From positions 1 through 25,073 of the forward strand of contig DATDUA010000001.1 of assembly GCA_035290605.1 (NCBI GenBank): a stretch of 25,073 bases of DNA. Direction: 5' to 3'. This document shows positions 1 to 25,073 of this stretch, piece after piece; the first letter of the stretch is position 1, and every line of letters begins with the position of its first letter. The notes below the pieces were generated by a model that worked only from the letters and a program-made list of their open reading frames with translations, had not been told where the DNA came from and made no database searches. The translations under genes and the position numbers were made by a program. This DNA comes from Candidatus Nanoarchaeia archaeon (GTDB taxonomy: Archaea; Nanobdellota; Nanobdellia; Pacearchaeales; GW2011-AR1).

Positions 1-507
1 ATAGCTGTTTTTGTATTTGTGGCATTTTATGCAGTGGGGGCTTTTTTAAGCTACAGGGACTGCAGCCAGATAGGGATATTTATAGACGACCTGAAAAATG
101 ATGTTGCAAATGCATGGACATCAAGCGAGAGCTCAAGCAGCAGATTTTCCGGCACCCTGCCTTCAGGAATAGAATATGTATGCTTTGCAGACATTGCAGC
201 AGGAAGGAATGAAGATGGCATGCTGGATGGGTGGCAGGGGGCTTATGCGCCGCCCTCTATTGATGGCGAGGAGATTGTTGATGAAATCGAGAACTATCCT
301 CTCGAAAGAAACATGTTTTTCTATCCTGGAGAAAATGCGTGCAGCATGGCTGCAGAGATAATTGAGCATATAAACATAACAGAAACAATAAATTATGGCG
401 GGGGCGATTATGAAAATCCTTACTGCATTGAAAACATCAAAGGAAAGGCAAGCATGATGCTGGAAAAGGGGTTTAATGAGGCTCTTGTGAGCATAAGAAG
501 GGAATAA
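1..507 (+). CDS. Pilin-like (class III signal peptide cluster) protein, 5'-truncated by the window edge
   Basis: Frame is open from base 1 (IAVFVFVAFYAVGAFL), so the GTG at 19 is internal. It has an N-terminal hydrophobic helix and a soluble Cys-containing domain, and is the first of four tightly packed co-oriented genes with similar N-termini. Confidence 0.55.
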   Translation: MAVFVFVAFYAVGAFLSYRDCSQIGIFIDDLKNDVANAWTSSESSSSRFSGTLPSGIEYVCFADIAAGRNEDGMLDGWQGAYAPPSIDGEEIVDEIENYPLERNMFFYPGENACSMAAEIIEHINITETINYGGGDYENPYCIENIKGKASMMLEKGFNEALVSIRRE

Positions 508-508
508 A

Positions 509-1498
509 ATGGCTGAACGCACTGCTTTTAATTTTAGGCATGACAAAAATGCATTTGAGATGTCTTTTGCATTCATGTTTTCAATCATTGTCGGAGCTAT
601 AATCCTGTTCAGCGCCCTGTACATAACAACAAAGTTTATAGTCCCGCAGAGGCATATTTCCCAGTCAGAAGCTGCAAAAAGCCTTTCTGCGCTTATTGAC
701 CCTCTTGAGACAGGAAGCGGAATCTCATCAGAGGCAACAATCATAAAGGTTACAGCAGAGACGCGGATTTACAGCAGGTGCTACAGGCCTGGCGAGGATA
801 TCTTCGGCAGGCAGGGAATCAGCCTTGCGATGCAGAGCGGGATAGGCGAAAAGTGGCAGGAGCCAGGCGAGGAAACAGCAATGAACAACAAGTATATCTT
901 CTCAAACTCAACACTGCAGGGGAAGAATTTTTATATTCTTGTGAAGCAGTTTAACATGCCATTCAAGGTTGCTGACCTGATTTTTCTTTATGATGAAAAA
1001 TACTGCTTTGTCAATGCCCCAAGATGGATTAAGGATGATATTGAGAATTCCGGAAACATAAACATAAGCAGCTACATTGGAGAGTGCGAGACAGGAAGCA
1101 TCAGTGTGTGCTTTAACAGCTATGCCTGCGACATAAATGTGTTTGATGCAAGCAATGACAACTCTTTCAGCTCAGGGCGCGTTATGAAAGAGGGCATTTA
1201 TTCAGACTATTCAGGCAATCTTTTATATGCTGCAATATTCTCTGACAGCGAGATTTATGAGTGCAATCTTGCGAGGCTTATGGCAAGGCTGGAAAAGCTT
1301 TCTTATCTTTACCTGGAAAAGTCAAGGATTATAGAGCCAAAATGCAGCTCTGGGCTGAATGAAGAGCTTGCTGAAATGGCAAATAATGCAATGGCTCTGA
1401 AACAGGAGGGCACACCTTCATCAAGCGGCAGTTTTGGAAGCATTATAAGCCTTTCAGAGGAGATAGATGAAAAAGACAGCATATGCAGGATATTTTAA
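509..1498 (+). CDS. Pilin-like membrane-anchored protein, 329 aa
   Basis: Short charged leader ending DKNA-FEMSF, a hydrophobic stretch (AFMFSIIVGAIILFSALYI) and a Cys-rich extracellular domain. Starts 1 bp after the previous stop. Confidence 0.6.
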   Translation: MAERTAFNFRHDKNAFEMSFAFMFSIIVGAIILFSALYITTKFIVPQRHISQSEAAKSLSALIDPLETGSGISSEATIIKVTAETRIYSRCYRPGEDIFGRQGISLAMQSGIGEKWQEPGEETAMNNKYIFSNSTLQGKNFYILVKQFNMPFKVADLIFLYDEKYCFVNAPRWIKDDIENSGNINISSYIGECETGSISVCFNSYACDINVFDASNDNSFSSGRVMKEGIYSDYSGNLLYAAIFSDSEIYECNLARLMARLEKLSYLYLEKSRIIEPKCSSGLNEELAEMANNAMALKQEGTPSSSGSFGSIISLSEEIDEKDSICRIF

Positions 1499-1499
1499 A

Positions 1500-2051
1500 A
1501 TGGGAAAGAAAAGCAACATAATAATTTGGAAGAAATCCCAGCTAAAGATACAGCAGACAGCATTTATGCTAATGGCTATTTTTATCTTTTTTGTGCTGGC
1601 AGGCATATTCTTTATCTCAGTAAGCATGCAAGGCACGAGGCAGGAGGTTACAAGGCTGGAGAGGGAAAAGGCAATTGCAACAGCCGCCAGCATTGTTGAC
1701 AGCGCAGAATTCACATGCGGAACAGGCAGCTTGTGCCTTGACGCAGACAAGCTGCTTCTGCTCTCAGCTGATGCAGGCATGCAGGATTTTGGCGAATTAT
1801 GGCATGTTGCAGCAATCAAGGTCAGAAAGGTAAGCCCTTTAAGCGAGCAGGAGAGCGCAGAGGATATTGAATGCACAAAGATGAATTATCCTGACTGCAA
1901 TATCTTCAGTGTTTACAGCAATGAGGATGTTAGCAAGGCGGGCGCTGTCTCGTCATTTGCAGCGCTATGCAGAAAGGAAAACAATGGCAACTATGCCTAT
2001 GATAAATGCGGGATTGGACAGATAAATATTGCTTACAGGCTGGCTGAATAA
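1500..2051 (+). CDS. Pilin-like membrane-anchored protein
   Basis: ATG at 1500 (1 bp after the upstream stop) preferred over 1467. Basic leader KKS-QLKIQQ is followed by a hydrophobic helix (TAFMLMAIFIFFVLAGIFFISV) and a domain with several Cys. Confidence 0.6.
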   Translation: MGKKSNIIIWKKSQLKIQQTAFMLMAIFIFFVLAGIFFISVSMQGTRQEVTRLEREKAIATAASIVDSAEFTCGTGSLCLDADKLLLLSADAGMQDFGELWHVAAIKVRKVSPLSEQESAEDIECTKMNYPDCNIFSVYSNEDVSKAGAVSSFAALCRKENNGNYAYDKCGIGQINIAYRLAE

Positions 2052-2052
2052 A

Positions 2053-2610
2053 ATGAGAAACACAAGAAAAAGAGAGATTATAAAGTTCAAACATTCGCAA
2101 GAGGAAATGGTGGGATTTGTCCTTATAATTGTGCTTGTGAGCATTGTTGCGCTTGTGTTCTTTGCAGTAAGCATAGCAAGGCAGCCAAGGCAGGAATACA
2201 GGAGCAGTGAGATAAGCAATTTTCTCGGCTCATTCCTGCAGTACACAACAGGCTGCGAAATCAGGTACCTGCCTGCAAGCATGAAGGATATTATAGAAGA
2301 GTGCGCCAATAACAAGATGTGTGATGATGGGGAATCAGCATGCGATGCAATGGCTTATGCAGCTGAAAATGCGCTAAATGACAGCTGGCATTATGGCAAT
2401 GAAAGCTACCTTAGGGGATATGAATTTAATATTACACTAACCATGAATGTCACAGGCGCGGCAGGAGAGGCGAGAAGAGAAACCATCCAGCAGCTCTCGG
2501 AGCTAAACAGGGGAAACTGCAATGTTGCTGTAAAAAGAGCAGCTGATGTCATGCTTCCCATGGAAGACAAGGATATAGTGATAAGCTTAAAGGCGTGCTA
2601 CGCGGGGTGA
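2053..2610 (+). CDS. Pilin-like membrane-anchored protein
   Basis: ATG at 2053 (1 bp after the upstream stop) preferred over 2029. Basic leader KFKHS-QEEMVG is followed by a hydrophobic helix (FVLIIVLVSIVALVFFAVSI) and a Cys-containing domain. Confidence 0.6.
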   Translation: MRNTRKREIIKFKHSQEEMVGFVLIIVLVSIVALVFFAVSIARQPRQEYRSSEISNFLGSFLQYTTGCEIRYLPASMKDIIEECANNKMCDDGESACDAMAYAAENALNDSWHYGNESYLRGYEFNITLTMNVTGAAGEARRETIQQLSELNRGNCNVAVKRAADVMLPMEDKDIVISLKACYAG

Positions 2611-2634
2611 TTTTATCCAGCGATATTCTTTGCC

Positions 2635-2994
2635 TTAGATGCTTAAAACAATGTTTATTGTGTCTGCAGCCAGTGCAGGCTTTAGCCTGTTTCTTTTGCC
2701 GCTCTTTTCCTGCAACAGCCGAATCAGCCCGAAGCGCTCCAAAAGCCTTGCATCATGCTGAACTGACTTGAAATCCCTTCCAAGAATTTTGGCAAGGGCA
2801 TAGAGGGATGATGGCTTCTTTTGCTTCACAGCATCCAAAATCCTTAGCTTTTCCTTGTTTAGAAGCTGCCTTAAGGCAGAGACATCTGAAAAGTCATAGT
2901 CCTCATCCTCTCCTTTAAGGTGCCTGAAGATAGAGGTAAACGCGCCCTTTGCAGGCTTTACTGCTATATTTATTGTTTTTGCTTCTTTTGCCAT
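2635..2994 (-). CDS. Winged-HTH DNA-binding protein (HVO_A0114-like predicted transcriptional regulator)
   Basis: LRQLLNKEKLRILDAV..KPSSLYALAKILGRDFKSVQHDARLLERFGLIRL matches the HTH pattern of this archaeal family. Transcribed divergently from the S-layer gene. Confidence 0.75.
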   Translation of the reverse strand: MAKEAKTINIAVKPAKGAFTSIFRHLKGEDEDYDFSDVSALRQLLNKEKLRILDAVKQKKPSSLYALAKILGRDFKSVQHDARLLERFGLIRLLQEKSGKRNRLKPALAADTINIVLSI

Positions 2995-3146
2995 GACTTA
3001 TTAGGTTATTTTTTATTTATTTTGCCGAGATGGCAATTTTGCCGTCGGATATTTTACAAGTATATTGTGAGTAATATATTTTATGAACAATATATTTTAG
3101 TTATATGTTTGTATTAAACATATAGGGTACATAATACCATATATCT

Positions 3147-3160
3147 ATTTAAATCTTTCG
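3147..3160 (-). promoter_or_regulatory. BRE/TATA promoter for the HTH gene
   Basis: Minus strand reads CGAAAG-ATTTAAAT, an archaeal BRE+TATA arrangement pointing at the HTH gene about 150 bp away. Confidence 0.55.
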
Positions 3161-3210
3161 CTTTATGCCCTTTTAATGTTTTGTAACTCTGTTCTACAAA
3201 ATAGTAACAA

Positions 3211-3225
3211 CGAAAGGTTTATAAA
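3211..3225 (+). promoter_or_regulatory. S-layer distal promoter P1 (BRE/TATA)
   Basis: CGAAAGG-TTTATAAA. The TATA box overlaps the left arm of an inverted repeat GGTTTAT-N9-ATAAACC (3216-3238). Confidence 0.6.
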
Positions 3226-3275
3226 GGATTAATAAACCAGTGAGTTAACACCCGGTATTGTATGAACCTTTGGGG

Positions 3276-3308
3276 GAAAGCTTTTTAAAGCATCAAAACC
3301 TAGGTTTT
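3276..3308 (+). promoter_or_regulatory. S-layer proximal promoter P2 with downstream 14-bp palindrome
   Basis: GAAAGC-TTTTTAAA (3276-3289) followed by the perfect palindrome AAAACCTAGGTTTT (3295-3308). Confidence 0.6.
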
Positions 3309-3462
3309 ATACTTATTGCTTTCGGCAATAAAGAGACTGGCCAGTAAAAAATAGGTTCTTAATAGGGACCTTCAACATCAGTCTATGTTATCAAGCAGGT
3401 GGCAATTCCCTATTTCGCCGCCATGCGAGACGACAACGCCGAAAACAATAAAAAATAACTGA

Positions 3463-3470
3463 AAGGAGGT
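3463..3470 (+). promoter_or_regulatory. Strong Shine-Dalgarno sequence of the S-layer gene
   Basis: AAGGAGGT ending 5 nt before ATG 3476. Confidence 0.85.
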
Positions 3471-3475
3471 TAAAA

Positions 3476-6151
3476 ATGAGATTTAACTTTAGAAAAATTA
3501 GTTCAGTGTTGGCAAGCGCAGTAATGATTGGAAGTACTATCGGAATCGCAGCTGCAGCAAGCGCCTATCCTGCACCATTCATTGCTGGAGGAAAGGCAGA
3601 CGTTGCAGTAGTTGTCGGTACAAGCGCAGCATCATCTGACTATCTTGCTACTATTGATGTAGGACAGAACTTGCAGGCAGAGCTCGCAAAGCAAACTGCT
3701 ACAAGCACTACAACTACAGCAAGTGCAAGTGGAGGAGACAGTGTTAATTTAGCTACATCAAGCCAGAAGCTGTTCATGAACAGCACGCTTAATGCTGCTA
3801 GAACTGTCTTGACAAAGGATAACATGCCAAATGTATTGGCAGATGGCTCTGCTTACGACAGCAGCGGAACTGAGTACAAGTACACGCAGAAGGTAACTCT
3901 ACCAACAAATACTGGAAGGCAAATCACTTTCTCAAAGAGCGGTGAAAGCATAGACCCTGAGATGATAGTAGATACTGGATTTTTATCCACAGCTATTACA
4001 ACTCTTTACAACTACACATTGACCTTTTCGAAGGTAATCAATGTCAGCAACTCAAATGTTATCGGAACAGCAACAGTAAAGATGCAGGGAGTAAGCTATA
4101 CAATCGGGGCTAACTCCGATTCTAACACCTTGTATTTGTATGGAAGTGGTGAGGCTACAACAGTAAATGGCGGAGAGACAAAAACCGTTACAGTAGATGC
4201 CAAAGAACATACTGTGGCTCTTATCGGAACATCAAGCACTACAACTGCTTCACTTGAAGTAGATGGCAGCAGAAAGTCTGTCACAAAGGGAAGCAGCTAC
4301 AAATATGGAACAGGCAGCGACCAGATTGAGGTATATATCAAAGATATATTCCATGCAGTCAGGGAAGCTGATACCCCATCCATAGATGTGCTCGTTGGAG
4401 CTAGAACACTGCACTTTGAAGACGGACAGGCTGTCAGGTATGGTGCTGATGATACAACTATCTTAAACACTATAGCTGAAGTGGCTGGTTCCGGTGGAAC
4501 CCAGCTTTCTGGAGTATCCATAGTACAGGGTGCAGATTCAGCAACAGGCGACTACGTCAAGATTGGAAAAGGCTTTGTAGACAGAGTGCTTGGAGGAGTT
4601 GAAGTGCAGTTCGCAGGAGTAGACTCTCCTTTGGACAGCACTACAAGAGACTCAGTAGTAGTAGACACAGACAATTCGTTGTCAGCAAGTGTTAAGTTCA
4701 CAAGTTATTTGGCAGGAACAGCTGGAGAAAAAACAATAACATTCGCCAAAGACTCTGATTTAGTTTCAGACAGCACGCTAAACTTTGTAAATCTTGTTAA
4801 CGCAAATAACAAGACAATACATGTTTTAGAGGGTGCAAATGCAACAATTGGAGAGTGGATTGTTGTTAATGACAATGACGAGGGAAGAATCCTTGAAGTT
4901 GTATCATTACCAGCAGGAACAAGCTCAAATGACTATATTGGTGTGAAGGATATCATAACCAATGAAGACTATAAAATGTCAACTGGATTTAACAACTACA
5001 CATCAAGCGCGTCAACAATTGGTGCTGGAGAGTACTATGCCAATGTAACAAATGGCAATTCAGACTCATCAGCATGGAGTGTCAGGTTCAAGTGGGGACC
5101 AGGAGCAAGCTACAATACAGTTGGTACACAAACAACATTGTATCCAAGGATTAAGTTAAAAGGAGGCTCATGGATGTCGTTCTTAACAAACCAGTCCGTG
5201 AACATCAGCTTAACTTATTCATTGCCTGGAATCTACCTATGGACAACATACAGAGATGGAGCTGTTCTAGCACCTACCATTTTACCTGGTACAGGAAGCG
5301 GAATAGCATACGGCTCTGTTATCTACAATGTAACAAACGGAACAGGAAGTTCAGCGTACATCGACAGATTAGCTATACCAAACTCTTGTGTATTCAACAA
5401 GACAATGGGCCCAGCTATCTTGATACAGGAAGAGAAAACCTTAAGAGATACAAACGGGCAGTCAATCTGTATCCCATTGACAAGGGTTGGAACAACAACA
5501 ATAATGCCAGGAATAAGCACACCTTCATTCTCTGAAGTGGGCTCTAATTCCAGCGGTTCTGCACCAAGTCCTTGGAGTATGGTCACAAAGACAAGTGACA
5601 CATACACAAGCCAAGCAATAGACTTGTTCGGAACACTTGTTGAAAGAAATGTTGCAACAGGAACAAACTACAAGGTAACTGTCAAGATACCAGATGACCA
5701 GATGATTGCTGATGTGCTGTTCACCGCAAAGGGTGCAACTGTCACAGCAGGAACAACATCAGGAACAGGAGTAACAGAACTTGGCTCAGTAACTGTCAAA
5801 GACAGTGAAGTGGCTCAGGTTCAGACAAAGAACTTGTTAGTTTTGGGTGGAAGCTGTATCAATACTGTAGCTGCAAAGATTCTTGGAAGTGACAATGCAA
5901 TATGTGGTGCTGACTTTACTGCCAAAACAGGCGTAGGGGCAGATCAGGCCTTATTAAAGGTCGTGAAAAATCCATATCTTACAAACGACACAACCAAGGT
6001 AGCAATGCTAGTTGCAGGATACGAAGCTGCTGACACAACAAAAGCTGCAAAATACTTGACAACAAGCAAGCCTTCAACAGAAGTTGGAGAAACTAAGTTG
6101 TCAACAAGCGGCACTGTTGCTACTGTAGCAACCGCGTCAACAACTGCTTAG
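3476..6151 (+). CDS. S-layer protein (Methanococcales/Thermococcales S_layer_N + S_layer_C type), 891 aa
   Basis: Signal peptide followed by the family N-terminal motif YPAPF..G.ADVAVVVG..AA.SD, and C-terminal motifs KNLLVLGG.CIN.VAA and LVAGYEAADT..AA. Thr/Ser/Gly-rich, at least a dozen N-x-S/T sequons, no C-terminal TM helix. Confidence 0.92.
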   Translation: MRFNFRKISSVLASAVMIGSTIGIAAAASAYPAPFIAGGKADVAVVVGTSAASSDYLATIDVGQNLQAELAKQTATSTTTTASASGGDSVNLATSSQKLFMNSTLNAARTVLTKDNMPNVLADGSAYDSSGTEYKYTQKVTLPTNTGRQITFSKSGESIDPEMIVDTGFLSTAITTLYNYTLTFSKVINVSNSNVIGTATVKMQGVSYTIGANSDSNTLYLYGSGEATTVNGGETKTVTVDAKEHTVALIGTSSTTTASLEVDGSRKSVTKGSSYKYGTGSDQIEVYIKDIFHAVREADTPSIDVLVGARTLHFEDGQAVRYGADDTTILNTIAEVAGSGGTQLSGVSIVQGADSATGDYVKIGKGFVDRVLGGVEVQFAGVDSPLDSTTRDSVVVDTDNSLSASVKFTSYLAGTAGEKTITFAKDSDLVSDSTLNFVNLVNANNKTIHVLEGANATIGEWIVVNDNDEGRILEVVSLPAGTSSNDYIGVKDIITNEDYKMSTGFNNYTSSASTIGAGEYYANVTNGNSDSSAWSVRFKWGPGASYNTVGTQTTLYPRIKLKGGSWMSFLTNQSVNISLTYSLPGIYLWTTYRDGAVLAPTILPGTGSGIAYGSVIYNVTNGTGSSAYIDRLAIPNSCVFNKTMGPAILIQEEKTLRDTNGQSICIPLTRVGTTTIMPGISTPSFSEVGSNSSGSAPSPWSMVTKTSDTYTSQAIDLFGTLVERNVATGTNYKVTVKIPDDQMIADVLFTAKGATVTAGTTSGTGVTELGSVTVKDSEVAQVQTKNLLVLGGSCINTVAAKILGSDNAICGADFTAKTGVGADQALLKVVKNPYLTNDTTKVAMLVAGYEAADTTKAAKYLTTSKPSTEVGETKLSTSGTVATVATASTTA

Positions 6152-6159
6152 TTACACTG

Positions 6160-6205
6160 ACAAAAAATTTAGTTTTGTTTTTTTTATTTCTTTTTCTTTT
6201 TTTTT
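6160..6205 (+). terminator. S-layer transcription terminator
   Basis: Short hairpin ACAAAA/TTTTGT (6160-6178) followed by an approximately 30-nt T-rich tract just after the stop codon. Confidence 0.75.
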
Positions 6206-6312
6206 AATACTTAGCAGAGCGTGCGATAAAGCCAATCATGGAAAGATGAGCCGGGCGAAAGCTTTATGAACCCTGCATTTTTTTAATATGTGGGGCATTT
6301 CTTGCATAAAAA

Positions 6313-6900
6313 ATGAGAAGAATAGAGGCAAAAACAGCAAAAGAGAAAAGGGAGAAGAGAAAGGGCGCTGCTATCGGGCTTTTTCTTGTCATTATTATGG
6401 TTTTAGGGACAGTGGGGTATGGCTTTTTAAGCAGGCAGGAAGCAGGAGTAAACAGCAATAAGGAGACATACAAAGGGCTGGAATTCATTATGACAGAGCA
6501 GGGCTTTTGGTGGGCAGAGATTTCAGGCTATGGCTTTTATTTCCAGCACCTGCCAAAAGAGGCAGAGAATATCTCTGTGCCTTTTGCGAGATTTGACGAG
6601 TTCAGCGGCAAGCCGCTTTATTTTGCGCTTAATGATGGAAATATAAATGCAAAGAGCGAGATTTACAGAAACCTACAGGCATTTACATTAAGGCTGCCGC
6701 AGGATGCGTGCCTGGCAGGGCAGAAATGCGATAATGCAGAGCTTCCTGAAGAGAACTGCTCAAGCAACATAATAATATTCAATGAAAGGAATGAAACAAT
6801 GGTTGAAAGGGAGGAAAACTGCATATTTATAAGCTCGCCTGCAGATGACATGACTAGGGCAGCAGACGCGTTTTTGTACAGGATACTTGGAATAATATAG
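6313..6900 (+). CDS. Membrane-anchored hypothetical protein (paralog A)
   Basis: Basic N-terminus, one TM helix (AAIGLFLVIIMVLGTVGYGFL), Cys-containing ectodomain. BRE/TATA CGAAAGCTTTATGAA at 6256-6270. Confidence 0.7.
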   Translation: MRRIEAKTAKEKREKRKGAAIGLFLVIIMVLGTVGYGFLSRQEAGVNSNKETYKGLEFIMTEQGFWWAEISGYGFYFQHLPKEAENISVPFARFDEFSGKPLYFALNDGNINAKSEIYRNLQAFTLRLPQDACLAGQKCDNAELPEENCSSNIIIFNERNETMVEREENCIFISSPADDMTRAADAFLYRILGII

Positions 6901-6928
6901 TTTTTAAACACAAAGATAAGAATAAAAC

Positions 6929-7636
6929 ATGGCCAAAAGAACAAGAAGCATGGGACAGGGCGGGAAGGCAAGTGCAAATGCTAAGACAAAGGATGCAAGC
7001 AGGGAGCTTAAAGAGGTGAATACTCTTGTTGAAAACAAGCAGGTATTTTATGTTGTGCTTGTCATGGCTTTGGTGATTATCTCTTTTTTTGTTGGTTATG
7101 TTATCTTCCAGCAGTCAAAGATAGTATATTACGAAGGATTCAGGTTTGAGAAGATAATGTATGAGAAACTTCCGCTGTATTACATAAAAATACCAATCGT
7201 GCAGCTGACAGGGCAGCTTGTAAATTACAACTTATACCTAAGGAATGACCCGAGAAAACTGGGCATAGCTGAGGGCACAGATGTGGATTTTCTAAAGAAA
7301 GAGGTTTTTATCTCCTTGAACAGCGATTTTGAGAAATGCGAGGACACAACCCTTGCCATGACAAACCTTGGAATGCTTTTTGGGGCTATGGGGCTTGAGG
7401 CAAAGGGCTCTCTTGACAACAAGGAGGAAGCAGATGCTGCGAGCAGGCCCTATATAACATGCGAAAACACAAAAAACAACACAGTAGTCTCATATAGGGT
7501 AGCAGGCAGCGGTGAAACGAGGATAGAGCAGGATGAAAACTGCTATATAATAAGCGTTGCAAACTGCGAGATACAAAAGGCAACAGAGGCATTCATAGTC
7601 AAAACGCTTTCTGACCTAAAAGACTCTCAAGAATAA
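6929..7636 (+). CDS. Membrane-anchored hypothetical protein (paralog B)
   Basis: One TM helix (VFYVVLVMALVIISFFVGYVIF). The C-terminal block ETRIEQDENCYII..AF aligns by eye with ETMVEREENCIFI..AF of paralog A. Confidence 0.7.
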   Translation: MAKRTRSMGQGGKASANAKTKDASRELKEVNTLVENKQVFYVVLVMALVIISFFVGYVIFQQSKIVYYEGFRFEKIMYEKLPLYYIKIPIVQLTGQLVNYNLYLRNDPRKLGIAEGTDVDFLKKEVFISLNSDFEKCEDTTLAMTNLGMLFGAMGLEAKGSLDNKEEADAASRPYITCENTKNNTVVSYRVAGSGETRIEQDENCYIISVANCEIQKATEAFIVKTLSDLKDSQE

Positions 7637-7650
7637 AGCATTTTGATGCC

Positions 7651-8280
7651 TTATTTATTCTTGCCAAGCTTGATTCTTAAAAATTCAATGATTGCAGGCA
7701 GAAGCGAGATAATGATTATCAGCAGGATTACGAGGGCGAGATTTTTCTGGACAAAGCTAAGTGTGCCGAAGTAAAACCCAGCAAACAGAAAGATAAAAAC
7801 CCACAGAATGCCGCCGAAGATGTTATAGAAGAGAAATCTTGCATAATTCATCCTGCCTATTCCTGCAACAAACGGGGCAAATGTCCTTATAATCGGAATA
7901 AACCTTGCAATCACTATTGTTTTTCCGCCGTGCTTCTCATAGAATTCATGCGCCCTGTCAAAATACTTCCTGCTGAATAATCTTGATTTTTTAAAAAACC
8001 TGGCGCCAAGATAGTGCCCTATCCAGTAGTTGGCAGAGTCGCCGAGAATTGCTGCAAGCGAAAGCAGGGCAAACAGCAAGAAAACATTAAGCAGCCCCTG
8101 CGCAGCGAGGGTGCCTGAAACAAAAATCAGCGAGTCTCCTGGAAGCAGCGGAGCAAGCACAATGCCTGTTTCAAGGAATATTATGGCAAAAAGAATAAGA
8201 TAGGTGCCCACCCCATAATTCTGAATAACAAAAGCAATGTTCCTGTCAAGATTTGCAAAAAAGCTTATGATGCCTGCCAT
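7651..8280 (-). CDS. dedA: DedA family (VTT domain) membrane protein
   Basis: Family motifs IIFLETG...LPGDSL, AILGDSANYWIG, YEKHGGKTIVIARFIPIIRTFAPFVAG and FLFYN..GGILW. Confidence 0.93.
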   Translation of the reverse strand: MAGIISFFANLDRNIAFVIQNYGVGTYLILFAIIFLETGIVLAPLLPGDSLIFVSGTLAAQGLLNVFLLFALLSLAAILGDSANYWIGHYLGARFFKKSRLFSRKYFDRAHEFYEKHGGKTIVIARFIPIIRTFAPFVAGIGRMNYARFLFYNIFGGILWVFIFLFAGFYFGTLSFVQKNLALVILLIIIISLLPAIIEFLRIKLGKNK

Positions 8281-8831
8281 TATCTCCTCTTCCTCTTTTG
8301 AGGATTTATAGATTTATAAACAAATCGCAAGTCAGAATAGCCCGGGAATTCTTTCACCCTGAAGAGCCAGGCAGACAGGAACCATATGGCAACAACAAGC
8401 AGTGTGCTTAGAACATTCCAGAGCAGGCTGTGAACAATGTCAAAATAGGCATAGTTGTTTAGGTAAAGCACAGAGAGCACAACTATCCTGATTATATTAA
8501 GCAGGAGAAATGCGGCAAATGAAAAAAGCAGGGATAAAGCCCTTGTTTTCAGCTTTATGCCCCTTGTTGCAAGGTTCAGTGCAAATAACAAAAAGTATGC
8601 AAAGCCTGCAATGCATGCATCTACAAGCTCTATGCCAAATCCTGAATTGCCTGAATATATCATTACAATATTTCCTGAAAGCGAGGCGCTGTAAAAAAGA
8701 TTCAGAATCCAAAAAACAGGGTAGATTGTCAAAGGCGCAAAGGCAAGATAAAAAATGCCGAGGTTGTTCAGGGCAGAAACAAGAACCAAAGCATATCTTG
8801 CTAAAACATCAAAAACCTCATTTATTTTCAT
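8280..8831 (-). CDS. Archaeosortase/exosortase family membrane transpeptidase (compact type I recall as pacearchaeosortase)
   Basis: Multi-TM protein with the catalytic-type Cys (ELVDACIAG), Arg (LLNIIRIVVL) and His (YFDIVH) in exosortase order. Its stop overlaps the dedA start (TAATG). Confidence 0.82.
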   Translation of the reverse strand: MKINEVFDVLARYALVLVSALNNLGIFYLAFAPLTIYPVFWILNLFYSASLSGNIVMIYSGNSGFGIELVDACIAGFAYFLLFALNLATRGIKLKTRALSLLFSFAAFLLLNIIRIVVLSVLYLNNYAYFDIVHSLLWNVLSTLLVVAIWFLSAWLFRVKEFPGYSDLRFVYKSINPQKRKRR

Positions 8832-8844
8832 TTCCCTGAAAAGA

Positions 8845-8860
8845 GAAAGCTATTTAAATA
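8845..8860. promoter_or_regulatory. Bidirectional promoter with palindromic TATA element
   Basis: TATTTAAATA (8851-8860) is a perfect palindrome centred about 24 bp from both ATG 8831 (minus) and ATG 8879 (plus). GAAAGC BRE-like sequence on the plus side. Confidence 0.7.
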
Positions 8861-8878
8861 TTTTTAGCATGTAGGATT

Positions 8879-9499
8879 ATGGAAAAAGCCAGAAAAAGCA
8901 TTAAATGGATTGTTGCTGCAGCAGCATTCTATGTGGTTGCAATTGCGCTGCTTGTTCTTGGATTTTACTATGATGCTTATGTTTCTGAGTTTATAGCCTC
9001 AAACAGGCAGCCATACCTGAATGAATTTATGAGGATAATAAGCTTTTTAGGGGATTGGTATATTATTCTGATTATTATAAGCATTATCTTTATCTTTCAC
9101 AAGCTAAAAAGAAGGCTGGTTTTTGCCTCGTGGCTGAGCATTCTTGCAAGCGGCCTGATTGTTTATGCAATAAAGTTTTTCTTTGTAAGGGAGAGGCCTT
9201 TCGGGGCTCTCGGCATAGAGAATCTTATTGAGGCAGAGGGAAGCAGCTTTCCCTCAGGGCATGCGGCTGCTGCCTTTTCAGCAGTGCCGCTGATTGGCAG
9301 GATTAAAAAATTAAGGCATGTGTGGCTGGCTTTCTCAATCCTCGTTGCATTCTCAAGAATATACCTCGGAGTTCACTACCTGAGCGATGTGGCTGCAGGC
9401 GCCCTGATTGGCTACACCCTTGGGGCAATATTTCTTGCAATTGAGCACAAAGCAAAGTTTGGAAAGAGAATTCTCGAGCTTATAAAAAGATATTATTAA
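8879..9499 (+). CDS. PAP2 family membrane phosphatase (polyprenyl-diphosphate phosphatase-like)
   Basis: The three PAP2 motifs K.FFVRERP, SFPSGH and SRIYLGVHYLSDV, in a multi-TM protein. Confidence 0.92.
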   Translation: MEKARKSIKWIVAAAAFYVVAIALLVLGFYYDAYVSEFIASNRQPYLNEFMRIISFLGDWYIILIIISIIFIFHKLKRRLVFASWLSILASGLIVYAIKFFFVRERPFGALGIENLIEAEGSSFPSGHAAAAFSAVPLIGRIKKLRHVWLAFSILVAFSRIYLGVHYLSDVAAGALIGYTLGAIFLAIEHKAKFGKRILELIKRYY

Positions 9500-9530
9500 G
9501 GGAAGAACGCCACCTGCTAACGCATTAAGC

Positions 9531-9989
9531 CTAAGAAAAAATACTTTTAAGCCAGCTGATAATCTTCTGGAACAGGGTTAGCTCTTTTTCAGGCTCACTG
9601 CTGACAATCCTATAATTCCCATCAAGAAATGTGCCTCCATTGCACTCGTCCCCACCAAAATGAATGTCTCCTTCAATAGCCTTGGCGTTTGAAGAATATC
9701 CTGTCAGATTATACAGCTTAACAGATATCTCTTTGCCAGCAGGATATAGCTCATAACAGCTTCTATCGCCATCCTCGCGGACAACAGATACATTGCTTAT
9801 ATTCAGCCACACCGAGTAAGAAGCAGGTATAATCCTATTGCAGTTGATATATGCTGCATGATAGGTTGAATTTATGACATCTGCACTGATTCTGCAGGTT
9901 GGGCTTGGGGCGGCCATAACAGCAGAGGCTGTTCCAATCAAGGATACAATTAACAAGAAAGTTAATGGAATTGCTAATTGCTGTTTCAT
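9531..9989 (-). CDS. Small secreted Cys-containing protein with amphipathic C-terminal helix
   Basis: ATG 9989 lies 22-23 nt downstream of a TTTAAG TATA box. Signal peptide MKQQLAIPLTFLLIVSLIGTASA, four Cys, ends LFQKIISWLKSIFS. Confidence 0.7.
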   Translation of the reverse strand: MKQQLAIPLTFLLIVSLIGTASAVMAAPSPTCRISADVINSTYHAAYINCNRIIPASYSVWLNISNVSVVREDGDRSCYELYPAGKEISVKLYNLTGYSSNAKAIEGDIHFGGDECNGGTFLDGNYRIVSSEPEKELTLFQKIISWLKSIFS

Positions 9990-10046
9990 GAACAATTTAG
10001 CCAGAGCTTGCTTAAATATCTATTGATTATACTAAAGGACATTGAA

Positions 10047-10114
10047 ATTTGAGCAAGATTATGCCTTTAGTAGATAGGATGAGAACAAAAAACTGCTCAA
10101 ATATTTTGTTCTCA
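10047..10114. repeat. Interlocking inverted repeats (hairpin plus loop-complementary segment)
   Basis: TGAGAACAAAA (10080-10090) and TTTTGTTCTCA (10104-10114) are perfect 11-bp arms. Loop sequence TGCTCAAAT (10094-10102) is the exact complement of ATTTGAGCA (10047-10055). Confidence 0.75.
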
Positions 10115-10150
10115 GACTATAGTTCAAAACAATTTGCAACAAAAACAAAA

Positions 10151-12136
10151 CTAAACCACACTTACTTTAGGCTTTGCCCTTGCGACAGAAACGAGTATTA
10201 TCAGCACAACAAGCACAACAATCAGTGTTACAAGTATCCAGACTGCCTTGTTGCTTGTTATATTCTCTCCAAGAGATGATGCGAATGCAGATAGTGTTGA
10301 TTTCTGGATTGTAACTGCAAGGGACTGCTCCTTAACCTGTGAGTCATATGTTATCTTTGCCTTGAATATCTTCTCTCCGGATGCGTCCCCGTCTATCTTG
10401 AAATATAAGTAAGCGCTTCCGCTCTCTCCCTTCTCAAGTGTTAGAGTAGATGGCTCAACCCTGTCAAGTTTTGCCCAGTCTTCATAACCAGACGCTGAGA
10501 TGCTGTATGTTGTCTCTGTGTCCTTAGGGTTTGTCAGGGTGACTTTTAGCTTCATTGTGCTGCCTGCAATAGCATTCTCATAGCCCTCTGCCAGAGAGGC
10601 TGATATTGAAACATCCCTTGAAACAGAAGCAGTGCACTGCCCTGAAACCTTCAGCTGCTCTGTGAATGTGCTTGTCAGGTCATAGCTGTCATCATCCTCG
10701 TCATAATCATAGTATGCCTTGAATGTCAGCGTGTAGTTCTGCTCTGTTGAATTTTTAGGCACGCTTATGCTGAATGTGACAACCTCTGAATCTCCCTCGT
10801 CAAGAAGGAATGAATTTGAGTTCTGGCTTATTCCAAGCTCTTTGTTGTAAATGCTTAAATAGACTTTGTCCTCGTCCCTTGTCCCTATGTTGTATGCCTT
10901 TGCTGTTATGTCAACGCTCTCGCCGCAATTAACATATTCAGGAATATTTATGCTCTGGAGCGTCATCTCTCTTGACTCCTTGTCTATGTTTATTGCCCTG
11001 TAAAATTCAGAGCCTATTCTGTCTGTGCACTGCCCTCTTTCATCGCTGTCATAAAATGCCCTTACATACAGCCTGTAATTCCTGTCTTTTATGTCAACAG
11101 GCACATTTATCGTGAATTCAACATCCTTTGACCTTCCGTCCCCGACTGAAACTGTTTTTTCGTCCTTGTCCAAATCAACAAACTCCTTATCCTGAGGGTC
11201 ATACAACCCTATCTGGACTGTAATGTCCTCTTCATCAATGCCGTTGTTCCTTACGCTTACTTCAATATCAACTGAATCAAGAGGCTTCCAATCCCAGTCT
11301 GTTTCAGAGCTTTTGTCCTGCAGGCTCAATATCTCCACACTTGTCCCGTTCTTGCCATATTTGCAGTAATCGCTCACTACTTTAAGGCTTGTTGTGGCAG
11401 TTGTGCCTGATGATGAATTTGCCGTTATTGTTGTTGTGTAATCCTCAAGATAGAGATTTGAAGGAATGTCTGATGTTATGTTTATTGTCCTTGAGGCGCC
11501 TTTTGAGAGGTCAAAAAGGTTTGATGAGAATGCCAGGGTTGCCTGCCTTCCTGCAGAGTCCCTTATTGAAGCTGCATCATATGACAGGTTTATGCTTGTA
11601 AAGTCAACATTTCCTGTATTTGTTATTGTGAAAGAGCTGTTGTTCTGCGCCCTGTTTAGCTCTGCAGGCGAGGTTAATGACAATGAAGATGTTGAGTTTA
11701 CTGTCAGGCTAATGGATAATTGGGCAGTTAGAGAAGTGCCGTTTGTTCCTGATGCAGTTATAGTGCCTGCATATGTCCCCGGCTGCTGGTATGAAGGGAC
11801 AGCTATTGTTGCGCTGAGCACAGATGATGTTGAATTATACTGTATATTAGTAATATTAGAAGGAAGCGAAACATTTCCTGAGCTGATAGTGTAAGAGCCT
11901 GTTGTAAGCACGCTTGAGCTGAAGCTTATATTTGTTATGTTCTGGTTTGAAAGCGTGTTGTTAAGGAAAAATGAGATTGCGCCTGATGTTGCATGGTTTA
12001 ATGAAAGAGAGTATGAAGTCTGGTTGAATATAAGCTCATTTGCAGCGCTTGCTAAAGACGCAGACAGAATAAATATTCCAAACAACATCAACGCTGCCAG
12101 AACAAAATGCAAATTCTCGTGTGTTTTAGACTTCAT
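10151..12136 (-). CDS. Ig-like multi-domain, C-terminally anchored cell-surface protein (putative S-layer-associated)
   Basis: ATG 12136 preferred. Signal peptide, repeated beta-sandwich motifs (F.ITNTGN, EVSVRNNG, AKAYNIG, KVTLTNP), many N-x-S/T sequons, C-terminal TM helix with a basic tail. TATA TTTATAAA at 12165-12172. Confidence 0.75.
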   Translation of the reverse strand: MKSKTHENLHFVLAALMLFGIFILSASLASAANELIFNQTSYSLSLNHATSGAISFFLNNTLSNQNITNISFSSSVLTTGSYTISSGNVSLPSNITNIQYNSTSSVLSATIAVPSYQQPGTYAGTITASGTNGTSLTAQLSISLTVNSTSSLSLTSPAELNRAQNNSSFTITNTGNVDFTSINLSYDAASIRDSAGRQATLAFSSNLFDLSKGASRTINITSDIPSNLYLEDYTTTITANSSSGTTATTSLKVVSDYCKYGKNGTSVEILSLQDKSSETDWDWKPLDSVDIEVSVRNNGIDEEDITVQIGLYDPQDKEFVDLDKDEKTVSVGDGRSKDVEFTINVPVDIKDRNYRLYVRAFYDSDERGQCTDRIGSEFYRAINIDKESREMTLQSINIPEYVNCGESVDITAKAYNIGTRDEDKVYLSIYNKELGISQNSNSFLLDEGDSEVVTFSISVPKNSTEQNYTLTFKAYYDYDEDDDSYDLTSTFTEQLKVSGQCTASVSRDVSISASLAEGYENAIAGSTMKLKVTLTNPKDTETTYSISASGYEDWAKLDRVEPSTLTLEKGESGSAYLYFKIDGDASGEKIFKAKITYDSQVKEQSLAVTIQKSTLSAFASSLGENITSNKAVWILVTLIVVLVVLIILVSVARAKPKVSVV

Positions 12137-12210
12137 TTTTGTTACGATTTTATAATTACGATGGTTTATAAATATTTCTATTCTACAAAACATATAAGAT
12201 TACGGGCAAT

Positions 12211-12873
12211 TCAGGGCAGAACACTCCAGATGTCTGTGTAATTGACAATATTATTGCTGTCGTTATATACGGCAATCCCGGGGCATGCAGTATTCACCCA
12301 GAAGCCAGTGCTGAAATTCTCCAGTTCATTAGGGCTTACGTTGTCTTCAAGAAAGATAAATGCTGTTTTTCCCATATTATTAATCTTTTTTTTAAGGCTT
12401 ATTGCAAGAGAGATGTTATTCTGCCCGGGCTTTGATGAGACAATTATCCCTATGGCTTCTGAAGAAAGAAATTTTGATAGTGCTATTTTTTTCTTTAAAA
12501 CAAGCCTGTCAGTATCGGGCTTGCTTATTCTGGAGATTTTCCCGTTTTCATATATGTACATATTTTTGCCCTGAAGAGCAAGTTGCAATGCGTGGAATTT
12601 GCCAGAGCCGACAAGCAAGATGTTTTTTTCCTTTGCCCTAAGTGCAGTGCATCCCAAAACCTGCATAAATCCACTAACATTTTTCCTTTTTGCCTTAAAA
12701 AAATCCTTCAGCTTTTCAGCTATAAATTTATATTGTATGGTGTATGCAATCAAAAAGCTTGGGGGCAAGGCAGAAAGAATCTTCTCTGCATGCCCAATAA
12801 AGCTGTTAAGCTCCTGCTCAAAGGCGCTGCTTTTCTTTCTTGCTTCTATGAATAAAATATTTGTGCTTTTCAT
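12211..12873 (-). CDS. dph2: Diphthamide biosynthesis protein Dph2, N-terminally shortened form (220 aa)
   Basis: Motifs AYTIQY, QVLGC, GSGKFH, IGIIVSSKPGQ and VNTACP. Only two Cys. TATA lies 22 nt before the ATG. Confidence 0.8.
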   Translation of the reverse strand: MKSTNILFIEARKKSSAFEQELNSFIGHAEKILSALPPSFLIAYTIQYKFIAEKLKDFFKAKRKNVSGFMQVLGCTALRAKEKNILLVGSGKFHALQLALQGKNMYIYENGKISRISKPDTDRLVLKKKIALSKFLSSEAIGIIVSSKPGQNNISLAISLKKKINNMGKTAFIFLEDNVSPNELENFSTGFWVNTACPGIAVYNDSNNIVNYTDIWSVLP

Positions 12874-12950
12874 GGTTATACATAAAAAGAAGCATTTATA
12901 ACATTAACCCCTGCCCGTAAATAATCCTATTAGAATTCAAATTGCTTAAG

Positions 12951-13349
12951 TCAGTATGTCTCAAACTCTGACTCTTGTTTCTTTGGCTTTGGAGCCTCTG
13001 GCCTGTATATTGTCGCGAATGAAGGCGTGGCAATTATTATATTCTCCCCGAACCCTGCGATGCCACCCTCGATAGCGTCTGTTGTCTTCTTTATTTTTGA
13101 AACCGCCCTCTTAAGCTCAATTATATCCTTTGATTTCAGGGGCTTTATGTCAATAATGGCTATTGTATAACCCTGCCTTAGGGCATTAAGAATATGATTT
13201 ACATCCTCAAACTGCTTAAGAACAAACGGCTTTATAAGAAGTTTTGACTTTTCAGCCTCCACGCCCAAATCAAGCTCAATATACTCTGCATCCTGATTTT
13301 TTGAGCCGAACACCCTGAATAAATTCTCTTTTATTTTTTTAATCACCAT
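12951..13349 (-). CDS. sepF: Archaeal cell division protein SepF
   Basis: EYIELD motif and core I.PFVLKQFEDV..I...LRQG.TIAIIDI.PL....ELKRAV.KIKK...AIEG.IAG.GE..IIATP. ATG 13349 is 22 nt from the TATA box. Confidence 0.88.
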   Translation of the reverse strand: MVIKKIKENLFRVFGSKNQDAEYIELDLGVEAEKSKLLIKPFVLKQFEDVNHILNALRQGYTIAIIDIKPLKSKDIIELKRAVSKIKKTTDAIEGGIAGFGENIIIATPSFATIYRPEAPKPKKQESEFETY

Positions 13350-13412
13350 GTTAAACACAAAAGTTATGGGTTTATAAATATTTCTATAGTGAGAAATAAT
13401 CCTGCTTTTTTC

Positions 13413-13742
13413 CTACTTCAGCTTTTTTGTTATTTCCTGCCTTAATTTTTCTGTCTTTTCTGCTATTAAATCCTCTTGTTTTTCTATCGAGCTTATCCTC
13501 AGGTTAAGAAGTTTCTTTTTTTCCTCAAGCTCTTTTTCAAGTTCAGCCCTGTCTGCTTTCAGCATGATTTGCCCGACTATCCTGAATGCGTCATCCTTTG
13601 ATTTTTTAAGCTCCTCGGCTGCGTTAGTTGTTTCGCTTAATTCAATCTGAAATGCCTGCTTCTGCAAAAGCAGGTTCTGGATGTTCTGCTCAAGAAGCTG
13701 AAGCTCCTGTATGCTCCTTTCTGTTTCCTTGTCTATGTTCAT
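13413..13742 (-). CDS. pfdB: Prefoldin subunit beta
   Basis: Coiled coil, AFRIVGQIML beta-hairpin, coiled coil. ATG 13742 (MNIDKET) preferred over GTG 13772. Canonical position after rpoP. Confidence 0.88.
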   Translation of the reverse strand: MNIDKETERSIQELQLLEQNIQNLLLQKQAFQIELSETTNAAEELKKSKDDAFRIVGQIMLKADRAELEKELEEKKKLLNLRISSIEKQEDLIAEKTEKLRQEITKKLK

Positions 13743-13768
13743 TTTGGGCAATAAATTTCTAAATTTTC

Positions 13769-13906
13769 TCACACAGCTTTTATTTTTGTTGCCTGCTTTC
13801 TCGGCTTGTAGAATACCTTAGAATCGCAATAAGGGCAGACAAATCGCTTTTCAAGAGCCTTGTGTGTAATCTGCTTGCCGCACTTAAAACATTTGTATGT
13901 TGCCAT
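13769..13906 (-). CDS. rpoP: DNA-directed RNA polymerase subunit Rpo12 (RpoP), 45 aa; missing from the ORF track
   Basis: Hand translation MATYKCFKCGKQITHKALEKRFVCPYCDSKVFYKPRKQATKIKAV gives a C2C2 zinc ribbon with YK.R. It lies between rpl37ae and pfdB as in other archaea. Confidence 0.92.
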   Translation of the reverse strand: MATYKCFKCGKQITHKALEKRFVCPYCDSKVFYKPRKQATKIKAV

Positions 13907-13943
13907 TTTATCGTATATTTTTTATGTTTATAAATTTATTATG

Positions 13944-14162
13944 TCACTCTCTCTTAATATAGTATGCATGGGATGCAAACTTTTTGCCGCATTTTTTGCA
14001 GAGCCATATTCCTTTTGCCAGCCTTTTTAAGGATTTTTTTTGGCAAAAAGGGCATAACTGCTTTTTCCTCTGTTTTTCCTCGATGCCTGTCAGCTTTTCC
14101 CTGACTTTTCTCCCATACTTGGGGCCAAATCTTCCCGCTGCCTTTACTTTAGATGTTCTCAT
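13944..14162 (-). CDS. rpl37ae: 50S ribosomal protein eL43 (L37Ae)
   Basis: AGRFGPKYG..VR and the zinc finger CPFC..GIW.CKKC. ATG 14162 preferred over 14219. Confidence 0.93.
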   Translation of the reverse strand: MRTSKVKAAGRFGPKYGRKVREKLTGIEEKQRKKQLCPFCQKKSLKRLAKGIWLCKKCGKKFASHAYYIKRE

Positions 14163-14188
14163 TTTAAGTTTTGTATTTTTTATTTTAC

Positions 14189-14257
14189 TCTCATGAAGTC
14201 GCTCTGCTCGCGACCTCACTCGTCGATATTATTTTAGTTATTCTCGTGAAGTCGCTC
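14189..14257. repeat. Two-copy 16-nt direct repeat in the tRNA-Pro trailer
   Basis: TCTCATGAAGTCGCTC (14189-14204) and TCTCGTGAAGTCGCTC (14242-14257), 15/16 identical, 37 nt apart. Confidence 0.8.
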
Positions 14258-14259
14258 GA

Positions 14260-14368
14260 TGGGGCTGCCAGGATTTGAACCTGGGTCGCATGCTTTTTCG
14301 CAACCAATCCTTTTGCCAGGATTTGCTCACCCAAAGCACGAAGCATAACCAGACTGGCCCACAGCCCC
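14260..14368 (-). tRNA. tRNA-Pro(UGG) with 35-nt intron at canonical position 37/38 (intron 14295-14329)
   Basis: Acceptor stem GGGGCTG/CAGCCCC with A73, T-arm CCAGG-TTCAAAT-CCTGG, anticodon stem CGTGC/GCATG, loop TT-TGG-G|A. Intron 3' end CGAA-AA pairs with positions 32-35 as in a bulge-helix-bulge. CCA not encoded. TATA at 14402-14409. Confidence 0.93.
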
Positions 14369-14419
14369 TTTGCAGTGTTGCAGGAAGACAGGGCTGGCTT
14401 GTTTATAAATTTATTATTC

Positions 14420-15133
14420 CTACTTCTTTGCAGTCTTTTCTGCCTTTGCTTCTGGCGCTTTTGCTGCTGCCGGCTGTGCTGCGCCTGCTCCTGCTGCCGG
14501 CGCACCTGCTGTTGCTGCTGTTGCAGCTTTTGCAGCATCTTCTGCCTCTTTCGCTGCCTTCTCTGCCTCCTCTTTCTTAATAAGCTCGTCCTGCTTTGCT
14601 TTTATAACTGCGAAATATTCCTGCAATTTCTTTCTTTTTTCTTCGCTTAATTCTGTTTTCTGCCCAGCAATCTCGCTGTCATACTTTCCAGCGTCTATAT
14701 CTTTCTCAATATCCTTAGGGCTTTGGTCTTCTATTAAAATGCCAAGGCTGACGCAGCTTCCAACAACTGACTTGACTGCTGACTTGAAATCCTTGCACAG
14801 CATTCCAGGCATCTTTGTCTTTGCAACAGATATAACCTGCTCAATTCCGGCATTTCCCACTTTAATCTTTTTATGCTCTCCAGAGCCCTTCTCCAGCCCG
14901 AGCTCTTTTTTCAGCAGCTCTGCCACAGGAGGCGTGAAGACATTTACCCCAAAGTTTTTTGTCTTTGCATCAACATCAATCTCAACCGGCACTTTTATTC
15001 CCTTAAATGATGCGGTTGCCTTGTTAACATCCTGTATAACCTTTCCAAGATTTACACCCAAAGGGCCGAGCTTCTGGCTCAATGCTGGTCCCGGCTTCAT
15101 GTCTCCTGCATCAATTATAAGTTTTATTTTCAT
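14420..15133 (-). CDS. rpl11: 50S ribosomal protein uL11 with approximately 80-aa C-terminal extension
   Basis: PGPALSQKLGPLGVN, G.KVPV, TPP..ELLKKE and VVGSC.S.G motifs, followed by a charged helix and an Ala/Lys/Pro-rich tail. Confidence 0.93.
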   Translation of the reverse strand: MKIKLIIDAGDMKPGPALSQKLGPLGVNLGKVIQDVNKATASFKGIKVPVEIDVDAKTKNFGVNVFTPPVAELLKKELGLEKGSGEHKKIKVGNAGIEQVISVAKTKMPGMLCKDFKSAVKSVVGSCVSLGILIEDQSPKDIEKDIDAGKYDSEIAGQKTELSEEKRKKLQEYFAVIKAKQDELIKKEEAEKAAKEAEDAAKAATAATAGAPAAGAGAAQPAAAKAPEAKAEKTAKK

Positions 15134-15183
15134 TTGGAAAATTTGTTTTGTTATCTTTTAAACCTATTGATTAGCGCTTAGCG

Positions 15184-15666
15184 TTATTCATTTTCCCTGC
15201 TTCCTTCAGATTTTTCTTCATCCTCATCCTTATCTCTCCTTATGACCTTGACATTGTCTATTTTTACTGTAACAGGTATAGGAACAGTCGCGCCAAGCAA
15301 TGAAACAAGAACCTCACCTTTCTGCTTGTCCACCCTCATAACCCTTGCCTTTTCCTTCTTGAACGGCTCTGCGATGATTTCAACCACATCATTCTTCTCA
15401 ATATTCACTGCTGTTATCTGCGGCTCTATCATATTCTTGATTTCATCATAAGAGATTGGCTTTCCGATTATGCCCTTGGTATACGGCAGGTCGAATACTG
15501 CCTCTTCCACTGTTTCCCTGTCAAGAGCCTCGAGAAAAATGTAGCCGCGCAGGCCATGTGGCCTTGCTATGCTATAAACCTCTAATTTCTTTTTTACTGA
15601 CCTGTCCTCAATTAAGTCAACTGCCTTGTCTTCCTTGTTTGTTGTAACCTTTATAACAAAAATCAT
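15184..15666 (-). CDS. spt5: Transcription elongation factor Spt5 (archaeal NusG)
   Basis: NGN domain (L.GYIFLEA) and KOW domain (DVVEIIAEPFKKEKARV..VD). SD-like AGGTG upstream. Located between secE and rpl11. Confidence 0.93.
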   Translation of the reverse strand: MIFVIKVTTNKEDKAVDLIEDRSVKKKLEVYSIARPHGLRGYIFLEALDRETVEEAVFDLPYTKGIIGKPISYDEIKNMIEPQITAVNIEKNDVVEIIAEPFKKEKARVMRVDKQKGEVLVSLLGATVPIPVTVKIDNVKVIRRDKDEDEEKSEGSRENE

Positions 15667-15694
15667 TGCATGAACACCTATTCATTTAGCCCAA

Positions 15695-15730
15695 CTCACA
15701 AAACAACCTGCGTTTAAAAAGTTTTGTGAG
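15695..15730 (-). promoter_or_regulatory. spt5 promoter bracketed by a 10-bp inverted repeat
   Basis: CTCACAAAAC (15695-15704) and GTTTTGTGAG (15721-15730) flank a 16-bp spacer that contains the minus-strand TATA box TTTTTAAA (15713-15720). Confidence 0.65.
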
Positions 15731-15792
15731 AAAGATAAAATTATGAGAAAAGTGGGCATTATAAATCTTTCTGTTGCAGAATATTTTTTTGT

Positions 15793-25073: not shown

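Follow-up and report, generated by a model that had tools for sequence, protein, structure and literature searches.

In many Pacearchaeota the pacearchaeosortase gene is separated from a divergent gene for a PAP2 phosphatase by a short spacer centred on a conserved palindrome, and the position behind it is mostly taken by one of three DedA-superfamily lineages. Pacearchaeota are uncultured, host-dependent archaea, and the arrangement is described here from a 25,073-nt stretch of DNA from Candidatus Nanoarchaeia archaeon (GCA_035290605.1, contig DATDUA010000001.1), referred to as the window (Table 1). The gene order conserved among related loci is up195 > up235 > DedA-superfamily slot < sortase / PAP2 > < PACE-CTERM protein. 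The window region is best explained, from its sequence, as the centre of a Pacearchaeota surface-protein sorting island. On balance we favour the reading that this island would co-express lipid-carrier recycling with surface-protein maturation.

Table 1 Features of the surface-protein sorting island in the window.
Feature	Coordinates	Strand	Description
up195	6313-6900	+	Single-pass membrane protein, paralogue of up235
up235	6929-7636	+	Single-pass membrane protein, paralogue of up195
dedA	7651..8280	-	209 aa; PF09335 4.6e-23, 82.4 bits
Pacearchaeosortase gene	8280..8831	-	183 aa; NF033505 2e-56
Divergent intergenic spacer	8832..8878	.	47 bp, between sortase and PAP2 genes
Palindrome TATTTAAATA	8851..8860	.	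10 bp; inside 47-bp spacer
PAP2 gene	8879..9499	+	206 aa; PF01569 2.9e-20, 72.8 bits
Small ORF	9531..9995	-	154 aa; between PAP2 and PACE-CTERM genes; hydrophobic N-terminal segment
PACE-CTERM putative S-layer protein	10151..12193	-	680 aa; NF033506 3.8e-121

The sortase and dedA genes overlap in the minus-strand sequence TAATG (8278-8282), in which the sortase TAA and the dedA ATG have one base in common. Between the palindrome and the start codons lie 19 nt on the sortase side and 18 nt on the PAP2 side. Reading of the window sequence bears out the overlap, the 47-bp gap and the palindrome lying about midway, all as originally predicted. Of 40 interpretable loci, 33 have the sortase gene and dedA spaced at -4 to +4 bp, and the two genes are predicted to form one transcript, with the sortase gene first. 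Converging on dedA are up195 and up235, and the PACE-CTERM gene is 1.3 kb from the sortase gene. A single-protein search for related loci gave only 2, and the locus set was built by family searches of genomes.

The enzyme had been called just an archaeosortase, the existing catalogue entries for it and its substrate having been missed. Its sequence matches the pacearchaeosortase model NF033505 (190.7 bits, cut-off of 80, with model positions 2-166 of 167 aligned), and the model for the substrate is NF033506. NCBIfam output gives these two models just as 'pacearchaeosortase' and 'putative S-layer protein', and a literature search did not find the term 'pacearchaeosortase'. The sortase has no Pfam match, and no solved structure has a sequence relationship to it at E ≤ 1. 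A family search places the enzyme in 374 of the 401 genomes of the order. Residues C73, R115 and H134 are invariant in 113/113 aligned homologues. They match the Cys, Arg and His conserved throughout the exosortase/archaeosortase superfamily, and by analogy with ArtA the three may be catalytic. For ArtA, Cys-173 is the residue named in the available text of its description (PMC7157517).

The presumed sortase substrate is the PACE-CTERM protein, which scores 405.8 bits against the NF033506 cut-off of 110, ends in a transmembrane helix and a basic tail, and has a homologue at 103 of 112 related loci. Its 18 N-x-S/T sequons in 680 residues place it at the 97.9th percentile of 420 ORFs. The window resembles the catalogued pacearchaeosortase/PACE-CTERM system in that both curated models are matched well over their cut-offs, the putative substrate is encoded close to the enzyme, and the enzyme has the three invariant residues. 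What is added here to that catalogued pair is the common promoter, together with PAP2 as a partner and a slot for DedA-superfamily proteins.

The conserved island also counts up235 (107/112 loci) and up195 (92/112) among its core members. Both are without Pfam or NCBIfam matches, and each comprises one transmembrane helix and an acidic ectodomain. The AlphaFold2 model has a pLDDT of 88.9; for the up235 fold, Foldseek found nothing in the PDB at E ≤ 0.001 and VIA-align gave only middling matches. The small ORF downstream of the PAP2 gene encodes 4 sequons, has no Pfam or NCBIfam family match and has a homologue only in a near-identical locus (L003); its membership of the system is uncertain.

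The window PAP2 protein retains all three catalytic motifs, K99-x6-RP107 (KFFFVRERP), PSGH at residues 125-128 and SR-x5-H-x3-D at residues 159-170 (SRIYLGVHYLSD), which the positive-inside rule places on the outer face. Its best family matches are undecaprenyl-diphosphatases (SepP, 61.9 bits with a cut-off of 250; PRK11837, 48.2 bits with a cut-off of 229), at superfamily level only, the scores falling far short of the SepP and YbjG equivalog cut-offs. Among solved structures its best relatives are LpxE (6ebu, 2.6e-17) and YodM/PgpB (5jki, 3.1e-09). The gene is single-copy and the sole PAP2 found in its genome, in which BacA was not found. The same complementarity is seen across the order: among 401 genomes, 184 have PAP2 only, 130 BacA only, 63 both and 24 neither (odds ratio of 0.063; as the genomes are related, the significance of this and the other Fisher p-values is overstated). 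PF01569 itself is matched in 267 of the 401 and was not found in 134. BacA is present in 4/47 genomes with a sortase-adjacent PAP2 gene, versus 35/54 genomes without one.

Owing to this complementarity, the PAP2 protein is most likely a polyprenyl-diphosphate phosphatase, which gives real support to the original suggestion of lipid-carrier recycling. That suggestion also fits the presence of the oligosaccharyltransferase AglB (5/5 genomes tested) and of a GPT-type transferase (4/5). Where coordinates were compared, as in G197 and G124, BacA is not beside the sortase gene, so the recycling function need not adjoin it.

The DedA protein of the window belongs to clade A of the DedA tree, the clade of E. 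coli DedA-like proteins, and scores 238.4 bits with NF008102 (cut-off of 236) and 58.3 bits with the UptA equivalog NF052604, far below the cut-off of 250. Residues E37/D49 and R126/R132 have spacings of 12 and 6, equal to those of the YghB hallmark pairs, of which the acidic E39/D51 lie on re-entrant helix 1 and the basic R130/R136 on re-entrant helix 2, as described in the available part of a preprint. The same source describes COG0586 DedA proteins as undecaprenyl phosphate (UndP) flippases and reports bacterial DedA-PAP2 fusions, in agreement with the background cited in the original prediction. From these features we infer that the window DedA would be a COG0586-type polyprenyl-phosphate flippase. 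Relatives in clade B have UptA as their best match, at 121-150 bits, again far below its cut-off of 250.

Behind the sortase gene, 82 of 108 loci have either a DedA protein, from one of the two clades, or a PF06695 protein, with both present in only 1. Two DedA clades occupy this one slot, and the starred branches of the DedA tree force at least two changes of linked state. The relationship of PF06695 to DedA is taken from a preprint; a profile-profile comparison of PF06695 with DedA clade B was not significant (probability 0.4%, E = 0.13). Where PF06695 is alone in the slot, 18 of 35 such genomes have no PF09335 match on manual check. PF09335 was not found in 89 of the 401 genomes searched, and in the 100% complete, sortase-containing genome G015 neither PF09335 nor DUF368, the families looked for, was matched.

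GGGPS and a CDP-alcohol phosphatidyltransferase of the PssA type were not found in genomes G000, G115, G009 and G015, but the window genome has a strong cis-prenyltransferase; the statement that Pacearchaeota lack lipid biosynthesis thus holds only in part here. It is conceivable, though unlikely in our view, that PAP2 and the DedA-superfamily protein instead prepare, flip or clear the lipid that receives the cleaved PACE-CTERM protein, mirroring the supply of archaetidylethanolamine to ArtA by PssA and PssD. ArtA-dependent lipid anchoring, with ArtA required for C-terminal lipid attachment, is described in Haloferax (PMC7157517), as the original prediction had it. According to the available text of that study (PMC7157517), artA adjoins pssA and pssD in Methanosarcina; in Haloferax, lipidation by way of ArtA requires both PssA and PssD, a functional dependence that the synteny had correctly predicted. 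The likeness is that of an archaeosortase gene beside membrane-lipid genes, and three DedA-superfamily lineages occur in the slot directly beside the sortase gene. The Haloferax S-layer protein carries archaetidic acid (same text, PMC7157517). PAP2 enzymes in general act on phosphatidic-acid-type lipids. The absence of PssA-type and GGGPS matches from the four genomes named above would mean that the usual acceptor is not self-made.

The arrangement differs from that of Methanosarcina in that the neighbours of the pacearchaeosortase gene encode a lipid-phosphate phosphatase and DedA-superfamily proteins in place of lipid-headgroup synthases; of five genomes tested, four gave no match to the PssA-type family. 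Against an anchor-lipid supply, 374 of 401 genomes have the sortase but only 267 have PAP2, the PAP2/BacA complementarity points to a polyprenyl-diphosphate substrate, and the DedA hallmark residues and best matches are those of UndP flippases. BacA is not known for activity on anchor lipids.

Linkage of sortase, DedA and PAP2 is facultative, and the three do not form an obligate three-gene module. Among 99 loci, DedA and PAP2 are both present in 22, DedA alone in 21, PAP2 alone in 25 and neither in 31; the presence of one at the locus is independent of the other (odds ratio of 1.3, p = 0.55), and slot type is likewise independent of PAP2. The sortase tree, which is weakly resolved, requires at least 20 changes of PAP2 adjacency and at least 38 of slot state, a pattern that loss from an ancestral arrangement would explain as well as selection would. 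An independent-pairs test of PAP2 against DedA found 3 supported pairs on starred branches, which is too few. These counts do not support the original prediction of one module for all three genes in the form in which it was made, the full trio being confined to 22/99 loci.

Such lability would also be expected if there were no functional coupling at all, with an ancestral order surviving in genomes that are very compact, the shared TATA box a by-product of compaction, and PAP2 and DedA serving as housekeeping proteins. In keeping with this, BacA replaces PAP2 at unlinked sites, the window genome has other divergent pairs with gaps of 40-56 bp and a central TATA, one of them in the window (24179-24231), and archaeal shared-TATA promoters are described as common, their transcripts often non-functional, in the available text of the Pyrococcus analysis cited below. 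Inheritance alone, however, does not explain why the two DedA clades and PF06695 are almost mutually exclusive in the slot (both in 1 of 82 filled). The PAP2 gene, when present, is mostly beside the sortase gene (47 genomes, with 19 elsewhere and 3 weak), and the divergent pair is kept in 6 of the 7 families of the order examined although the proteins have diverged to ~35% identity. We regard an uncoupled arrangement as improbable.

A bolder extension would make the slot a site for any DedA-superfamily flippase, PF06695 included, with the sortase anchoring its substrate on a lipid of polyprenyl- or dolichyl-phosphate type made by PAP2 and positioned by the slot protein. Genes for archaetidylethanolamine are lacking in the genomes tested. 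We hold this extension to be quite improbable. If true, it would give PF06695 its first function and reveal a new kind of protein lipid anchor.

The spacer between the sortase and PAP2 genes is mostly 48 bp in relatives. The palindrome is present, and centred, in 48/48 related loci with a divergent PAP2 gene at ≤200 bp (45 exact, 3 with one mismatch), covering 29 genus codes, whereas in 64 loci without PAP2 it is exact in 5, has one mismatch in 21 and is missing from 38. Distances from palindrome to start codons are 19/19 nt in 29 of the 48 PAP2-linked loci, 5 more being compatible with 19/19, and the start codons are 49 bp apart in the 48-bp loci (48-49 bp overall). Conserved within the spacer are the core and the A-rich blocks flanking it, and not the 19-nt spacers; the PAP2-linked consensus in the sortase direction is ttAAAT-TATTTAAATA-.ATTTCC, and that of sortase promoters lacking PAP2 is AAA.TATTTAAA-N21-ATG. 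The palindrome comprises two overlapping TATTTAAA boxes, one on each strand and each ~21 nt from its ATG, and the distance from TATA-like 8-mers to ATG peaks at 21 nt genome-wide. Among representatives of other families in the order, 4 of 5 have the divergent sortase/PAP2 pair.

The spacer can be read as a pair of canonical leaderless promoters (TATTTAAA-N21-ATG) with a 6-bp overlap, or a putative BRE-TATA-BRE bidirectional promoter for two leaderless mRNAs of the shared-TATA type known in archaea; we infer transcription start sites at the spacer from these motifs. A look-up of RNA runs for positions 7600-9600 listed none that contains this DNA. Co-regulation from a single palindromic TATA box, as proposed at the outset, is strongly backed by conservation of the palindrome, through a mechanism already known in archaea. 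The 712,551-bp genome contains 12 copies of TATTTAAATA where ~4 are expected by base composition. The palindrome is not the generic TATA box of the genome, as the generic motif is non-palindromic and the outer TA is lost in sortase promoters without PAP2. Nor is TATA sharing a general habit of its divergent pairs, for which the gap mode is ~100 bp and only ~13 of 153 candidate pairs fall at 40-56 bp.

In Pyrococcus furiosus and Thermococcus kodakarensis, shared-TATA promoters have start sites 49-52 bp apart, according to the available text of PMC6640164 and bioRxiv 10.1101/2020.01.31.928960. The likeness is close, with one symmetric TATA midway and a BRE-like block on either side, bearing in mind that the ~49-52 bp there separate initiation points and the 48-49 bp compared here separate start codons. 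As far as the available text of the Pyrococcus analysis goes, only head-to-tail promoters were considered and the divergent product was antisense RNA, assumed by the authors to be non-functional. By contrast, both products of the sortase/PAP2 spacer are predicted leaderless protein-coding mRNAs, and loci of the Pacearchaeota preserve the symmetry solely if they have the second gene. Retention of symmetry only where both sides encode a gene argues that a shared TATA box can be selected for co-expression, beyond transcriptional noise. That the palindrome is instead an operator bound by a dimeric transcription regulator, with promoters elsewhere, is highly improbable: a conserved perfect 10-bp palindrome has the classic operator look, but loci that lack PAP2 and have a broken palindrome still show the TATTTAAA core 21 nt upstream of the sortase ATG, TATA-like 8-mers peak at that same distance, a gap of 47-48 bp is too short for two more promoters, and the layout matches the Pyrococcus BRE-TATA-BRE motif as given in the available text.

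In the favoured model of coupled carrier recycling, one TBP-binding palindrome with an A-rich BRE on each side would fire both ways. Leftward it would yield a leaderless sortase-dedA mRNA, with dedA translation coupled through TAATG, and rightward a leaderless PAP2 mRNA. The PAP2 protein, usually the sole polyprenyl-diphosphate phosphatase of the cell and with its active site facing outward, would convert the dolichyl- or undecaprenyl-type diphosphate left after glycan transfer by AglB to the monophosphate, which DedA, as a COG0586-type protein with acidic and basic hallmark pairs, would return to the inner leaflet. The common promoter would thereby couple carrier recycling to the output of the sortase, which would mature the sequon-rich PACE-CTERM surface protein. 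Substrates, flipping direction and the link to glycosylation are deduced from sequence features in this model.

Bacterial UndP recycling, by BacA/UppP or PAP2 together with UptA or PopT, offers a close parallel, in that PAP2 and BacA are complementary and the DedA proteins are COG0586-type with hallmark residues. The host here is an archaeon, which has no peptidoglycan, and the carrier would serve AglB N-glycosylation instead. Other differences from the bacterial pathway are that none of the five genomes tested gave a match to DUF368 (PopT), that the window proteins score below the equivalog cut-offs, and that the genes are linked with one for a protein-sorting enzyme. A further likeness is provided by the bacterial DedA-PAP2 fusions of the preprint, as far as its available part describes them.

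With the PAP2/BacA complementarity, a probable polyprenyl-diphosphate phosphatase can be named for most genomes in the order, and the interchangeable slot nominates PF06695, a widespread and uncharacterised family, as a candidate lipid flippase. The 48-bp spacer constitutes a natural experiment on archaeal bidirectional promoters. For the Pacearchaeota, the island would provide a concrete, testable link between surface-protein sorting, recycling of the N-glycosylation carrier and promoter architecture.

The sortase gene and dedA lie on the minus strand with one base common to the sortase stop and the dedA start (TAATG, 8278–8282). Facing them across a divergent gap of 47 bp (8832–8878) is the PAP2 gene, and this gap contains the palindrome TATTTAAATA (8851–8860), separated by 19 nt from the ATG of the sortase and by 18 nt from that of PAP2. 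The stop/start overlap, the short gap and the palindrome near its midpoint, as described in the original prediction, are all seen in the ORF list and the sequence. The DedA protein matches PF09335 (4.6e-23) and, in NCBIfam, the model for DedA of the E. coli type (NF008102, 238.4 bits, cut-off 236). The PAP2 protein matches PF01569 (2.9e-20), and its top NCBIfam matches are the undecaprenyl-diphosphatases SepP (61.9 bits) and PRK11837 (48.2 bits), both far under the equivalog cut-offs. The sortase has no match in a Pfam search; it scores 190.7 bits against NF033505, ‘pacearchaeosortase’ (cut-off 80), and a 680-residue protein scores 405.8 bits against NF033506, ‘PACE-CTERM putative S-layer protein’. 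By these matches, the sortase and its presumed substrate form a pair that is already catalogued, which the original prediction had not recognized. The other genes of the window are archaeal housekeeping genes (FtsZ, SepF, L11, Spt5, aIF5A and others).

Coordinates of the genes and gene groups discussed, in the window and in related loci (L) and genomes (G)
Feature	Position	Strand	Basis or remark
dedA	7651–8280	−	ORF list and sequence
Sortase gene	8280–8831	−	ORF list and sequence
PAP2 gene	8879–9499	+	ORF list and sequence
PACE-CTERM gene, 680 aa	10151–12193	−	NF033506 match
154-aa ORF	9531–9995	−	Hydrophobic N-terminal segment, several cysteines, 4 sequons
891-aa protein	3476–6151	+	S_layer_C (PF05124), 4.6e-08
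158-aa PF06695 gene	L004:1018–1497 and 35 other loci		Absent from the window
Insertions between sortase/PAP2 and PACE-CTERM	L056:1949–3229; L091:5268–6305; L112:4586–6223; L090:4506–5156		
cis-Prenyltransferase	G000 contig C14:492–1154; G115 C11:21889–22551		
AglB (STT3) and GPT-type Glycos_transf_4 gene	G015 C7:8832–10892; G021 C1:86401–88418; G115 C13:1007–5609		Within ~3 kb of each other

Of 401 genomes sampled from the order to which the window belongs, 374 match NF033505, as do 83 of 86 high-quality genomes. We compared 112 sortase loci, the window's own excluded: 30 with 1.5-kb flanks (the best-scoring matches), the 80 next-listed with 4-kb flanks, and 2 from named records, a non-random sample in that 110 of them are the top-scoring 110 of 383 matches. 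Their ORFs were scored with HMMs made from the window's proteins and their first matches. The order that is kept is up195 > up235 > (slot) < sortase (PAP2 >) < PACE-CTERM, where up195 and up235 are membrane-protein genes and the position behind the sortase is referred to here as the slot. Present in these loci are up235 (107/112), a PACE-CTERM homologue (103/112) and up195 (92/112). Occasionally, insertions split the sortase or PAP2 from the PACE-CTERM gene; these are Fic/DOC-domain genes (two loci), a subtilase S8 and an HhH-GPD glycosylase.

The original prediction treated sortase, dedA and PAP2 as one linked module, to be checked by neighbourhood analysis. In 46 of the 108 loci whose flank extends for 700 bp or more, DedA follows directly downstream of the sortase; a divergent PAP2 lies upstream of it in 48 of 102, in one case 1.6 kb away. 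Both flanks can be seen in 99 loci, of which 22 have both genes, 21 DedA only, 25 PAP2 only and 31 neither (odds ratio 1.3, p = 0.55), a split by which linkage is real but facultative. Linkage to each partner thus holds, but the full trio, expected in most relatives, is a minority state; DedA and PAP2 are gained or lost beside the sortase independently of each other.

The slot itself has interchangeable occupants. In a tree of 48 linked DedAs and 20 unlinked ones hand-picked from the order-wide match list, two separate clades sit behind the sortase, and the linked state must have changed at least twice to fit the starred branches. Clade A (13 rows, support 100/98) comprises 6 linked proteins, the window's among them, and 7 unlinked, and is of the E. 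coli DedA type; its members are 49–62% identical to the window's DedA, and clade B proteins 24–32%. All 42 rows of clade B are linked, a result that depends on which unlinked rows were picked, so that unlinked members may exist; its top NCBIfam match is the UndP transporter UptA (121–150 bits, cut-off 250). A further 36 loci carry in the slot a 158-residue gene on the strand opposite to the sortase and co-directional with up235, which matches PF06695 (‘Sm_multidrug_ex’) in all eight tested (1.8e-39 to 3.2e-26). Counted over 108 loci with enough flank, the slot holds DedA only in 45, PF06695 only in 36, both in 1 and neither in 26, and a manual check of the 35 genomes in which PF06695 is the sole slot occupant found no PF09335 match in 18. 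A preprint places PF06695 within the DedA superfamily; our profile–profile comparison, made with shallow alignments, gives no link (probability 0.4%, E = 0.13). PF06695 also fills the slot in three other families of the order (f4, f5 and f9), and may therefore be its ancestral occupant. Of 40 loci with an interpretable DedA–sortase spacing, 33 have one of −4 to +4 bp, consistent with translational coupling. The window's DedA carries E37/D49 and R126/R132, spaced like the YghB residues named in the Todor preprint as the hallmark of UndP flippases of COG0586; that preprint also reports DedA–PAP2 fusions.

Of the 48 loci in which a divergent PAP2 lies no more than 200 bp away, representing 29 genus codes, 45 carry TATTTAAATA unaltered and 3 differ from it at one position. 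The palindrome lies 19 nt from both starts in 29 of the 48, 5 more have 19/19 among their options, and the remainder deviate by 1–2 nt; with the window's own locus counted, 23 of 49 loci have a raw gap of 48 bp between longest ORFs, and 31 have one of 47–50 bp. Five representatives of other families were inspected: f4 has a spacer of the same 48 bp with the exact palindrome, f5 and f9 have the divergent pair and palindrome, f3 has the pair but its core is imperfect, and f8 has only the sortase. A divergent pair with exact palindrome and a called gap of 37 bp is found in f7 (locus L093). Among 64 loci without PAP2, the palindrome is exact in 5, has one mismatch in 21 and is missing in 38. The consensus upstream of the sortase is AAA.TATTTAAA, then 21 nt, then ATG without PAP2, and ttAAAT-TATTTAAATA-.ATTTCC with it; the core and flanking A-rich blocks are ~80–97% conserved and the 19-nt spacers ~30–60%. 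The palindrome can be read as two TATTTAAA boxes, one on each strand, overlapping by 6 bp and each 21 nt before its ATG. Across the genome, the distance from upstream TATA-like 8-mers to the ATG of long ORFs is most often 21 nt (range 19–22 nt), the geometry expected of leaderless transcripts.

Divergent ORF pairs in this genome are usually ~100 bp apart, with ~13 of 153 candidate pairs at 40–56 bp, several of which hold one central TATA; the short shared-TATA class occurs elsewhere in the genome, as a minority. A second short divergent gap in the window (24179–24231, 53 bp, between ORFs 23828–24178 (−) and 24232–24882 (+)) contains a central TATA-like run (GATTTATAAG) and may be a further promoter of this kind. 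Published reports (PMC6640164; bioRxiv 10.1101/2020.01.31.928960) describe, in Pyrococcus furiosus, a BRE-TATA-BRE motif midway between start sites ~50 bp apart, with one 49-bp case confirmed in vitro, and, in Thermococcus kodakarensis, a TATA shared by divergent start sites 52 bp apart. Those figures refer to transcription start sites; here the ATG-to-ATG distance is 48 bp in the window and 49 bp in most relatives. What is new is that the symmetry is kept only where the second gene is present, a pattern that speaks for selection acting in both directions.

The genes up195 and up235 (6313–7636, plus strand), the neighbours found most consistently beside the sortase, encode paralogous, single-pass, type-II-like membrane proteins with acidic ectodomains, and neither has a family match. 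The AlphaFold model of up235 (pLDDT 88.9) finds nothing in the PDB with Foldseek at E ≤ 0.001. With VIA-align, residues ~110–231 align to N-terminal domains of glycoside hydrolases (Z up to 9.5) and to the S-layer cell-wall anchoring domain of Methanococcus voltae (9fsa_A; Z 8.7, r.m.s.d. of 2.7 Å over 104/135 residues), a modelled resemblance that, at Z values middling on this scale, serves as a lead only. Immediately upstream of up195 is the S_layer_C protein, which has no C-terminal TM helix; by this adjacency, the island may hold two different surface-layer proteins. The 154-residue ORF has a homologue only in L003, a 95%-identical locus, and other loci have unrelated small ORFs of 80–145 residues in its place.

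The strongest functional evidence comes from the distribution of PAP2 and of BacA, an undecaprenyl-diphosphate phosphatase. PF01569 is found in 267 of the 401 genomes, almost always as a single copy, and BacA (PF02673) in 193. Counting only PAP2 matches above the Pfam cut-off, 184 genomes have PAP2 only, 130 BacA only, 63 both and 24 neither (odds ratio 0.063, with a p-value overstated because the genomes are related). BacA is present in 4 of 47 genomes with a sortase-adjacent PAP2 and in 35 of 54 without: 27 of these 54 have BacA and no PAP2, 14 PAP2 elsewhere and no BacA, 5 both, 5 neither, and 3 BacA with a weak PAP2 match. Since the two replace each other, these cells most likely have PAP2 as their polyprenyl-diphosphate phosphatase. 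All three PAP2 motifs are intact and, judged by hydropathy and the positive-inside rule, probably face outwards; the nearest solved relatives are LpxE (6ebu, 2.6e-17) and YodM/PgpB (5jki, 3.1e-09).

Pathway families were searched in five genomes: that of the window (G000, 66% complete), its congener G115, and the near-complete relatives G009, G015 and G021. AglB/STT3 is found in all five, and a GPT-type transferase (PF00953) in four; in three of these it lies within about 3 kb of AglB, suggesting a small N-glycosylation cluster; the transferase was not found in the incomplete G000. DUF368 is found in none of the five, GGGPS only as one weak match in G021, and a CDP-alcohol phosphatidyltransferase only in G021. 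A cis-prenyltransferase (PF01255, 1.1e-74) is present in G000 and G115 and was not found in G009, G015 or G021, so the capacity to make polyprenyl carriers appears to differ within the family. GPT-type enzymes assemble glycans on a diphosphate-linked carrier. Transfer by AglB would leave polyprenyl diphosphate on the outer face, where a PAP2 facing outwards would be expected to use it as substrate. With 18 sequons over its 680 residues, the PACE-CTERM protein ranks at the 97.9th percentile among the 420 ORFs that are 200 residues or longer.

The sortase system itself is known; ‘pacearchaeosortase’ as a term was not found in the literature searched. The present analysis adds the partner genes of lipid metabolism, the slot with its interchangeable occupants and the selected symmetry of the promoter, and term and title searches found none of these in print. 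Both lipid genes might instead serve the sortase's own anchoring reaction, for which artA–pssA–pssD (PMC7157517) is a precedent; we consider this unlikely. That the gene order is ancestral synteny with no functional coupling would fit the labile linkage and the position of BacA, which does not adjoin the sortase where coordinates were compared (for example, in genomes G197 and G124), and likewise seems improbable. It is very doubtful that the palindrome is an operator and not a TATA box. On balance, we lean towards a joint reading in which a single symmetric promoter would co-express the sortase–dedA operon and PAP2, PAP2 and DedA would recycle the polyprenyl carrier used in surface-protein glycosylation, and the sortase would then mature the main, sequon-rich surface protein.

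Follow-up and report, generated by a model that had tools for sequence, protein, structure and literature searches.

A 12-nt T-arm match within the tRNA-Pro(UGG) intron of a small DPANN archaeon

Background

Canonical archaeal tRNA introns, which interrupt the gene between positions 37 and 38 and form a bulge-helix-bulge (BHB), are 11-129 nt long according to the part of PMC4090602 consulted here. The same part describes the tRNA-Trp(CCA) intron as a conserved box C/D guide of ~65 nt that is antisense to its targets (PMC4090602). Copies of tRNA 3' ends also arise as att duplications of tyrosine integrases; such copies lie downstream of the gene and run to the end of the tRNA (PMC8371274). In Caldiarchaeum, intron gain has been found together with a mobile element (PMC3293823), and routes of intron arrival have been tested in Asgard archaea (bioRxiv 10.64898/2026.10.13.758758). 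The arrival and the sequence source of archaeal tRNA introns are an open question (bioRxiv 10.64898/2026.10.13.758758).

The intron described here raises the same question of intron-sequence source as the Asgard study. It lies in a 25,073-nt stretch of DNA (the window) from G000, a small archaeal genome of the DPANN group (712,551 bases in 114 contigs, 66% complete). In position, 4-bp central helix, 3-nt 3' bulge and length, as in its free interior sequence and patchy gain and loss, it resembles the canonical class as presented in the consulted part of PMC4090602; it differs in a G-G mismatch that widens the 5' bulge (a relaxed, hBH-like form). Twelve of its nucleotides are identical to the T-arm of its own tRNA, a feature not described in that part of the source. 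With the tRNA-Trp(CCA) C/D intron, as described there, it shares its position and a sequence relation to its own tRNA, but the copy is in the sense orientation, sits in only 35 nt, is boxless and is not conserved. As in att duplications, the repeated stretch begins in the T-loop, a known crossover region; unlike them, the copy is inside the gene, upstream of its source, and has neither the acceptor end nor an adjacent element.

Results and discussion

The tRNA-Pro(UGG) gene and its intron

The gene occupies positions 14368-14260 of the window on the minus strand (Rfam RF00005, 42.6 bits; no other Rfam family is found at the locus), and is part of a housekeeping string in the order ftsZ, spt5, L11, tRNA, L37ae, prefoldin and sepF. 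Both immediate neighbours are also on the minus strand: the L11 gene upstream (14420-15133; Pfam PF00298 and PF03946) and the L37ae (eL43) gene downstream (13944-14162; PF01780). The L11 protein has an Ala/Lys/Glu-rich tail of ~77 residues past its Pfam domains (14654-14420).

The anticodon stem CGUGC/GCAUG and the loop UU-UGG-G identify the tRNA as tRNA-Pro(UGG). The RF00005 match, manual numbering and the fold of the spliced tRNA place the 39-nt 5' exon (positions 1-37) at 14330-14368, minus strand. The 3' exon (positions 38-73, CCA not encoded), placed by RF00005 and manual numbering, is at 14260-14294, minus strand. Between them is a 35-nt intron at the canonical 37/38 site (14295-14329, minus strand), bounded by the anticodon stem and the BHB helix, inserted one base 3' of the anticodon; the cloverleaf is restored once it is removed. 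ARAGORN likewise reports a 35-nt intron, although its placement is off by 3-4 nt and the gene is labelled as Phe.

The 4-bp central helix of the BHB is formed by intron CGAA (14297-14300, minus strand) and U32-U33-U34-G35 (14335-14332), with all four UUUG/CGAA positions paired. The 3' bulge is 3 nt and the exon helix is strict, while the first intron pair is G-G, giving a larger 5' loop; the first intron position is likewise unpaired in 15 of 102 introns. Nearest-neighbour calculations place the BHB fold 7.7 kcal/mol above the minimum; the median for the introns compared is 3.1. The fold that outcompetes it by this amount is a slipped register at the splice sites, involving G37 and intron nt 1-3 and 27-30 and leaving the 12-mer aside. 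Judged by these sequence features, the intron is an ordinary canonical 37/38 archaeal tRNA intron with a relaxed, hBH-like BHB, and it would be excised by the splicing endonuclease at this slightly relaxed motif. The endonuclease domain PF01974 was not found in G000, which has about 20 introns, or in the 88% complete genome of the sister species (G002); since the other congener, G001, has one, as do three further family members, this gap is probably due to genome incompleteness.

The 12-nt match and its probability

The sequence TGCCAGGATTTG is present at 14266-14277 and again at 14314-14325, as the original prediction had observed. Both copies are read on the minus strand in the same orientation, 48 nt apart, and the exact match is not extendable on either side. 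In the RNA the repeated stretch reads CAAAUCCUGGCA. CAAATCCTGGCA represents both tRNA positions 56-67 (the 3' part of the T-loop, the 3' T-stem strand and the first two bases of the acceptor 3' strand) and intron nt 5-16, where it makes up the 5' arm of an intron hairpin and most of its loop. All 109 bases of the gene are identical in G002, an independent assembly whose flanks are 95-96% identical, and this excludes an assembly error.

The chance that a 35-nt intron of this kind matches its own exons over at least 12 nt is 1.2e-5 by shuffling (12 of 1,000,000 shuffles), 8-9e-5 under genome Markov models and 7e-5 among non-tRNA 35-mers (3 of 40,590). It rises to ~3-4e-4 when genomic 74-nt windows are used (7 of 19,161, a count that may include the T-arm itself), because words frequent in G000 make up the intron: AAATCCT occurs 430 times and GGCAAAA 401 times, against ~87 for an average 7-mer. 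The earlier estimate of about 1e-4 is thus of the right order for a single intron, but it ignores the number of introns surveyed. Within its own partial genome the intron has 11 matches of 12-13 nt, four of them longer than the T-arm match. Three of the 11 are in the window: in the T-arm, in ftsZ (13 nt) and, 290 nt away, in the L37ae gene (12 nt). The L37ae match (intron nt 11-22; 14010-14021, minus strand) is in the protein-coding part of that gene and serves as a control for word commonness. The whole 12-mer is also found on another G000 contig (C106), and a viral contig has 18 nt of the intron in an apparently coding sequence.

These counts bear on the possibility that the match is a coincidence, a hairpin of common genomic words that happens to give one 12-nt match among thousands of surveyed introns. 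The frequent words, the 11 genomic matches, the recurrence on C106 and the viral 18-mer all favour it, and a per-intron chance of 1e-5 to 4e-4 multiplied by a few thousand introns (an estimated number) predicts between 0.03 and about 1 such match. The low per-intron chance argues against it. Coincidence is a serious possibility, though we put it slightly short of even, and it is nearly as likely as local copying, to which we return below.

Relatives and other introns

Among the genomes compared, the intron copy of the 12-mer was found in the two sister species only. In G001 the orthologue is intronless and its T-stem differs (CCAAG/CTTGG). In 15 other tRNA-Pro introns, drawn from the family, order and class, the match to the exons of the same gene is just 3-7 nt long, although four of them belong to tRNAs with the same CCAGG/CCTGG stem. 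In 185,579 genomes, a search for CAAATCCNGGC at a distance of 20-50 nt before the matching T-arm, which covers only T-arms of the CAAATCCNGGC form, gave 11 matches. One is the sister genome (L063, deposited as Candidatus Woesearchaeota, with the same downstream sequence as G002), and the other ten are either simple repeats or duplicated tRNA 3' parts that do not lie in introns. No intronic T-arm copy of this form was therefore found in other lineages among these 185,579 genomes, and the lack of recurrence is consistent with coincidence. A related Pro intron (L040) contains CAAATCC, so that 7 of the 12 bases might have come down from an ancestral intron, which also favours coincidence.

Among 148 canonical introns parsed, mostly from the same family, this is the only one with an own-exon match longer than 8 nt. 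The longest matches of the other 147 are 3-8 nt, equal to those of reversed and reverse-complemented controls, and none of ~21,600 cross-pairs between other introns and foreign exons reaches 11 nt. There is no general self-match excess among these 147 introns (P 0.43-0.75), no shift in gapped local alignments of introns against their own exons and no excess of intron matches to flanking DNA. Since neither exon nor flank matches are in excess among the surveyed introns, copying of the T-arm is no common route.

Three other relationships of the intron sequence were considered and rejected. Homology with the tRNA-Pro(AGG) intron of G049 (GAGAAATCCTTGGCAAA, shuffle P 8e-4) was set aside because that intron was selected by BLAST with this query and 0.9% of unrelated long intron pairs score equally; moreover, it does not track its own T-arm and is closer to another intron family. 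The five matches to a possible viral donor are one coding-like sequence without a tRNA. Derivation from a 168-nt dispersed repeat was dismissed since just 10 nt are common to both. When metagenomes were searched for intron variants, a single gene came up, and its 15-nt intron is unrelated. In an L11 tree (read without labels L016, L024, L028, L033, L034 and L045, which were parsing errors), introns are scattered among intronless relatives; since most deep forks are unresolved, gain and loss are not separable on it.

Several further features of introns, tRNA genes and repeats were observed in the course of this work. The ~168-nt dispersed repeat is at 23661-23829 of the window, has at least nine copies in G000 at 98-99% identity, often at contig ends, and shares TGGTTGCGAA with intron nt 24-33. 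A ~65-nt repeat just behind tRNA-Ala(CGC) (20595-20659) has 11 further matches in the genome, seven near full length. Directly behind tRNA-Pro, G000 and its sister G002 carry unrelated inserts of ~70 nt (G000, 14189-14259 of the window) and ~140 nt (G002, L002) in DNA that is otherwise 95% identical; on this comparison the site is an insertion hot spot. The sister species differ by about 9% at third positions, and the introns that distinguish them include a Ser(GGA) intron longer by 30 nt and a wholly replaced Ser(GCU) intron (C53 and C112 of G000 against L229 and L239).

Closely similar introns are present in different tRNA types and genomes: L148 and L137 (Arg, Thr), L151 and L120 (Met, Thr), and L005, L253, G000 C44 and G002 L239 (across Pro, Cys and Ser tRNAs). 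Their similarity suggests intron transposition in this group, a process described for Thermoproteales. The G000 introns on C10, C81 and C112 have AGAACC(A)AAGGTTCT in common. Pro(UGG) introns of 44-55 nt with a TGAGG or TGAAG start and a CTCGAGA motif (L034, L040, L042, L044) are scattered over four genera, other members of which mostly have no match; this hints that the family spread laterally or was lost repeatedly. Glu/Gln-like tRNA genes with D-arm insertions (G000 C35:2338-2447 and C90:3007-3112; L210) apparently contain non-canonical introns misplaced by ARAGORN. Adenine at the tRNA wobble position is unusual in archaea, and genes for such tRNAs, Leu(AAG) and Pro(AGG), are found at G000 C47:4363-4446 and in L005, L008, L009, L030 and L043.

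Folding of the precursor

The copy had been proposed to act as a decoy or folding switch, its CCUGG vying for the 5' T-stem strand (CCAGG, positions 49-53; 14280-14284, minus strand) and thereby controlling folding, modification or splicing. A 5-bp helix of this kind is geometrically possible. In nearest-neighbour calculations, as distinct from probing data, the T-stem strand pairs with its native partner and the copy is held in the intron hairpin (AAUCCU/AGGAUU with a GGCAAA loop; 14306-14323, minus strand), the inner pairs of which have probabilities of 0.97-0.99. At 15, 25 and 37 C the calculated probability of the decoy pairs is 0 after rounding, forcing the helix costs 10.1 kcal/mol over the minimum, and decoy pairing is at most 1e-4 in nascent-chain truncations. 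The intron is unchanged between G000 and G002 (0 of 35 positions differ, whereas four other introns that can be aligned have 17 differences in 217; P about 0.06), a point in favour of a function, but this is unremarkable, other introns ranging from 1/73 to 5/33. The 12-mer is also missing from the 15 other Pro introns, including the four that keep the same T-stem, a distribution at odds with the proposed competition and one that the original prediction had itself named as counting against it, and the G001 gene manages with no intron at all. A functional decoy or switch is thus scarcely credible.

A guide function finds no sign either: the 35-nt intron contains neither box C (RUGAUGA) nor box D (CUGA), and its longest antisense match to the exons, as a guide to the tRNA body would need, is only 6 nt. 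The 12-mer is very probably functionless, and we take it to be neutral.

Integration and tandem duplication

A second proposal was that the copy is a trace of integration, an integrase att-site relic, or of a head-to-tail duplication that made the intron. Integration is known to use the T stem-loop as a sub-site (PMC8371274), and mobile elements have been linked to intron gain (PMC3293823). However, the att-like copies observed elsewhere are all downstream and run through the acceptor end, whereas the intron copy is upstream and stops at position 67, and the 20 neighbouring proteins scanned are housekeeping proteins with no integrase among them. The downstream copies observed here start near the T-loop, 40-60 nt or more behind the gene (L054-L057, L059, L060, L062 and L211), and are mostly from DPANN and halophilic archaea; in G013, tRNA-Pro is followed by two of them.

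Two features point towards a head-to-tail duplication: at 35 nt, intron and 3' exon are equally long, and intron nt 2-6 (GAGCA) repeat positions 37-41, a 5/5 agreement seen in no other of the 148 introns. A copy of positions 37-67 with a 15-nt deletion between two CA dinucleotides would fit. Against this, the repeat spacing is 48 nt and not the intron length, and identity is only 7-10 of 35 in any register, so that head-to-tail duplication is rejected. The collapsed form requires an added base, a deletion and a 19-nt rewrite with 15 nt still perfect. The extra GAGCA bases weigh little because TGAG opens three unrelated Pro(UGG) introns whose exons differ there. Together, an att relic or a duplication that made the intron is very unlikely. 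What survives of the suggested origin by local duplication is a short copying event, which is plausible and about level with chance.

Local copying and the L090 intron

We consider it an even call that the 12-mer arose by copying. In its favour, this intron stands alone among the 148 with its own-exon match, and no cross-pair comes near that length. DPANN genomes often have local duplicates of the segment that begins at the T-loop, and introns turn over fast between G000 and G002, one having gained 30 nt and another having been wholly replaced. Against copying, introns show no general excess of self-matches or flank matches, the 12-mer has no junction signature, the preceding GAG is the usual Pro(UGG) intron start at this locus, and two neighbouring genes, L37ae and ftsZ, match the intron over 12 and 13 nt.

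An unexpected control came from the survey, in an intron that was not chosen for this property. In the L090 intron (693-764; G423:C31), which belongs to tRNA-Arg(UCG), the 18 bases directly upstream of the gene recur as an exact inverted copy, so that leader and intron could form an 18-bp helix enclosing the 5' half. No shuffle in 20,000 reaches 18 nt against the 2.3-kb locus, and the cross-pairs predict fewer than 0.01 such cases in the intron set. The L090 match is stronger than the T-arm 12-mer match. Local copying into introns thus appears, from this sequence, to occur in the family; the copying rate that it suggests (1/147, with wide limits) is above the chance rate for 12-mers and speaks against coincidence at the tRNA-Pro locus. 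The two copies are alike in beginning 4-7 nt inside the intron, after opening bases (TGAG, CGAG) that related introns also have. As support for copying at tRNA-Pro, L090 is limited by being a single locus, inverted, AT-rich and leader-derived, in a genome (G423) for which no congener was available.

The proposed model for copying is as follows. One local event of templated copying, presumably a template switch in the course of DNA replication or repair, would have written positions 56-67 into the interior of a fast-changing intron. This event would be younger than the split from the intronless G001 and older than that from G002. More generally, and more tentatively, the interiors of DPANN introns may now and then be rewritten by short templated copies drawn from within about 50 bases, from their own exons or leader and in either orientation; we hold this broader idea to be possible, at somewhat less than even chance.

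Conclusions

By itself, the tRNA-Pro(UGG) locus offers a single 12-nt match with no sign of function and matters little. If the 12-mer is a copy, however, matches between introns and their own genes could be counted over all archaeal introns, which would be a cheap test. If intron interiors are indeed rewritten in this way, short local copying would be a source of intron sequence for which the cited archaeal-intron literature holds no test, and the introns of tRNA-Pro(UGG) in G000 and tRNA-Arg(UCG) in G423 would be two fresh examples of that rewriting.
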